Shown here: positions 1 through 62,881 of the stretch, in pieces
Numbering within the stretch: position 1 is the first letter of the stretch
Layout: each line of letters starts with the position of its first letter
Assembly (NCBI GenBank): GCA_046545815.1
Contig: JBKGZA010000002.1
Coordinates: 1-62,881, forward strand
From: Bacteroidales bacterium
Lineage (GTDB): Bacteria > Bacteroidota > Bacteroidia > Bacteroidales > UBA12077
Direction: 5' to 3'
DNA: 62,881 nucleotides
Program-made: the position numbers and the translations under genes
The notes under the pieces: model-generated
Database searches by the model: none
Told to the model about the DNA's origin: nothing
The model's input: only the letters and a program-made list of their open reading frames with translations

Positions 1-46
1 ATTCTGACAATTTGACTGTTTGGAATCTCTGTCCATAAAGCATAGA

Positions 47-244
47 CTACCACCTGCTTCCGAAAAACCATGCATAAAGTAAAATTCCCACTATAATGGC
101 AATGCCGGCGACGATCACATAAACGATAAAACGGGCAAAAGCCCCGACAGCATCCCAGGAGATGATGCCAAAGGCGGCAAGAAAAACCAATATCAGCAGA
201 ATGGTAATCAGGCAGTTTCCTCTGGGTTGTTGTATTTCGGGCAT
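47..244 (-). CDS. small hydrophobic membrane protein, function unknown
   Basis: 65-aa ORF dominated by two hydrophobic stretches (LITILLILVFLAAFGII; YVIVAGIAIIVGILLYAWFF). No family recognised. Confidence 0.4.
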   Translation of the reverse strand: MPEIQQPRGNCLITILLILVFLAAFGIISWDAVGAFARFIVYVIVAGIAIIVGILLYAWFFGSRW

Positions 245-328
245 AATTAAAAATTTAAAAAATTATTGACATTCTATTTATCTCTAAACTCAATAAAACA
301 ACATCGCACTTCATAACGGTCAAAACAT

Positions 329-673
329 TTACATTTGTGCACATCTCATACAGAGGGCGCTTTCGGGCATGGCTGCCAGTCTTCCCATAGGAATGGGTTG
401 ACCGCAGCGACGGCAATGACCAAAATCTTTGTCGTCAATTTTTCGTAACGCCGCTTCGATATTTTTGAGCTTGTTTTCTGCAGTGCGAAGTGCAGCATCA
501 TTAACGCTCTTATTGTTGATGGCATCCATACGGCTAACCCTGCCTATAGCATTTTCAGGGGCTATTGGTTTTGTAAGATCCTTCAGGCTTTCTATACGCT
601 TTTCCACCTTAGTCTTTTCCTGTAAAAGCTTTTCCTTTAGTTGAGATCTTTCCTCCTTGGTCATTTTTAACAC
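329..673 (-). CDS. TraR/DksA family C4-type zinc-finger protein
   Basis: 114-aa ORF with an N-terminal coiled-coil-like region and a C-terminal four-Cys motif CRRCGQPI...CMRC, typical of DksA/TraR proteins. Confidence 0.8.
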   Translation of the reverse strand: MLKMTKEERSQLKEKLLQEKTKVEKRIESLKDLTKPIAPENAIGRVSRMDAINNKSVNDAALRTAENKLKNIEAALRKIDDKDFGHCRRCGQPIPMGRLAAMPESALCMRCAQM

Positions 674-829
674 TTTTATCAGCTACTAAATTAATAAATG
701 TTTTTTCATGTGCGTATCCAAATTAAAATCCATCTCACAATCGATTGTTTATAACCCATCTGCTGGTGAAATCATCTATTTCATAAGAAATATTGATAAA
801 TGAGGCTTCAGGTTGATGGGACCTATTAA

Positions 830-997
830 TCTATAGGTGTATGCCTTCAGGAACTGGCACAATTATGGGGCTTGTATTCAGGGATATTTGACTATAAAGA
901 CCTTATAGTTGACCTGGCGGGAGTTTTGGTTGCCCTTACGCCAGATAAATATATTATGAAGCATGCAGTAAAAAAAGAGCATTCTTACCAGAAATAA
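830..997 (+). pseudogene. possible 3' remnant of a VanZ-like membrane protein gene (no start codon)
   Basis: Open frame bounded by TAA at 827-829 and TAA at 995-997, with no plausible start. It translates ..CLQELAQLWGLYSGIFDYKDLIVDLAGVLVALTP.., which resembles the conserved C-terminal block of VanZ-like proteins. By-eye similarity only. Confidence 0.25.
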
Positions 998-1061
998 CTC
1001 CTTCATTAAAGGCTAAAAAACAGGTTTCATCTTCTCTTTTTTCAGTTGAGCCAGATACAAT

Positions 1062-2321
1062 TTATTCAGGTTGCACCCTAACGTTGAGTTTTTCCAATGT
1101 ATCGAAGAATGTAGGAAACGATTTGCCCACGGCTTGTGCATTGGTTATCTCCACAGGATTTTCCGATGCCAGTGCGATCATGGCACCTGCCATGGCCATA
1201 CGGTGGTCGTTATGGGAATCGAACGGTCCACCCTTTGGTTTATTTCCTTTTATATACATCCGGTCGTCATCTTCCACAGATGCCTGTATGCCCATATTAC
1301 CAAGCTCCTGCAACAGGGCTTCAGCCCTGTTGCTTTCTTTATACTGCAGGCGATGAACACCCCTGATCCTTGAGGTTCCATGGCAATTGGCTGCCAAAAC
1401 CCCCAAAGGCGGAAAAAGGTCAGGAGTGTGTGTAGCATCAAAATCAAAGGATTCCAATTCCGGTGGATGCTTTATGAAATAACTTCCGTGTTCATAATGG
1501 ATTTTCACACCACAGGCTTTAAGCACTCCCAGTATCTTTTTATCTCCTTGCACAGAAGAGGGGTTAAGCCCCGATATCAGAAGGTTGCCCCGAATAGCGG
1601 CTCCTGTAAAAAAGAAAGCGGCATTACTCCAGTCTCCTTCTATCTCAATCTCCGTACTTCTGTATTCCTGATTTCCGGGGACTTCAAAAACCTCATAATC
1701 GTGATTCACCACCCGGATGCCAAATTTTTTGAGGACCGCCAGGGTCATGTCCACATAGGGTTTGCTTTTAAGATTTTTCACTTCAATTCTTGAATCATTT
1801 CCGCCAAGGGGCAGGGCGAACAAAAGACCCGAGAGAAACTGAGAGCTGACGGATCCGTCAAGACTGATTTTCCCTCCTTTCAATGGTCCTTTCACCCGCA
1901 CCGGCAGAAACCCATTTGAAGTTTCACATTTTACTCCTGCTTCGTTCAATACCTGCTCCAAAATTCCCATTGGCCTATTCTTAAGGGACCCCTCCCCTTC
2001 TATTGTTATTTCCTTATCTGACAAGGCCATTACCGGTATGATCAGGCGGATTCCCAATCCTGATTCCCCGATATTCAGGGTGGAAACGGAAGGGTCAAAA
2101 CCGCCATGAACGTTGAGATAACCTGGTTGTTCATCTGGTTGAGCGCCCAACAATTCAATTACCCTGAGCAGGTTCAGCTCATCTTCACTTCTACCCGGTT
2201 TTTTTATCGTGGTGAGCCCTTCCGCCAGCAGTGAAGCAACAAGTACCCGCTGCATATGGCTCTTTGAAGAAGGAATATGAAGCTTTCCCTCTATGGATGA
2301 TGGAGAAACAATGACCTTCAT
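1062..2321 (-). CDS. aroA: 3-phosphoshikimate 1-carboxyvinyltransferase (EPSP synthase)
   Basis: 419-aa ORF with the N-terminal PSSKSHMQR motif, the C-terminal DHRMAMA motif and overall EPSP synthase length. Confidence 0.95.
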   Translation of the reverse strand: MKVIVSPSSIEGKLHIPSSKSHMQRVLVASLLAEGLTTIKKPGRSEDELNLLRVIELLGAQPDEQPGYLNVHGGFDPSVSTLNIGESGLGIRLIIPVMALSDKEITIEGEGSLKNRPMGILEQVLNEAGVKCETSNGFLPVRVKGPLKGGKISLDGSVSSQFLSGLLFALPLGGNDSRIEVKNLKSKPYVDMTLAVLKKFGIRVVNHDYEVFEVPGNQEYRSTEIEIEGDWSNAAFFFTGAAIRGNLLISGLNPSSVQGDKKILGVLKACGVKIHYEHGSYFIKHPPELESFDFDATHTPDLFPPLGVLAANCHGTSRIRGVHRLQYKESNRAEALLQELGNMGIQASVEDDDRMYIKGNKPKGGPFDSHNDHRMAMAGAMIALASENPVEITNAQAVGKSFPTFFDTLEKLNVRVQPE

Positions 2322-2410
2322 ATTTTAAAAAGGGTTTAATTAATTGTGCATAAAATTAAAACGTTATCTTTTAATCCGCTTATATGAGACTTAAAAATAA
2401 TAAAAGAACC

Positions 2411-3718
2411 CTACTTCTTCCTGAAGAATATCTGTATAGGAACTCCTGTAAAATCAAAATGGTTTCTTAGCACGTTCTCGATATATCTTTTGTAAGGTTC
2501 TTTAATATGTTGCGGATAATTGCAGAACAAAGCAAATGATGGAGCATGGGTATGCAGTTGGGTGGCGTATTTAATCTGAATATACCTTCCCCGCACCGCA
2601 GGCGGAGGAAAATTATCCACTGCATCACGGATTACTTTGTTTAGCTGAGACGTTGGAATCCTTCTCCTGCGGTTATGATATACCCTTTCAGACTCTTCAA
2701 GCACTTTGTGTATTCGTTTTTTATGGATCGCAGAAGTAAAAATGATTGGAATATCCTGGAAAGGAGCAATTTTCCGTTTGATCATCCGGGTATAATCATT
2801 TGCTGTTCTGCTGTCCTTTTCTATTAAATCCCACTTATTGACCAGCAACAAAACACCCCGGCGATTCTGCTGAATGAGTTTCAGTATATTCAGATCCTGA
2901 GATTGAATGCCCTCGGTGGCATCAACCATTAACAAACAAACATCTGCATGTTCTATGGTTCTTATGGCCCTCATTACCGAATAGAACTCAACATCCTCAC
3001 GTACTTTGCCCTTTTTTCTCAGCCCGGCTGTATCAACAAGGTAGAAATCATGCTGATACTTTGTATATCGTGAATAGATGGAATCCCTGGTGGTACCTGA
3101 TAAGGAAGTTACAATATTTCGTTCCTCTCCGATCAAAGTATTAATAAGAGAAGATTTTCCTACATTGGGCTTGCCCACCACTGCATATTTCGGTATTTCT
3201 TCTTCCGGGGTATATTCCTTCAGGTCGAGATGTTGGATCACTTCATCCAAAAGTTCCCCTGTACCTGAGCCATGAAGAGAAGCAATGCTGAACGGCTCTC
3301 CCAGCCCCAGGCTATAAAACACACTGGCATCATAGCTTCTTTCCAGGTTATCTACTTTATTTACCACGGGAATGACCTTTTTTTCGCTTCTCCTGAGCAT
3401 CTCAGCCATTTCATGATCCAGATCGGTGATACCGGTAGTTACATCCACCACAAATAAGATCACCGTAGCTTCCTCAATGGCCAGATTGACTTGTTTCCTT
3501 ATCTCCTTTTCAAAGACATTCTCCGTATGTTCAATATATCCCCCTGTATCAATGAGGTTAAACATCTTCCCTTCCCATTCAACCATGCCATAGTGGCGGT
3601 CACGCGTAACTCCTCCCACCTCATCAACAATGGCTTTCCTGGATTCGGTGAGTCTGTTGAAAAGGGTGGATTTACCGACATTCGGCCTTCCTACTATTGC
3701 AACCGTATCTTTTGCCAT
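2411..3718 (-). CDS. der: ribosome-associated GTPase Der (EngA)
   Basis: 435 aa with two tandem GTPase domains, each carrying a P-loop (GRPNVGKST and GKPNVGKSS), DTGG/DTAG and NKxD motifs, plus a KH-like C-terminus. Confidence 0.95.
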   Translation of the reverse strand: MAKDTVAIVGRPNVGKSTLFNRLTESRKAIVDEVGGVTRDRHYGMVEWEGKMFNLIDTGGYIEHTENVFEKEIRKQVNLAIEEATVILFVVDVTTGITDLDHEMAEMLRRSEKKVIPVVNKVDNLERSYDASVFYSLGLGEPFSIASLHGSGTGELLDEVIQHLDLKEYTPEEEIPKYAVVGKPNVGKSSLINTLIGEERNIVTSLSGTTRDSIYSRYTKYQHDFYLVDTAGLRKKGKVREDVEFYSVMRAIRTIEHADVCLLMVDATEGIQSQDLNILKLIQQNRRGVLLLVNKWDLIEKDSRTANDYTRMIKRKIAPFQDIPIIFTSAIHKKRIHKVLEESERVYHNRRRRIPTSQLNKVIRDAVDNFPPPAVRGRYIQIKYATQLHTHAPSFALFCNYPQHIKEPYKRYIENVLRNHFDFTGVPIQIFFRKK

Positions 3719-3780
3719 AATCAGTAAATTGGTTTACGCTTAATCTCTTCCTGATCCTTCATTACTGATCTGATTAAGGA

Positions 3781-4656
3781 TTAATAACCCATTGATCTTA
3801 AAAACCCGTCCTTGTCCCTCCACTCTTTGTGTACTTTAACGTAAAGGTCAAGAAACACCTGCTTCTCATAAAGTGCCTCCAGTTCTTCACGGGCCATAAT
3901 TCCAATACTTTTGATGGCTTCCCCTTTACTACCAATCAGTATTGCTTTCTGACTGTCACGCATCACATATATGGTAGCCCTTATGTTGAGAATCTTTTCC
4001 TTATCTTTAAATTCTTCAATCTGTACCTCAGTTGAGTAAGGTACTTCCTTTTGAAAATTCAGAAAAATCTTTTCCCGGATGATTTCTGATACAAAAAAAC
4101 GTTCAGATTTGTCGGTCAGGGCATCCTTAGGATAATAGGGAGGATTTTCAGGAAGCAGTTCCAGGATTTTGTCAAATACTTCGGGCAGATAATAACCCTT
4201 GAGTGCCGACACAGGAATAATATGGGCACCGGGAATCATTTCCTTCCATTGGGCCAAAACAGGCTCCAGTTCATTCTCGCGGGCCAGATCAATTTTGTTG
4301 ACAATTAAAATAATGGGTATATCGGTCTTTTTAATTCTTTCAATATATTCCAGGTGTTTGTCATATTTCTCCCTGATATCAGTAATATACAGTAGAATAT
4401 CTGCATCTTCCAGTGCGAGGTCAATGAATCGAAGCATTTTTTCATGCAGCTTATAATGGGGTTTGATAATGCCCGGGGTATCCGAATAGATGATCTGGAA
4501 ATTTTCTCCGTTCATAACACCCATGATCCGATGCCGGGTTGTTTGGGCCTTTGAAGTGATAATCGAAAGCTTCTCACCCACAAGCTGATTCATCAGGGTT
4601 GATTTCCCTACATTGGGGTTCCCGATAATATTTACAAATCCGGCTTTATGATTCAT
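3781..4656 (-). CDS. era: GTPase Era
   Basis: 291 aa with P-loop GNPNVGKST, DTPG and NKID motifs, and a C-terminal KH domain. Confidence 0.95.
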   Translation of the reverse strand: MNHKAGFVNIIGNPNVGKSTLMNQLVGEKLSIITSKAQTTRHRIMGVMNGENFQIIYSDTPGIIKPHYKLHEKMLRFIDLALEDADILLYITDIREKYDKHLEYIERIKKTDIPIILIVNKIDLARENELEPVLAQWKEMIPGAHIIPVSALKGYYLPEVFDKILELLPENPPYYPKDALTDKSERFFVSEIIREKIFLNFQKEVPYSTEVQIEEFKDKEKILNIRATIYVMRDSQKAILIGSKGEAIKSIGIMAREELEALYEKQVFLDLYVKVHKEWRDKDGFLRSMGY

Positions 4657-4781
4657 TTCTGGTGATTTCTAATTTTTTAAGAGCCACAAAAATAATACAA
4701 ATTTTCAGGCCGGCTTCATTTCAAATCAAATTTACAGCCAATTTAGCAAGGTCATCCACTGAGGAATTAAATAAAGCCAAC

Positions 4782-4819
4782 AAAAAGGCCCCTTAAACCG
4801 GTGTTTAAGGGGCCTTTTT
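4782..4819. terminator. bidirectional rho-independent terminator-like hairpin
   Basis: Perfect 17-bp stem AAAAAGGCCCCTTAAAC / GTTTAAGGGGCCTTTTT with a 4-nt loop (cggt). It is flanked by A and T runs and lies just downstream of the sigma-factor stop (4845). Confidence 0.75.
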
Positions 4820-4844
4820 GTATATGTCCTGCATTAAATAACGC

Positions 4845-5345
4845 TCAGTAACCTTGAAGTTTTTCTGACAGCTTCTTTCTGGTGAAGAATATCCGGCTTT
4901 TTACCGTGCCTATTTTAAGTTCCAGATCTTCTGCTATTTCCTTATATTTATATCCTGAAAGGAACATCTTAAAGGGAACACGGAACTCATCGGGTAATTC
5001 CTCAATCTTTCTGTTGATTTCAATGATTGAATACTCGCTGTCCGGCGTGCTTGTAGTACTTTCCTCAGACTGGTTGATAAAATAGTTATTTTCTGTTTTA
5101 TCGTTGTGTGTATTCTCCTTTTGTTTTTTACGATAATTATTGATGAAGGTATTTTTCATAATGGTAAACGTCCATGCCTTCAGATTGGAATGTCCTATAA
5201 ACTTATCCCTGTTGGCCAAGGCTTTATAATAAGTTTCCTGAAGCAGGTCTTTTGCCTCCTCATGGTCTGAGGTCAAACTCAATGCAAACCTTTCCAGTTT
5301 GTCTTCGAGTTCTATAAGCTGTTGATTAAATTCTGTTGCCTTCAT
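4845..5345 (-). CDS. RNA polymerase ECF-type sigma-70 factor
   Basis: Region 2 (LLQETYYKALANRDKF...AWTFTIMKNTFINNYRK) and a region 4 HTH (YKEIAEDLELKIGTVKSRIFFTRKKL). I prefer the internal ATG at 5345 (MKATEF...) over the longer ORF to 5402. No adjacent anti-sigma gene. Confidence 0.85.
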   Translation of the reverse strand: MKATEFNQQLIELEDKLERFALSLTSDHEEAKDLLQETYYKALANRDKFIGHSNLKAWTFTIMKNTFINNYRKKQKENTHNDKTENNYFINQSEESTTSTPDSEYSIIEINRKIEELPDEFRVPFKMFLSGYKYKEIAEDLELKIGTVKSRIFFTRKKLSEKLQGY

Positions 5346-5740
5346 AGTTATTGATTTTTTTATTGTATTATGTTTAAGCAAATATAAAACATATTTAAAC
5401 ATAAATCCAAATATTTTTTAAAGAAATTTTTGGGGGATCATCTTTTTCCAAATAAGAGTAAATGGGGAAATTGGCCACAAACAAGAGTTTTGGATATTTT
5501 TATCCTGGTCATTATAAATAAAGCCAAAATTAAAATACTGTTTAAACAATTTAACCTCTTTTGGGAATAAATTTAAACAAGGATTATAGCGGTGGAATTT
5601 AGGTTTTTAAGATACAAATATCTGTTTTTAGTTCAGATCAATTCAACAATCAGAAGGAATTCATTATTTAGAATAACAACTCTATTCTCTTGTGATTCTG
5701 GTGATTTCACTAAGGGGTTGTGTTAACAGACAATAAGGAA

Positions 5741-6622
5741 TCAGATCGATTTCAATCTCTCATTTAATTCTTTGGGAGATGATACCTTTTCCACATTTCC
5801 AGGGAGTTGAAAACCGGCCTCATGAATTCGAATGCCTGTTATGAAGATGATTTGTCTGTGGAATATATTGGAGAGCTGTTCCACATAACTTTTCAGTTTA
5901 TCCCCGCGTAAAGCTGTGGTGATGGTGGTAAATAAATAATCACTCTTGATGAGGCGGGTAGTTTCAACCAGGTCATTGAAAGGCACGGAGCTACCCAGGT
6001 ATATTACACTTTGTCCTGCCTTCTTAATTAAGTAATTATAGAAAAGCAGCCCCAGTTCATGAAATTCATCCTCAGGAAGGAAAAGAATGAAGGTCTTGGC
6101 ATCCTTTTTATCGGGTATTCTCAGGTTGTCAATAGCAACCATCAATTTTTGTCTGAAAAGATTGGAGATAAAATGTTCCTGGGCCGGATTGATTGAACCG
6201 GTCTGCCATAACAAACCAATACGTTCAAAGAAAGGAAAAATCAGTTTAATGATGGTTTGCTCAAAACCTTCATGCATGATGGCATTGGACAAGACCTGGT
6301 CGAATTTCATCTCATCCAGATCAACCATGGCAATGACCAACTTCTCGATCTGGCTTTCCAGGTCCTTGGAATTATAAGTAAATTTCATTACCTTTTCCTT
6401 CAAATCATGATTATCCAACCTGGATATATCTGATATTCTCCATCCTTCCCGGTTCAATATGGCAATATTGAGCAATTTCTTCAGATCATGCTCGGAATAA
6501 TACCTAATATTGGTCGGTGTCCTTTTGGGTTGTATGACATTGTAACGCTTTTCCCAAATCCTAATGGTATGTGCTTTGATTCCGGATAGCTTTTCCAATT
6601 CCCTTATTGAATAACGCGACAT
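5741..6622 (-). CDS. MerR-family, CarH/LitR-type adenosylcobalamin-dependent light-responsive transcriptional regulator
   Basis: N-terminal MerR HTH (YSIRELEKLSGIKAHTIRIWEKRY). The exact W-x9-E-H motif is present (W QTGSINPAQ EH), followed 38 residues later by the B12 lower-ligand motif E-x-H-x-x-G (EFHELG) in a Rossmann-like C-terminal domain. Confidence 0.85.
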   Translation of the reverse strand: MSRYSIRELEKLSGIKAHTIRIWEKRYNVIQPKRTPTNIRYYSEHDLKKLLNIAILNREGWRISDISRLDNHDLKEKVMKFTYNSKDLESQIEKLVIAMVDLDEMKFDQVLSNAIMHEGFEQTIIKLIFPFFERIGLLWQTGSINPAQEHFISNLFRQKLMVAIDNLRIPDKKDAKTFILFLPEDEFHELGLLFYNYLIKKAGQSVIYLGSSVPFNDLVETTRLIKSDYLFTTITTALRGDKLKSYVEQLSNIFHRQIIFITGIRIHEAGFQLPGNVEKVSSPKELNERLKSI

Positions 6623-6957
6623 GCATTCTAATCATTAAATGAAACATCCGAATTAAAAATCACTATATGTTTAATTATAAATGCCAATTCACTTGACAAT
6701 TCTTATATTTAACAATTATAGAATACATTTGTTTAAACAAGCACATCCCTTATCAGAAATACAAACCATAAAATGAATGGAATGCAATAACAAATTGTCA
6801 CGTTTATAATCTATTACTTAATCATTAAACAAATGTTACTTTCCAAATTTATCAGGAATAAACTATTTTGCAAAAATCATCATTTTAGTTTGAAAAATGC
6901 AATATGGATTTAAACAATCTCAAATTTTATTTGTAAAAATGGGCTATATAGCTTACT

Positions 6958-8268
6958 ATGGGAAAAATAACAATATATTGGTTCAGAAGAGACCTGCGGC
7001 TGGAAGACAATCGTGGATTATATCATGCTTTGAAGGAAAATGACTGTGTTTTGCCCATTTTTATTTTTGACAGGAACATCCTGGATGCACTTGAGCAAAC
7101 TTATGATGCCCGTGTGGAATTCATTTACAAACGGGTACAAAAACTGAAAATAAGGCTGGAAAATATAGGCAGTTCGTTATTGGTATTGCATGGAAAGCCT
7201 ATCGAGCAGTTCAGATTTTTGATACGGAATTATACAACAGGTGAAGTTTATTTCAACCACGATTACGAACCTTACGCCATTGCCCGCGACCAGAGTATTT
7301 CTCAATTTCTGGAAAAGAACCATATAAGAGTCAAATCGTTTAAAGACCATACCATATTTGAGAAAGACGAGATACTGAAAAAGGATGGGAAGCCCTATAC
7401 GGTTTATACCCCTTATATGAAAAAGTGGAAAGATAAGATCAGCAGGAATGTGCTTGTTGAATTCTCCACCAGGAATTACCACCACCGGTTTATAAAAATG
7501 GAGCCGTCCGAACTTCCTTCAATGGAATCTCTAAGATTCAAAGAAAAGGGTATAACTTTTCCTTCCGGCGAACTGAACGAAGCGGTCATTTCCAATTATC
7601 ATCTCAACCGGGATTATCCTTACCTTGATGGTACCACACGCCTTGGAATTCATTTGCGTTTCGGGTCCCTGAGCATACGCAGGGCTGCAAAAAAGGGGCT
7701 CGAGCTGAATGAAACGTGGCTCAATGAATTGATATGGAGAGATTTTTACATGATGATCCTGTGGCACTTTCCTTATGTAACAGATGGCTCATTTAAGTCT
7801 CAATATAATGAAATTGAATGGCGCAACGATGAAGAAGAATTCGCTGCATGGTGTGAGGGAAAAACCGGCTATCCCATAGTTGATGCCGGTATGCGGCAAT
7901 TCAATCAAACGGGGTATATGCATAACCGGGTCCGTATGATTGCCGCCTCTTTCCTAACCAAGCACCTGTTAATTGACTGGCGGTGGGGAGAGTCTTATTT
8001 TGCTGAAAAATTGCTTGACTATGAGCTGGCCTCCAACAACGGTGGATGGCAATGGGCTTCAGGAAGCGGTTGCGATGCAGCTCCATATTTTAGAATATTC
8101 AACCCTCACAGACAAACAGAAAGATTCGACCCGGAACACCGGTATATTGAAAATTGGGTACCGGAATTCCGGGATCCGGCATATAAAAAACCAATTGTAG
8201 ATCATAAATTTGCACGTGAAAGGGCATTGCAGGTTTATAGTAAAGCATTAAAAAAGAACAATTTATGA
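6958..8268 (+). CDS. phr: deoxyribodipyrimidine photolyase / cryptochrome family protein
   Basis: 436 aa with an N-terminal photolyase alpha/beta domain (IYWFRRDLRLEDN) and a C-terminal FAD-binding block (TGYPIVDAGMRQ...GYMHNRVRMIAASFL...DYELASNNGGWQWASGSG). Confidence 0.9.
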   Translation: MGKITIYWFRRDLRLEDNRGLYHALKENDCVLPIFIFDRNILDALEQTYDARVEFIYKRVQKLKIRLENIGSSLLVLHGKPIEQFRFLIRNYTTGEVYFNHDYEPYAIARDQSISQFLEKNHIRVKSFKDHTIFEKDEILKKDGKPYTVYTPYMKKWKDKISRNVLVEFSTRNYHHRFIKMEPSELPSMESLRFKEKGITFPSGELNEAVISNYHLNRDYPYLDGTTRLGIHLRFGSLSIRRAAKKGLELNETWLNELIWRDFYMMILWHFPYVTDGSFKSQYNEIEWRNDEEEFAAWCEGKTGYPIVDAGMRQFNQTGYMHNRVRMIAASFLTKHLLIDWRWGESYFAEKLLDYELASNNGGWQWASGSGCDAAPYFRIFNPHRQTERFDPEHRYIENWVPEFRDPAYKKPIVDHKFARERALQVYSKALKKNNL

Positions 8269-9182
8269 AAATACTAGTTATCGGTGCTACGGGATTTATC
8301 GGAAAACCATTGGTGGAAAAACTATTAAAAAGAAATCATGAGGTATATGTTTTTACCCGAAATGATGAAAAGGCAAGGCGTCTTTTCAGCGACCGGGTTT
8401 TCATTCAGCAATGGAAGACCGATGAATACATTGTATTGCAAGAATATGCCCATAAAGTAGATGTAGTGATTAACCTGGCTGGGGAAAACCTGGGTGAAAA
8501 ACGCTGGACAGGAGACCAGAAGAGAAAGATCCTTTCAAGCCGCGTGAATATTGGTAAAGCCCTTAGCTTTGCATTAAAACAAAGCAAGGACAAACCTTAC
8601 CTCCTTATCCAGGGGTCGGGCGTTGACTATTATGGATTCAGTGAACACCAGACTTTCCCAGAAAAATCCCCTGCAGGGGAAGGTTTTTTGCCTATGTTAG
8701 CTCAACAATGGGAAGATTCGGTGCGAAATATAGAAGAGGACAATACCAGAAAAATATTTATCCGCACAGGCGTAGTGCTGGGGAGAGAAGGAGGTATATT
8801 GCCCCGGATGATGCGACCATTCAGGTTCTTCCTTGGGGGACCTCTGGGAACAGGAAGACAATGGATATCCTGGATACATATCGATGATGAAACCGAAGCC
8901 ATTGTCAGGCTCGCCGAAACTAACGGACTGGAGGGACCATATAACCTGGCCGCTCCCACTCCTGTTACCATGAAAGAATTTGCTGCAACATTGGGAAAAG
9001 TGATGCAAAAACCTTCATGGCTTCCTGTACCGCCATTTCTTCTGAAAATGGTCTTCGGCGATATGGCGAAAGAAATGATATTACAGGGACAAAGGGTGAT
9101 ACCTGAAAAAATTCGGGAGATTGGTTTCGAATTCCGTTACCCGGATTTGGAAAGTGCGCTTACCGAGCTGTTGAAACGCTAA
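8265..9182 (+). CDS. TIGR01777/YfcH-like NAD-dependent epimerase family protein (SDR fold with DUF1731 C-terminus)
   Basis: GATGFIG Rossmann motif at the N-terminus and length about 300 aa. Its ATG overlaps the photolyase TGA (ATGA), implying co-transcription. Confidence 0.8.
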   Translation: MKILVIGATGFIGKPLVEKLLKRNHEVYVFTRNDEKARRLFSDRVFIQQWKTDEYIVLQEYAHKVDVVINLAGENLGEKRWTGDQKRKILSSRVNIGKALSFALKQSKDKPYLLIQGSGVDYYGFSEHQTFPEKSPAGEGFLPMLAQQWEDSVRNIEEDNTRKIFIRTGVVLGREGGILPRMMRPFRFFLGGPLGTGRQWISWIHIDDETEAIVRLAETNGLEGPYNLAAPTPVTMKEFAATLGKVMQKPSWLPVPPFLLKMVFGDMAKEMILQGQRVIPEKIREIGFEFRYPDLESALTELLKR

Positions 9183-10252
9183 AAGTCGAACTCCAGTTGT
9201 ACGGCTTGTTGTAGCTCATCGTTGGCCAACTGGGAAACAGAAAGCCCCAGCAATCTAATTTTCCTATCACCAAAATCCAGATGATTGAATATTTCTTTTG
9301 CGGTATTATGAAGGACGGTGAATCGGTTAATGGTTTGCGGAATGGTTTTGCTTCGGGTAATTTGTTTGAAATCGCTGAACTTTACCTTTAGCGTGAGTGT
9401 TTTCCCAAAGGACCCGGAACGCTCCATTCTCTTCATGAGTTCTTTTTCAATATGATACAAAGCTGTTATGATCTCAAAACGTGTCTGAAGATCTTTTTCA
9501 AAGGTTTGTTCGGTGCCTACGGATTTTCTGATGCGTTCAGGATTTACCTCTCTTTCATCAATAGCTCTTGAAATGTTGTAGTAGTGCAATCCCACCTTAC
9601 CAAAACGTTTGTTAAGCCATGCAAGAGATTTTCGTTTCAGGTCAGCGCCTGTTTCAATTCCGAGCTGATGCATCTTCCTTGCTGTAACACTGCCCACACC
9701 ATGGAACTTTTCCACCGGAAGCGCCTCAACAAATTTTTCGGCATCTTCAGGACGTATAACATACAATCCGTCAGGTTTATCATAGTCAGATGCGATTTTG
9801 GCAAGGAATTTATTGATGGAAACACCGGCTGAAGCGGTCAGTTGGGTCTTTTCACGGATTTTTTCCTTAATCTCCCGGGCAATAAGGGTGGCGCTCCTGA
9901 TGTTTCTTTTGTTTTGCGTTACATCGAGATACGCCTCATCAAGAGAAAGGGGTTCCACCAAATCGGTATACTCAAAGAAAATCTCCATGAATTCTTTGGA
10001 TACACCCTTATATTTTCCTATATCTCCCGGTACGAAGATCAAATGGGGACATTTTTGTCTGGCAATTTTGGATGACATGGCCGAACGTACTCCATATTTT
10101 CGTGCCTCGTAGCTTGCTGCGGAGACAACGCCACGCTCACTTCCCTTCCCCACCGCAACGGGCTCTCCCTTTAGTTCGGGGTTATCCCGCTGCTCAATGG
10201 AAGCATAAAACGCATCCATGTCGATGTGGATAATTTTGCGAATCCCAGCCAT
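9179..10252 (-). CDS. dinB: DNA polymerase IV (Y-family translesion polymerase)
   Basis: IIHIDMDAFYASIEQ, SLDEAYLDV and the Y-family palm/fingers and little-finger layout. I prefer the start at MAGIRKIIHIDMD (10252) over 10303. Its stop overlaps the convergent upstream gene by 4 nt. Confidence 0.9.
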   Translation of the reverse strand: MAGIRKIIHIDMDAFYASIEQRDNPELKGEPVAVGKGSERGVVSAASYEARKYGVRSAMSSKIARQKCPHLIFVPGDIGKYKGVSKEFMEIFFEYTDLVEPLSLDEAYLDVTQNKRNIRSATLIAREIKEKIREKTQLTASAGVSINKFLAKIASDYDKPDGLYVIRPEDAEKFVEALPVEKFHGVGSVTARKMHQLGIETGADLKRKSLAWLNKRFGKVGLHYYNISRAIDEREVNPERIRKSVGTEQTFEKDLQTRFEIITALYHIEKELMKRMERSGSFGKTLTLKVKFSDFKQITRSKTIPQTINRFTVLHNTAKEIFNHLDFGDRKIRLLGLSVSQLANDELQQAVQLEFDF

Positions 10253-10370
10253 TTGTTTACCGTAAAAAATACTTATGAAGAAGTTCTTTCCAATACGCTC
10301 CAATCAGTAAATCAAGCATCAATTGTCAAAAAACAAATTTCAGATAATGACCGATAGTCAATTTTTCTAT

Positions 10371-10397
10371 TTCAAAACAAGATAATCTTGTTTTGAA
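10371..10397. terminator. terminator-like hairpin downstream of the arg cluster
   Basis: Perfect 11-bp stem TTCAAAACAAG / CTTGTTTTGAA with a 5-nt loop, about 70 nt downstream of the argJ stop. It is AT-rich and has no clear U-tract. Confidence 0.4.
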
Positions 10398-10468
10398 TAT
10401 TATTGGATCCTTAGCCCTCGTTATCCGGGATTTTTGATGATTCATGGATCTCAGTGAAAATTCATACA

Positions 10469-11710
10469 TTAAGTAGTATACACCGAATTAAACATCACAT
10501 AATCCGTGGTGATATCAGATCCCCAGGCTGTGGCTTCTGCTTCTCCGTTATTCAGGTTTAGATGAACCCGGATATGTGATTCTCTGAGCATTTTCTTCAT
10601 CAAATTCCGGTTGAAGTCTACCGGTACCCCTTTATCCAATATCTGGATCAGTTCTTTTTCATTACCAATGTAAAGATCCACAGTGGAGCTGTCGAAATGA
10701 ACTCCGGCATTTCCGGCAGCCATGATAATCCTGCCCCAGTTCGGGTCGCGTCCGAACATTGCCGTCTTTACAAGAAGGGAATCCGAAACGCTGCGCGCCA
10801 ATTTTTTGGCAGTCTGATAGGAATCGGCTTCTGTCACCTTGTATTCTATAAATTTGGAGGCCCCTTCGGCATCCGATATAATCAGCTTGGCCAGGTGGAG
10901 CATCATCTCCGACAAATGTTCTTCAAAAACTTGAAAGTTGGGGTCATCCTTTGATTTGATCTCGGGGTTTTCCGCCATTCCATTGGCCAAGACCAATACC
11001 ATGTCATTGGTGGAGGTATCACCATCAACAGTGATCATATTAAATGATTTTTCCACCGCCTGTTTCACGGTTTCTTCCAGCAGTGATTTATCTATGGCCG
11101 CATCAGTAACGATAAATGCCAGCATGGTTGCCATATTCGGATGAATCATTCCTGAACCTTTGGCAATACCGGCTATATTAACCTCCTTTCCGTCCAGTTC
11201 AAAACCAAGGTGCCCCTCTTTGGCAAAGGTATCGGTAGTTAATATGGCATTGGCTGCAAAGCTCCCTGCCTTCGGACTGTCAGAGAGCTTGGGGATATTT
11301 TCCTTGATACCTGCTACAATCTCTTCAGTGGGAAAAGTTTCCCCGATCAATCCGGTTGAAGCCACCATCACCAGCTCGGGATCAATTCCGAGGCCTTCTG
11401 CTGTAGTTTTGGCCATGGATTCGGCACCTTTGTAACCCTGCTCTCCAGTACATGCATTTGCATTTCCGGAATTTACAACAATAGCCTGTGCCCGGTTATC
11501 ACTGATGTGCTTTTTCGTCAGCTTAACAGGTTCGGCGATCACATCATTCAGTGTAAATGTAGCTGCGGCATTCGCGGGAACTTCCGAATAGATGATGGCC
11601 AGATCCCGCCGCATCGATTTGATGCCGGTGTGTGCACCCCAGCATTTTATTCCTTTAACATTGGTAATGTTATTCAGAAGATCATTGGTATTTACCGATT
11701 GCTTGCTCAT
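10469..11710 (-). CDS. argJ: bifunctional glutamate N-acetyltransferase / amino-acid acetyltransferase
   Basis: 413 aa of the ArgJ family, with the autoproteolysis region (GMIHPNMATMLAFIVTDA) and C-terminal DITTDYV..NS.YTT. Confidence 0.9.
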   Translation of the reverse strand: MSKQSVNTNDLLNNITNVKGIKCWGAHTGIKSMRRDLAIIYSEVPANAAATFTLNDVIAEPVKLTKKHISDNRAQAIVVNSGNANACTGEQGYKGAESMAKTTAEGLGIDPELVMVASTGLIGETFPTEEIVAGIKENIPKLSDSPKAGSFAANAILTTDTFAKEGHLGFELDGKEVNIAGIAKGSGMIHPNMATMLAFIVTDAAIDKSLLEETVKQAVEKSFNMITVDGDTSTNDMVLVLANGMAENPEIKSKDDPNFQVFEEHLSEMMLHLAKLIISDAEGASKFIEYKVTEADSYQTAKKLARSVSDSLLVKTAMFGRDPNWGRIIMAAGNAGVHFDSSTVDLYIGNEKELIQILDKGVPVDFNRNLMKKMLRESHIRVHLNLNNGEAEATAWGSDITTDYVMFNSVYTT

Positions 11711-11824
11711 TTCTGGTGTTTTTTATATATGATACATCGTGGTTATACACTATAAACAACTGATATTAAACACTTATTATTTCCACTTGTTGTTATGAAG
11801 TCACTGATATGATCATTTTACATC

Positions 11825-12856
11825 TTAAGGCATGAGTGGAACAAGACCAAGGGCTTCTTTTTCATCAAAACCCAGCATGAGGTTCATATTCTGAACAGCC
11901 TGGCCTGCGGCACCCTTAACAAGATTATCAATGACTGTAAATACAAAGATGTTGCCGGTTCTGTCATCATAAAACGGGGCAATATCCGTATAATTTGTAC
12001 TCCTTACCTGTTTGATTTCAGGGGGATTCCTTAATATCCGTATAAAAGGCTCCTGACCATAATACTGATGGTACAAGTCAGTCAGCTTTTTCTCCGAGAT
12101 CTTTCGGGAAGGAATCGAATAGATGGAAGTAAGAATTCCCCTGTCAACAGGTAAAAGATGGGGAGTGAATTGTATGGTACTTTCATTTCCCGACGATTCC
12201 GAAAGGACTTCCTGTATTTCGACGGTATGCCGGTGACTTTTTATGCCGTAGGGTTTGAAGTTATCGTTCACATTGGGGAAATGAGTCACTCCTTTAGGTT
12301 TTACACCGGCCCCGGTAACGCCTGTTTTGGCGTCGACAAAAATCCGGTCGGGATGGATGAGATGCTCCTTAAGCAAGGGATAGGCACCCAGGATTGCTCC
12401 GGTAGGAAAGCATCCCGGATTGGCTACAAGATTACTGCGGGATATGGGTTCCCGATACAGCTCAGGAAGACCAAAAACCGCTTTCTGAAAACCTTCAGGA
12501 TAGGTATGTTCAATATTATACCAGTTGAAATAAATTTTGGGTGAGCTGAGCCGGAAATCTCCCGAAAGATCAATGATCTTAAACGGCTTGTCATTCCACT
12601 TTCTCACATATTCCATAGATACCCCGTGGGGCAGGGCAAGAAAAACCAAATCAATCTGATAATCAACGATATGCTCTGCTGATTTCAGTTCCACATCGCA
12701 AATTTCCCGGAACTGGGGATGAATATCCGAAAACTTTTTTCCCTGATGGGTTTCCGAGGTAATAAGTTCCACCTGAACCTGATCATGAAAAGTCAGAATG
12801 CGCACCAACTCCGATCCTGTATAACCTGTTGCCCCTATAATCGCTACTTTCTTCAT
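11825..12856 (-). CDS. argC: N-acetyl-gamma-glutamyl-phosphate reductase
   Basis: 343 aa with an N-terminal GATGYTG Rossmann motif and the active-site region NPGCFPT. Confidence 0.95.
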   Translation of the reverse strand: MKKVAIIGATGYTGSELVRILTFHDQVQVELITSETHQGKKFSDIHPQFREICDVELKSAEHIVDYQIDLVFLALPHGVSMEYVRKWNDKPFKIIDLSGDFRLSSPKIYFNWYNIEHTYPEGFQKAVFGLPELYREPISRSNLVANPGCFPTGAILGAYPLLKEHLIHPDRIFVDAKTGVTGAGVKPKGVTHFPNVNDNFKPYGIKSHRHTVEIQEVLSESSGNESTIQFTPHLLPVDRGILTSIYSIPSRKISEKKLTDLYHQYYGQEPFIRILRNPPEIKQVRSTNYTDIAPFYDDRTGNIFVFTVIDNLVKGAAGQAVQNMNLMLGFDEKEALGLVPLMP

Positions 12857-12857
12857 A

Positions 12858-14081
12858 TTATTCCGATTCTTCCAGTGATTGACACATAACGTCCTGAACC
12901 GTTTTCAGCTCATTATAAGTGATATTCAACGGCGGCACAAAACGTAAAACATTATCGGCCGTTGCGTTCGCAAGAACACCCTTTTCAAGCATTCTGGACA
13001 CAATGGGTTTGGCTTCGAATGCCAATTCAACTCCGATCATCAGACCCAACCCCCGGACTTCTTCTATTCCATACTTTTCAGGTGTGTTATTTTGTATCTG
13101 GTTTCTCATCCACTCACCCTTTTCTGCAGCCTGTTTAACAAGCCCTTCATCTTCAATCACTCCGATGGCTGCCAGCGCAGCGGCTGTGGCGAGCGGATTG
13201 CCACCAAAAGTTGTACCATGGTCGCCAAAACCAATCACCTGTGAAACCTTCTCATTGGCAAGCAGGGCACTTATAGGAACGCCACTCCCAAGCGCTTTGG
13301 CCGAAGTAAGCATATCCGGCTGCACACCAAAATGCTCTTTGGCAAAAAATGCTCCTGTACGCCCCATACCGCATTGAATTTCATCGAATATCAGCAATAT
13401 GTTGTGCTGGTCGCATATCTCCCGCAACTGCCTCATAAAATCCTTTCCTGCTATATGGATGCCGCCCTCTCCCTGCACGGGTTCAATGATAAAAGCAGCC
13501 ACATCTTCATTAACGGTTTCCTTTACAGCTTCTATATCATTGAATGGGATCATACCGAATCCCTGTGGAATTGGTTCAAAACCTTCCTGCATCTTCTTCT
13601 TGCCCATGGCAATGGTGCCCAAAGTACGTCCGTGAAAGCAGCCGGAAAAACTGATCACGGTACCTCCGCGATTATGAGCATGAGCATATTTCCTTGCCAG
13701 CTTAACAGCCCCCTCATTGGCTTCAGCACCGCTATTGGCGAAGAATACACGGCTTAAACCGCTGAGTGTTGACAGCTTCTCTGAAAGCAGTGCCTGCGGC
13801 TTGCTTAAATAGAAATTGGAAATATGGATAAGGTCTTCTGCTTGTCTCTGAATTGCTTCCACAATGCGCGGGTGACAATGACCTGCGCTGTTTACGGCAA
13901 TACCTGCCATAGCATCAATATATTCCCTGCCATTATCGTCCCACACACGGCTTCCTTTTCCCTTGATCAGTGTAACCGGAAATCGGTTGAAAGTGGGTAA
14001 ATAGTACTTTTTATCCAGTTCCTGAAAATGGGGATTCTTCTTTTTATCCATAAAACTTTTCTGATTGCTTTTATTTAACAA
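12858..14081 (-). CDS. argD: acetylornithine aminotransferase (class III PLP aminotransferase)
   Basis: Class III aminotransferase motifs (FANSGAEANEGA; DEIQCGMGRTG; PLP-lysine region TSAKALG). The true start may be the ATG at 14051 (MDKKKNP), which removes the overlap with argB. Confidence 0.9.
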   Translation of the reverse strand: MLNKSNQKSFMDKKKNPHFQELDKKYYLPTFNRFPVTLIKGKGSRVWDDNGREYIDAMAGIAVNSAGHCHPRIVEAIQRQAEDLIHISNFYLSKPQALLSEKLSTLSGLSRVFFANSGAEANEGAVKLARKYAHAHNRGGTVISFSGCFHGRTLGTIAMGKKKMQEGFEPIPQGFGMIPFNDIEAVKETVNEDVAAFIIEPVQGEGGIHIAGKDFMRQLREICDQHNILLIFDEIQCGMGRTGAFFAKEHFGVQPDMLTSAKALGSGVPISALLANEKVSQVIGFGDHGTTFGGNPLATAAALAAIGVIEDEGLVKQAAEKGEWMRNQIQNNTPEKYGIEEVRGLGLMIGVELAFEAKPIVSRMLEKGVLANATADNVLRFVPPLNITYNELKTVQDVMCQSLEESE

Positions 14082-14901
14082 ATCGGGTTCCTTGTATATT
14101 ATTGGTTTCCACTATACTTTCCATCAGTCGCTCCGGTTTCTTGCCATTAATGATCAACGCAGACTCAGCTCCATTTTCAATGGCCCTTTTGCAGGCTTCC
14201 GTCTTAGGTATCATCCCCCCTTTGATCACATCCTGATAAAGTTCCTCCATTTCAGTTATTTTTAATTCCCTGATCAATGATGAAGGATCAGAAGGGTCCT
14301 TCAGTAACCCGTCCACATCGGTGAGCATAATAAAATGCTTGGCTTTCAGGGCTCCGGCAAGATAACCTGCAAACATATCGGCATTTACATTGTAATCGGC
14401 ACCATCCTCTCCTGCTGAAATAGTGGATACCACCGGGATATAATCATTTGCAAGCAGAATATCCAGCAATGTGGTGTCGATGTTTCTGATGTTTCCCACA
14501 TATCCTATATCAACTTGTCGCCCCTCCTGATCGGTATGATATCTTTTTCCCACTTGCACCATCCGGCCATCTTTACCCGAAAGCCCGACAGATCGAAGAC
14601 CCAGTTCATTCAACAGCCGCACCAGCTTACTGTTTACATTCCCTTTCAGGGCCATTTCAATATATTTCATGGCTTCTCCTGTAGTTTTTCGGTGACCCTC
14701 AACAAATTCCGTTTCGATACCGGCCAGTTTAAGATTGTCTTCAATGAACGGCCCACCACCATGAACCAAAACCACATGATAATTCCTTCTTATAAGTTCA
14801 TAAACTTCTTTAAGAAGCTCCCGGGTTAGTTCGTCATCCCGCATGGCATTACCACCATACTTTATCAGAACCACTTCATTGTGCTGATCTGCTTTTGGCA
14901 T
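14071..14901 (-). CDS. argB: acetylglutamate kinase
   Basis: 276 aa of the amino-acid kinase family (IKYGGNAM...VLVHGGGP...NVNAD). Confidence 0.9.
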   Translation of the reverse strand: MPKADQHNEVVLIKYGGNAMRDDELTRELLKEVYELIRRNYHVVLVHGGGPFIEDNLKLAGIETEFVEGHRKTTGEAMKYIEMALKGNVNSKLVRLLNELGLRSVGLSGKDGRMVQVGKRYHTDQEGRQVDIGYVGNIRNIDTTLLDILLANDYIPVVSTISAGEDGADYNVNADMFAGYLAGALKAKHFIMLTDVDGLLKDPSDPSSLIRELKITEMEELYQDVIKGGMIPKTEACKRAIENGAESALIINGKKPERLMESIVETNNIQGTRFVK

Positions 14902-15192
14902 TCCAAATAAAATTATCGTAAGATTTTACATTTTGTTATTCCGCCGGGTATTCTCCTATTCATCCCGGCAATTTTCACCGGCCTGATTGCCGACGGCAAT
15001 ATGCTCCGGCTTTTTATGTTAACGGATAAAAATATATCTGAATTAATCGGAGTGAAAGTTAAATAAATTCCTCCAACCATACAAAAAATCGACCTCCGTT
15101 TATGCTATTATCCGGGAAGATCGTTTTGGCAGAACAAACCCTTCTACAAGCACAGAATTGTTCTTGTTACATGACTTCTTGTTTTAAAAGCA

Positions 15193-16269
15193 TCATGTAA
15201 CCTCAAAATCAATTCCCATCTTATCGGCCAGTTCACGCAGGTTCTTTTTCACGGAATCCAACAGTTCAATCCCTTCACGTGCGGTTTTTTCCTCCATTCT
15301 TCTTTCAGGATCACCCGGTATCATTACCTCGGGCTGACCCCCGATATTTTCTGCCTTCCTGAAAGTTTCCATCCATTTGTCCATCCTGTTTTTGAATTCC
15401 TCTTTCTCCTGGAAGGCATCGATGCGCATGGCACCAAAGAAATGACCCAATCCCAGGCCTACCTGTGTTTCCGGTGGTGCCAGAAAAGGTACCTGAGGCG
15501 GTACAAAAGGACCGAAATTAGCCCCCGAAAGTACCGCAGAAAAGATATCCACAATAGAATTCAGGCAATATCCTTTGTGACTTCCGTGCGCACGATCGCT
15601 GCCCAACGGAAGGATTGCCCCTCCTTTCTTGATGACATCAGGATCTGTTGAAGGGCGGCCCTCCGCATCCTGCACAAGCCCCTCTTCAACGGACTCTCCC
15701 TGCGTAGCCTTAATAGTAAGCTTTCCCCTGGCAATGGGTGTTGTGGCAAAGTCGGCAACATACGGAGGATATTTACCTGCCGGTATTGCCACAGCAACAG
15801 GATTCGTACCCAACAACCGGCTTTTGGAATAGGTAGGAGCGACAAATGGGTTGGCATTGGTCATGGCAATGCCAATCATGTCTTCTTCCAGGGCCATCAT
15901 TGAATAAAAACCGGCTATTCCAAAATGATTGGAGTTTTTTGTAGCTACCCATCCGGTACTTGCATTTTTGGCCTTTTCCATGGCAATCTGCATGGAGCGC
16001 TTGGCTGCTACCATTCCATAAGCCCCATCACCATTAACAACAGCAGTACCGGGTGTTTCTCTTTCCTTTTTTATTTCCGGCCGGATATTGATCTTTCCTT
16101 TTTCATACATTAAGAAATAATTTTTGATCCGGATCATGCCATGGGAGGATATCCCCCTTTTTTCCGCAGCCACCAAAATTTCTGCAATTGTGTAAGCATC
16201 ACTTTCAGAGCAACCCAGTTTTCTGAAAAGCCGGGAAGTAAAATCCCTTAAATACTCAGCTGAATACAT
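15193..16269 (-). CDS. Ldh family oxidoreductase (type-2 malate/L-lactate/ureidoglycolate dehydrogenase family)
   Basis: 358 aa with Ldh_2-type sequence (SHGMIR...NSNHFG...PIA..GG..HKGY). Substrate not inferable. Confidence 0.75.
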   Translation of the reverse strand: MYSAEYLRDFTSRLFRKLGCSESDAYTIAEILVAAEKRGISSHGMIRIKNYFLMYEKGKINIRPEIKKERETPGTAVVNGDGAYGMVAAKRSMQIAMEKAKNASTGWVATKNSNHFGIAGFYSMMALEEDMIGIAMTNANPFVAPTYSKSRLLGTNPVAVAIPAGKYPPYVADFATTPIARGKLTIKATQGESVEEGLVQDAEGRPSTDPDVIKKGGAILPLGSDRAHGSHKGYCLNSIVDIFSAVLSGANFGPFVPPQVPFLAPPETQVGLGLGHFFGAMRIDAFQEKEEFKNRMDKWMETFRKAENIGGQPEVMIPGDPERRMEEKTAREGIELLDSVKKNLRELADKMGIDFEVT

Positions 16270-16284
16270 AGTGAAATTTGTTTG

Positions 16285-17043
16285 TTAACGAACGTCCTTA
16301 TAAAATGAATTGGCCTGATCCGTAGCTGTTATCTCAATATTGTTCAGATTGACATGTTGGGGCTGATTCACTGCAAACATTATGATTTCTGCCACGTCAT
16401 CCCCGGTTAAGGGTGTAAATCCTTTATAGGCCTTTTCCGCTTTATCCTTATCTCCTTTAAATCTGACCAGCGAAAATTCTGTTTCCACCATGCCGGGAGA
16501 GATATTTGTAACTTTGATCTTATCTTTCAGCATGTCGATGCGCATTGCCTCAGAAAGGGCTTCCACGGCATGTTTTGTGGCACAATATACATTGCCCTTT
16601 TCATATACTTCATGGCCAGCTATTGAGGCAACATTCAGAATGTGCCCGGAACCTTGTTCGATCATTCGCGGAGCAATCTTTCGCGTGATGTAGAGAAGTC
16701 CCTTAACATTGGTGTCGATCATCCGTTCCCAGTCATCTATCTCACCCTCCTGTATATGACTCAATCCCACAGCCAGTCCTGCGTTGTTGATCAACACTCC
16801 GATGTTTTTCCACTCATCAGGGAGGCTGTCAACTGAGTTAAACACCTCATGTTTGTCTCTTATGTCAAAGCTCAGAATATACGCCCGGGCAGAGTAGTTT
16901 TTTTCTATGGCTTCTTTGAGGCTTTCAAGCCTTTCACTCCTTCTTCCCGTAATGATTACACTCCACCCATTTTCAGCCAGCTTCAGTGCTGTGGCACGGC
17001 CTATGCCTGCTGTAGCTCCTGTAATTAGTGCTATCCTGCTCAT
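16285..17043 (-). CDS. SDR family NAD(P)-dependent oxidoreductase (YdfG-like)
   Basis: TGATAGIG cofactor motif, NNAG, and the catalytic Y-x-x-x-K (YCATK). Confidence 0.9.
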   Translation of the reverse strand: MSRIALITGATAGIGRATALKLAENGWSVIITGRRSERLESLKEAIEKNYSARAYILSFDIRDKHEVFNSVDSLPDEWKNIGVLINNAGLAVGLSHIQEGEIDDWERMIDTNVKGLLYITRKIAPRMIEQGSGHILNVASIAGHEVYEKGNVYCATKHAVEALSEAMRIDMLKDKIKVTNISPGMVETEFSLVRFKGDKDKAEKAYKGFTPLTGDDVAEIIMFAVNQPQHVNLNNIEITATDQANSFYKDVR

Positions 17044-17137
17044 ATCTTCAGTATTTTTTTGGGTTCGGATGCTAAAATAACAAAATTAGTAGGAAGAATG
17101 ATGGATCAAACATTTCTTCGCTACCATTGAATATTTT

Positions 17138-17495
17138 CCCGGTACAGCCGCATTTTTTATCGGTACAAACGGTTTATGCTTCGGTACAATCACATTTTAT
17201 TCCGGTACAGTCGTGTTTCTCTCCGGTACAGTCGTGTTTTTCTCCGGTACAGTCACATTTTTTATGGGTACAATTACATTATCTTCCGGTACATTTGGAT
17301 TTTTGAGCGGTACAATGGCATATTCTTTCGGTACAATCGATATATTTCCTGGTACAATCCAACTTTTTTCCGGTACAATGGGTTTCTTCGCCGGTACAAT
17401 AGATCATTTTCCCGGAACGCAAGGGATTTCTGCTGGTACAAGATAGTTTTTTACCGGTGCAAAGGAAATTAATTTTTGGTACATAGGGATTCTAT
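17138..17495. repeat. 17-unit tandem array, exact 21-bp period, conserved core CGGTACA plus a T-tract
   Basis: GGTACA or a one/two-mismatch variant starts at 17141, 17162, 17183, 17204, 17225, 17246, 17267, 17288, 17309, 17330, 17351, 17372, 17393, 17414 (GGAACG), 17435, 17456 (GGTGCA) and 17478. Units 4-6 are almost identical. The other units have diverged except in the core and the T-run. Confidence 0.9.
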
Positions 17496-17758
17496 CGTGG
17501 AACGCACCCGTCCGACCGACATGCAAGAATCTGGATCTTTTGGAATAATCTTTATTATACCCGTAAAGCCAAATGCTTTGCCAATATCTGACAATCGGTC
17601 AGACGGGGAGCATCCGTTCGGGGGGAAACATCCTAATGGCCATAAATGACAATTATATTCCACTGCAAACTCCAGGTTTCAGGACCTGACAACTTATAGA
17701 TGAATGATCACAGAATGACTATCGAATATCTCTGCCAACTGTAGCTTTCAGGTTTTGC

Positions 17759-17775
17759 TCCCGCAGAATGCGGGA
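17759..17775. terminator. short GC-rich hairpin downstream of the CBM9/DUF5916 gene (terminator candidate)
   Basis: TCCCGCA-gaa-TGCGGGA: a perfect 7-bp stem with a 3-nt loop, about 110 nt 3' of the stop. No U-tract. Confidence 0.3.
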
Positions 17776-17886
17776 CCCATTGCCAACTTCTTCCTCAAAC
17801 CCTTTCTAACAACTCAATGACCCTTGATTCTTCTGTCAACTGAGGCATTTGGTTTGCCAACTGCCCGTTGCCCATTGCCAACTAAA

Positions 17887-20070
17887 CTAATTGAACCAAT
17901 ACGACAGCTTCGCTACCAGCGCACGGTTCTTCTCCCTGAAATTTTCGGGCAAATAGTTGTCAGTATACACAATATACAAGTCGGAAACGGGTGCATACCG
18001 CCATTGGAAGCGAATGTTGGTGTTGATGTTGTCGATCTGTTCGTTATACTGCCAGAAAACCGACAAGAAGAGGCTTCGGGTAAATGTAAAATCAAACTTG
18101 GGTCCAAGCAGCCAAAATTCTGCGTCTTTATAAGGTTCCGGGAAATCCAGATCGTTGTACTCCAGGTTGAGGCTTATGCTGCCATAGGGCTGAAGACGGT
18201 ATTTAAAATTTCCCTCCACATATCCACGGGTGCCATGGAAGAATCCTCCATAGCCGGCAGTAAGGTCATAGTTAAGCAAACTTCGGGGGTCGGATTCGAA
18301 AACGACTTCTGCCTGGTTCCAGCTATAATCCGTACCTGCCGCAAGGGTATCGCCTGTAGTGTGGGTAGGATCAAAGGGATTCTCCAGCTTGATATATTCC
18401 CTTCTGTAATTGAAGGAGATATTGCTCCGGTCAAGAAACACGAATTCATATTTGAATTGGATGAGCTGATCGGTTTGATCCCACTGAGGATTGAAAATGG
18501 ATTGAAACATCAGGTCGGGACCGTGGTTGGCGATCCTTTCCGAGTTGGGATAAAACTTGTATTCAATACGGGGGCTCAGCAGATGATAGCCCGTTCTTCT
18601 TATGTAACCGGTCTCAGCATGATAATCTGCCCCCACATAGTCGTAAGCTCCGTCGATATCCCAATGTTGGGTAGAATAATTGATGGTAGCCGAAGCAGCC
18701 TGATCATCAGAATGACCATCGGGAGTGACCGAACGGTGGTAAAAAGTTTTGCCGGTCCACCGGTTATCAGCACTGGCGAGGTTGTAATCGATGCCAAATA
18801 CCCTGTTGAACCGGTCGGCATCCTCAAATTTTTCCCTGCCGGTGGGAACGGTAAGCTGCTTGTTAATAAAAAAAGCCCCGATATTGGAACGGGAAAACAC
18901 CTGGTGCTGCATTGTGGCCACTGTAAAGTTAGCAGCAGGAATATTGCCTTTGGTTCCTGTTTGCATATTCATCAAACCAATGCGCATATCTTTATTGAGC
19001 TTGCCGCTTAAACGGGCACCTGCATGCACGGGATTGGTCAATCCAATGCGCCGGGAAAAGAAGGGCCGGATATTTTCCTTGCCATAGCCGGTAAAAAGAT
19101 CTTTATTCTCGAGAAAGAACTGCCTTTTCTCAGGGAAAAACAATTCAAACCGGTCCAGGTTGGTCACCTGCTCATCCACCTCTACCTGCGAGTAATCCGG
19201 GTTAACAGTGAGGTCAAGTGTAAGATCCGAACTGAGCGATACGTTGGCATCCATTCCGGCATCGCCTGACCATTCCGTCTGATTTTCTGCTCGATGATTT
19301 CTGGATACTCCTCCAAGTAAATAGGGTATCAGCGATACATCTATCTCCGGGTCCGGCGGGCCATCTTCAAAGATGAGCGTGCCTGTAAACGCCAGGCTTG
19401 CGGTGGGAAACTGGCGGGTTACAGGTGCCCAGCTCGACTTTTCATTCTCCTTTAAATCCAGTCTGGAAAAATTGATACCCCATTGTTTAACGCCTTCCTT
19501 ATACTGAAGGTGCTTAAACGGTATGGCCATCTCGATGGTCCAGTAGTCATCGTATTCAACGACCTCCATTTTCCATTTGCAATCCCAGGTCAGCGACACA
19601 TCTCCTCCTTCCGATTGCAAACCATCCCACTTGGCACCTCCGGCGGAAGCGCCGAAGGAAAATCCATTGGTCTGATCGTTATAAGTGTCCATGAAAATAA
19701 GGAAATTGTCATTCTTGCCGAACTCAAAGTCACGCCGCAACGATTCCACAATATTCTCCCCCGGCATGCTTTCATAGCACTTCACCCCAAAATAAATATT
19801 TTCCTCGTCATAAAGCAACCGGACGGTAGTTTTGGCATTTGCATATCCCGTATCAATAGGCAGTACCCTGTGAAATTCATTGGCAATTTCTGATTTCTGC
19901 CAAACAGATTCGTTCAGTCTGCCATCTACCTGAATATCCTGATTGATTTTCTTAATTTCTATCCGGTGGGTCTGACGGTTATTGCTCATATCAGAAGCAG
20001 TTTTAACCTGCCCGGTTGCCTGGCTTGCAATGCAAGCCAGGAAAAACAGAAAAATCGTTCGTGTGCTCAT
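17887..20070 (-). CDS. secreted carbohydrate-binding family 9 (CBM9)-like / DUF5916 domain protein
   Basis: 727 aa with an N-terminal signal peptide (MSTRTIFLFFLACIASQATGQ) and a large beta-rich body ending in an aromatic residue pattern (..LSYWFN), typical of this Bacteroidota family. Recognised by eye. Confidence 0.65.
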   Translation of the reverse strand: MSTRTIFLFFLACIASQATGQVKTASDMSNNRQTHRIEIKKINQDIQVDGRLNESVWQKSEIANEFHRVLPIDTGYANAKTTVRLLYDEENIYFGVKCYESMPGENIVESLRRDFEFGKNDNFLIFMDTYNDQTNGFSFGASAGGAKWDGLQSEGGDVSLTWDCKWKMEVVEYDDYWTIEMAIPFKHLQYKEGVKQWGINFSRLDLKENEKSSWAPVTRQFPTASLAFTGTLIFEDGPPDPEIDVSLIPYLLGGVSRNHRAENQTEWSGDAGMDANVSLSSDLTLDLTVNPDYSQVEVDEQVTNLDRFELFFPEKRQFFLENKDLFTGYGKENIRPFFSRRIGLTNPVHAGARLSGKLNKDMRIGLMNMQTGTKGNIPAANFTVATMQHQVFSRSNIGAFFINKQLTVPTGREKFEDADRFNRVFGIDYNLASADNRWTGKTFYHRSVTPDGHSDDQAASATINYSTQHWDIDGAYDYVGADYHAETGYIRRTGYHLLSPRIEYKFYPNSERIANHGPDLMFQSIFNPQWDQTDQLIQFKYEFVFLDRSNISFNYRREYIKLENPFDPTHTTGDTLAAGTDYSWNQAEVVFESDPRSLLNYDLTAGYGGFFHGTRGYVEGNFKYRLQPYGSISLNLEYNDLDFPEPYKDAEFWLLGPKFDFTFTRSLFLSVFWQYNEQIDNINTNIRFQWRYAPVSDLYIVYTDNYLPENFREKNRALVAKLSYWFN

Positions 20071-20460
20071 GCAATCAAAAATTTTATCATATCAGGCAAT
20101 TGTTTGCCTGATACATGATTCCGTTTAAAATGACGATAAGTAAACCAATTGCCGGAAGGCAAATTTGAGAAATTTTACGTAAAAAAGCGCCATAACCTGC
20201 GAAAATTTTGGTTTCAAGGTGCCGTTTAATTTGGCGGAAAAATTTATCCTCAGAATATTGCGGGGTATATTTTAATGCTTCAGAGATATTAATTTCTGAA
20301 TTATCTTTGCAATTGGGAAATAAAGTTATATTTTTAGCGGATTACCGGCCGGGTATAACGGAGCGAGTGAAAGCATAACAACCGCATTGTGTGTGTGAAT
20401 TCAAAAATCCTGACCAAAAAAAATTTTATGTCCTGCGAACCTCAAAACAAACATAAGTCT

Positions 20461-21885
20461 ATGAAAGCAAAAACAACTATTTTTCCGCTTCAACTGATTA
20501 TTGCCTTGATCGTTGGAGGCTATCTTTTCAGGTCGTGCGACAGAGCCGACAAAAGCTATCAGCCGACGTGGGAGTCTATTGAACAACATGAAGTTCCCGA
20601 CTGGTATGACGACGCCAAGTTTGGAATTTTTATTCACTGGGGTGTATATGCTGTGCCTGCCTGGGCGCCGGTGGGTGGCTCCGAATCCTCCAGTCAGTAT
20701 TCCGAATGGTATCCGTTTCACATGTACAAAGAGGGGGATACCACTTACAAATACCACCGGAAACATTACGGAAAGCTTTCTGAATTCGGTTACAAGGACT
20801 TTATACCCATGTTCACCGCTGAGAAGTGGGATCCCGAACAGTGGGCACAGTTGTTTAAAGACGCAGGTGCCCGCTATGTGGTTCCTGTAGGAGAACATCA
20901 TGACGGTTTTCCTATGTGGGACAGTGACCTCACCGAATGGGATGCCATGGACAAGGGTCCCAAACGGGATATCATCGGTGAACTCGCAAAAGCTGTAAGG
21001 GAACGCAACATGAAGTATGCGCCTTCCTACCACCGCATGATGAACTATTACGATCCCAGCTTCGAAGACGGACACTTCAACAATCCCCATTATTCGGAGG
21101 ACGGACCGGACAGCGTCTTTGTGAAGAACTGGAAAGAACGATGGGAAGAGTTGCGTGACAAATACAAACCCGATATTATATGGTTCGACGGCGACTGGAT
21201 GGCACCTGTCGATGTGTGGGGCACCAAACAGATAGTGGCCGATTATTATAATACAGCCCGGGAATGGGGGAAAGAAGTGCTGGTCAACGACCGTCTGGGT
21301 GAAGTAAGAGGAGAACGTGGTGATTTCTATACAACGGAATATGAATATGGCATTCAAACAGACACACTGATCACCCATAAATGGGAATCCTGCCGGGGCA
21401 TTGGCGGTTCTTTCGGATACAACAAAAATGAAGAACCGGAGGATTATATGTCGGTGAATGAACTGGTGGACATGCTGGTGGACATCGTGAGCAAGAACGG
21501 CAACCTCCTGCTCAATATCGGTCCGAAGGCCGACGGTACCATTCCTGAGATTCAGAAAGAGCGCCTCCTTGGGATTGGAGAATGGCTGCAGACCAACGGG
21601 GAGGCCATTTACGGAACGGATTACTGGGAGACATACGGTGAAGATAACATCCGCTTCACCCGTAAAGGCGACCATACGCTCTATGCCATTGCGCTGGAGT
21701 GGCCCGGTGAGCAGGTGACCATCCGATCTTTGGGTGAAGGCATGAAAGGAGAGATCCAGTCGGTATCTATGCTGGGATCGGACAGCCCACTGAACTGGGA
21801 TTTTTCTGAAGAAGGTCTCACCATCGATACCCCCTCTGAGAAACCCTGCGAGCATGCGTACGCATTTAAGATCAGTCTAAGATAG
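20461..21885 (+). CDS. alpha-L-fucosidase (GH29)
   Basis: GH29 motifs (FGIFIHWG.YAVPAW; GARYVVPVGEHHDGFPMWDS; IIWFDGDW). I prefer the start at MKAKTTIF (20461), which gives a signal/anchor sequence. Confidence 0.9.
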   Translation: MKAKTTIFPLQLIIALIVGGYLFRSCDRADKSYQPTWESIEQHEVPDWYDDAKFGIFIHWGVYAVPAWAPVGGSESSSQYSEWYPFHMYKEGDTTYKYHRKHYGKLSEFGYKDFIPMFTAEKWDPEQWAQLFKDAGARYVVPVGEHHDGFPMWDSDLTEWDAMDKGPKRDIIGELAKAVRERNMKYAPSYHRMMNYYDPSFEDGHFNNPHYSEDGPDSVFVKNWKERWEELRDKYKPDIIWFDGDWMAPVDVWGTKQIVADYYNTAREWGKEVLVNDRLGEVRGERGDFYTTEYEYGIQTDTLITHKWESCRGIGGSFGYNKNEEPEDYMSVNELVDMLVDIVSKNGNLLLNIGPKADGTIPEIQKERLLGIGEWLQTNGEAIYGTDYWETYGEDNIRFTRKGDHTLYAIALEWPGEQVTIRSLGEGMKGEIQSVSMLGSDSPLNWDFSEEGLTIDTPSEKPCEHAYAFKISLR

Positions 21886-21961
21886 TTTAAAACAGCTATC
21901 TGAATAAACCCTGACAATCTTTATGGGTATAATTGCCCAGGAATGTTAACTTATAAAATGA

Positions 21962-22585
21962 AAAAGCCACTATGAAAAAATTGATTACGGAGGACGCGAA
22001 GTGGAGGACGTGGATGCCAGCCGGGAATATATGCTGGAAAATTATCCCTTTGTGGATGAAGATCGGGTAGGAATCATCGGCTGGAGTCACGGCGGGCTCA
22101 TCACGCTCCATAACATCTTCGACTATCCGGATAATTACAGGGTAGCTTATGCCGGAGTCCCGGTCAGCGATCTCATCGCCAGAATGGGCTATAAGACACA
22201 GGGATATCGGGACCTATACTCAGTTGATTACCACATTGGGCAAACAGCCTATGAAAATGTGGAAGAATACAAGAAACGCTCTCCGGCATGGAATGCCCAT
22301 AAACTGGAGGACGTCCCCCTGCTGATCCACACCAACACCAACGATGCGGATGTCAATGTACTGGAAGTGGAGCATCTGATCAAATCACTACAGGCGCACG
22401 ACAAAGAATTTGAATACAAAATCTTCCAGGATGTGGCCGGAGGGCATTCTTTTAATCGGCTCGACACCAAAAAGGCCAAGGAGATACGGGTAGATATTTA
22501 CCAATTTTTAGATGAAGAACTCAATCCCCCGAAAAAGATACGTTCGGTGGAAGACATCAATAAGGCAACATATAAAGGATTTTAG
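21962..22585 (+). pseudogene. 5'-truncated S9 (prolyl oligopeptidase/dipeptidyl peptidase) family alpha/beta-hydrolase gene
   Basis: Only the C-terminal ~205 codons are present. Homology-like sequence (..DYGGREVEDVDASREYM..) runs right up to an in-frame TGA at 21959-21961 with no ATG. The catalytic triad region is retained (GWSHGG; NDADV; GGHSF), but the N-terminal strands and propeller are absent. Confidence 0.7.
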
Positions 22586-22755
22586 AAATTGATTGGCAAA
22601 GTTTGGTTGGCAGTTGACAAACCCATAAGCATTGGTGTAAAGGTGATAAAACGCTTATTTATTGTCATTGATGGTCACTCGTTTGTATCTGCCGGAGGTA
22701 AGCTGCGTAGCGACGAGACAAATTTTGTGAAGCCGGATTAAAGGATTCATAATAT

Positions 22756-22795
22756 AAAAAACGCATCCCCCCAGTTTTTGCGGGATGCGTTTTTT
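22756..22795. terminator. bidirectional rho-independent terminator
   Basis: AAAAAACGCATCCC-(loop)-GGGATGCGTTTTTT: a 10-bp GC-containing stem flanked by an A-run and a T-run. It lies between the convergent 3' ends of the peptidase remnant (+) and cimA (-). Confidence 0.85.
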
Positions 22796-22924
22796 AACCC
22801 TAAACCCAAATCTACCTATGAAAAAAAAGAATGCTTCATAAAAATTATCAATTGTTTGTTCGTACGGGAAAAAATACAAAAAGATTCAAAATATCGTAGA
22901 ATTTTAAATAATAAAACTTTATTG

Positions 22925-24505
22925 CTACCGGGAAGTCTGCATTTTTCGCTGATTTTTCCCTTGCATATCCATTCGGTTTTCGAGGAGATTCAACATGTTG
23001 GTAGTAGCTTTAATGGCCGATTCGATCTGATCGGCATCCAGGCCACGGGTTTTAAATTCCTCACCCCTGTAATTCCAGGTAATAACCGTTTCAACAAGGG
23101 CATCCGTATTGCCGCCCGGAGGAATGGTGACCATATAATCAGTAAGTTTTGGGAATTCTTTTTCCAGTTTGCTGTATATTTTCTTCAGTGCCTTCATAAA
23201 CGCGTCATACTGACCATCACCTTCAGAAGTTTCCTGATACTGCTGATTGTCAATTTCCACATTAAGAGAAGCCACAGGCCTGAGCCCTTTGGTCAGAGAC
23301 AGGGTGTAGCCTACTACTTTGATCTTCTCATCGACCATATTGGTATTCAGCACATCAGAGACAATATAGGGAAGATCTTCTGAGCTGACATGTTCTTTCT
23401 TGTCGCCCAGTTCAATGACTCTTTGAGTTACCTTTTCCATTGATTCGGGATCCAGGGATATACCCCATTCTTCCAGATTCTTTTTAATATTGGCCTTACC
23501 GGAGGTCTTGCCAAGGGCATATTTTCGTTTTCTTCCGAAACGTTCCGGAAGGAGTGCGTTGAAATAAAGCTGACTTTTGCTGTCTCCGTCTGCATGGACC
23601 CCACAGGTCTGTGTAAACACATTCTCCCCTATCAATGGCTTATTGGAAGGAATCCGTATGGCAGAAAAACTTTCTACCAGTTTACTGACCGAGTACAACT
23701 GAGATTCTTCCACGTTGATCTCAAAATCCGTATGGTCCTTAATCATCCCTACCACACTGGATAATGGTGCATTGCCGGCACGCTCTCCCATACCATTGAC
23801 TGTGGTATGGACTCCCTTCATGCCTGCATATAATCCGGCATAGGAATTGGCAACCGAAAGGTCATAATCGTTATGGGCATGAAAATCAAAATGCAGATCG
23901 GGGTAGCGTTCAAACATTTCCGAGCAGTACTGATATACCTCCTCATGATCGAGTATTCCAAGTGTATCGGGCAACATGAAGCGTTTCACCGGCTCGTCTT
24001 TCAATTGATCCATATAATAAAACACATAATCTTTGGAACTCTTCATTCCATTTGACCAGTCTTCAAGATATACATTTACCTCCAGTCCCATATCTATGGC
24101 TCTGTGAATAAAGGTTCTAATATCTTCGATGTGTTCTTCCCTGCTTTTTCTAAGCTGGTGTTTCAGGTGGTTGATCGAGCCTTTGGTGAGCAGATTCACC
24201 ACCCTGGCTCCGGATTCCTCAATCCATTCGAGAGATTTCGTCCCATCCAAAAATCCAAGGACTTCAATCTGATTCAGACAACCATTTTTCCCTGCCCAAT
24301 CTATAATCTTCCGGGTAGCTTCAAACTCTCCTTTTGACACGCGTGCTGAAGCAATTTCTATCCTGTCAACATTAACGTCGGCCAGGAGTTTTCTTGCAAT
24401 ATTGAGTTTCTCCAGCTCACTGAAAGAAACTCCGGAGGTCTGTTCCCCGTCACGCAGGGTGGTATCCATGACCTCTATGTACCTATTATTGAATGGCTGT
24501 GACAT
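22925..24505 (-). CDS. cimA: (R)-citramalate synthase (LeuA/CimA family, with C-terminal LeuA-dimer regulatory domain)
   Basis: 526 aa with MDTTLRDGEQTSGVSF...NVDRIEIASARVSKGE...HAHNDYDLSVANS...FTQTCGVHADGD. By recollection this closely parallels the characterised Leptospira CimA rather than the GFP-motif LeuA type. It is the last gene of the ilv operon. Confidence 0.8.
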   Translation of the reverse strand: MSQPFNNRYIEVMDTTLRDGEQTSGVSFSELEKLNIARKLLADVNVDRIEIASARVSKGEFEATRKIIDWAGKNGCLNQIEVLGFLDGTKSLEWIEESGARVVNLLTKGSINHLKHQLRKSREEHIEDIRTFIHRAIDMGLEVNVYLEDWSNGMKSSKDYVFYYMDQLKDEPVKRFMLPDTLGILDHEEVYQYCSEMFERYPDLHFDFHAHNDYDLSVANSYAGLYAGMKGVHTTVNGMGERAGNAPLSSVVGMIKDHTDFEINVEESQLYSVSKLVESFSAIRIPSNKPLIGENVFTQTCGVHADGDSKSQLYFNALLPERFGRKRKYALGKTSGKANIKKNLEEWGISLDPESMEKVTQRVIELGDKKEHVSSEDLPYIVSDVLNTNMVDEKIKVVGYTLSLTKGLRPVASLNVEIDNQQYQETSEGDGQYDAFMKALKKIYSKLEKEFPKLTDYMVTIPPGGNTDALVETVITWNYRGEEFKTRGLDADQIESAIKATTNMLNLLENRMDMQGKNQRKMQTSR

Positions 24506-24650
24506 AATTCATCTTTTTATTTGATCCGGTATCGAAAAAATGATCCGGTTTCTCATTCCTGTTTAATTCTTTACACTGGCAAGCATGTGCTTCTATAACC
24601 CCAGCAAAAAAGAAATATGGGATCTCGACAAAAGAGATCCCATGAATTAG

Positions 24651-25697
24651 CTATTCTTCCGGTCTTAACTTACGCACCTGGCTTCCTGTTCTCCATAATT
24701 CTGATTCGTGAAGGGCTTTAAGCTCTTCCTGCAGTTTTTCCCTGTAATCGGGCTGACTGTTGATATCTATAGCACGTTGGGCTTCCTCTCCGCTGGCGAC
24801 TTTTCCATAAAGTTCATCAAATACCGGTTCCAATGCTTTCTGGAACCTGCCGTACCAGTCAAGTGCGCCCCGCTGAGCAGTAGTAGAACAATTGGCATAC
24901 ATCCAGTCCATACCATTTTCAGCTACCAGGGGCATCAGGCTCTGAGTGAGCTCTTCAACCGTTTCGTTAAAGGCTTCAGACGGGGAATGCCCGTTCTTTC
25001 GCAGCACATTAAATTGTGCCTGAAAAAGTCCTTGAATGGCGCCCATCAGGCTGCCTCTTTCTCCGGTAAGATCACTGAACACCTCCTTTTCGAAGGTGGT
25101 TTCGAAGAGATAGCCGCTACCTACCCCCATGCCCAGGGCTATTACCCTGTTCCAGGCATTGCCGGTAGCATCCTGGTGAATGGCATAACTGGAATTCACA
25201 CCCCGGCCTTGTTTAAATAAACGACGCAGGCTTGTACCCGAACCTTTCGGGGCTACCAGGATAACATCCACATTATCCGGTGGTATCACACCGCTGCGCT
25301 CTTTATAAGTTATTGAAAAACCATGAGAAAAATACAGGGCATCACCCGGGTTTAAGTTCCGTTTTACCTCATCCCAGATCATCATCTGGGCAGCATCTGA
25401 AACCAGATACTGAATAATGGTGCCCCTTTTAACAGCCTCCTCTACCGGAAACAAAGTTTTATCCGGCTCCCACCCGTCATTTAGGGCTTTATTCCAGTCA
25501 TCTTTAAATTCAGGAGCCTGCCCAACCACTACATTGATGCCATTGTCTTTCAGGTTCAATGCCTGAGCGGGTCCCTGAACGCCATAACCAATAACTGCTA
25601 CTGTTTCGTCCTTGAGTACTTCTGTTGCCTTTTTCAATGGAAACTCCTCTCTGGTCACCACATTTTCTTCTTCATCACCAAAACGTATTTTCGCCAT
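24651..25697 (-). CDS. ilvC: ketol-acid reductoisomerase (class I)
   Basis: 348 aa with GYGVQGPAQALNLKDNG and typical KARI knotted-domain sequence. Confidence 0.95.
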   Translation of the reverse strand: MAKIRFGDEEENVVTREEFPLKKATEVLKDETVAVIGYGVQGPAQALNLKDNGINVVVGQAPEFKDDWNKALNDGWEPDKTLFPVEEAVKRGTIIQYLVSDAAQMMIWDEVKRNLNPGDALYFSHGFSITYKERSGVIPPDNVDVILVAPKGSGTSLRRLFKQGRGVNSSYAIHQDATGNAWNRVIALGMGVGSGYLFETTFEKEVFSDLTGERGSLMGAIQGLFQAQFNVLRKNGHSPSEAFNETVEELTQSLMPLVAENGMDWMYANCSTTAQRGALDWYGRFQKALEPVFDELYGKVASGEEAQRAIDINSQPDYREKLQEELKALHESELWRTGSQVRKLRPEE

Positions 25698-25728
25698 AAC
25701 GTACTTTTTTTAGTTAATGCTTAGGATT

Positions 25729-26244
25729 CTACAATATATTGGCCAACTTGCCATCTGGCTTGATGAATGTTGATTTGACGGACCTTATATGCTGAATACT
25801 GGATAACTTTTCCATTTCCTCAAACATCTGGTTGATCTCCTCCCTGGAACCTGATTTCTCAAAATAAGTTTGGTCGGAATTGACCTTCATCAGCCGTACG
25901 TCATACTTCCTAATCAAGGCTTCTATGTCTGAAGATTCGAGCATCTCGTTAGTCGGGATCTGAAACAGGGTTGTTTCGTGTTGAGTTGTATTCTGCTCTT
26001 TTCTGGCGAAAGCATCAAATACCTCCACCTGTTTTTCTATTTGTTTGACTATCTTGTGCACCTGTTCTTCCGAGATTTTCAGAAGAATATTGAACCTGTG
26101 AATGCTTTCATACTCAGACCCGGATACCGTCAGGCTTTCGATGTTCAGTTTTCTGCGGGTAAAAATGTTGGCTATCCGGCTAAGCAGACCGGGATGATTC
26201 TCTGTGAAAACGGTGATTGTGTACAATTCTTTCTTGTCTTTCAT
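25729..26244 (-). CDS. ilvN: acetolactate synthase small (regulatory) subunit
   Basis: 171 aa with an N-terminal ACT domain (YTITVFTENHPGLLSRIANIFTRRKLNIESLTV), positioned directly after ilvB. Confidence 0.9.
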   Translation of the reverse strand: MKDKKELYTITVFTENHPGLLSRIANIFTRRKLNIESLTVSGSEYESIHRFNILLKISEEQVHKIVKQIEKQVEVFDAFARKEQNTTQHETTLFQIPTNEMLESSDIEALIRKYDVRLMKVNSDQTYFEKSGSREEINQMFEEMEKLSSIQHIRSVKSTFIKPDGKLANIL

Positions 26245-26270
26245 AACTTATTGCTTTTTAGTAATTATTA

Positions 26271-28025
26271 TTATTCAGATTCATTTTCTTCCGATGATTC
26301 CAGCATAATATCCGAAACGCTGGCACCAGGGGGTATCATGGGGAAAACATTATCTTCTTTCTCCACAACAACTTCAAGCAGATAAGGCCCCGGTGTTTCG
26401 AACATCTTGTTAATGGCGTCGGCCAGATCTTTACGTTCTACCACTCTGTTTGTGTTCAACCCGTAACCTTCGGCTATTTTATAATAGTTGGGGCTTGTCA
26501 TGGGTGTTGAAGAATAACGTTTGTTGAAAAACAACTGTTGCCATTGACGGACCATCCCCAGGTATGAATTATTCAGAATGATCATTTTCAGGGGAATGTT
26601 TGACTGAGTAATGGTGCCCAGCTCCTGAAGGGTCATTTGAAATCCTCCGTCACCGGATACTGCAACCACCTGCCGTTGGGTCGCACCGACCTGGGCTCCA
26701 ATAGCTGCAGGAACTCCAAATCCCATGGTTCCCAAACCTCCACTGGTTATAAGACTTCTGGTGCGGGTGAATTTAAAATACCGGGATGCAACCATCTGAT
26801 GTTGCCCAACATCGGTAACAAGTAACATATTCTCATCTCGTTCATTCAATTGAAGGATCACATCAGCCATCCGGACATGTTCCCGGTCTTCATCCTGTTG
26901 TCTCTTGATTATCTTTTGATGTTCTTGCTCATCGTATTTGCGGAATTTTTCGATCCATTCGGTAAAGGAATTTGGCTTAACCTCTTCGGTTAACAGTGGA
27001 AGGGTTTTCCTGACATTTCCTATGACCGGAACGTCAGCATTGACATTTTTATCGATTTCGGACTGATCGATGTCCATATGGATAACCCGGGCCTTTTCTC
27101 CATAGGTATTTAATTTTCCTGTAACCCGGTCATCAAAGCGCATGCCTATTCCAATAAGCAGATCCGCTTCATTGGTCAAGATATTGGGGCCATAATTGCC
27201 GTGCATGCCCAGCATACCCACATAATTGGGATAATCATTGGGAATTGCCGAAAGGCCAAGTAATGTAAATCCGGCAGGTATTCCGGTTTTATCAAGAAAA
27301 GCTTTCAGCTCTTCTTCAGCCTCACCGAGAATAACGCCGTGGCCTACCAAAGCCATAGGTTTTTGTGAATTATTGATCAGTTCAGCGGCTTTGGAGATCT
27401 GCTCCGGGTCAATTTCCGGCTCAGGTTTATAGCTGCGTATTTCCGCACATTTTTCATAGTGAAAATCCAGCTCTCCCGCCTGAGCATTCTTGGTCAGATC
27501 GAGGAGCACAGGGCCCGGCCTGCCTGACCTTGCAATGTAAAAAGCTTTGGCAATGGCACCTGGTATTTCTTCAGGTTTGGTAATCTGAAAATTCCATTTG
27601 GTCACGGGAGCGGATACTCCAATAATATCTACTTCCTGAAATCCATCTGTTCCCAGGAGCGCATCAGGCACCTGTCCTGTAATACACACCAATGGTACCG
27701 AGTCGATACTGGCATTGGAAATTCCGGTAACAAGGTTGGTAGCTCCGGGCCCGGAGGTAGCAAAGACCACTCCGGTTTCTCCTGTTGCCCTTGCATAACC
27801 GTCAGCAGCATGCACAGCTCCTTGCTCATGTCGCACGAGTAGATGATTGAGTTCTTTTTCATAATTCATCAGCGTATCGTAAACGGGTATAATCGACCCG
27901 CCCGGATAGCCGAAGACCTGATTCACGCCTTCTTCCAGCAGAGAGAGCACAAGGGCTTCCGAACCTTTTACTCTTTTTTTAACCGTTCCGCCGTGTGCCT
28001 GGGATCCTGATTTTGGTGCCTCCAT
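26271..28025 (-). CDS. ilvB: acetolactate synthase large subunit (biosynthetic, ThDP-dependent)
   Basis: 584 aa with the ThDP-binding motif GGLGTMGFGVPAAIGA...GDGGFQM...NN and an FAD-binding middle domain. Confidence 0.95.
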   Translation of the reverse strand: MEAPKSGSQAHGGTVKKRVKGSEALVLSLLEEGVNQVFGYPGGSIIPVYDTLMNYEKELNHLLVRHEQGAVHAADGYARATGETGVVFATSGPGATNLVTGISNASIDSVPLVCITGQVPDALLGTDGFQEVDIIGVSAPVTKWNFQITKPEEIPGAIAKAFYIARSGRPGPVLLDLTKNAQAGELDFHYEKCAEIRSYKPEPEIDPEQISKAAELINNSQKPMALVGHGVILGEAEEELKAFLDKTGIPAGFTLLGLSAIPNDYPNYVGMLGMHGNYGPNILTNEADLLIGIGMRFDDRVTGKLNTYGEKARVIHMDIDQSEIDKNVNADVPVIGNVRKTLPLLTEEVKPNSFTEWIEKFRKYDEQEHQKIIKRQQDEDREHVRMADVILQLNERDENMLLVTDVGQHQMVASRYFKFTRTRSLITSGGLGTMGFGVPAAIGAQVGATQRQVVAVSGDGGFQMTLQELGTITQSNIPLKMIILNNSYLGMVRQWQQLFFNKRYSSTPMTSPNYYKIAEGYGLNTNRVVERKDLADAINKMFETPGPYLLEVVVEKEDNVFPMIPPGASVSDIMLESSEENESE

Positions 28026-28038
28026 AAACTATTAAATT

Positions 28039-29889
28039 TTAAATGTTCCTTATTGCTCCTTTATCTGCGGAGCTTACCACTTTTGAATATATCTTAAGCG
28101 CTTTTGTAACTTTCCTTTCCCTATTTCTGGGAGTATAGGCTTCATACTGATACTTTTCTTCCTCCTGTTTGCGTTTCTGCAATTCATCCTCACCCAGCTT
28201 TGCCTGAATAAACCTGTTGGGGATATCAATCTCAATGGTATCCCCATCCCGGAGCAAAGCAATCTCCCCTCCTGCAGCAGCCTCAGGGGATACGTGACCT
28301 ATGGAAAGGCCGGAAGTACCTCCTGAAAACCTGCCATCGGTAATCAAAGCACAATCTTTATCCAGTTTTTTGGACTTAATATATGATGTAGGATACAACA
28401 TCTCCTGCATGCCGGGCCCGCCTGAAGGGCCTTCATATAGAATCAGCACCACATCTCCGGGTACAATGTCATCGTTCAATATTGCTTCACAAGCTTCATC
28501 CTGAGAATGATAAACCCTTGCCCGCCCTGTAAAACGGAGCACTGAAGGATCTACCCCTGCTGTTTTTACGATACAGCCGTTCCTGGCAATGTTTCCATAC
28601 AAAACAGCCAAACCTCCGTCTTGCTCATAGGCATGTTCAATATCCCGGATGCATCCATTTTCCCGGTCAACATCCAGTTGTTCATAAACAGCCTCCTGGC
28701 TTCCCAACTTAAGATTTCTGAAATTGCCTGGTGCAGACCGGTAGATCGAGTGGGCCGCCTCTGAGGGTTCAGCGTGTGTTATATCATAGTGATTTAATGT
28801 TTCCTCAAGCTTTGTGCCTTCTATCCTCAAAACATCAGTATTTAAAAGACCTCCCTTATTCATTTCGTTCATAATGCCCAGAACGCCCCCTGCCCTGTTT
28901 ACGTCCTCAATATGATATTTTGAACTGGGAGCCACCTTGGAAAGCACAGGAATGTTTCTGGACAAATTGTCAATATCTTTCATTGAAAATTCAACTTCCC
29001 CTTCTCTGGCGATGGCTAAAAGATGAAGCACCGTGTTGGTTGAGCCACCCATGGCAATATCAAGCGACATAGCATTCATAAAAGCTTCACGTGTTGCTAT
29101 GGAGCGGGGAAGAACTGTTGAATCACCCTGATGATAATATTTTTCAGCATTTTGTGCAACTAACCGGGCAGCACTTAATATAAGCTCTTTGCGATTGGCA
29201 TGGGTAGAGACAATTGATCCGTTTCCGGGAAGGGCCAACCCCAGGGCCTCGGCAAGGCAATTCATGCTGTTGGCCGTGAACATTCCGGAGCAGGAACCAC
29301 AAGTGGGGCAGGCATTACGTTCGGTCTGTAACAATTGCTGATCGCTGTAACTGGAGTCGGCACCCCTTACTATGGCATCGACCAGATCGAGCGATTCACC
29401 GTTACTTTTACCTGCTTCCATAGGCCCACCGGAAACATAAACAAAGGGAATGTTCAGCCGCATAGCTGCCATCAACATGCCCGGAACAATCTTATCGCAA
29501 TTTCCAATGGAAATCAAAGCATCTGCCTTATGGGCATTACACATATATTCTATACTATCTGCAATGATGTCCCTCGAGGGTAAGGAATAAAGCATCCCGT
29601 CATGGCCCATGGCAATACCATCGTCAATGGCAATGGTATTGAATTCGGCAGCAAAACATCCCTGTTTTTCAATCTCGGCTTTAACCATTTGTCCCGTTTC
29701 ATGAAGATGAACATGGCCGGGAACAAACTGGGAAAATGAATTGGCTATTGCAATGACAGGTTTTCCAAAATGCTCATCGCGCATTCCGTTCGCGCGCCAT
29801 AAACTCCTCGCACCTGTTCGTTGGCGTCCAACAGTTGTTTCTTCGCTTCGCAACCGAATCCTATTATTTGATCCTTTGTTTTCCTTCAT
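28039..29889 (-). CDS. ilvD: dihydroxy-acid dehydratase
   Basis: 616 aa of the IlvD/Edd family ([10 protein letters not shown]; [12 protein letters not shown]; [16 protein letters not shown]; ITDGRFSGG). Confidence 0.95.
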
Positions 29890-29904
29890 TGCTTTACATT
29901 TTAC

Positions 29905-29938
29905 AAAAAAAAGCGCCTTCCAGAGGAAATGGCGCTTT
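29905..29938 (-). terminator. attenuator terminator in the ilv leader
   Basis: On the minus strand this reads AAAGCGCC-AUUUCCUCUGGAA-GGCGCUUU followed by a U8 run, ending about 15 nt before the ilvD ATG. An upstream segment GGAAATGG(T)G (29957-29968) can pair with CGCCATTTCC (29925-34) as an antiterminator. Confidence 0.7.
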
Positions 29939-29968
29939 ATGAATTATTATCATGCACACCATTTCCGC

Positions 29969-30031
29969 TCAGCACTTCACCACAATGCCGGGAAGAATGA
30001 AATAAGAAATGATGAGCAATAAAAACCGCAT
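29969..30031 (-). CDS. ilv operon leader peptide (20 aa, MRFLLLIISYFILPGIVVKC)
   Basis: Minus-strand ATG at 30031, stop at 29971-29969. Ten of the 20 codons are Leu/Ile/Val. It lies immediately upstream of the alternative antiterminator/terminator structures. Confidence 0.6.
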   Translation of the reverse strand: MRFLLLIISYFILPGIVVKC

Positions 30032-30413
30032 AGCCTTTTAAATTTTTATTTGCTTACAAAGCTAAAAGGTGTATGCGAATTGGTAAAATCAAAATACAGC
30101 GATAATACGATCTTTAATAGCCATCTGCTTTGGTTTATTATACTGGAAAGCAGTTGTTTATCCTTCTTATCAAACAGGTATTTTTACAATGGCAAGCGAA
30201 CAGAAAGTACTAAAATTCTTATCCATATTGCCTGACCAAATATAATATAAATACGAAAGTTGGAAAAGGAAGCCTTATCCCGGGACCAGATCCAATTGTC
30301 GGTCAGCCTATCCAAATCACCGGTCGTTGGGACGGAGAAGCTACAAGCCATACATCAATAAAGTTTTCATAGACACAAAGATAATTCCGTCCGATTGCCT
30401 TTCACTCATCCTT

Positions 30414-30816
30414 TTATATCCATGCAGGATTGGTGTTGGCTGCCTTCAGGGCTTGAGTGCCCGTTGTAATTACAGCAATTGTCAAAGCCAGCAAAGAAAA
30501 GATGGTAAAAATGTTTGCCGTACGTTGTTCGGCAGCATATAAACTCTCATAATCACTGTCCATAAAAAAACTGAAAGGTTGTTCCCCGGTAAACTGATCC
30601 CAGGCTTTTATCCAAATAATAAGCCCTGTCAATCACCAGCACCTTGTCCTTGTCGAAACCAAGCTTTTTTGCAGTCATATAATGATGCTGCTTATAAATA
30701 ACCACAGTGCTGATGAACAAGGCAATGGTTATCATAAACTGGGTTGTCACCAGAATTCCGCACAAACGATTCCCCGTACCCCCCTGTTTACTTCTTTTTT
30801 CATTATACTCACCGGA
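30414..30816 (-). pseudogene. decayed remnant of an FtsX/MacB-type ABC transporter permease gene
   Basis: Two frame-shifted fragments match conserved permease blocks: ..NRLCGILVTTQFMITIALFISTVVIYKQHHYMTAKKLGFDKDKVLVI.. and ..FSFFMDSDYESLYAAEQRTANIFTIFSLLALTIAVIT..ALKAANTNP... Most of a normal ~800-aa gene is missing, there are internal deletions, and there is no start. Confidence 0.7.
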
Positions 30817-31002
30817 CTAAAGGATGAAAGGAAAAAGGCCGGATAGGATCCAGCAGATATACCTAATTATCCTGTTTTTTTATTTAAGGCAATGTGTTAC
30901 CGTAACATTTAACCCGAATAATTCAAGAATTATTCCTGTCTCCGACAGCGACTAAGGTTCGCTAAAATTTTTTTCAAAAATTTAAGTTCACCTAAGTCGG
31001 GG

Positions 31003-31054
31003 TTAACCTGCATTTTATTCATATTTATAAAAATTTATGAATAATGCAGGTTAA
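31003..31054. promoter_or_regulatory. large imperfect palindrome ~150 bp upstream of the EndoQ-UvrD fusion gene
   Basis: TTAACCTGCATTTTATTCATA-(12 nt AT loop)-TATGAATAATGCAGGTTAA. The outer 11 bp are perfect, and the inner arm pairs after a 2-nt bulge. Confidence 0.6.
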
Positions 31055-31203
31055 ATGTTGTTGTATATATTCTTTGGATTTTGATTTTAAGAGGGGTGGG
31101 AACAAGTTGTGGATAAATCCCGAAGAAATGTTAATAACGAAAGATTTATCGCGGGAGTTTCTCCCAAAATATTTTGAGAAATTTGCAGGGAAATCCTGTC
31201 TTT

Positions 31204-34200
31204 ATGAAAGAATTCATTGCAGATCTTCATATCCACTCCCATCACTCGATGGCTACGAGCAAACAACTGCGTCCTGAATATCTGGATTACCGGGCGCGCA
31301 TTAAAGGCATTAAAGTTGTTGGCACAGGGGATTTCACCCACCCCTCCTGGCTGAAAGAGCTGAAAGAAAAGCTGGAACCTGCCGAACCCGGCTTATTCAA
31401 GCTCAGGGAAGAATACAAGATGGAAAACATAGTGCCTGAAACTCCGGAAAACAGCGTCCGTTTTATGCTTTCGGCGGAGATCAGCAACATTTACAAGAAA
31501 AACGGCCAGGTTCGTAAAATCCACAGTATGCTGCTTGCCCCCGACTTTGATACGGCAGAAAGAATACAGCAAAAACTGTCTTCGATGAATTTCAACATCA
31601 CCTCTGACGGACGTCCAATCCTGGGACTTGATGTACGGGACCTGTTGGAGATAACCCTCAATATAAATGAAAACAACTTCTTCATTCCTGCCCATATCTG
31701 GACGCCCTGGTTTTCCGTTTTCGGCTCCAAATCGGGCTTTGATACCATGGAGGAGTGTTTCGAAGACCTCAGCCAACACATCCATGTCGTGGAAACCGGC
31801 CTGTCAACCGATCCTCCCATGAACTGGATGTGCAGCTTTCTGGATCACTATACGCTCGTTTCCAATTCAGATGCGCATTCACCGGATAAGCTCGGCCGAA
31901 ATGCCAACCTTTTCAAAACAGAACCCGCCTATGAGGCCATGACCGATGCCCTGAAAACAGGTGATCCTGAAAAGTTCGGCGGAACCTTTGATATGTTCCC
32001 GCAGGAAGGGAAATATCACTATGATGGTCACCGTAAATGCGGAGTAAGGTGGTCACCGGTTGATACCTTAAAACACGGAGGAATATGTCCTGTGTGTGGC
32101 AAAAAGGTTACCGTAGGCGTAACCAACCGGGTGGTCAGGTTATCCGACCGCGAAGACATTCTTCAGCGCAAAAACCGGCTTCCCTACTATTCCATTATTC
32201 CCTTAAAAGAAATTCTTTCAGAGATTGAGGGCGTAGGAGAAAAATCCAAAAAGATCAGCAGGAAATATGAACAGCTCATCAGGAAGGCCGGAACCGAATT
32301 CAATATACTTCAATATCTGCCGGTTGAAGAGGTAAAAACCATTGGCGGGGAAGTACTTGCCGAAGGCATCCGCCGGATGCGAAACAACGAGGTGATCATA
32401 AAAGAAGGATTTGACGGTGAATACGGCCAAATCACCGTTTTTCAGCCGGACGAGATCAGGTTTCGGGGATCGCAGGAATCGCTGTTCGATAACTCCTCAA
32501 CCTTCAAGAACCCCGGCAAACGAAAGCTCATCAATTTCGACCTGGCCGAATACCGCAGGCTGGAAAAAATGGAGCACTTACCTGACCAGGCAGCAGAGGA
32601 AAAACAAGCATACCATACGCAAAAAGAGGGCCCTCTGAAAGGCCTAAATCCCGAACAAACCGAAGCAGCCACGCATGAGGAGGGTCCGGCTGCCGTTCTT
32701 GCAGGGCCGGGAACAGGGAAAACCCGTGTACTGACCCGCAGAATGGCCTGGTTGATCCAGGAAAAAAATATTGATCCTTCCCACATTCTTGCCATCACTT
32801 TCACCAATAAGGCTGCCGGTGAGATGCAGGAACGCTGTAAAAAACTCCTGATGGACAACCCTTCTGACTCAAAGCTGAATATTGCCACTTTCCATGCCTT
32901 TGGCTACAACTTCCTTAAAAAACATCACGTTTACCTGAAGCAGGACGAAAATTTCACCGTGATTGACGAAACCGACAAGAACGAACTTATCAGGAATCAT
33001 TTCAAGATCAGCGATCAGGAAGCCCGTAAGTATTCTGCCCGCTTCTCTGAAATCAAACAGTCTCCTCCCGAACAAAACACCAATCAAGGTGCGGACATCC
33101 TGCAGGCATCCCTGGATTATCAGAACCTCCTGGGCGAATACAATCTGTTCGACTTCGACGACCTGATATACCAGGTCGTTCATCTCACGAAAAACCACCC
33201 GGAGATCCGCGAAGAACTCAGACGACAATACCAGTGGATACTGGTGGATGAGTTCCAGGACATCAACCGGATGCAGTACCGGCTGATGCAAGTTCTGGCA
33301 GGGGACAAAAACCCCAACCTATTCGTGATCGGTGATCCCAATCAGGCCATTTATGGTTTCAGGGGTTCCAGCAAAAGGTTCATCAGTTGTTTCATCGAAG
33401 ACCATAAAGAAGCAAATATCTACAAGCTGCATACCAGCTACCGCTGCTCAAAAAACATACTGAAAGCATCTGGAAATGTGTTGCAGGAAGAAGGGCTCCA
33501 GGGACTGAGCGATGGTGTTAAAGTAAGGCTCGCACCGCAACAAACGGACAAGAGCGAGGCAGAGTATATTGCCCGAACGATTGAAGCCCTGAGCGGCGGG
33601 CTGCGTTTTTTCTCCATAGACAGCGATGTAACACAGGGAGAAGGTGATGAAGAAATCGAAAGCCTTTCGGATTTTGCCATCCTCTGCCGCACCAAACAAC
33701 AAATGCGTACCATTGAGAAAGCGCTCCAAGATCATACTATACCCTATCAGGCTGTAACGGGGGATGAATTCTTCAATCACCCCCTGGTGAAGGATGTCGC
33801 TTGCATACTCGAATATGCTGAAAATCCCGGCAACAGATATCTGGAAAGGAAGATAGCGAAGACGAAGCTTTCCGGACAAAAGCCCAACGGCCACCTTGAA
33901 AAGCTGCAACAGTTGGGATCAATAAAGAATAAAATACAATATGTCCACAATTCCCTCCTTGCTCAGAATTATGACAACAAAGCCGGTGAGATACTTCAAA
34001 GGATGATCGCATTGGGAGAGCAATACGGAAACAATCTTGGGGATTTCGTGAAATACCTCTCTTTGGGATCCTCCAATGATGCCTTTGCGCATCAGACCGA
34101 AAAAATTGCCTTGATGACCCTGCATGCCTCAAAAGGACTGGAATTCAAATGCGTGTTTATAGCCGGTTGTGAAGATGGCTTAATTCCTTATTCAATGTTT

Positions 34201-34431
34201 AAAAACCAGGAGACCGACCGGGAAGAAGAAAAACGCCTGCTCTATGTGGGAATGACCCGGGCTCAGTCCTATCTCTATATTACTCACGCCCGTAAACGTT
34301 TCATCATGGGACAGGAAAGAACCATGCAGCGGAGCCCCTTCCTGAACCGTATCGAAAAAGAGCTCACTGAGGTGGAAAAAAATACATACCAAAAGAAAAA
34401 GCAGGATGATTCGCAGTTGAAGCTATTTTGA
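31204..34431 (+). CDS. fusion protein: N-terminal EndoQ-like (TIGR00375-type) PHP-domain endonuclease + C-terminal UvrD/PcrA-type superfamily 1 DNA helicase
   Basis: N-terminal part: ADLHIHSHHS, PAHIWTPWFSVFGSKSGF, SNSDAHSP, EGKYHYDGHRKCG, and the zinc-finger-like CPVCGKKVTVGV. C-terminal part carries all SF1 motifs: AGPGTGKT (I), ILVDEFQD (II), GDPNQAIYGFRG (III), YRCSKNI (IV), LMTLHASKGLEF (V) and LYVGMTRA (VI). It is a single uninterrupted frame. I prefer the start at MKEFIADLHIHS (31204). Confidence 0.8.
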   Translation: MKEFIADLHIHSHHSMATSKQLRPEYLDYRARIKGIKVVGTGDFTHPSWLKELKEKLEPAEPGLFKLREEYKMENIVPETPENSVRFMLSAEISNIYKKNGQVRKIHSMLLAPDFDTAERIQQKLSSMNFNITSDGRPILGLDVRDLLEITLNINENNFFIPAHIWTPWFSVFGSKSGFDTMEECFEDLSQHIHVVETGLSTDPPMNWMCSFLDHYTLVSNSDAHSPDKLGRNANLFKTEPAYEAMTDALKTGDPEKFGGTFDMFPQEGKYHYDGHRKCGVRWSPVDTLKHGGICPVCGKKVTVGVTNRVVRLSDREDILQRKNRLPYYSIIPLKEILSEIEGVGEKSKKISRKYEQLIRKAGTEFNILQYLPVEEVKTIGGEVLAEGIRRMRNNEVIIKEGFDGEYGQITVFQPDEIRFRGSQESLFDNSSTFKNPGKRKLINFDLAEYRRLEKMEHLPDQAAEEKQAYHTQKEGPLKGLNPEQTEAATHEEGPAAVLAGPGTGKTRVLTRRMAWLIQEKNIDPSHILAITFTNKAAGEMQERCKKLLMDNPSDSKLNIATFHAFGYNFLKKHHVYLKQDENFTVIDETDKNELIRNHFKISDQEARKYSARFSEIKQSPPEQNTNQGADILQASLDYQNLLGEYNLFDFDDLIYQVVHLTKNHPEIREELRRQYQWILVDEFQDINRMQYRLMQVLAGDKNPNLFVIGDPNQAIYGFRGSSKRFISCFIEDHKEANIYKLHTSYRCSKNILKASGNVLQEEGLQGLSDGVKVRLAPQQTDKSEAEYIARTIEALSGGLRFFSIDSDVTQGEGDEEIESLSDFAILCRTKQQMRTIEKALQDHTIPYQAVTGDEFFNHPLVKDVACILEYAENPGNRYLERKIAKTKLSGQKPNGHLEKLQQLGSIKNKIQYVHNSLLAQNYDNKAGEILQRMIALGEQYGNNLGDFVKYLSLGSSNDAFAHQTEKIALMTLHASKGLEFKCVFIAGCEDGLIPYSMFKNQETDREEEKRLLYVGMTRAQSYLYITHARKRFIMGQERTMQRSPFLNRIEKELTEVEKNTYQKKKQDDSQLKLF

Positions 34432-34708
34432 CACAGACGGCTCTTACAATGCATAATTTCCGGCAATGGGCATTCACTTGCTTGCTATACATGGGTGTAC
34501 TATGGGCATGAAAAATTTACCCCCCCAATCCCCACTATTATTTAAAAACCTCAGATTCAGGAGTTTTTTTGGCCTGTTATGAAAAAAAAGTTACATCGTA
34601 TTGAAATATTCCATAATTTGTCCTCATAATTTACCAATCTTTCTGAGCGCGCTGTAACAAGAGGTTTTTTATAAAGTAACAATTAATAATCCTTAAAAAC
34701 AACAAGTT

Positions 34709-35197
34709 ATGCAAAATCTAATTAACTTCAAACTTACCGAAGAAGAACAAATCGCCGTAGATAAGGCGTTTGGTACTATCAAACAGATTCTCGGACCCAA
34801 ACTGGTCAATTTGTCGCCTGGGGATATCCGAAATATGGTGAATATGGGCAACAAAAACATGAGCTTTGTAACCAAGGCCGCAGAGATTGCCAATAACAAC
34901 CCGCAACTGGTTCCAGACACCTTCGACCTGAAAGCTTTCCGGAACGATCTGGATGCCACGGTTACCCTTCGCGAGTTGAAACGGTCAACGGACAGCCTGT
35001 CCAACTTAATCAATGACTCTCTGGCGCTTTCAGGCAGCGAAGCCATTCAGGCAGCTTTTGCTTTCTATTCCTGGCTGAAAGTCGCTGTAAAAATGAACGT
35101 GCCGGATGCCGAAACAGCTTATCAGGAACTGGCCGAGCATTTTCCGGGCAAACGTCAAAAAAGTACAGATGGCGAAACCACGGAGGAGGCTACATGA
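34709..35197 (+). CDS. hypothetical protein, predicted all-helical, acidic C-terminal tail
   Basis: 162-aa ORF with good coding appearance, no signal peptide and no recognisable catalytic motif. It resembles a conserved Bacteroidota hypothetical family by recollection only. Confidence 0.6.
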   Translation: MQNLINFKLTEEEQIAVDKAFGTIKQILGPKLVNLSPGDIRNMVNMGNKNMSFVTKAAEIANNNPQLVPDTFDLKAFRNDLDATVTLRELKRSTDSLSNLINDSLALSGSEAIQAAFAFYSWLKVAVKMNVPDAETAYQELAEHFPGKRQKSTDGETTEEAT

Positions 35198-35343
35198 CAT
35201 CAGATGAGCCTTATCATTTTCGAGAGTCTGTATCTTCAGCGCGGGTAGAGACTCTTTGATTTATATCATGGTATTCCTGTTTTATAAACACTCCCCAGGC
35301 CTTGATATTTCCAACATAACCCCTCCTGTTTTAAACATTACAA

Positions 35344-35560
35344 TCGATATACCCGATATCAAAACATATATACAAGACATCTCCGGCCATACACTATCCC
35401 TCTAATGTGATATACGAAACATCCCACATGATATCTCAGATATCAAAGTCGATACTCCGGATATCATTTCTCATATTACAACATATCCCTGTTGATATAC
35501 AGAATATACTCCCGGATATACCAAACATCTTCTTTCATATCTGGCATAAAATTTCATCTC
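35344..35560. repeat. phased array of [G/C]ATAT(C) half-sites, ~10.5-bp spacing / 21-bp unit
   Basis: First half-sites are at 35409, 35430, 35451, 35472, 35494, 35515 and 35536 (intervals 21, 21, 21, 22, 21, 21). Partner half-sites lie 9-12 bp downstream of each. More copies occur at 35346, 35355, 35365, 35377 and 35388. Four are full GATATC palindromes (35355, 35430, 35439, 35460). Confidence 0.8.
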
Positions 35561-35811
35561 CCGGTGAGCTTTCTTCATATGCTAAAGATTTATGGCAATA
35601 TATTGCTTATCATTTTTCTGTTCCGAATATCATCCTGGTTAATAAGGTGCCTGCCCGTCAGAGATAACCGTGAATCATTACAGTAGTTTTCCTGGATAAT
35701 GTCTAAAAAAGCACTTTTTTAGATATATCTCCAATCACAAACTTTATTGCGTATTTTTTAGTCCAAAATGATCGCTATTTTCGACATTTATTAACAACTT
35801 TGCCTCCAACT

Positions 35812-36588
35812 ATGGAAGTTACTGATCAGCTTTACAGAAACGTAAACATACCGGATGCCCCGCAGAGGATCATCTCGCTGGCTCCGCCGATTACAGAGTT
35901 GTTGATGGACCTGGGGCTGGAAGAATATCTTAAGGGCCGGACCCGCTTTTGCATTCATCCTGAAGGGCAAATAAATAAAGTGCCTGTTATAGGTGGTGTG
36001 ATGGGATTGAATTTCCATGAAATAGAAAAGATCAAACCCGATCTTATTCTTGCTTCAAAGGAGGAAAACGCCAGAGGAGAGATCAGGGAACTGGGAAAGG
36101 AATTCCCGGTATGGGTCAGCGATGTGCACAATCTGAAAGATGCTCTTTCCATGATTCAATCCATCGGCTCGATATGCAACCGGAATGAAAAAGCCCTTAC
36201 GCTGAGCCAACAGATAGAAGAGGCATTCAATACACTGGATCATATCCCGGAAAATGTTGTAAAAGCGGCTTATCTGATCTGGAAAAATCCTCTTTACACA
36301 ATAAACCGAGACACCTTTGCTCATGATATGCTGAAAAGATGTGGTATAGAAAATGTTTTCGCCGACAAACAGGAGCCCTATCCGATTATCAGTGAAAAAG
36401 AAATCCGCAATAAAAAGCCCGATTATATCTTTCTGCCCTCTGAACCCTACAATTTCAAAGAAATTGATTTTAATGCGTTTAAAAAAACTTTTCTCCAGAT
36501 GGAAATTAAAAGGGTAGAGGGTGAATATTTTACCTGGTACGGATCGCGTTTATTAAGCGCTCCTTATTATTTCAAACAATTGTTTTAA
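35812..36588 (+). CDS. TroA/BtuF-like (cobalamin/Fe-siderophore type) substrate-binding-fold protein without signal peptide
   Basis: About 258 aa with periplasmic-binding-protein type 2 features (PQRIISLAPPITELL...KPDLILAS...PDYIFLPSEPY). The N-terminus (MEVTDQLYRN) has no hydrophobic signal. No adjacent permease or ATPase genes. Confidence 0.7.
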   Translation: MEVTDQLYRNVNIPDAPQRIISLAPPITELLMDLGLEEYLKGRTRFCIHPEGQINKVPVIGGVMGLNFHEIEKIKPDLILASKEENARGEIRELGKEFPVWVSDVHNLKDALSMIQSIGSICNRNEKALTLSQQIEEAFNTLDHIPENVVKAAYLIWKNPLYTINRDTFAHDMLKRCGIENVFADKQEPYPIISEKEIRNKKPDYIFLPSEPYNFKEIDFNAFKKTFLQMEIKRVEGEYFTWYGSRLLSAPYYFKQLF

Positions 36589-36621
36589 GTTTGTTACATT
36601 AAATGCTCAAAATTCTGTATA

Positions 36622-37092
36622 ATGAAAAAAGCTGTCTTTCCCGGATCATTTGATCCTTTCACCATAGGGCACGAATCCATCGTGAGAAGGGCCCTTTCTC
36701 TGTTTGATGAAATCATCATTTCCGTAGGATACAATGTCAACAAAAAGGGATATTTTACGTTGGAAGACAGAAAGAGATGGATCGCCAATGTTTTTCACGA
36801 TGAACCCCGGGTTAAGGTGGACCATTTTGAAGGTTTGACCATTGAATATTGTAAAAAGGTAGAGGCAAATTATTTGCTGAGGGGTCTGAGGACAGCAGCG
36901 GATTTTGAGTACGAAAGAGCCATTGCCCAAGTCAATAAAGCCATGTATGAAGGAATCGAAACCGTGTTTCTCCTGACCATGCCTGAACATACGCCGGTAA
37001 ATTCTACCATTGTCAGGGACATTATCAGAAACGGCGGCGACGCCAGTAAATTTTTACCCAAAGGTATGAATATCTATGATCGTACAAAATAA
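36622..37092 (+). CDS. coaD: pantetheine-phosphate adenylyltransferase
   Basis: 156 aa with GSFDPFTIGHESIV (nucleotidyltransferase H-x-G-H motif) and typical PPAT length. Confidence 0.95.
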   Translation: MKKAVFPGSFDPFTIGHESIVRRALSLFDEIIISVGYNVNKKGYFTLEDRKRWIANVFHDEPRVKVDHFEGLTIEYCKKVEANYLLRGLRTAADFEYERAIAQVNKAMYEGIETVFLLTMPEHTPVNSTIVRDIIRNGGDASKFLPKGMNIYDRTK

Positions 37093-37099
37093 TTGCCTG

Positions 37100-38494
37100 A
37101 TGATTAAATTTATATTGTTCCTCTCTTTTTTCCTGGCCACGTTTGCTTCGGGAGCCGAAGAAGTTCAACTGGAGGGTAAATCACCCATGTACGCCGGGGA
37201 AAAAATTACTTTTTACACCCATTCCGATTATATTACCAAAGACACTATACATCTGGGATCCACTCAGGTATCGGATGATGGTGCTTTTAGCTGCATCTTT
37301 GAGCTGGAGCAAGAAAGAAAAATATTTGTCAACCTGGGTGTGTATAAAGGGTATTTCTTCGCCGCACCCGGAGAAAACTATACACTGGCCCTTCCTGATA
37401 AAAAAGAAAAAAACAGAGCCCAGCAATTGAATCCCTATTTAAAAGGAATACCTATCCATATCGGGGTAATAAACAGCGAAAAAAACGAACTGAATTACCT
37501 TATAAACAGCTTCACCGAAGTGTACGATAAAATCGTGAATAAAAATGCAAACAACGTTAGAAACCTCTCCAAAATAAAGGATTCTATATACACCATGCTG
37601 GATACTTCTGTTCAATCAGGCAACCGCTTTTTTCAGGATTATAAAAATTATACACTGGGTGAGCTCAAATTGTCATTGGGGTATTCTACTTCCGAAATAA
37701 AAAATCAGCTACTGGACGATCAAAAAGTTTTATACCACAATCCGGCCTATATGGATTTTATATCCACCCTTTACTCCAGCCATTTCAAGGAGTTGTTTTC
37801 AAGGTACGGAGATGAAGTATATCGCGTTGTCAATCGGTTAAAGAGCTACTCCAAACTTGACTCACTGGTTTCCAGAGATTCCCTGCTGAAAGACAATCCC
37901 CGGCTCAAGGAGTTGGTGCTTCTAAAGGGCCTGTATGATGCGTATTACGATAAACCATTTTCGAAGCAGGCCGTCAGACAAATTCTCGATTCAGCGCAGC
38001 AACACATCAGGCATTCGGAGAATCGTCTTATCGCCCGGAACATCAAAGAAAAAAACAAAACCCTTTCCCCGGGAGATCAGGCACCTGAGTTCTGCCTTTA
38101 CGATGCCGACAGCAACAGGGTATGCCTGGAAGATTTAGAGGGAGATTATGTGTATCTGGGTTTCTGTAATTCGATGAATTATAGCTGCATCCGCCATTAT
38201 AACATATTGGAAAATCTGTATAAAAAGCACGAGAAGCATTTCAACGTTGTAATTATTTCGAGCCGGGAAAGCTTCAGAGAAATGAAACGTTTTGTACAAA
38301 ATAAAGGCTATTCATGGAAATTTCTTCACCTTGGGAAGAACACAGAACTGTTGAATGAATATCAGATAAAAAATATGCCTGCTTATTTTTTCATTGATCC
38401 TAAGGGAACACTCAGGTTATCACCGGCACCTCCTCCTTCAGAGTCGATAGAAAAAAAGATATACGAGGTCATGAAAAAAGACGGAGCATTATAA
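37100..38494 (+). CDS. secreted TlpA/thioredoxin-fold family protein with non-canonical active site
   Basis: Signal peptide MIKFILFLSFFLATFASG. The C-terminal redoxin-like domain (LSPGDQAPEFCLYD...YVYLGFCNSMNYSC) lacks the usual W-C-x-x-C, which is replaced by C-x7-C. Confidence 0.65.
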   Translation: MIKFILFLSFFLATFASGAEEVQLEGKSPMYAGEKITFYTHSDYITKDTIHLGSTQVSDDGAFSCIFELEQERKIFVNLGVYKGYFFAAPGENYTLALPDKKEKNRAQQLNPYLKGIPIHIGVINSEKNELNYLINSFTEVYDKIVNKNANNVRNLSKIKDSIYTMLDTSVQSGNRFFQDYKNYTLGELKLSLGYSTSEIKNQLLDDQKVLYHNPAYMDFISTLYSSHFKELFSRYGDEVYRVVNRLKSYSKLDSLVSRDSLLKDNPRLKELVLLKGLYDAYYDKPFSKQAVRQILDSAQQHIRHSENRLIARNIKEKNKTLSPGDQAPEFCLYDADSNRVCLEDLEGDYVYLGFCNSMNYSCIRHYNILENLYKKHEKHFNVVIISSRESFREMKRFVQNKGYSWKFLHLGKNTELLNEYQIKNMPAYFFIDPKGTLRLSPAPPPSESIEKKIYEVMKKDGAL

Positions 38495-38542
38495 TGATTG
38501 AATGTGAGAATAATTGAAGGTTTAAAGTTTAAATGGTCAAAA

Positions 38543-39196
38543 TTAATATAAAAGCTTACCTGCTTTAAGCACATCAATGATAGAAAGGAAGGTATTTTCA
38601 TTAACGATGTTCATTTCTTCGGGATTCAGCCATTTTGCTTCGGTAATCTCTTCTTGTGGCTGGGGTGTTAAGGCTTGCTTTTGAGTACTTTTCATAAGGT
38701 ACCAGTAAGTTTTTTTCAGTATCATCACTCCCTCCAGTGTATAGGAATGATAAGTGATATGTAATAAATCTTCCAATTCCGGTGCATCAATTCCACACTC
38801 TTCCTTTACCTCCCTTATTGCGCAGTTTTCCGGACACTCCTCCGCTTCTTTTTTGCCTTTGGGAAGATCCCATTTGCCACGTCTTTTGATTACAAGCACC
38901 TGTCCCTTCTCATTGAAAACCAGACCCCCGGCTGCCTCCAACACCCTGAAAAAGGACTGAAAATCATGAAAAGCCTTATCTACATCATGATGGGCAATAA
39001 ACACATTTTTTATCTCCTGGACATTCCTGAAAAGTTCAAGCACATAAGCAAGCTGAATCTCATTAAGATATCTGATAAAAAGCCCGTTATATCGTTCATA
39101 ATAGTCATCAAACTGATCTATAAAATAAATTGTGCGATTGTCGAAAAAAACTTTATACATTTGCCCTATGGAATATTTTGAAAAAGAAATAGCCAA
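38543..39196 (-). CDS. NUDIX hydrolase
   Basis: Nudix box GKWDLPKGKKEAEECPENCAIREVKEECG in the C-terminal half. Substrate unknown. Confidence 0.85.
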   Translation of the reverse strand: MAISFSKYSIGQMYKVFFDNRTIYFIDQFDDYYERYNGLFIRYLNEIQLAYVLELFRNVQEIKNVFIAHHDVDKAFHDFQSFFRVLEAAGGLVFNEKGQVLVIKRRGKWDLPKGKKEAEECPENCAIREVKEECGIDAPELEDLLHITYHSYTLEGVMILKKTYWYLMKSTQKQALTPQPQEEITEAKWLNPEEMNIVNENTFLSIIDVLKAGKLLY

Positions 39197-39800
39197 GCAT
39201 CTTTTACAAATAAACGCAATAAAATTTAATCCGGCAAATCCTTACCGATGGAGTTCAGGATGGAAATCACCCATTTACTGTGATAACAGGAAATCCCTTT
39301 CCTATCCCCATACCAGAGATTTAATAAAAAACGGTTTTATCAGACTGATAAAACAATATTATGGAAAACCGGAAGTTATTGCAGGAGTAGCCACCGGTGC
39401 TATAGCCATTGGTGCCATTACGGCCGATGCGCTGAATTTGCCATTCGTGTATGTACGTTCCGGCCCGAAAAGCCATGGGCTGGAAAACAGGATAGAAGGT
39501 GATCTGGAAAAAGGCCAAAAAATTGTGGTTATTGAAGACCTGATATCAACCGGAAAAAGCAGCCTTAATGCCGTAGATGCATTAAGAAACAGCGGGGCCA
39601 GTGTACTTGGAATGGGTGCCATTTTTTCCTATAATTTTGAACTGGCAAAACAAAATTTCGAAAAAAATAATTGTCCTTTATATACGCTTTCTAATTATCA
39701 TACGCTTATAGAGATGGCTATAAGCAAAGGCTACCTGAAAAAAGAGCACCAGGAGCAACTGGAGGAATGGCGAAACAATCCTTCTGAGTGGGAACAATAA
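39168..39800 (+). CDS. pyrE: orotate phosphoribosyltransferase
   Basis: PRPP-binding motif VVIEDLISTGKS and typical length from MEYFEKEIAKHLL (ATG 39168). Confidence 0.9.
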   Translation: MEYFEKEIAKHLLQINAIKFNPANPYRWSSGWKSPIYCDNRKSLSYPHTRDLIKNGFIRLIKQYYGKPEVIAGVATGAIAIGAITADALNLPFVYVRSGPKSHGLENRIEGDLEKGQKIVVIEDLISTGKSSLNAVDALRNSGASVLGMGAIFSYNFELAKQNFEKNNCPLYTLSNYHTLIEMAISKGYLKKEHQEQLEEWRNNPSEWEQ

Positions 39801-39813
39801 AAATCACTGCATT

Positions 39814-40233
39814 ATGTCAAAAGTTACCAGTAAAATCGGAAAAATATACAGAAACGATGATGAAATTTATAATTTCCTTTCCGATTTCAGAAATCTGGAT
39901 TATCTGGTTCCCTCCGATAAAATCACAAACTGGCAGTCGGATGAAGACCGCTGCCGGTTCAGTATTGCAGGCATCGGGGCAACCGGAATGCGGATTGTTG
40001 AAAAGCAGCCTTACAAACTGATCAAATTGGGTAGTTATAAGGAAAGCCCTGTAAGTTTTAATATATGGATACAACTTAAAAAGTTAGAGGAAGGGGACAC
40101 CCGTATCAGACTGACCGGAGAAGCTTACATGAACCGGATTATGAATAAAATGGTTCAAAATTATCTTAAAAAAGGACTGGATGGGGCAGTTGACAAATTG
40201 GCAGACTTTTTTAACAACAAAAAAGATTTATAA
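39814..40233 (+). CDS. SRPBCC-like small protein, function unknown
   Basis: 139-aa ORF whose size and beta-rich/terminal-helix pattern fit START/SRPBCC-fold proteins. Weak assignment. Confidence 0.5.
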   Translation: MSKVTSKIGKIYRNDDEIYNFLSDFRNLDYLVPSDKITNWQSDEDRCRFSIAGIGATGMRIVEKQPYKLIKLGSYKESPVSFNIWIQLKKLEEGDTRIRLTGEAYMNRIMNKMVQNYLKKGLDGAVDKLADFFNNKKDL

Positions 40234-40977
40234 TAAAAACTCTACTTCCTTAAAATTATATTCCAATGTTTTGCCGGTTTGGTTTTCGAGGATAAGTTGC
40301 CCGTAATCAGATACGCCAATGATTTTTGCTTTAAATTGCCCTTTGCTGTTCTGGTACCAGACCATTTGATTCAACCTGAACAATCTTTCATGGTAATCTT
40401 TCTGTATCTTGTCCACCATGCCTCTCGCCAACATCTGATAACGTTTTTCAAGGAGATCAGCCAGTTTTTTCAATTCTCTCCTTAAAACCAGCTTCTTTTC
40501 AATCATCTGATTCAATGAAACCGGATTGGGTATATCATTGGGGAATTTTTCCTGGTTTATATTAATGCCGATCCCAACAATAGAAGTTTTCACCGAGGAA
40601 CCCACAAGGTCATTTTCTATCAAAATCCCCGCGATTTTTCTGTCATCAACATAGATATCATTCGGCCATTTGATGCTCACATCGGAAACATAAGTGCACA
40701 GATAATCACTAATCCCAAGGCTTATGGCTTTGGAAATCAAAAATTGGGTGTTTGCTGAAATAAAATCCGGATGCAATATGATACTAAAAAGTAGATTTTT
40801 CCCTCTTTTACTGTGCCAGGTATTGCTGCCGTATCCCCTTCCTTTTCTTTGTTCGCCGGAAACAATTATTGTGCCTTCATCAGGGGGATCCCCGGAAAGA
40901 AGCGCTCTGGCATAGTCATTGGTACTATCCACCGAAAGCAGAGAAATGAAATTATTTCCTATAATCTTCGTTTTCAT
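40228..40977 (-). CDS. birA: biotin--[acetyl-CoA-carboxylase] ligase (group I, no HTH)
   Basis: 249 aa with QRKGRGYGSNTWHS..GKNLLFS (a biotin-ligase GRGRxGRxW-type motif) and KWPNDIY. Confidence 0.9.
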   Translation of the reverse strand: MKTKIIGNNFISLLSVDSTNDYARALLSGDPPDEGTIIVSGEQRKGRGYGSNTWHSKRGKNLLFSIILHPDFISANTQFLISKAISLGISDYLCTYVSDVSIKWPNDIYVDDRKIAGILIENDLVGSSVKTSIVGIGININQEKFPNDIPNPVSLNQMIEKKLVLRRELKKLADLLEKRYQMLARGMVDKIQKDYHERLFRLNQMVWYQNSKGQFKAKIIGVSDYGQLILENQTGKTLEYNFKEVEFLL

Positions 40978-41280
40978 AATGATTCTTCAATAGAATGAAA
41001 CCCCACAAAAGTAAATATTTTCATTACACAAAATAAATTCCGACAATTTTTCATTATAACTGTTAGGGAATGAAATTTGTGTTTTTAATGATTTTAAAGA
41101 AAATCCTGAATTTAAACCGGAAACCAGTTTGAGTATCCTAAAATAAAGGAAAGTGACAAGCTTTATAAAAATACAACGAAAATGGTGGGGTCCAATTTTA
41201 CAATTCAGGGATAAAAGATTCATCTTTGGAACAGACCAATAAGATTCATAAAAATTTAATTAATTTTGCATAAAAATTTA

Positions 41281-41661
41281 ATGAAAATCTCTAAACAAGA
41301 AGAAATTATAACTGAAGAATTACTGGAGACAATCATAAAGGGAATACAGGACAAAAAAGGAAAAGAAATTGTAAGTTTAAATATTAGCAAAATAGAAAAC
41401 TCTATCTGTGATTATTTTGTTATATGTCATGGAACATCATCCAGACATGTTGATGCAATTACGGATTCTATCGAACAGAAAGTAAAAAAAGAACTGAATG
41501 AAAAGCCATATCATAAAGAAGGGTTAGAAAATCTCACCTGGGTTCTTATTGACTATGCAAGCATCATCATTCATGTTTTCCAAAAAGAATCCAGGGATTT
41601 TTATAACCTGGAAGATTTGTGGGCCGATGCTCCCATGGATAAATATCAGGATGTACAATAA
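41281..41661 (+). CDS. rsfS: ribosome silencing factor RsfS
   Basis: About 126 aa with ICDYFVICHGTSSRHVDAI...W.LIDY..IIIHVF....R.FY.LE.LW, positioned immediately upstream of ftsH. Confidence 0.9.
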   Translation: MKISKQEEIITEELLETIIKGIQDKKGKEIVSLNISKIENSICDYFVICHGTSSRHVDAITDSIEQKVKKELNEKPYHKEGLENLTWVLIDYASIIIHVFQKESRDFYNLEDLWADAPMDKYQDVQ

Positions 41662-41685
41662 ATTAATAACGGAGGTATATCAGTA

Positions 41686-43935
41686 ATGGCCGACGCAAAT
41701 AAAGAGCAAAACCAAGAACAGAATCAAGATACCCAGAACAACAACAATAATAAGAAGCCTTATCCCAAGTTTAACATTTATTGGGTATATGCACTAATCG
41801 CTATATTTTTCATTTCCCTAAACTTCATGAACCTTGGAGGAAGTCCAAAGGAAACCAGCTGGCAGGAATTTAATCGAAACATACTTCAAAATCAAGATGT
41901 TGAAAGGATAGTAGTAATCAACAAAGAAAAGGCAGAAATATACCTGAAAGATGAAGCCCTAAACAAACAGGAGTATCAGGATCTGTTTAGCGACGGGATG
42001 TTTTCCGTGCCCAAGGAAGGCCCCCATTATTATTTTACCATCGGTTCATTGGAGATGTTTGATCAAAGGATCAGTGAATTTCAGGATAAGCTCCCGGACG
42101 GAGAATACATCCAGGTAAAATATGAAACCCGGAAAGACATTCTGGGAGAGGTACTCACCTGGCTGTTACCGATTTTTATTCTTGTAGCAATCTGGTTGTT
42201 CATATTCAGAAGAATATCCAAAGGAGCCGGTGGTTCTGCTGGCGGCAGCAATATATTCAATGTAGGCAAATCGAAAGCTGTATTATTCGATAAGGAATCG
42301 AACGTAAAAGTTGATTTCAACGATGTAGCGGGACTGGACGAAGCCAAGGTGGAAGTAAAAGAAGTTGTTGAATTTCTGAAAAATCCGCAGAAGTACACGG
42401 AACTTGGAGGAAAGATCCCAAAAGGGGTACTGCTTGTCGGTCCGCCGGGTACCGGTAAAACCCTTCTGGCAAAAGCTGTTGCAGGAGAAGCCAGCGTACC
42501 GTTTTTCTCCATTTCAGGCTCCGATTTTGTCGAAATGTTTGTCGGAGTGGGAGCTTCAAGGGTACGTGATCTTTTCAAGCAGGCCAAAGAAAAGGCTCCT
42601 TGTATCATCTTCATTGACGAAATCGATGCCATAGGACGGGCAAGAGGCAAAAACCCCAGCATGGGCGCCAATGATGAAAGGGAAAACACCCTTAACCAGT
42701 TGCTTGCTGAAATGGACGGATTCAGCAACAACATTGGCATCATAATCATTGCGGCCACCAACCGCGCTGACATGCTTGACAAGGCCCTTTTACGGGCCGG
42801 CCGGTTTGACCGGCAGGTACATGTAGACCTTCCCGACCTGAATGAAAGGAAGGAGATACTCAAAGTACATATAAAACCCCTCAAGGTTGAGAAAGACCTG
42901 GAGTTAGAATTTCTTGCCAAGCAAACTCCGGGGTTCTCCGGGGCCGACATTGCCAATGTGGCCAATGAGGCAGCACTCATTGCTGCCAGAAAAGCCAAGA
43001 AGGCTGTCGGAAAAGAAGATTTTCTGGATGCCATTGACCGGATCATTGCAGGTCTTGAAAGAAGAAACAAGCTGATCACCAGCTCGGAGAAAAAAGCCAT
43101 TGCCTATCACGAATGCGGGCACGCCATTGTTAGCTGGCTGCTTAAACATGCCAGTCCACTGGTTAAAGTAACCATCGTCCCCCGTGGTAGAGCCCTTGGT
43201 TCTGCATGGTATCTTCCTGAAGAACGAAACCTGACCACCACCGAGCAACTTATGGACGAAATGAGTGCGGCACTCGGTGGTAGGGCAGCAGAGCAACTGG
43301 TTTTTAACAAAATCTCAACCGGAGCACTCAATGATCTTGAAAAAGTCACCAAGCAGGCTTATGCAATGGTTGCTTACTTCGGTATGAGTGAAAAAGTGGG
43401 TAATCTTAGTTTCTATGATTCTACCGGCCAAAAGGAGTTTACCTTCACCAAACCTTATAGTGAAAAAACGGCCGAACTCATCGACCAAGAGGTACAAGGA
43501 TATGTCAATAAAGCCTATCAAAGAGCTTATGAGATATTGAAAAATCACAGTGAGCAGCTCGATCAGCTCGCCGAAATGCTTCTCGAGAAGGAAATCATAT
43601 TCTCCGACGACCTGGAAAAAATCTTGGGTAAAAGGGAAATAGATGATGAAAAGAAACAGAAAATTTTGGAGGAAGGTAAAAAAGTAAAGAAGATACACGA
43701 GGAGAGCGAAAAGAAACGCAGCGGTGAAAATAAAGAGGAGGAGGAAAGCAAGGAAAAAGAAGAGGAACAAAAAGAGGAAAGAGAAGAGGAAAAAGAAGCC
43801 ACACAAACAGAAACACAAACGGATTCAGGGGACGACAATGAAGAAGAGGAGGAAGAATCAAAACTCTCGGAATCCCAAAAGAGCGTATCCAGCAAATTTA
43901 CCCATAACAATAAAAACCAGAATAAAAACAAATAG
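41686..43935 (+). CDS. ftsH: ATP-dependent zinc metalloprotease FtsH with long charged low-complexity C-terminal tail
   Basis: Two TM segments, AAA+ Walker A GPPGTGKT, Walker B IIFIDEID, the second region of homology, and the HEXXH motif HECGH. It carries an extra ~110 aa K/E/D-rich tail. Confidence 0.95.
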
Positions 43936-43941
43936 ACATCA

Positions 43942-44763
43942 TTGAATAAGGACATTATAAAAAGAACCCTATCCGGAATAGCTTTTATTCTCATAATATT
44001 AGGTGCTCTTACTGCAGGGCATCTTACTTTTTACCTCCTTTTCGCATTAATAACGGGCCTTTGTCTGTATGAGTTCTATTCCCTTGCTTCAAAAAGCGGA
44101 GCAGATGTTCAGAAAGTAAGCGGTATCATTACAGGCGTGACTATCTTTTCACTAAATTTCCTGATTGCCGGTAATTTTATCGCAATTGCCTGGTCATTGG
44201 CCATCATCCCGTTGATTTTACTGATACTCATTGGTGAACTTTTCCGGAAGAAAAAAAATCCGTTCAGAAACCTCTCCTATACCCTTGCAGGATTAATCTA
44301 CCCGGTGATGTTACTGACTCTTGTAAACCATGTTGTTTTTATGCCTTTCCCGAATCCGGGGTATAACCACCATCTGTTAATCAGCCTGTTTGTGTTAATA
44401 TGGTCAAACGATACTTCTGCTTATATCACAGGCAAAAAGTTTGGCAAGCATAAACTTTTCGGTAGCATTTCACCGCTAAAAAGCTGGGAGGGATTGGTCG
44501 GAGGAGTCTTTTTTACCATACTGGCAGCACTCGTGATATTTTTTGTTACCCAGTATCTGAATGTGATGACATGGATCATTCTGGCCGTTATAGTTGGTAT
44601 AGCAGGCACTTTGGGTGATCTTACCGCATCATCCCTCAAAAGAAGCGCAGGCGTAAAAGAATCGGGCAAGCTGATTCCCGGGCATGGCGGTATTCTAGAT
44701 CGACTTGATTCGGCCATCTTTGTTTTTCCCATAGCCTATATTCTTTTAAAGCTTCTCATCTGA
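43942..44763 (+). CDS. cdsA: phosphatidate cytidylyltransferase
   Basis: 273-aa polytopic membrane protein with the C-terminal CTP-transferase signature (SSLKRSAGVKESGKLIPGHGGILDRLDS). It has an apparent TTG start. Confidence 0.9.
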   Translation: MNKDIIKRTLSGIAFILIILGALTAGHLTFYLLFALITGLCLYEFYSLASKSGADVQKVSGIITGVTIFSLNFLIAGNFIAIAWSLAIIPLILLILIGELFRKKKNPFRNLSYTLAGLIYPVMLLTLVNHVVFMPFPNPGYNHHLLISLFVLIWSNDTSAYITGKKFGKHKLFGSISPLKSWEGLVGGVFFTILAALVIFFVTQYLNVMTWIILAVIVGIAGTLGDLTASSLKRSAGVKESGKLIPGHGGILDRLDSAIFVFPIAYILLKLLI

Positions 44764-44903
44764 ATGCTAATTTGGAGAACAAGATTCCATCACCGCCAAA
44801 TATTTCCGGATTCAATAAAAACAGAATTAAACAAGATTTAAAAATACATGTCTCAATATATTCGTTTTTTCATTATCTTTGTTTTTAAATGAAAAGGTAT
44901 TAA

Positions 44904-45563
44904 ATGCATATACATAAAGAAGGATATAGGGTAATTCTTTATTGTTTCTTCATCTTGCTGGTGTTGAACATTATTTTTGTGTTGCTTCCCTTGACCTCGG
45001 TTTTAGCAGGAATAATAAGAGGTTTATCATTGATTCTGCTCTTTATGGTAATCCGTTTTTTCCGTGTACCTTCAAGAAATGCGCTATTGGATGAGTTAAA
45101 CATTCTTTCCCCTGCCGACGGTAAGGTGGTAGCCATAGAACAAACCACCGAAGATGAATTTTTCAAAGACAAACGCATTCAGATATCTATTTTCATGTCT
45201 ATATGGAATGTTCATGTGAACTGGCATCCCATTAGCGGAACGGTTGAATACTTCAAGCATCATCCGGGTCAGTACCTCATCGCAAAAAATCCGAAATCCT
45301 CCCTGAAGAACGAACGCACCAGCATTGCCATTAAGAAAGATGAAGATAAAATCATTATGGTCAGACAAATTGCAGGAGCCGTTGCCAGGAGAATCGTCAG
45401 CTATATCAATCCTGGTGCCTCGGTAAACCAGGCCAGTCAGATCGGCATCATTAAATTCGGTTCCCGGGTTGACCTCTTCCTTCCATTGAATATCCGGCTA
45501 AACGTTAAGCTGAAAGACTCTGTGAAAGGTCAAAGCACCATTCTCGCACAATGGAGAAAATAG
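44904..45563 (+). CDS. psd: phosphatidylserine decarboxylase family protein (short form)
   Basis: 219 aa with N-terminal TM segments and the self-cleavage motif region IKFGSRVDLFLP. Confidence 0.85.
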   Translation: MHIHKEGYRVILYCFFILLVLNIIFVLLPLTSVLAGIIRGLSLILLFMVIRFFRVPSRNALLDELNILSPADGKVVAIEQTTEDEFFKDKRIQISIFMSIWNVHVNWHPISGTVEYFKHHPGQYLIAKNPKSSLKNERTSIAIKKDEDKIIMVRQIAGAVARRIVSYINPGASVNQASQIGIIKFGSRVDLFLPLNIRLNVKLKDSVKGQSTILAQWRK

Positions 45564-45564
45564 G

Positions 45565-46071
45565 CTATTTATAAAAGTTGTTGATGTGTACTTTTTCCAG
45601 TTGATTGCTTTTGAAAATAAATACCCCCTGTCTTTCCCCATTATCAACCTTTACAGTGTCTTCCGGCCATCCTGGGAAGTCTGATATGAGCTCTTCCAGC
45701 CGGTTTCTTTCCATGCCAATATGAACACAATTCTCCATCTCTACGCGATTATCGGCAATCTTTAAAGTAAGAAACGATTCTCCGTCACTTTCGGCCGAAG
45801 CATAGAAGATGAAAGCATTTTTACCCTTGATATACTGGTAAATGGTATCGGCTGTACGATTTCTTTCATTCATATTACGAAGGAACTTCTTCAGTTTAAA
45901 TTCTTCCCCGTATGTTCCCCTGAAATTTTTAAGATTCAGATCAGCATAAACAGGATCCCCAAGAAATTCGTCACACGTTATGGCCTTACAATCCTGCCGG
46001 TGAGTGGTTTTCTCTCCGGTGCTGCAGGAAATACAAACAAAAAACAAAAAAAAGAATATATAGGATTTCAT
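45565..46071 (-). CDS. hypothetical lipoprotein
   Basis: 168 aa with a lipobox-type signal (FFLFFVCISC S). No family recognised. Confidence 0.6.
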   Translation of the reverse strand: MKSYIFFFLFFVCISCSTGEKTTHRQDCKAITCDEFLGDPVYADLNLKNFRGTYGEEFKLKKFLRNMNERNRTADTIYQYIKGKNAFIFYASAESDGESFLTLKIADNRVEMENCVHIGMERNRLEELISDFPGWPEDTVKVDNGERQGVFIFKSNQLEKVHINNFYK

Positions 46072-46131
46072 ATATAGCGTGCCTGCATTGATGTAAAGAA
46101 ATCTTTAATGGACAAAGATAATATTTTATGT

Positions 46132-47073
46132 TCAGAGAAAGAAAAGGGCAACTCCTCCAAAAGCAATAAAAGCGCCCAAAATTTCCAGGAAATTCACCCT
46201 CTCCTTAAAATACAGGACAGCAGGAGGAATAATGAGAACCGGAACCAAAGCCATTAAAGTAGAAGCGATACCGGTTAAAGTATGCTGCACGGCCAGTAAA
46301 GAAAACGCAACCCCCAGGAAAGGCCCGAAAAAAGCCCCTATAGTAACTCTTTTCATGGCTTTTTTGTGCTTCAAAGCAGAGAATACCCTGTTCCACCTCC
46401 TTAGTATGAAAAACAAAAGCATAAATCCCACTGTTCCGGATAATACCCTGATTTGAGTGGCGGCAAAAGCATCATAATCCTGCATGCCAAATTTACTGAG
46501 CACCAAACCGGTTGCCTGACCCAATGCTCCTCCGAATGCCATAATGATGCCAATGATATGGTAAGAAAAAGTCATTTTTATTCTTTTCTTCTTTGGGGGC
46601 GTTTCTACTATGCGCGAAGGATTGGGATTTCTGTTTTTCCTCTGGGAAATAACCAGTATGATACCGGTTAATGTAATGGCCATTCCCACTATATTCTCAG
46701 CGGAAAGGCGTTCATCCATGATAAGCCATCCAATAATTCCGGTAATAGGAGGTACAAATGACATGATCAGGGATGAAATCCGGGCACCTATGCGTACATA
46801 AGCTTCGAAAAGAAATAAATCACCCAGGGAGAATCCGATCAGGCCTGAAATAATCAGCCACTTCCACTGATGCCAGCTTGCATCGATTGGTAAGAACAGA
46901 CCACGGCTTATCCAGGTAAAAATTCCCAGCATGAATATGGCCATGAACAAACGTATCAAATTGACCGAAAGGGATCCGATTTTTTTCCCGGCCGATTCAA
47001 AAGCTAAAGCGGTTGCTGTCCAGCAAAAAGCAGCCATCAGACTGGCAAACTCTCCAAAATGTGATTCCAGCAT
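46132..47073 (-). CDS. DMT superfamily (EamA-like) transporter
   Basis: 313 aa with about 10 hydrophobic helices arranged as two EamA-like halves. Confidence 0.8.
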   Translation of the reverse strand: MLESHFGEFASLMAAFCWTATALAFESAGKKIGSLSVNLIRLFMAIFMLGIFTWISRGLFLPIDASWHQWKWLIISGLIGFSLGDLFLFEAYVRIGARISSLIMSFVPPITGIIGWLIMDERLSAENIVGMAITLTGIILVISQRKNRNPNPSRIVETPPKKKRIKMTFSYHIIGIIMAFGGALGQATGLVLSKFGMQDYDAFAATQIRVLSGTVGFMLLFFILRRWNRVFSALKHKKAMKRVTIGAFFGPFLGVAFSLLAVQHTLTGIASTLMALVPVLIIPPAVLYFKERVNFLEILGAFIAFGGVALFFL

Positions 47074-47291
47074 AACAATTACTTTTGCTATTTTTAAGCC
47101 CCGGGAATGTTGGATTCCGTATTTATTGTAATCCCGGATTGTGGATCACAAAAGAAATAAAAAACAAGTCATTTTGATCAATTTAAACCGGAAAAATTTA
47201 ATGTCACCCAATCCGTTTAAAAAATTTCGCCCTAAAATTTTGAAATAATGATCTGCTATTTTATATATTTACATGGCCAAATCTTTTGTTA

Positions 47292-47921
47292 ATGGGTAAC
47301 ATAAAAATCATCCCGGCAGTATTCTTTCTAACCTGCATATTTTCAGCAACCTCTAATGCTCAAATTGATCAGGTAACTTTTAAAGATAGCGTCTATGCGG
47401 CTACCTTTACGCATTATTTTATACCGGTGAAAGTGAGCAACAACGACACCTCGCGGATAAGTGATCCTGAAAGTATTTCATCCATTGAATGGACAAAAAA
47501 CGGAAGCACGCTAAAAATGGATTCTCTGACCGATAAAGGGTTTATTGCTTACAGACATAAATTTAATGAAGCAGGCACTTATGATATTGGTCTGGAAATA
47601 ACCGATACTTCCAATTTAGTGCATTATGCATCAAAAACCATCCGGGTTGAGAATTCCATCGAAGTTCCGAATGTTTTTTCACCCGATGAAGATGGAATAA
47701 ATGATGTGTTTGTGGTCAAATCAAGTGGCGACCGCAGGATTAAGCTCGAAATTTACACACGGAACGGTGAGTTAATCTATGAAAAGACAGGAACAGTGGT
47801 TTACTGGGATGGTAAGTTGGCTTCAGGAAATTATGCCAATCAAGGGGTTTACTATTATGTGGTAAAAACCCTGGATCAATCTGAAACGATCAAAAAAGGT
47901 TTTTTCCATTTGTTCAGATAA
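47292..47921 (+). CDS. secreted PKD-like domain protein with gliding-motility/T9SS type B C-terminal sorting domain
   Basis: Signal peptide (IIPAVFFLTCIFSATSNAQ), a PKD-like segment (EAGTYDIGLEITD), and the C-terminal VPNVFSPDEDGINDVFVV...GVYYYVV motif of the CHU_C / type B CTD. Confidence 0.8.
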   Translation: MGNIKIIPAVFFLTCIFSATSNAQIDQVTFKDSVYAATFTHYFIPVKVSNNDTSRISDPESISSIEWTKNGSTLKMDSLTDKGFIAYRHKFNEAGTYDIGLEITDTSNLVHYASKTIRVENSIEVPNVFSPDEDGINDVFVVKSSGDRRIKLEIYTRNGELIYEKTGTVVYWDGKLASGNYANQGVYYYVVKTLDQSETIKKGFFHLFR

Positions 47922-48219
47922 GGCAATTATTCCGAGAATAACAAAAATCCTCACCCGCAGAAGCATGCAACAGAGTGCTGTCTCCTCTCCTCAACAATAG
48001 ATAAATCTTTGTATTTCATTCTATAAAGCATGATAAAAGAAGGGAAATCAGGTTAAAATGGAGGGAAAATGAAGATTATGAATTTCGGTAATCTAATGGA
48101 GCATTACCAGCCAAAATCCAGCTTTTTATACCGGACTCGAAAATAAAAAGCAATGAAGCATTGCAATTTTGCCAATAATCTTATATCTTGATGTTGATAA
48201 ATTTTAAACCATTTTTACT

Positions 48220-51114
48220 ATGTATACAGTAATCATACTTATTCTGGCGTTTCTCGGGATACGCTTCATATACGTCGGAGCAAAGAAGCAAAAAAGAAGC
48301 CAAATATATCTGGGTGGGGCAATCATCCTGTTAACCTTCCTTTTCTTCCAGTTTATGTCGTTCTGGGGTGATAAGCTCTGGTATGATTCACTGGAGTTCA
48401 CCCAGCGTTTCTGGATAGAGATCGGTGTTAAAGCTGGTTTAATTGTTGCGGGCGCTATAGTCGCCGGACTTTTGATCCTAGCCCTTACTACACCTATTGA
48501 TAAAAGGAACATATTCTTCCGTTACCTGGCATTGGGAATCGGAATATTATATGGCGGAATATGGGGCTACAGCAACTGGGAAGTAATCCTGAAGTTCTTC
48601 AACAGTGTCAACGCTGGAATCACTGAACCCATTCTTCAGCGGGATGCCGCTTTCTACATGTTCAAACTTCCCTTATTCAAGGAACTTGTTGCTTTCTTCA
48701 TAGTGACATTCATCATATCTCTCGGCGGTTTACTGTTATCCCTTTATTCTCAGGATAACATGGGAGGTAAATTATCTTATGAAGAAATCAACTACCTGGG
48801 AGTGAAAATAGGACGGGCTGTGGTAATAGCAGGATCACTCTTTTTTATCGCGCTGGCACTACAGAAATATCTGGCCCGCTTCGATTTATTATTCTCCGAA
48901 TGGGGAGCTGTTTCAGGGCCGGGATGGACCGATGAACATATAAGATTCCCTGTTTACTTGATATCGTCAATACTAACCTTCCTGGTAGGTCTTTCCTTTT
49001 TCCTTCCGGCTTCACGAAGAAAATTCATACGGTTGCTCAAAAGATACCCCATCCAACCATATAACCTTGTTCCATCAGCATTCGGCATATTATTCGGAAT
49101 TATTCTGGGCATATGGTTGCTTCTGCTGGCTATAGTGCCGGCAGCTTTTCAGAGCCTGATAGTAGAACCCAATGAAATTTCCATGGAAACCCCTTATATT
49201 GAAAACAATATTCAATTCACACGCCATGGTTTCGACCTGGATGAGATCGAGGAAAGACAATATCCTGCAAATAAGGAATTTACGAGAGCAACGGTAGACA
49301 GCAACCAAACCGTTTTTTCAAATATCAGACTTTGGGACTGGAATGCCCTGTTAGAAGTTTATAACCAGTTCCAGGAGATCAGGTTGTATTATGACTTCTC
49401 CGATATAGATATAGATCGCTATACTTTCAACAACCGCTATCAGCAGGTGATGATTGCGGCAAGAGAGATGGAGCTTGACAACCTGCCGCCCCAGAGCCAG
49501 ACATTTGTCAACAGAAGATTTAAATATACCCACGGCTACGGCATTACGATGACCAAGGTGAACGAGTTCACCCAAAACGGTTTGCCGGTGATGCCCATCA
49601 AAAACATTCCACCCGAAACCCAATATCCCGAATTAAAGGTTGAGCAACCCGAAATATACTACGGGGAAGCAACACGAACCCATGTTATAGCCAACTCCAA
49701 AACCGAGGAGTTTGATTATCCCAGTGGCGAAGAGAATATATACACTTCCTATGACGGAAGTGGTGGAGTGCAATTGTCCAGTAGCTGGAGAAAGTTTTTG
49801 TTTGGCTGGAAATTCGACGGGACAAAATTTTTCTTCTCAAGCTATCCGGATAAGACAAGCCGACTCATGTTCAACAGGGAAATCAGTTCCCGGACTAAAA
49901 AAGTTGCTCCGTTTCTTGAATACGACGATGACCCCTATCCGGTACTGGTCGATGGCAAACTTTACTGGATCCTTGATGCCTATACCACATCCAATAATTT
50001 CCCTTACAGCCAGCCCTATAATTCAAGGGAGGTTATTGACTATTCGCAGGGTGATGTGGAGAGACAATTGGTCAACAATGTGGCACCACATTTCAATGGA
50101 GCCAATTACATGAGAAACTCGGTTAAGGTGGTGGTAGATGCGTTCAATGGAAATATAGATTATTACATATATGATGAAGACGACCCCATTATTCAGGTCT
50201 GGGACAATGTCTTTCCGGGTATGTTTAAAGAAGAAAGCGAAATGCCTGAAGCACTCAGATCCCATGTGCGCTATCCGGTGGATAAGATGCTTGTTCAGGG
50301 GCAGGTTTACGCAAAATACCACATGAGTGATCCAAGGGTTTTCTATAACCAGGAAGATTTGTGGTTAAGGGCCACGGAGAAGTATCAGGGAACCATCAAA
50401 CCTGTAGACCCTTATTTCATCATGTGGCAGCGCCCGGGTTCCAATGAAGCCGAATTCACACTGATTCAGCCTTTCACACCTAAAAACAGACAGGTTCTGA
50501 TCGGATGGGTTGCCGGTTTGAGTGACGGTGAAAACTACGGCCGGTTTATGACTTATAAATTTCCTAAAGACAGAAGGATACTCGGCCCACAACAGGTTGA
50601 AACCAAAATCGATCAGGATGCTGAACTTTCCAGTCAGCTAAGTCTTTGGGACCAACGTGGATCCACTGTGATTAGGGGAAATGTGCTGGCCATACCCGTA
50701 GGTGAAACCGTGATGTATGTGGAACCCATATACCTGCAGTCTGAAACTGCCGCCTATCCGGAGCTTAGACTTGTTTGTATCATGCATGAGGACAACCTCA
50801 GTTATGCTTCTTCTTTTGATGAAGCCCTGGAAGGCATTTTCAGGGGAGAACCGGTGAAAAAGATCACAAAAGCTGCGAAGGAAGAAATAGACGAGAGGGA
50901 AGAGAGGGAAGAGACAGAAGAAGAAAAGCAAGAAGAGGTGGACAGAGGTATTACAACCAATCAGCAGTTAATTCAGGATGCTGATGAATACCTGAATTCC
51001 TATCTCAGGAATATGGGTGATCAGAACTTTGATCAGGCTTCCCGGTCACTCCAGCAACTAAAAGAAACGCTGAACAAGTTGAAGCAGCAAAGTCAACAGG
51101 ATACAATGCAATAA
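48220..51114 (+). CDS. UPF0182 family large membrane protein, function unknown
   Basis: 964 aa with about 7 N-terminal TM helices followed by a large soluble domain (..YYGE....DYPSG....Y.G.GGV...). Layout and length are typical of UPF0182. It has an acidic/coiled C-terminal tail. Confidence 0.75.
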   Translation: MYTVIILILAFLGIRFIYVGAKKQKRSQIYLGGAIILLTFLFFQFMSFWGDKLWYDSLEFTQRFWIEIGVKAGLIVAGAIVAGLLILALTTPIDKRNIFFRYLALGIGILYGGIWGYSNWEVILKFFNSVNAGITEPILQRDAAFYMFKLPLFKELVAFFIVTFIISLGGLLLSLYSQDNMGGKLSYEEINYLGVKIGRAVVIAGSLFFIALALQKYLARFDLLFSEWGAVSGPGWTDEHIRFPVYLISSILTFLVGLSFFLPASRRKFIRLLKRYPIQPYNLVPSAFGILFGIILGIWLLLLAIVPAAFQSLIVEPNEISMETPYIENNIQFTRHGFDLDEIEERQYPANKEFTRATVDSNQTVFSNIRLWDWNALLEVYNQFQEIRLYYDFSDIDIDRYTFNNRYQQVMIAAREMELDNLPPQSQTFVNRRFKYTHGYGITMTKVNEFTQNGLPVMPIKNIPPETQYPELKVEQPEIYYGEATRTHVIANSKTEEFDYPSGEENIYTSYDGSGGVQLSSSWRKFLFGWKFDGTKFFFSSYPDKTSRLMFNREISSRTKKVAPFLEYDDDPYPVLVDGKLYWILDAYTTSNNFPYSQPYNSREVIDYSQGDVERQLVNNVAPHFNGANYMRNSVKVVVDAFNGNIDYYIYDEDDPIIQVWDNVFPGMFKEESEMPEALRSHVRYPVDKMLVQGQVYAKYHMSDPRVFYNQEDLWLRATEKYQGTIKPVDPYFIMWQRPGSNEAEFTLIQPFTPKNRQVLIGWVAGLSDGENYGRFMTYKFPKDRRILGPQQVETKIDQDAELSSQLSLWDQRGSTVIRGNVLAIPVGETVMYVEPIYLQSETAAYPELRLVCIMHEDNLSYASSFDEALEGIFRGEPVKKITKAAKEEIDEREEREETEEEKQEEVDRGITTNQQLIQDADEYLNSYLRNMGDQNFDQASRSLQQLKETLNKLKQQSQQDTMQ

Positions 51115-51191
51115 GTACGTTGCTTTGAAAGGTGTGAATTACAGAAAGGCCATTCAATCAATAAGCATTTGCAAAAAATAATACAAACATT

Positions 51192-51222
51192 AAAAAGCTC
51201 CCCGGACAGCGGGGAGCTTTTT
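51192..51222. terminator. bidirectional rho-independent terminator
   Basis: AAAAA-GCTCCCCG-gacag-CGGGGAGC-TTTTT, between the convergent UPF0182 (+) and sugar porter (-) genes. Confidence 0.9.
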
Positions 51223-51286
51223 AACTTTAAGAGATGATTTTAAGTCATCTATCTGACAGAACCATTTTATTTTCTATCCTCAACAC

Positions 51287-52906
51287 TCAGGCTTTGGGTT
51301 TTCTTCTTCCTCCCCAAAGTTCCCCCATATCTTCAAGGGTTCTGCCTTTGGTTTCAGGCACGATCTTCCATACAAAAAGGGCGGCCAGGATGCCCATTAC
51401 ACCGTACACCCAATAAGCAAATCCGTGGTTGAACAAGTCTGTAAGTACTACATTGTCATTCATCATCGGGAAAGTCCAGGAGACCATTAAGTTTGCAACC
51501 CACTGGGCAGCCACTGCAATTGACATGGCCCCGCGAATTGCATTGGGAAAGATCTCCGAGAGCACCACCCAGGTTATCGGGCCCCATGAAATGGCAAAGG
51601 CTGCTACATAAATGCCCATAGCAAAGAGAGCTCCCACTCCAAGGCTATTGAAGAAAAAGAAAAAGCCAAGAGCAAACATACTAACCGACATGCCAATGGC
51701 TCCGATAATTAACAACGGCTTACGTCCGAATTTATCAACTGTATAGATTGCCACAACGGTGAAAGCAAGGTTAACAACACCCATAAACAGTGTTTGCAGA
51801 AGGGAAACCTCTGTGTTGGCACCCATATTCCTGAAGATATCGGAAGCATAATAAAGTACCACGTTGATTCCCACGAACTGCTGAAAAACAGACATCAGAA
51901 TACCAATGATAATTACCTTGCCTCCAAAGGAGAGCCAGGGAAGTCGCTTTTCTCTCAGCGATTCTCTGATATCGGGCAATGTTCTTTGGGCCCGTTCCAG
52001 GCCAAGGAGCTTCTTCAGTGTAGTGAACGCCTTATCCTCTTTATCTTTCATTACATGGAACCTTGGAGTTTCAGGCACAGTGAACAGTAAAATGAAAAAT
52101 AAAGAGGCAGGAACTACCTCAGAGGCAAACATCCAGCGCCATCCAACCGTATTAATCCATTCCGACGAATTTCCCTTGGCAATGAAATAGTTGACAAAAT
52201 AAACCACCACCATTCCGAAGATGATAGCAAACTGGTTCCACGACACCAAACCTCCCCGCTTTTCAGCAGGTGCAATCTCTGCTATGTACATGGGTGAAAT
52301 CATGGAGGCAAGGCCTACACCAATCCCACCAATCACACGATAAGTGATGAATGAAGTAATGGCAGCACCGCCCATAAAATTAAGTTGCTCAGGCAATGCA
52401 GACCCAACCGCCGAAAGAAGAAATAATACGGCGGCCATTAACAATCCGTTTCGCCGTCCAATACCCTGACTGACATATCCTCCAATCGAGGCTCCAATGA
52501 TACAACCCAGAAGCGCACTCGATATGGTGAAACCATTGATCGAGTTGGCTATATTCGTGGATATTTCACTTTCGGAGCTGATAAAACGGTAATAAATAAC
52601 AAGTACTACAGCAATCCATACAAGTACGCTATAAAATATAGCTTTCTTATAATGATATAGCTTAAATAAAAACCTGGATATAAGAATACCAATAATCACA
52701 AAGCAGGCAGAAGCCAGGAACTTATATTCGAAAATCACTTTCCCTGCTAACCCAGGATTATCAAAAAGCGGATCGATAAAGAATACTCCCAGAGATTCAA
52801 CTGCCCCGTTGATCACAGCAGTATCATACCCAAAAAGAAGACCGCCGAGTGTTGCGACAAGCGTGATTAAAAAAGTATATTTTGCTGAACTTCTATTATT
52901 GGCCAT
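51287..52906 (-). CDS. sugar porter family MFS transporter (xylose/H+ symporter-like)
   Basis: 539 aa with 12 TM segments and sugar-porter signatures (GRRNGLL; PETPRF; PETKGRTLEDM). It follows xylA in the same operon. Confidence 0.85.
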   Translation of the reverse strand: MANNRSSAKYTFLITLVATLGGLLFGYDTAVINGAVESLGVFFIDPLFDNPGLAGKVIFEYKFLASACFVIIGILISRFLFKLYHYKKAIFYSVLVWIAVVLVIYYRFISSESEISTNIANSINGFTISSALLGCIIGASIGGYVSQGIGRRNGLLMAAVLFLLSAVGSALPEQLNFMGGAAITSFITYRVIGGIGVGLASMISPMYIAEIAPAEKRGGLVSWNQFAIIFGMVVVYFVNYFIAKGNSSEWINTVGWRWMFASEVVPASLFFILLFTVPETPRFHVMKDKEDKAFTTLKKLLGLERAQRTLPDIRESLREKRLPWLSFGGKVIIIGILMSVFQQFVGINVVLYYASDIFRNMGANTEVSLLQTLFMGVVNLAFTVVAIYTVDKFGRKPLLIIGAIGMSVSMFALGFFFFFNSLGVGALFAMGIYVAAFAISWGPITWVVLSEIFPNAIRGAMSIAVAAQWVANLMVSWTFPMMNDNVVLTDLFNHGFAYWVYGVMGILAALFVWKIVPETKGRTLEDMGELWGGRRKPKA

Positions 52907-52935
52907 AAAAAGATTCAGTAAGCATCAAGTTAAAA

Positions 52936-54267
52936 TTAGCGGATATAATTGTTCAGAAGATTTTCATAATACTCTTGCTTTCCGCTAATCTTTGGCGGCT
53001 CACCTTTTTCAACAGCAATCTCCCTGAGATCTTCCAGGCTCAGCTCTTTATTTTCAAACTTTTTTCCCTCACCCGAATCGAAAGAAGAATAACGTTCTCT
53101 TCTTAATTTCGTATATTCCGAATCATTCATGATTTTATCCGCTGCAATCAGAGCGCGTGCAAAAGTATCCATGGCGCCAATATGGGCATGGAACAGATCG
53201 TCCGGATCGGTTGAATTTCTTCTCAATCCGGCATCAAAGTTAATACCTCCGCCTTTAAAGCCACCTGCTTCAAGAATTACCAGCAGTGCTTCGGTAACTT
53301 CATACACATTGTTAGGAAATTGATCGGTATCCCAGCCATTCTGGTAGTCTCCCCGGTTGGCATCAATGCTGCCCAGCATACCTGCGTTGGCTGCAACCTG
53401 AAGTTCATGCTGGAAAGTATGGAGTGCCAAAATGGCATGATTCGCTTCAATATTCAGCTTAAAATCATCCATCAGGTTATATTTTCTCAAAAATTCCAAT
53501 ACTGTGGATGCATCAAAGTCATACTGCGCTTTTGTGGGCTCCATGGGTTTGGGTTCAATAAAAAAATTACCCTTAAAGCCGTTTTTCCGGGCATAATCAC
53601 GGGCCAACTCCAGCATTCTCGCATAATGATCAATTTCCCGCTTCATATTGGTATTCAAAAGACTCATATAACCTTCACGGCCTCCCCAGAAAACATAATT
53701 GTGACCATCAAGAGCGATGGTGGCATCCAGGGCACGTTTAAGCTGAGCACCGGCATGAGAGACTACGTCAAAATCAGGATTGGTGGAAGCCCCATTCATA
53801 TAACGGGCATTGTTAAAAAGATTGGCAGTTCCCCATAAAAGCTCAATACCTGATTCTCTTTTTTTCTCCTTGGCATAATCCACCATTTTTTGCAGACGTT
53901 TCTCGGTTTCCTGCACGGTGTCGGCTTCATCAACCAGATCAATATCGTGAAAACAGAAAAAAGGAACGCCCAGTTTGGTCATGAACTCAAACGCAGCATC
54001 CATTTTGTCAGTGGCCCGTTGTATGGGGTCTTTAGCAGTATTCCAGGGCCAGTCACGGGTTCCCTCTCCAAATGGGTCACCGCCGGTACTGCAGAACGAG
54101 TGCCAGTAAGCAACAGCAAACCTAAAATGCTCTTTCATGGTCTTACCACCAACCACCTTATTTTCATCGTAAAATTTAAAGGCATAGGGATTGGTCGATT
54201 CGGGACCTTCATATCTGACTTTTCCGATCCCTTTGAAATATTCTTTATCACCAGTTAAATACTCCAT
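52936..54267 (-). CDS. xylA: xylose isomerase
   Basis: 443 aa with FCFHD, WGGREGY, FFIEPKP and the HTFQHEL metal/catalytic regions. Confidence 0.95.
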
Positions 54268-54333
54268 AATGTTTTAGATTTATAGGATTCAAAATATAAC
54301 AATGTTTCTTCCTGAAGCGGAAGAGATAAGTTT

Positions 54334-55827
54334 TTACAATTCTTGTTTCAATGTCTTCTCCAGTGTCTTTTTCCAATATTCATAAGCAGCTTGGTATTCA
54401 GAAGCCTTTTCCACATCGGGTTCGACTTCCGATACTTTTTTCAACCCAGCGAAAGCCTCTTCAAAATCTTTATAATAACCTGCACCTATCGCTCCTCCTC
54501 TTGCAGCACCCTGAGCTCCATCGGTATTGTATAGCTCAATAGTGGCGTTGGATACAGAAGCAAGGATGGTTTTAAATACCGGACTCAGAAACATATTGGC
54601 ATTCCCGGCACGTATAACCGAAGGCCGAATGCCGATATCCTTCATAATATCCAGACCATACTGGAAAGCAAATACGATCCCTTCCTGTGCTGCGCGAAAC
54701 AGATGTCTTTGATCATGAATATTAAAATTCAGATGATGAATGCTGCTGCCCGGATTGGCGTTATTCAATACCCGTTCTGCACCATTACCAAAGGGTAAAA
54801 CCACCAGACCTTCCGAACCAATCGGAGCTTCAGATGCAAGCTTATTCATTTCTTCATATCCATAACTACCGGCGGCATTTCTTTTAAGCCAGGCATTCAG
54901 GCTGCCCGTGCCATTGATACATAATAAAACCCCCAGTCTTGGATCTTCAGAGGTATGATTTACATGAAGAAAGGTATTTACCCTGGAACGGGGATCATAC
55001 TTCACCTCATCGCTTACACCATACACTACCCCTGAAGTGCCGGCAGTAGCAGCAATTTCTCCCGGATTAAGCACATTCAGGGAAAGCGCATTATTGGGCT
55101 GATCCCCTGCTCTGTATGACACCGGTATGCCCTCCGGAAAACCAAGTTCCCCGGCTACTCCGGAAGTAACACCTATATCAGACGAGAAATTGGGCACTAC
55201 TTGTGGAAACATTCGTTCATTTAACCCAAAATAATCAAGAAGGAAGTCTGCTTTCCCACTGTTTTTGAAATCCCAGAATATACCTTCCGATAAACCCGAA
55301 GGAGTGGTTGTGGTCTCGCCGGTCAACTTCATAGCAATATAATCGCCCGGCAGCAAAATTTTTGAAATCTGAGAAAAAAGATCGGGTTCATGCTCTTTGA
55401 CCCAACCCAGTTTAGAAGCAGTAAAATTCCCCGGAGAATTGAGCAGATGCTTCAGGCATTTTTCCTGTCCGATTTGATCAAATGCCCTATTGCCCGTTTC
55501 AACAGCACGACTGTCACACCAAATGATCGAAGGCCTGAGTACTTCTTTCTTATCATTAATGAGAACAAGCCCGTGCATTTGATAAGATATTCCTATGGTT
55601 TTAACATCCGAAGGCTTCAATTCAGAGTTCCTAAATATCCTGAAAGTGGCTTCTTTCAGGTTCTCCCACCACATTGCAGGGTCCTGTTCTGCCCAGTCAC
55701 TCTGGGGAGCTTCCATTCTCATTTCTTCATCCGGACTTATACCGGAGGCTACACTACTTCCTGTGGAAATATCCACCAAACTAGCCTTTACAAAAGAACT
55801 TCCAATATCATAACCTATTGCATACAT
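54334..55827 (-). CDS. xylB: xylulokinase (FGGY carbohydrate kinase)
   Basis: 497 aa with FGGY N- and C-terminal domains (GYDIGSSFVKA; GISYQMHGLV; GGAIGAG), positioned upstream of xylA. Confidence 0.9.
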   Translation of the reverse strand: MYAIGYDIGSSFVKASLVDISTGSSVASGISPDEEMRMEAPQSDWAEQDPAMWWENLKEATFRIFRNSELKPSDVKTIGISYQMHGLVLINDKKEVLRPSIIWCDSRAVETGNRAFDQIGQEKCLKHLLNSPGNFTASKLGWVKEHEPDLFSQISKILLPGDYIAMKLTGETTTTPSGLSEGIFWDFKNSGKADFLLDYFGLNERMFPQVVPNFSSDIGVTSGVAGELGFPEGIPVSYRAGDQPNNALSLNVLNPGEIAATAGTSGVVYGVSDEVKYDPRSRVNTFLHVNHTSEDPRLGVLLCINGTGSLNAWLKRNAAGSYGYEEMNKLASEAPIGSEGLVVLPFGNGAERVLNNANPGSSIHHLNFNIHDQRHLFRAAQEGIVFAFQYGLDIMKDIGIRPSVIRAGNANMFLSPVFKTILASVSNATIELYNTDGAQGAARGGAIGAGYYKDFEEAFAGLKKVSEVEPDVEKASEYQAAYEYWKKTLEKTLKQEL

Positions 55828-56008
55828 ACGTCCTGTTTCAAAATAGACACTGTAAAACTATCAAATTTAAAATAAATTAGGATGGATCAGATAAAAAATA
55901 ATGACAAATAATCGTATGATTATGCCAAATAAAAATGTACCAAAATTTTCTTTTATCATTAAAAACAAAATGTTACTTTTGAATGAAGAGAATATGTTTT
56001 TCCTGTTT

Positions 56009-56065
56009 AGTACCTTACCGGACAAGTTTTGCCAAAAAAAGCAAGAATTTGACCGGCAAGGTACT
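56009..56065. promoter_or_regulatory. 13-bp inverted repeat pair in the divergent xylB / glycoside-hydrolase promoter region
   Basis: AGTACCTTACCGG (56009-56021) and CCGGCAAGGTACT (56053-56065) are reverse complements with one mismatch. The 31-nt spacer is itself partly self-complementary. Confidence 0.55.
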
Positions 56066-56108
56066 AAATAATTAGGATCACCTGATTTTCAGAAAAACCA
56101 ATAAAAAA

Positions 56109-58400
56109 ATGAAATATCTACGTACAATTATTATTCTTGCAGCGGTTATGGGTTTTCTTATATACGGATGTAAGGATGTCGCCGAACACGAAGAAAAGGG
56201 GTGGACCATTACTGCCACTCCCAAAACTGCCAGCCTGACCATTGAAGAAGAAAAACTGGGAAAAGTAGCTGATGAAATTGAACTTATACTAAAGAAGGAA
56301 AACAAGATCACTCCCCTGTCCGCCTGGACAATAGAAGAACAGGAAGATAAAATGGTTATTACAACAGAAGAACCGCAAAAAACAAGATGGGAGTTTAGTG
56401 CAGGCGATTCCGCCATTAATGTGTTTTGCTCACACCCGGATGCACATTTAACCGGTACCTCTCCTGCCGGGGAAAAAAGAATTCCCGCTCGTATCCAAAG
56501 CCAGGATAACGGCATCATTTACACTCAGATGGGGCTTGTTTCCGCTACAAATATTTACAATTTGTTTGATATCCCCACGGATATTATGCTACGTTTCACA
56601 AGGGAAAGCACATTATCCAGAAACAGGGAAAACAACACACTGATGAATGTACTTATCCCCGTTACAGAAGGTAAAGAGATAACTGTTATTAATAATTATT
56701 ACACAGACGTTATAGGGCTTTCGCAATATCAGGAATCGGATTTCAAACCGGTATACAAACCCATCTCTGACAGATTCAAAACAGCTCCCACCGGATGGAG
56801 CAGCTGGTACAGTTATTATATGGCTGCCGACCAGGAAGACCTGATGAAAGAAACGGATGCCCTTGCCAAGAAACTAAAGCCTTACGGACTTGAGTATGTG
56901 CAGATTGATGCGGGCTACACCAAAGGCAAAGAAACCAACTGGCTTGAATGGAATAAATCCATGTATCCCGACGGTGGCAAATATTGGTTTGACTATGTCA
57001 GTGAGAAGGGTTTTAAACCGGGACTTTGGTTAAACCCCTATTGTGCAAACTACGCCAACCCAGCTATGGCGGATGAATATCCTGAAAATTTCTTTCTGAG
57101 GGATTCCTCCGGAAATCTATCCGATTCCTGCTGCTCCGCGGATTCCACTGTGGTAAGAATGGACTTTACCCATCCTGAAGTAATTGAAAAACATACAAGA
57201 CCGCTTTTTAACACACTGGTAAACGATTGGGGCCTCCGTTATATCAAAGTAGGCGGCTGGGGTTCCTGGATGGATTATTACCGGGAAAACAGAGAAAATG
57301 CCCTTAATCCTGATACCAAAAGCCGGAAAGCTTACAGAAGTGTAATAGCAGCAATCAGAGATGAAATGGGGGACAATAATTATATTTTAGGTTCTGCCAT
57401 GCATGAAATAGGCGTGGGCTTTGACTATTTTGACGGCTCGCGCACCGGCGGTGATGATTATGCCAATTGGGCCGGTAAGGGTCATGGGTCGGAAGGGATG
57501 CAGACCTTTTTCAATTCTCTTTTCGGTGCAAACTGGCTGAACGGAATCTGTTGGTGGTCAGATCCTGATAATGTAATGATCAGAGACCCCTTGAATATGA
57601 ATGAAGGCAAAACCATTGTAAGCTCCGTATCACTATCGGGCCAGGCTTACATGATCAGTGACTTCATCGCAGAATTCTCAGAAGAAAGACAAGAGGATTT
57701 TCTTCAGAGTGATGTGAATATAGGATGGGCCGGACAATATCCAGATAAAGTGAAGGCTTTACCGGAAGAAAAACTTGAGCTTTACAGAAAAACTTTGCCT
57801 GCCATGCCTATCCGGGCCATGGATCTCTATCCTTTTAAAGCCGATCCTGTCTCCTCTCCAAAACCCAAAGAATTTCCAAGGGCATTAGACCTAAAAGTAA
57901 ATTCAGAAGCAGGGATCTACGATGTCGTGGCACTTTATAACTGGAGCAATAAACCAACGGAGAAAGTCCTCGATCTTCAGGAAGACCTGGGGCTAAAATC
58001 AGAAACCAGCTACCTGGTATTTGACTTCTGGAATCAAAAGCTATCGGGTACATCCAGTATCATGCTCAAGGAAGAGGTCCCGGCCCATGGAACAAAAGCC
58101 CTGATTGTAAAAGAAGTTAATGAAAGGCCTCAACTTCTGGCTACTTCAAGACACCTAACCTGTGCATACAGCATCAATAAGCTGAACTGGGATGAAGAAC
58201 AAAAGGCGCTGACCGGAACATCCCAAACCGTCCCCGGAGAGCCGTACATTTTATTTATTCATATCCCCGAAAATTATGAATTTGACCATATGAAGATAGA
58301 TGCTAAAAATGCTTCCCATCAAATCCAGTCCAACGGAATAGTCGAAGTGGCATTTGGCGGGCAGGAAAAACCAACAGACTGGAAAATTGTATTCAAATAA
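56109..58400 (+). CDS. putative glycoside hydrolase, alpha-galactosidase-like (clan GH-D TIM barrel); family assignment tentative
   Basis: 763 aa with a lipoprotein-type signal (IILAAVMGFLIYGC) and motifs reminiscent of GH27/GH36 (PTGWSSWYSYY; YVQIDAGY; MDFTHPEV...WGLRYIKV; SRTGGDDYANW). Not verified by alignment. Confidence 0.55.
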   Translation: MKYLRTIIILAAVMGFLIYGCKDVAEHEEKGWTITATPKTASLTIEEEKLGKVADEIELILKKENKITPLSAWTIEEQEDKMVITTEEPQKTRWEFSAGDSAINVFCSHPDAHLTGTSPAGEKRIPARIQSQDNGIIYTQMGLVSATNIYNLFDIPTDIMLRFTRESTLSRNRENNTLMNVLIPVTEGKEITVINNYYTDVIGLSQYQESDFKPVYKPISDRFKTAPTGWSSWYSYYMAADQEDLMKETDALAKKLKPYGLEYVQIDAGYTKGKETNWLEWNKSMYPDGGKYWFDYVSEKGFKPGLWLNPYCANYANPAMADEYPENFFLRDSSGNLSDSCCSADSTVVRMDFTHPEVIEKHTRPLFNTLVNDWGLRYIKVGGWGSWMDYYRENRENALNPDTKSRKAYRSVIAAIRDEMGDNNYILGSAMHEIGVGFDYFDGSRTGGDDYANWAGKGHGSEGMQTFFNSLFGANWLNGICWWSDPDNVMIRDPLNMNEGKTIVSSVSLSGQAYMISDFIAEFSEERQEDFLQSDVNIGWAGQYPDKVKALPEEKLELYRKTLPAMPIRAMDLYPFKADPVSSPKPKEFPRALDLKVNSEAGIYDVVALYNWSNKPTEKVLDLQEDLGLKSETSYLVFDFWNQKLSGTSSIMLKEEVPAHGTKALIVKEVNERPQLLATSRHLTCAYSINKLNWDEEQKALTGTSQTVPGEPYILFIHIPENYEFDHMKIDAKNASHQIQSNGIVEVAFGGQEKPTDWKIVFK

Positions 58401-58407
58401 AACCACA

Positions 58408-61224
58408 ATGAAGAAAACAGCATTAAAACTTAACTTACTCGTATTTTTGGGTTTTGTGTTCGCAGGAATGCCAATAAGTTGCGAAAAAACATCAGGAGAC
58501 CGGGAAATCACCAATCTGAAATGCGAATATATGAAACAGCCCATTGGTATTGATATGGAAAACCCAAGATTCTCATGGAACATTAACCGGAATGAACGTG
58601 GTGTGTCTCAGACAGCTTATCGCATCCTGGTTGCAGATAAGCGGGGTAATCTGAACGATGATACCGGAAACATTTGGGATTCCGGAAAAATACAATCCGA
58701 TAAATCGGTTAATATAGCCTGCAACGGGAAACCCTTGCAAAGCAGCGAAATCTATTACTGGAAGGTGCAGGTTTGGTATCAAAGCGGCGACTCCAGCGGG
58801 TGGAGTGAAGTAAATACCTTTCATACGGGAATCATCAATCAAGCCGACTGGCAAGCTCAATGGATAGAAGCAAATGACACAAGCATCAATGCTCCGTTGC
58901 TACGTAAAAATTTTAACCTGGAAGACAGGGTAGAAAAGGCAATAGCCCATGTTACAGGACTGGGTTACCATGAGTTCTATCTGAATGGAGAAAAGACCGG
59001 CGAACAAGTGCTCGATCCGGCCATTACAACTTACAACAAACGGGTACTTTACTCCAGCTATGATGTAACGGATCAGCTAAACTCCGGTGCCAATACTGCC
59101 GGTATCATGCTTGGAAACGGCGCCCTTAGAATGAAAAAGATTGAAGGCCGATATTCCTGGGGTGGCATCAGCAATGATTTAGGTGCTCCGAAAGCTTTAA
59201 TGCAGCTTGAAATCACACTTGCCAACGGTGAACATAAAACCATTGCCACGGATGGAACATGGAAATCCTCCTCAGGCCCTGTTACCTTTAATCATTTTTA
59301 TGCAGGGGAAGATTATGATGCCCGGAAAGAAAAGCCGGGATGGTCAGCTGAAAATTATGATGCCACCGGCTGGGAAAATGTGCGGGTAGTGGATGGCCCT
59401 GTCGGAACACTTAATGCTCAGTTGATGCAACCCATGAGAGTCACGGAAACCATTGAACCTGTAAAAAAGACGAATCCGGAGCCCGGACTATACCTTTACG
59501 ATATGGGTCAAAATTTCCCAGGATGGTGGCAATTAAAGGTCAATGGAGAAACAGGGACAAAAGTACGGATCAGGGGTGCGGAAACCCTGAACGACTCACT
59601 CTTCCCGGAGCCTTTTAAAGAGGGAGATAAACTTAGCACCAGGCATAACTACCATGCGAACGTATGGACAACCTATACCCTCAAAGGAGAAGGAACCGAA
59701 ACCTATGAACCCCGGTTCTTCTACACCGGATACCGTTATGTGGAAGTTGGCGTAGATGATCCGGAAAAAATTAAAAATCTGAACATTAAAGGACAGGTTG
59801 TACATTCTGATCTTTCGTATAACGGCTCTTTTTCTTCATCCAATTCATTGCTGAATGATATATACCAAGCTACAATATGGTCACAGAGAGGGAATCTGCA
59901 TGGCTATCCCACTGACTGCCCGCAGCGGGAAAAAGGAGCCTACACCGGCGATGGGCAGGTTATTGCCGAAACTTCTATGCACGATTTTCATATGGCAGCC
60001 CTGTACACCAAATGGCTCAACGATATGAAAGATGCACAACAGGATAATGGGCGAATCCCCAACACTTCTCCGGAACTGGTTGGCGGCCACGGTGGTGGAA
60101 TTGCCTGGGGCAGTGCATACATTTTGATTCCCTGGTGGATGTATCAATATTATGACGACATGCGAATATTGGAGAATCATTACCCCGCCATGAAAAAATA
60201 TGTTCAATATCTCTATAATCTGGCTCGATCGGATGCCAATCCGGAGGAAAAATTCATCATTAATGATTTTGGGGGATACTGGGATTCTCTGGGTGAATGG
60301 TGTGCGCCCGGTGAGTCGGATGGCCCGAATCACCCGGTGGTCAATACCGCTTACTATTTCAAAAATGTTCGACTACTTTCTCAAATTGCAGAAGTGCTGG
60401 GAATGAAGAAAGACGTAAAACGATACGGTGAATTATCCGATTCAATAGCAACGGCTTACAATGATAAATTTTTCAACCCCGCAACCAACTTTTATGGCAC
60501 GGAAGAAACTTACCAGACCTATCAGTTGCTTGCTCTGTCCTTCGGGCTTGTACCGGAAAAGCGGAGTGAAGAGGTATTGCAAACTATAATTCAGGATATT
60601 AAAAACAGAGATGCACATCTGAATACCGGTATTCTCGGAACAAAATACCTATGGCCTGTACTCGTAAATTCCGGCTATGGGGAGCTGGCTTATTCCGTGG
60701 CCAACCAAACAACCTATCCCAGTTACGGCTACTGGCTGGAAAACGGGGCCACCACCCTCTGGGAAAAATGGTCGGGAGAAGCTTCACACAACCATCAGAT
60801 GTTTGGCACGGTCAATGAATTCTTCTATAAATACCTGGCCGGTCTGCATGCTCCCACCGATGAAGGCACTACCCGGGGATATAAGCATATACGAATCAAC
60901 CCTTTTGTTCCGGAAGATTTATCATCCGCAGAGGCTTCGCTGGAAACAGTAAACGGAAAAGTCTCCTCATCCTGGCAGAAAAAGGATGAATCTCTGGAAC
61001 TGAAGGTGACCATTCCGGCAAACACAACCGGCGAAATCTGTATTCCTCTCCTTAATGATCAAGCAGTTCAAATCACTGAGGGAAATGAAAACATCTGGAA
61101 AAAAGAAACATTTTACGGAAAAGTGCCGGGAATAAAAAATGGAAAAAAGAAGAATGACTGTATCTCCTTTTCAGTAGAATCGGGAACCTATCAATTTAAC
61201 ATGAAAGCCTCTCCAAACATCTGA
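58408..61224 (+). CDS. alpha-L-rhamnosidase (GH78)
   Basis: About 938 aa with a lipoprotein signal (LLVFLGFVFAGMPISC). It shows GH78 N-terminal and (alpha/alpha)6 features (YRILVA; GLGYHEFYLNG; TDCPQREKGAYTGDG; WLENGATTLWEKW). I prefer the ATG at 58408 over the overlapping 58354. Confidence 0.85.
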   Translation: MKKTALKLNLLVFLGFVFAGMPISCEKTSGDREITNLKCEYMKQPIGIDMENPRFSWNINRNERGVSQTAYRILVADKRGNLNDDTGNIWDSGKIQSDKSVNIACNGKPLQSSEIYYWKVQVWYQSGDSSGWSEVNTFHTGIINQADWQAQWIEANDTSINAPLLRKNFNLEDRVEKAIAHVTGLGYHEFYLNGEKTGEQVLDPAITTYNKRVLYSSYDVTDQLNSGANTAGIMLGNGALRMKKIEGRYSWGGISNDLGAPKALMQLEITLANGEHKTIATDGTWKSSSGPVTFNHFYAGEDYDARKEKPGWSAENYDATGWENVRVVDGPVGTLNAQLMQPMRVTETIEPVKKTNPEPGLYLYDMGQNFPGWWQLKVNGETGTKVRIRGAETLNDSLFPEPFKEGDKLSTRHNYHANVWTTYTLKGEGTETYEPRFFYTGYRYVEVGVDDPEKIKNLNIKGQVVHSDLSYNGSFSSSNSLLNDIYQATIWSQRGNLHGYPTDCPQREKGAYTGDGQVIAETSMHDFHMAALYTKWLNDMKDAQQDNGRIPNTSPELVGGHGGGIAWGSAYILIPWWMYQYYDDMRILENHYPAMKKYVQYLYNLARSDANPEEKFIINDFGGYWDSLGEWCAPGESDGPNHPVVNTAYYFKNVRLLSQIAEVLGMKKDVKRYGELSDSIATAYNDKFFNPATNFYGTEETYQTYQLLALSFGLVPEKRSEEVLQTIIQDIKNRDAHLNTGILGTKYLWPVLVNSGYGELAYSVANQTTYPSYGYWLENGATTLWEKWSGEASHNHQMFGTVNEFFYKYLAGLHAPTDEGTTRGYKHIRINPFVPEDLSSAEASLETVNGKVSSSWQKKDESLELKVTIPANTTGEICIPLLNDQAVQITEGNENIWKKETFYGKVPGIKNGKKKNDCISFSVESGTYQFNMKASPNI

Positions 61225-61528
61225 TCAGCAATCAATAACCACCAAATTAAAAGTAATGAAAACAAAGTAAACAAAAAGAGGCAAAAAAACGAAGACAAGA
61301 ATATATGAGTCCGGTATAAAAAGCTAAATATTGGCTGATAAGGCGCTAAGCGACTCTAATAGATCTCTGAATTTCAATAGATAATTTTTTACACAATTGG
61401 CTAAAAATAGCCGAGCGCCTTTTTAGACTATACCCATATATATAGATAAAAATGCTATAGTACATAAATTAAATCTCGTTTTTTGCAAACTTAACAGTGA
61501 TTTTTTCTTAAATTAGCAAGCAAAATTT

Positions 61529-62269
61529 ATGCTGAACAAACAAAATATGGTTACCGGACAGACCAAAATGGCAAATGTAATCCACATGAATTACCTCCTT
61601 CTGCCAGTAATCAATCGGTTCGACATCAAACTGGGATTTGGTGATAAAACGGTTGAGCAGGTTTGCCGCGAATACGAAATCAACCTGTCTTTCTTTCTTG
61701 ACATCATCAACACCTACCATGATCCCGAATATTTTCCCATGGATAAAATGAGAACCTACCCTACATACTTAATTGTAGATTATCTTTTGAAGTCGCATGA
61801 ATATTATAAAAATAAGATGCTTCCCGAAACAGAAAACATGATTGATGATCTGGTTAATTCATGCAGCAATAACTGTGAAAATTTAAAACTAATAGAGGAT
61901 TTCTACAAACAGTACAAGACAGAGCTTGAAAACCATCTGATAAGTGAAGAGGAAAAATTCTTTCCCTATTTTAAGGCACTGATCGATAAAAAAGAAAAGG
62001 AAAAAAATCTTGAAGCCATAAGAAAAAAATACAATTTCTCTTATCAGGCACATTCCCTGGAACACGACAGCGTGATAACCAAATTGCGGGATTTAAAAAA
62101 CATTCTTATCAAATATCTGCCTCCGAATTACGATCATACCAAATGCAACAACCTCTTATACTGGCTGTTTGTTTTTGAAGATGATCTCAGGGATCACGAA
62201 AGGCTGGAAGACGTAATACTTCTGCCAGCTCTTGAAGAGATTGAAGAACAATACCGACAAAATCAATAG
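61529..62269 (+). CDS. hemerythrin-like / RIC(ScdA)-like domain protein
   Basis: The N-terminal segment (MANVIHMNYLLLPVINRFDIKLGFGDKTVEQVCREYEINLSFFLDIIN) resembles the ScdA_N-type domain. It is followed by His/Glu-rich helices (SHEYY, ENHLISEEEKFFP, HSLEHD, RDHERLED) compatible with a di-iron four-helix bundle. Confidence 0.6.
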   Translation: MLNKQNMVTGQTKMANVIHMNYLLLPVINRFDIKLGFGDKTVEQVCREYEINLSFFLDIINTYHDPEYFPMDKMRTYPTYLIVDYLLKSHEYYKNKMLPETENMIDDLVNSCSNNCENLKLIEDFYKQYKTELENHLISEEEKFFPYFKALIDKKEKEKNLEAIRKKYNFSYQAHSLEHDSVITKLRDLKNILIKYLPPNYDHTKCNNLLYWLFVFEDDLRDHERLEDVILLPALEEIEEQYRQNQ

Positions 62270-62274
62270 ACCCC

Positions 62275-62856
62275 ATGCCCCTTTCCGTAATCATATCCGA
62301 ACCTTCTTACCTCATAAAAAGAGGCATTTCAGCATTAATCGGTGATATGCTTTCTGCCGAAATCATCTTCATAAATGATGGCCAGGAACTCAACCACCAC
62401 CTCGACACGAATGAGATAACCGCCGTGTTCATTAATGAGCAAATATTAAAGGAAATGCAGGATTCCGCCCTGTTTTTCCAACTGAAGGAAGAAACCCGTT
62501 ATATTGCCCTCTCAGACAATCCGGGTAATTTAGCAGAAAAAAGAAAATTCGATGCCGTGCTGAACAGAAATGCCCAAAAAGACGACATTGTACCGGTGAT
62601 TGAAAAATTGTTGCAATTCGGATACGGTGAAGGAAGTGAGACAGACCCCCTACTCAGCACAAGGGAAAAGGAAGTATTAAAACAGGTAGCCATGGGATAC
62701 ACCAATCAGGAAATTGCTGACAAGCTCCATATCAGCAAACATACTGTTATCTCCCACCGAAAAAACCTTACCTCCAAACTGGGGATCAAAACTGTCAGCG
62801 GACTTACGGTTTATGCAATATTGAACAACCTGATCCCTAAAGATCAAATCCAATAA
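62275..62856 (+). CDS. LuxR-family transcriptional regulator with degenerate (pseudo-)receiver domain
   Basis: C-terminal LuxR/GerE HTH (LSTREKEVLKQVAMGYTNQEIADKLHISKHTVISHRKNL). The N-terminal receiver-like domain lacks the acidic pocket (SE instead of DD) and has N at the expected phospho-Asp position (AVFINEQ). Confidence 0.8.
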   Translation: MPLSVIISEPSYLIKRGISALIGDMLSAEIIFINDGQELNHHLDTNEITAVFINEQILKEMQDSALFFQLKEETRYIALSDNPGNLAEKRKFDAVLNRNAQKDDIVPVIEKLLQFGYGEGSETDPLLSTREKEVLKQVAMGYTNQEIADKLHISKHTVISHRKNLTSKLGIKTVSGLTVYAILNNLIPKDQIQ

Positions 62857-62881
62857 AGCAAGGAAAATGCTTCTTTCGGTT

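Follow-up and report, generated by a model that had tools for sequence, protein, structure and literature searches.

What maintains a GGTACA core at a spacing of exactly 21 bp, unit after unit, in the gap between two genes of a Bacteroidales bacterium? The array that raises this question is located in a stretch of 62,881 nucleotides (GCA_046545815.1, JBKGZA010000002.1:1–62881), called the window from here on, inside a non-coding gap of 843 bp (17044–17886). Both genes bordering the gap are on the minus strand: an SDR gene (16285–17043), the first of the string SDR-Ldh_2-argB-argD-argC-argJ, and a DUF5916/CBM9 gene (17887–20070). The array travels with the 3' side of the latter, following its 3' end in every array-bearing genome. 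All the data are metagenome assemblies, which are prone to break inside the array.

Register analysis divides the array into 18 units of 21 bp (17133–17511), with the consensus unit TTTTTTCCGGTACAATCGCAT on the plus strand and ATGCGATTGTACCGGAAAAAA on the minus strand. The well-preserved block (17133–17405) contains 13 units, each exactly 21 bp long and each with an exact core, GGTACA (TGTACC on the minus strand); these 13 consecutive cores start at 17141 + 21k, with k running from 0 to 12. On the hairpin side, the array ends in five partly degenerate units (17406–17511), with cores GGAACG, GGTACA, GGTGCA, GGTACA and GGAACG. The first three of these keep the 21-bp phase, after which a single 22-bp step leads to the GGTACA at 17478 and the last GGAACG. 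A possible decayed nineteenth unit (17112–17132), with GCTACC at the core position, adjoins the -33 element of the SDR promoter described below. Exact GGTACA is present 15 times on the plus strand between 17141 and 17483, and the whole window contains 34 copies, against 15.3 ± 4.1 expected; none of 100 shuffles got to 34. The self-match of the array is 0.61 at lag 21 versus about 0.25 at other lags, and TRF reports a period of 21, with higher orders of 42 and 63. A reading made earlier from the sequence alone (the sequence-only reading) had counted 17 cores. The array it described is real, although the exact cores number 15, the other two being degenerate, and one more degenerate unit is present. 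Its exact 21-bp phase with one 22-bp step is confirmed by the register, the lag-21 self-match and TRF, and the near-identical neighbouring units it mentioned are seen as units 3–5 (17196–17258).

The DUF5916 protein has six relatives at 84–86% identity, the next ones being at about 62%. The most complete comparison is offered by L123/L124 (GCA_051746885.1), where a 946-bp gap is followed by SDR-Ldh2-argB-argD-argC in the same synteny as in the window and where the array has 17 units in exact 21-bp phase, 14 of them with exact TGTACC. Two further contigs end inside the array, one after at least 15 units (L127, JGI Ga0207797_1005738) and one with the first units only (L126, GCA_018335235.1). The degenerate units of the window array (for instance GCGTTCCGGGAAAAT, minus strand) are found again in both. 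The contig of L128, whose DUF5916 protein is 100% identical to that of the window, ends 65 bp after the stop codon, so that the array is not assembled. In L121/L122 (ENA assemblies) and L125 (JGI 3300037826) other genes are located downstream of DUF5916; the former have no array and the latter retains one unit and half of the flanking hairpin. The array is therefore dispensable, being absent from L121/L122 and from L125, although the DUF5916 proteins of L125 and array-bearing L127 share 97% identity. The units of the window follow the same order as those of L127 and of L123, apart from insertions and deletions of whole units. A matrix of protein identities places the window as the outgroup to two pairs, L123 with L126 (94%) and L125 with L127 (97%); with arrays present in the window, L123/L124, L126 and L127, it follows that the array is ancestral within this genus-level clade and has been lost at least twice. 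More distant DUF5916 genes (60–62% identity) have short downstream gaps and no array.

One relative departs from this pattern of descent. By protein identity L126 is the sister of L123, yet the gap of L123 is quite different, whereas L126 closely resembles the window: L126 3958–4528 aligns with window 17886–17419, at 95% identity over 385 nt for the gap after the stop codon and at 98% for the start of the array. At the DNA level the DUF5916 gene and the fucosidase gene of L126 are each 80% identical to those of the window. Two explanations are possible, either a non-coding cassette exchanged between lineages or a chimeric 4.5-kb MAG contig; a chimera could have been joined in the conserved stretch around the DUF5916 stop codon.

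Read on the minus strand, the array is preceded by a long hairpin or inverted-repeat module (17507–17607), with 13-nt arms CCCGTCTGACCGA (17595–17607) and TCGGTCGGACGGG (17507–17519) that form a 13-bp stem. The arms are invariant and the interior is variable; as RNA, the module folds with -47.9 kcal/mol (z = -3.6). Both arms are present in L123 (3990–4090), in L126 (4235–4450, two tandem copies) and in L127 (7165–7270), while L125 contains the left arm only (8755–8780). The module behaves like a small MITE or long hairpin. Other repeats occupy the part of the gap after the DUF5916 stop codon (17732–17886, minus strand), namely four copies of (A)GTTGGCA(A/G), i.e. (A)GTTGGCAA, and a small hairpin, TCCCGCAGAATGCGGGA (17759–17775, minus strand), of the form TCCCGC-N5-GCGGGA. 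These repeats and this hairpin recur in L123 (3903–3940), L125 (8185–8330) and L127 (6586–6720), and the first 100 nt or so past the stop codon are conserved above coding sequence in the window, L126 and L127. A third repeat family is found in the same intergenic hotspot, with AATGAC cores at a spacing of about 11 bp (L123 4600–4670, L125 8920–9050 and, at an SDR orthologue, L423 480–660); inverse GTCATT copies are on the other side of the gap, at about 17640–17820 of the window.

The distribution of differences over the 21 columns of the unit is what distinguishes the array from an ordinary repeat. Of the 99 departures from the unit consensus in the window, 6 are located in the six core columns (binomial P = 2e-8), as are 3 of 91 in L123 (P = 4e-10) and 12 of 96 in L127 (P = 1.5e-4). 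The mean pairwise difference between units is 0.12, 0.06 and 0.24 in the core for the window, L123 and L127, respectively; in the 15 non-core columns it is 0.51–0.54 in the same three arrays, and in the five most variable columns it comes to 0.69–0.70, near saturation. Because these five columns are essentially random, the units must be old, yet their core, A/T-tract and unit length are intact. A comparison of orthologous units points the same way, with 17 differences in 126 core positions against 91 in 315 for the rest (Fisher P = 6e-4). The phase is conserved as well: over the 17 units of L123 there are no small indels, the window and L127 have one single-base step each, and the larger differences between the arrays of different genomes involve whole units only.

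Core and phase are thus under selection. This bears out the claim of the sequence-only reading that constraint on the core, the T-tract and the phase goes beyond recent duplication, since the core is spared while the spacers are saturated and changes more slowly between orthologues. That reading had also proposed that a freely varying copy number without preferential core conservation in relatives would speak for a simple satellite; L123, which keeps 17 units, the exact phase and the core, favours function instead. A neutral minisatellite or VNTR is rejected by the heterogeneity of the columns in three arrays (P = 2e-8 to 1.5e-4). Copy number is 17 versus 18 across about 80% nucleotide identity, but the whole array has been lost in two lineages. 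The information profile contains 1.4–2.0 bits over TGTACC and 0.8–1.4 bits over the flanking T, GG and A-tract, and looks like that of a candidate binding site.

Repeats of GGTACA at this spacing are widespread, and have to be told apart from the array. Four copies of GGTACA at 21 bp are found at a minimum of 120 genome loci in many phyla (one genome per species). Most of the matches listed are perfect satellites with a period of 21 or 7 bp, whose units and neighbours are unrelated. In viral contigs, the one collection on which control hexamers were run, GGTACA gives 70 loci versus 80 for GATGCA and 34 for GACTGA. Among the genome matches listed, no array of six or more units has a non-core identity as low as 0.7; for the window array this identity is about 0.63 (an average of column frequencies). 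A pan-bacterial family of GGTACA at 21 bp was therefore rejected, the control hexamers being similar and the hits mostly satellites with unrelated units. A metagenome scan for three ATTGTACC at 21 bp gave 111 loci, of which the only family member is L361, on the same contig as L127. Outside the genus-level clade we make no claim of a family.

Several look-alikes also have a conserved core and diverged spacers (L330/L408, L335/L357, L106/L370/L372/L377, L378 and L038); they share no common neighbour gene. Inverted double arrays are present in L106 (5652–6008), L372 (8374–8650), L378 (2652–2860) and L038 (3260–3490), where several ATTGTACC units at 21 bp face an equal number of GGTACAAT, with a palindrome between them (e.g. 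ATTGTACCGGTACAAT). Those of L106 and L372 are located between two paralogous genes of about 219 amino acids without a Pfam match; an AraC-type HTH gene is near the array in L372 and an XRE-type HTH gene near that in L106. L330 (reverse complement, 2467–2697), L408, L335 and L357 contain a AATTGTACC core in exact 21-bp phase with diverged spacers, and the intergenic regions around them are unrelated; L330 and L408 are orthologues between which units have turned over. In the 21-bp array of L064 (1809–2060), the core turns from GGTACA to GCCGCA midway, with the T-tract and the CCAT end constant, so the constant parts there are not the GTAC core. Finally, L026, from a related Bacteroidia MAG with SDR and Ldh2 DNA about 69% identical, contains about 27 (A/G)GGT(A/G)CA heptamers between SDR and Ldh2, in stretches at 4500–4690 and 4755–4785 that include a GAGAACC run; more GGTACA heptamer arrays are found in the same MAG at L034 and L115.

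A Pfam scan of all 47 large ORFs of the 62-kb window revealed no Rep, Par, LytTR or AraC protein, in agreement with the earlier statement that no rep, par or LytTR gene is nearby, and neither the window nor about 90 kb of related loci yielded a candidate gene for a binding protein. The regulators encoded in the window are a MerR-B12 protein, an ECF sigma factor, a LuxR-type protein and a DksA-type protein, and its gene content is housekeeping (the arg operon, ilv/leu genes, ftsH, a uvrD-like gene and others). At 4845–8268, an ECF sigma factor, a MerR-family regulator with a B12-binding domain and a DNA photolyase are adjacent, an arrangement that looks like a light-response cluster. Neither further single sites nor TGTACC pairs at 21 bp are present in about 150 kb of the window and its relatives, hence there is no sign of a regulon. 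BLAST searches of plasmids and phages with the array plus hairpin gave no match. An origin of replication was considered and rejected, as there is no GC-skew turn at the locus and no DnaA box (up to one mismatch) in 17044–17886. Elsewhere in the window, a 1.3-kb region (29890–31173) has no long ORF and contains short overlapping ORF fragments on the minus strand, which by eye we take to be remnants of an ABC-transporter (FtsX-type) permease, together with three DnaA-box-like 9-mers at 30219, 30608 and 31108.

Of the known systems, iteron arrays (the 22-bp repeats of the R6K gamma origin, P1 incA) share with the array tandem direct repeats at about two helical turns, in many copies on one face of the helix and in an A+T-rich context; like them, the array could titrate or hand-cuff a protein. 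With 18 × 21 bp it falls within the range of 17–22 bp direct repeats in helical phase by which iterons are recognised. However, only 6–9 bp plus the A-tract are conserved out of the 21 bp of its unit, and it is located in a chromosomal housekeeping setting without a rep gene, DnaA boxes or a plasmid match. Type II and Ib plasmid centromeres (R1 parC; the ParR-bound 20-bp repeats of pSK41) are likewise direct repeats at about 20 bp, on which a small DNA-binding protein assembles cooperatively to give a curved or superhelical complex, and the geometry of the array fits such an arrangement. It differs in the absence of parM/parA and parR/parG from the window and its relatives, and in its chromosomal locus, which is inherited vertically and which sister lineages can do without.

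Operators of the LytTR type (AgrA/ComE) and of the AraC/XylS type consist of an element of about 9 bp and a spacer of about 12 bp, giving a direct-repeat period of 21 bp. The same geometry is seen in the array, where a conserved TTGTACCGG is followed by 12 less-constrained positions. LytTR and AraC operators, however, contain two (rarely three or four) repeats at a fixed distance from a promoter, unlike the roughly 17 repeats of the array, which have no fixed relation to one. AgrA is reported to bind pairs of direct repeats upstream of its promoters. The array does not fit a LytTR-type operator, because in L123 its distance from the promoter is 345 bp greater than in the window, and because L423–L428 contain the promoter without the repeats. 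The analogies to iterons, parC and LytTR sites drawn by the sequence-only reading therefore hold for geometry and for nothing beyond it. Its statement that the layout is not CRISPR-like stands, CRISPR arrays being defined by repeats of at least 23 bp, unique spacers of at least 26 bp and cas genes or a leader: here the conserved part is 6–9 bp, the 12-bp 'spacers' share the A-tract and there are no cas genes. The ARG boxes of ArgR, with a 21-bp period and an arg operon nearby, were rejected since the motif does not match; the same applies to the motifs of sigma-54 promoters, to the IHF consensus, to NtcA (GTA-N8-TAC) and to Tn7-like end repeats. The literature searched for 21-bp arrays, for TGTACC sites and for repeats with phased A-tracts contained no relevant report.

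The reading we prefer, tentatively, is that the array is a phased, curved row of direct repeats to which a DNA-binding protein, encoded elsewhere, would bind, and that it is selectively maintained as an element of double-stranded DNA. It would present about 17 direct-repeat candidate recognition sites, the minus-strand unit consisting of wTTGTACCGG, an A-tract and about five free positions. As the spacing is exactly two helical turns, all the sites and all the A-tracts are on the same face of the helix. The protein would bind one copy per unit, side by side, and the outcome may be a cooperative filament or a wrapped nucleoprotein body on intrinsically curved DNA, with a geometry that would be closest to that of iteron arrays, ParR/parC-type centromeres, or a titration or insulator site. 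The absence of small indels from so exact a spacing, together with the phased A-tracts, is better explained at the level of DNA than of RNA, and we infer that the constraint acts on the DNA and not on a transcript, that a protein binds, and what role the complex would have. Against such docking sites speaks their number, 17 being far above what ordinary regulators use.

Curvature was predicted with a dinucleotide wedge model; the arrays contain one A-tract per 21 bp. In the three arrays the ratio of end-to-end distance to contour length is 0.61, 0.38 and 0.65, with z = -3.1, -5.7 and -3.3, respectively, against shuffles. Among the 378-bp stretches of the window, the array ranks in the top three for curvature, two coding regions scoring higher. 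The predicted intrinsic curvature is supportive of the preferred reading, not decisive.

The first alternative is that the array has no function for the host, being a minisatellite that is selfish or effectively neutral, or part of a small, non-autonomous cassette that moves or recombines; its core would be kept because copying or moving needs it. This we regard as doubtful. Period-21 and period-7 satellites are very common, as the genome and viral loci counted above illustrate; the gap is a hotspot of other repeats (TTGGCAA, AATGAC and tandemly duplicating hairpins); some close relatives have the array and others lack it; and the 95–98% identity of the L126 gap, beside an adjacent gene at 80%, fits horizontal exchange, although that contig could be a chimeric MAG assembly. 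Minisatellites and VNTRs, as well as heptamer repeats of the kind of the cyanobacterial STRR-like ones, also resemble the array in being head-to-tail, in occupying an intergenic hotspot and in gaining and losing whole units. Their units, however, are near-identical in all columns and their number varies fast, whereas the array is saturated outside the core and its number is stable across species-level divergence. Thirteen intact cores and an intact phase beside saturated columns cannot come from neutral decay, and the genome matches listed offer no parallel with six or more units and equally diverged spacers. The array has been stable since the ancestor of the clade, not fast-turning like a VNTR, and no transposase, terminal duplication or second copy was found.

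A second alternative, which we consider unlikely, is an RNA element. The array would be part of a 3' untranslated region, produced by read-through from DUF5916, that exposes some 17 copies of UUGUACCGG in single-stranded form for an RNA-binding protein or sRNA to bind, as a sponge or platform, with the hairpin serving in processing or stability. The array is on the strand of both flanking genes and no intrinsic terminator was detected between the DUF5916 stop codon and the array, so it is likely transcribed by read-through on the minus strand. It is always located 3' of DUF5916, beside the conserved stable hairpin, and it folds no better than shuffles (z = +0.5 on the minus strand and +1.4 on the other), which would leave the sites accessible. 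On the other hand, exact 21-nt spacing without small indels is unexpected for single-stranded RNA sites, and phased A-tracts and predicted curvature are properties of DNA. The search of the window gap for sigma-70 or Bacteroidetes-type promoters and terminators found only the SDR promoter, hence none of the array's own; covariation is not seen, the hairpin arms being invariant. Rfam gave no match at the gathering score for the whole window and, ranked by E-value on the gap, chance-level matches to eukaryotic snoRNAs and lncRNAs only. The array is not a structured RNA and belongs to no Rfam family, and the protein-sponge RNA suggested by the sequence-only reading receives no positive support from Rfam or folding.

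That reading had also placed the array in the 5' leader or upstream region of the SDR/Ldh operon. As a third alternative, the array would be an upstream cis-regulatory region of the SDR-Ldh2-arg operon, acting through curved DNA, activator sites or both, which is improbable. The operon has a promoter at 17081–17110 (minus strand), with a -33 TTTG (17107–17110) and a -7 TAATTTTG (17081–17088), called against the Bacteroidetes-type consensus. In the window the end of the array is about 20 bp upstream of the -33 element, the DNA is predicted to be curved, and a 21-bp spacing is typical for activators that bind direct repeats. The promoter, though, adjoins the array in the window genome only and is not part of it. 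SDR orthologues at 87–90% identity (L423–L428, the first from the same sample as array-bearing L127) keep the promoter in an upstream region of only 171–185 bp and have no array, and in L123 the array is 345 bp further away, separated from the SDR promoter by sequence that includes AATGAC repeats. The array is thus not a conserved part of the SDR/arg control region but independent of the SDR promoter, and its assignment to a conserved leader or upstream element of the operon is not supported.

A translated heptad-repeat peptide is very improbable. The best frame (the plus-strand G-T frame, x-G-T-[IMV]-x-[FLI]-[FL]) runs open for 110 codons in the window and for 104 in L127. Of the window's six frames, three are long and open, no more than expected from a stop-free repeat unit. 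Every frame, however, has stops in at least one genome, and the G-T frame is interrupted by a stop codon in L123 and by a frameshift in L127. Identity between orthologous units at codon positions 1, 2 and 3 is 0.75, 0.77 and 0.73, without a third-position excess of substitutions, and GGT and ACA have no synonymous variants over 13 units. The array boundary lacks an ATG, Pfam gave no match, and a search of 5.8 billion proteins found no homologue of the peptide. The array does not encode a protein, and the earlier conclusion that the constraint is not on protein is upheld by the flat codon-position identity, the stops in relatives and the lack of a homologue.

The preferred reading, a row of sites for a protein encoded elsewhere, can be taken further by including the hairpin. 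Array and hairpin together may be a previously undescribed chromosomal cis-element of uncultured Bacteroidota, a curved platform of about 360 bp that would nucleate a protein filament, centromere-like, insulator- or roadblock-like, or titration-like, and that would be exchanged between species as a non-coding cassette. We give this extended form little credence as a whole; horizontal exchange of such a cassette would explain the 95–98% identity of the gap beside flanking genes that are 80% identical.

The array, then, is real, non-coding, constrained and clade-specific, and it falls short of what defines iterons, plasmid centromeres, LytTR operators, CRISPR arrays and neutral VNTRs. It is told apart from the background of period-21 satellites by its saturated spacers, by its intact core and phase, and by the orthologous arrays of its relatives. 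If it proves to be selfish DNA, it is still a long-lived and possibly exchangeable non-coding cassette. To our knowledge, chromosome organisation and non-coding elements are poorly known in Bacteroidota. If a protein coats the array, it would represent a chromosomal and partner-remote form of iteron- or centromere-style DNA recognition in this phylum, and a clean natural case of selection on helical phase.

Follow-up and report, generated by a model that had tools for sequence, protein, structure and literature searches.

An EndoQ Module and an SF1A Helicase Are Encoded by a Single Gene

The window, the 62,881-nt stretch of Bacteroidales DNA analyzed here, carries on its + strand one uninterrupted ORF that ends at 34431 and has possible starts at 31174 (TTG) and 31204 (ATG). 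Because homologues open with M-[DK]-F-I-A-D-L-H, ATG 31204 was taken as the start. The features of the gene and its product are as follows:

31204..34431, + strand: long-form EndoQ–helicase CDS, complete; 1,075 aa plus TGA stop
31204..31998, + strand: PHP catalytic domain, aa 1–265; mapped onto PfuEndoQ
31999..32199, + strand: Zn-binding domain, aa 266–332, with knuckle H276-C279...C295-C298; aligned to the PfuEndoQ C4 site
32200..32463, + strand: C-terminal helical (DNA-binding) domain, aa 333–420; aligned to PfuEndoQ 304–386
32473..32487, + strand: internal QESLF, aa 424–428; tentative, conserved within a variable, disordered linker
32521..32562, + strand: conserved linker element RKLINFDLAEYRRL, aa 440–453; alignment of 63 sequences
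32635..34377, + strand: SF1A UvrD/PcrA/Rep-type helicase, aa 478–1058; Pfam, NCBIfam, and structure matches and alignment
34378..34428, + strand: Lys-rich, disordered tail with terminal QLKLF; conservation and pLDDT

Together with the domain matches described below, the uninterrupted ORF confirms the proposal of the first-pass annotation that an EndoQ-like PHP endonuclease and a complete UvrD/PcrA-type helicase are joined in a single polypeptide. The motifs that it had quoted, ADLHIHS, HIWTPWFS..GSKSGF, SDAHSP, KYHYDGHRKCG, and CPVCG, are all found in the translation and, in the HMM searches that it had suggested, the N-terminal half matches TIGR00375 and the helicase half both PF00580 and PF13361. 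The NCBI MAG Bacteroidota protein P0001 is near-identical (listed as 100%), with a few residues differing. The window contains no second copy of the EndoQ–helicase gene.

That the source is a metagenome-assembled genome would favor the view that the fusion arose artificially, through misassembly or a sequencing frameshift merging two neighboring genes. However, the same fused layout is found in independent genomes in 57 of 60 complete orthologous ORFs, including those on the closed chromosomes L068 and L069. More than 120 database proteins are of equal length, and conserved motifs lie within the linker itself. Because the fused layout recurs in independent assemblies and in these same-length proteins, the artefact reading is refuted, and we give it practically no credence.

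The N-Terminal Module Retains the Metal Ligands and Lesion Pocket of EndoQ

Residues 6–410 align with positions 2–374 of the 374 in the TIGR00375 profile (E = 7.8e-52), and residues 6–418 align with residues 5–386 of the 400 in P. furiosus EndoQ (PfuEndoQ; 5zb8/7k30; E ~ 1e-55). In addition, the N-terminal half of the predicted model superposes on 5zb8/7k30 with target-normalized TM values of 0.86–0.89. The score against TIGR00375, which is a "hypoth_equivalog" model, is 176.9 bits, below the NCBIfam curated cut-off of 326.6 bits. Judged from these alignments, the window protein is an EndoQ over the whole PHP, Zn-binding, and helical module, and the long form is a divergent EndoQ subfamily, not a strict TIGR00375 equivalog.

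The metal ligands of the module's two-metal PHP active site, H9, H11, E92, H107, H164, D223, and H225, correspond to H8, H10, E76, H84, H139, D193, and H195 of PfuEndoQ. Likewise, the lesion-pocket residues H164, G199, and S201 correspond to PfuEndoQ H139, G169, and S171, and W169 and R137 to W144 and R114. The roles of these PfuEndoQ residues have been described (PMC5961232, PMC8307549), and the U/Hx pocket formed by H139, G169, and S171 shuts out T and A (PMC8307549). As the first-pass annotation had supposed of an EndoQ, the metal ligands are intact. All mapped ligand and pocket positions are invariant among the aligned residues of 116 fused homologues, the count being 115/116 at three N-terminal positions, where one homologue is gapped. 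The first zinc-knuckle ligand is a histidine, H276, in 116/116 fused homologues, while the PfuEndoQ ligands are C249, C252, C268, and C271; the resulting H-C-C-C knuckle is plausibly still a zinc site, of a non-C4 type.

The same three-domain module, metal ligands, and U/Hx pocket are present in the archaeal EndoQs of P. furiosus and T. kodakarensis (5ZB8, 7K30) and in the short forms of B. pumilus and B. subtilis. The window protein differs from these proteins, with which it shares ~31% identity, in its H-C-C-C rather than C4 zinc site, in ~30 extra PHP residues, and in the ~650 aa of helicase and tail. The B. pumilus and B. subtilis short forms have the same nicking specificity as archaeal EndoQ (PMC5961232, PMC8438529), and the EndoQ module of the long form is likewise predicted to incise directly 5′ of dU, dI, dX, and AP sites.

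The Helicase Module Represents a Distinct UvrD/PcrA/Rep-Type Subfamily

The helicase module matches PF00580 (E = 4e-75; 253.3 bits against a gathering score of 23), PF13361 (E = 2e-46; 159.5 bits against 25.6), and the PcrA structure 1pjr (E = 7e-76). Its top matches are PcrA, UvrD, and Rep, at 27–30% identity, and its model reaches TM values of up to 0.77 against UvrD–DNA complexes. It shares with these enzymes the four-subdomain fold and the same seven motifs, which include motif I (GPGTGKT, 501–507), motif II (DEFQD, 682–686), motif III (GDPNQAIYGFRG, 710–721), and motif VI (VGMTR, 1015–1019). Indeed, the claim that all seven canonical SF1 motifs are intact is borne out by 63 aligned homologues, in which motifs I, Ia, II, III, IV, V, and VI are each invariant (columns G501–T507, T532–T534, D682/E683/Q685/D686, G710–G721, Y746/R747, H974–E980, and V1015–R1019). 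The module would presumably be an ATP-dependent 3′–5′ unwinding enzyme.

The NCBIfam equivalog cut-offs are missed by far, the scores being 392 vs. 911 bits for PcrA, 322 vs. 1,144 for UvrD, and 354 vs. 951 for Rep, and the helicase therefore constitutes a distinct subfamily. As both halves of the protein score below curated cut-offs, neither is a strict orthologue of a characterized enzyme. Compared with UvrD, PcrA, and Rep, the window helicase has a shorter 2B region, that of PcrA being the longer, and a family-specific GGLRFFSxDS insert (GGLRFFSIDS... at 798–824); its regulation may therefore differ from that of UvrD/PcrA. The C-terminal domain of PcrA is absent, and the RNAP/partner-binding domain found at the C terminus of PcrA and UvrD is replaced by the Lys-rich, putative clamp-binding tail. 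The AlphaFold model of the protein has a pTM of 0.64 and does not reliably give the docking of the two modules.

The Tail and Linker Carry Candidate β-Clamp–Binding Motifs

At the extreme C terminus of the protein is the sequence QLKLF (aa 1071–1075, nt 34414–34428), within a tail that is disordered by prediction (pLDDT <50) and evolves at an ω of ~0.01–0.1. Q1071 and F1075 are each conserved in 63/63 aligned sequences and L1074 in 61/63, the family consensus being Q-[LM]-x-L-F. A C-terminal clamp motif is found in nearly all of 120 close homologues, in most complete genome loci, and in 96–104 of 126 diverse representatives. The β-clamp–binding consensus is QL[S/D]LF or QxxLF (PMC12309361), and QLKLF is thus predicted to be a canonical β-sliding-clamp–binding motif. 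This tail had been overlooked by the first-pass annotation. Archaeal EndoQ binds PCNA via a C-terminal PIP box, which stimulates its activity (Shiraishi et al.). A terminal clamp motif is common to all these proteins, a PIP box in archaeal EndoQ and QxxLF in bacterial EndoQ, and the QLKLF tail would by analogy parallel the PCNA-tethering PIP box.

The linker that joins the modules measures ~57–60 aa (421–477) rather than the ~70 aa first estimated. Within a variable stretch of low pLDDT (<50), the internal QESLF retains F in 62, L in 57, and Q in 42 of 63 sequences, and 58 of 126 diverse representatives have a strict QxxLF at this site. Short-form bacterial EndoQs terminate in QxxLF near this position (PMC4858679, Suppl. 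Fig. S1); QESLF is a possible, tentatively assigned, second or relic β-clamp–binding motif. In the conserved linker element, F445, D446, L447, E449, Y450, and L453 are kept in 51–61 of the 63 sequences, and the model predicts a helix at 447–457.

The Long Form Is Widespread, Constrained, and Solitary

Homologues fall into 1,036 clusters at 50% identity with E ≤ 1e-30; among the 150 best representatives of clusters at this identity, nearly all are helicase-fused. A close relative is present in at least 380 species-representative genomes from ~10 phyla. Among 80 loci, three close relatives are stand-alone EndoQs, and neither these nor the Brevibacillus short form has an adjacent helicase gene, giving no Rosetta-stone support. 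The existence of stand-alone EndoQs in relatives and in Bacillales without a neighboring helicase indicates that EndoQ function does not require the helicase. Purifying selection acts on both halves and on the tail, with ω of ~0.04–0.10 where dS was measurable, the dN/dS analysis being limited to loci L001, L002, and L004 because dS is saturated for more distant relatives. Against the closest orthologue, dN is 0.057 for the EndoQ half and 0.236 for the helicase half.

Long proteins of this kind have been listed previously. Shiraishi et al. (2016) (Sci Rep 6:25532; PMC4858679, Suppl. Fig. S1) catalogued ~34 long (941–1,244 aa) "bacterial EndoQ homologs" with a C-terminal clamp motif, including those of Proteiniphilum acetatigenes (WP_019538689, 1,057 aa), Cloacimonetes (WP_029157127), Desulfobacter curvatus (WP_020586011), Geobacter metallireducens (WP_004512662), and Zymomonas mobilis (WP_011241259). 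The window protein shares their length class (~950–1,250 aa), N-terminal EndoQ module, and terminal QL[x]LF and shows no architectural difference from them; it is another member, from an uncultured Bacteroidota. The fusion is thus widespread and is not new as an entity, and the window gene is an ordinary orthologue in an already catalogued large bacterial family. As cited through PMC5961232, Shiraishi et al. (2017) set bacterial "families 2 and 3" by domain organization, and the long form is probably one of these. In the searchable literature, outside of which lie Shiraishi 2017 (BBB), Shi 2021 (PNAS), and Shiraishi & Iwai 2020 (JB), we found neither a description of the helicase domain nor an assay of the long form. 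Within that literature, the first-pass statement that the fusion has no characterized example appears still to be true. The outcome that the first-pass annotation had named as refuting its proposal, a ubiquitous and syntenic core gene with a described function, holds in part: several phyla carry the gene ubiquitously, but it lacks synteny across phyla and has not been functionally described.

The gene is flanked upstream by ilvD-ilvB-ilvN-ilvC-leuA and downstream by coaD-like, NUDIX, birA, rsfS, ftsH, cdsA, and psd genes. The setting had been described as one of gene remnants and repeats, but the flanks are ordinary housekeeping genes, and the upstream remnant is a decayed FtsX-type permease gene that is intact in close relatives. 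The close relatives have their EndoQ–helicase gene at the same housekeeping locus. When 668 flanking ORFs from 81 loci were clustered all against all, no conserved operon partner emerged, no family being present in more than seven loci, and the neighbor families that recur in up to seven reflect the synteny of close relatives. A solitary gene with no conserved neighbor in 81 loci is expected to have a self-contained function. A scan for σ70 promoters and terminators around the gene gave counts near shuffled expectation. In tblastn searches with the EndoQ half, 50,697 phage records contained no copy and 72,556 plasmids a single short-form copy. This copy lies on a Brevibacillus replicon of 733 kb, which is chromosome-like in that it carries spoIIM, fur, and xerD. 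On these counts, a mobile-element origin was rejected.

Discussion

We consider it probable that the long form is a chromosomal repair enzyme that is recruited by the clamp to an alternative excision repair of deaminated and abasic sites, in which it nicks 5′ of the lesion and then unwinds. The compact "nick-and-unwind" enzyme envisaged by the first-pass annotation fits all of our findings, and the conserved C-terminal β-clamp–binding motif strengthens this reading. In such a pathway, the EndoQ module would flip a deaminated base (uracil or hypoxanthine) or an AP site into its conserved pocket and cut the phosphodiester directly 5′ of the lesion, leaving a 3′-OH and a lesion-bearing 5′-phosphate. 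The 3′–5′ helicase would then most probably load on the intact strand at the nick and peel off the lesion-carrying 5′ end as a flap. The QLKLF tail, perhaps together with the internal QESLF, would tether the enzyme to the β sliding clamp, placing it at sites of replication or repair and passing the 3′-OH to a clamp-bound polymerase, and a 5′ nuclease and ligase would complete the repair. In this scheme we infer what the enzyme does and on which substrates, the polarity and loading strand of the helicase, the binding to the clamp, and the order of events. Related helicases start from nicks made by a partner nuclease in other processes: PcrA unwinds from the nick of RepD during rolling-circle replication, whereas UvrD starts at the nick made by MutH/MutL in mismatch repair and at that made by UvrC in NER. 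The published EndoQ pathway model already includes a helicase that removes the damaged segment.

Other combinations of an SF1A motor with a nuclease differ from this arrangement. The UvrD, PcrA, and Rep helicases work with a separate nuclease, whereas in the window protein the nicking partner is in cis. AddA, RecB, and AdnB (structure-match ranks 30–47) likewise join motor and nuclease in one polypeptide, but theirs is a C-terminal PD-(D/E)xK nuclease that acts at DNA ends within a multisubunit complex, while that of the window protein is an N-terminal PHP nickase, lesion-specific by prediction and encoded by a solitary gene.

The modules might also be coupled differently. The helicase could serve mainly as an ATP-driven translocase that makes no excision flap, either scanning ssDNA or duplex to deliver the nuclease near forks or stripping the tightly product-bound EndoQ module off the nick for turnover, as UvrD does for UvrC in NER. 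The clamp-binding tail suggests action at or behind forks, and archaeal EndoQ cleaves both ssDNA and dsDNA (PMC8307549) and is stimulated by PCNA. Moreover, constraint is far stronger on the EndoQ half than on the helicase half, so that the core function may lie in the nuclease, with the helicase as an accessory, and stand-alone EndoQs occur within the fused clade. However, the SF1 motifs related to unwinding are strictly conserved, the full 1A/1B/2A/2B architecture is kept, and cutting of ssDNA at forks would be hazardous; sequence does not separate translocation from unwinding. On balance, we regard this coupling as unlikely, though it is the stronger of the two functional alternatives.

Far less probable is that the protein is an anti-phage nuclease–helicase that degrades foreign DNA with noncanonical bases, such as that of uracil-DNA phages, as the first-pass annotation had also suggested. 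PADLOC does match the helicase half to GajB (E down to 2e-91) and to DRT-associated helicase models, but these matches are generic to the UvrD family, and the neighbors show no defence match beyond a generic one for NUDIX at a distance of 4 kb. Gabija GajB and other defence helicases have a UvrD-family domain in common with the window protein; GajA (an OLD-family nuclease) or another defence partner is absent from the window, and the gene has neither a defence-island context in 81 loci nor a mobile-element association. The lack of a conserved neighbor, the retention of the housekeeping locus in close relatives, and the absence of the gene from phages and essentially from plasmids likewise argue against defence. 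In addition, the conserved β-clamp tether points toward the host replication and repair machinery, and cutting once 5′ of a lesion belongs to the chemistry of repair rather than to that of destruction. Given the generic UvrD/GajB-type matches and the absence of a partner, the defence-system reading was rejected.

If the excision-repair reading is correct and the fused enzyme nicks at deaminated bases and then unwinds from its own nick on the β clamp, a single protein would provide the front end of alternative excision repair, and the steps that follow EndoQ incision would become directly testable in bacteria. More tentatively, and with somewhat less than even confidence, we suggest that the helicase-fused, clamp-tethered form is bacteria's main use of EndoQ, constituting a self-contained, glycosylase-independent "nick-and-unwind" pathway for deaminated bases at the sliding clamp. 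Its two QxxLF motifs may occupy both pockets of the clamp dimer, and the pathway may partly replace UDG/AP-endonuclease–initiated BER in many anaerobic lineages (Bacteroidota, Desulfobacterota, Spirochaetota, Cloacimonadota, Omnitrophota, and others). Were this so, it would overturn the textbook view, in which EndoQ is archaeal and occurs in "a few bacteria."

One ORF Joins an EndoQ Module to a UvrD/PcrA-Type Helicase

The EndoQ and helicase modules are encoded by one reading frame:

31204 (ATG) to 34431, + strand: fusion gene CDS, 1075 aa plus a TGA stop, one unbroken ORF.

The same ORF has an alternative upstream TTG start at 31174 (+), but because homologues begin M-[DK]-F-I-A-D-L-H, the ATG at 31204 is taken as the true start. 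All sequence motifs quoted in the first-pass annotation were found in this ORF, and its reading of an EndoQ-like nuclease and a UvrD/PcrA helicase in one chain is borne out by Pfam, NCBIfam and structure alignments. The NCBIfam model TIGR00375 matches aa 6-410 over its full length (profile 2-374 of 374, E=8e-52), with a score of 176.9 bits, under the curated cut-off of 326.6. Among sequences of solved structures, aa 6-418 align to residues 5-386 of the 400 in Pyrococcus furiosus EndoQ (PfuEndoQ; PDB 5ZB8/7K30; E~1e-55), and the C-terminal 616 aa align to PcrA, UvrD1, UvrD and Rep (E=1e-65 to 1e-76). Pfam places UvrD-helicase (PF00580) at aa 481-734 (E=4e-75) and also matches UvrD_C (PF13361, E=2e-46), while the protein falls far under the cut-offs of the NCBIfam PcrA, Rep and UvrD equivalog models. 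Database names for the homologues are automatic only ("UvrD-helicase domain-containing protein", "TIGR00375 family"), and the records annotate Pfam family PF27218 on all of them. One NCBI MAG protein is recorded as 100% identical to the window protein, yet a few of its residues disagree with the translation of the window, e.g., V172M in WFS[V/M]FGSKSGF.

Conservation of the Catalytic Modules

For the EndoQ module, PfuEndoQ numbering was rebuilt from the alignment, checked against every published residue and then mapped on 116 full-length homologues. The PfuEndoQ metal ligands H8, H10, E76, H84, H139, D193 and H195 correspond to window residues H9, H11, E92, H107, H164, D223 and H225. H139, G169 and S171 of PfuEndoQ, which form the pocket shutting out thymine and adenine (PMC8307549), correspond to H164, G199 and S201, and W144 and R114 to W169 and R137. 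The metal ligands, the pocket residues, W169 and R137 are all invariant in the 116 homologues. The zinc knuckle is H276-C279...C295-C298, with histidine replacing the first cysteine of the archaeal C4 site in 116/116. In the helicase module, motifs I, Ia, II, III, IV, V and VI are invariant across the 63 sequences of a full-length homologue alignment.

An AlphaFold2 model built on that 63-sequence alignment has a mean pLDDT of 79.7 and a pTM of 0.64. Its N-terminal half superimposes on PfuEndoQ with target-normalised TM scores of 0.86-0.89 and its C-terminal half on UvrD/PcrA/Rep-DNA complexes with TM scores up to 0.77; none of the structural matches to the model was a solved structure spanning both halves. 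Compared with PcrA, the fusion protein has a shorter 2B region and lacks the PcrA C-terminal domain. It also carries two family-specific elements without counterpart in EndoQ or PcrA/UvrD, one in the linker and one in the helicase:

32521-32562 (aa 440-453), + strand: conserved linker element RKLINFDLxEYRRL.
33595-33675 (aa 798-824), + strand: helicase insert GGLRFFSxDS..., with an invariant GG-LRFFSxDS start, partly low-confidence in the model.

Selection was estimated against the closest orthologues in which dS was measurable (those at loci L001, L002 and L004, compared with window 31204-34428), dS being saturated in more distant pairs. Omega is ~0.04-0.05 in the EndoQ half, 0.05-0.10 in the helicase half and 0.01-0.10 in the C-terminal tail, which is under purifying selection. 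Both halves have omega of 0.1 or less, and amino-acid change is about four times slower in the EndoQ half than in the helicase half (dN versus L001 of 0.057 and 0.236, respectively).

A Predicted Clamp-Binding Motif at the C Terminus

The fusion protein ends in ...KKKQDDSQLKLF, a tail that the first-pass annotation overlooked. Almost every one of the 120 closest homologues has a Lys-rich stretch followed by a terminal Q-[LMI]-x-[LM]-F; in the 63-sequence alignment Q1071 and F1075 are each present in 63/63 and L1074 in 61/63. The motif is likewise found in most complete ORFs of species-representative genomes, and of 126 diverse representatives at 50% identity, 96 have it by a strict definition and 104 by a relaxed one. 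The tail is predicted to be disordered, with pLDDT < 50. The bacterial beta-clamp-binding consensus is QL[S/D]LF or QxxLF (PMC12309361), and by its match to this consensus the C-terminal element is a predicted beta-clamp-binding motif.

Another motif of the QxxLF type is found directly after the EndoQ module, within the disordered linker:

32473-32487 (aa 424-428), + strand: QESLF.

It is conserved within the close clade (F in 62/63, L in 57/63 and Q in 42/63) but is less general, occurring at this position in 58 of the 126 diverse representatives. Its position coincides with the QxxLF end of short-form bacterial EndoQs. Tentatively, QESLF may be left over from a short-form ancestor and the fusion event, or it may offer the dimeric clamp a further point of contact.

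The Fusion Is Widespread in Bacteria

The EndoQ half alone was used as query against 1.84 billion cluster representatives in an exhaustive search, which gave 3702 proteins at E<=1e-3, of which 1036 reached E<=1e-30. Among the best 149 of these 1036 (all E<=1e-133), 126 are >=1000 aa; Walker A is present in most of the shorter ones, which resemble truncated fusions. With one genome taken per GTDB species, at least 380 genomes carry a relative, and the best 80 of these span Bacteroidota, Omnitrophota, Cloacimonadota, Calditrichota, Spirochaetota, Aminicenantes, Elusimicrobia, Planctomycetia, Desulfobacterota and one Clostridia MAG. Within these 80, 57 of the 60 loci with complete ORFs encode the fusion (1031-1256 aa). 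The remaining three encode a stand-alone EndoQ of about 418-476 aa, about 60% identical to the fused N termini:

L040, 7962-9392: stand-alone EndoQ gene.
L059, 7998-9263: stand-alone EndoQ gene.
L060, 16-1272: stand-alone EndoQ gene.

No helicase gene was found near any of the three. Their occurrence implies that the helicase half was lost within the fused clade or that fusion happened more than once. The possibility that the fusion is an artefact was considered and is refuted.

Genomic Context

The setting of the fusion gene is unremarkable:

22925-29889, - strand: leuA, ilvC, ilvN, ilvB and ilvD, a complete branched-chain amino-acid biosynthesis cluster directly upstream.
~30405-30866, - strand: decayed FtsX-type ABC permease, frame-shifted fragments in frames -2 and -3, in the 1.3-kb upstream gap.
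34709-35197, + strand: ORF of 162 aa, immediately downstream.
Further downstream: periplasmic-binding protein, coaD-like cytidylyltransferase, thioredoxin-like, NUDIX, phosphoribosyltransferase, birA, rsfS, ftsH, cdsA and psd.

The permease fragments match the C-terminal half of an ~800-aa FtsX-type ABC permease that is intact at the same position, in one to three tandem copies, in the closest-relative loci L001-L005. The decayed permease pseudogene explains the "gene remnants" among which the first-pass annotation had placed the fusion gene; a remnant is indeed present, but it is unconnected with the fusion gene. When 668 flanking ORFs from 81 loci were clustered, no neighbouring family occurred in more than 7 of the 81 loci. 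The 162-aa ORF, which has no Pfam or PADLOC match, is found in only 3/81 and thus is not a conserved partner. Between it and the periplasmic-binding-protein gene, an intergenic stretch at 35333-35468 holds three imperfect copies (68-100% identity) of the 31-nt A/T-rich repeat AAACATTACAATCGATATACCCGATATCAAA.

Mobile replicons were also searched with the EndoQ module. No match was found in 50,697 phage records, and 72,556 plasmids gave one short-form match, on a chromosome-like 733-kb Brevibacillus replicon:

L081, 4973-6720 (Brevibacillus laterosporus NZ_CP011075.1): region of a short-form EndoQ named "endonuclease Q family protein", separated by 2 bp from the preceding NUDIX hydrolase gene.

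This short-form EndoQ has no helicase neighbour, and together with the NUDIX gene it looks like an operon. In the window, a NUDIX gene (38543-39196, -) lies 4 kb downstream of the fusion gene on the opposite strand. The proximity of EndoQ and NUDIX genes could reflect a nucleotide-pool sanitation link or coincidence.

A Candidate Clamp-Recruited Excision Repair Enzyme

On the best-supported reading, the fusion protein is a chromosomal enzyme that the clamp recruits for alternative excision (nucleotide-incision) repair. Because the active site and pocket are completely conserved, the EndoQ module would be expected to make a nick on the 5' side of uracil, hypoxanthine or an AP site. UvrD starts at nicks made by its partners MutH/MutL and UvrC, and PcrA at the RepD nick. 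The helicase module is of this family and would be expected to translocate 3'-5' along the intact strand, lifting the 5' end that carries the lesion to form a flap. A polymerase for extension of the 3'-OH would be brought to the site by the clamp tether. We infer the chemistry, the polarity, clamp binding and the order of events in this pathway; a helicase step was already postulated in the original EndoQ pathway model.

The main rival to this reading keeps the repair role and differs in what the motor does: it would serve to find lesions or to release the product, not to excise. Further removed is the alternative raised in the first-pass annotation, a nuclease-helicase directed against foreign DNA. 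PADLOC does match the fusion protein, but only as a generic UvrD-type protein, and it identified no defence partner among the neighbours; together with the absence of copies from the phage records, this leaves the defence hypothesis with little support.

Relation to Known EndoQ Proteins

EndoQ was discovered in P. furiosus, where it incises 5' of dI, dU, dX and AP sites (PMC4357722), and its structure and catalytic residues have been determined (PMC5961232). Archaeal EndoQ has a C-terminal PIP box through which it binds PCNA, and PCNA stimulates it; in 2016 beta-clamp motifs were reported at the C termini of bacterial homologues (PMC4858679). Supplementary Figure S1 of that study contains bacterial proteins that carry the motif at their very C terminus, 10 of them short (405-464 aa) and ~34 long (941-1244 aa), the long ones including Proteiniphilum, Cloacimonetes, Desulfobacter, Geobacter metallireducens, Zymomonas mobilis, Rhodothermus marinus, Desulfovibrio vulgaris, Bilophila and Treponema. 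Among long-form proteins of cultured species are WP_019538689 (Proteiniphilum acetatigenes), WP_011241259 (Z. mobilis), WP_004512662 (G. metallireducens) and WP_012612878 (D. vulgaris). Thus, both the long form and its clamp motif had been documented before. According to a passage in the 2018 structure paper citing 2017 work, EndoQ comprises three families by "domain organization", of which families 2 and 3 are bacterial (PMC5961232). The literature searched neither names the helicase domain nor reports an assay of a long-form protein, and reviews still place EndoQ in "a few bacteria" (PMC8438529). The fusion gene is itself an ordinary orthologue of a widespread, already catalogued family, and its interest rests on two points: biochemical work on this long-form family appears never to have been done, and its members seem to be far commoner in bacteria than the literature states.
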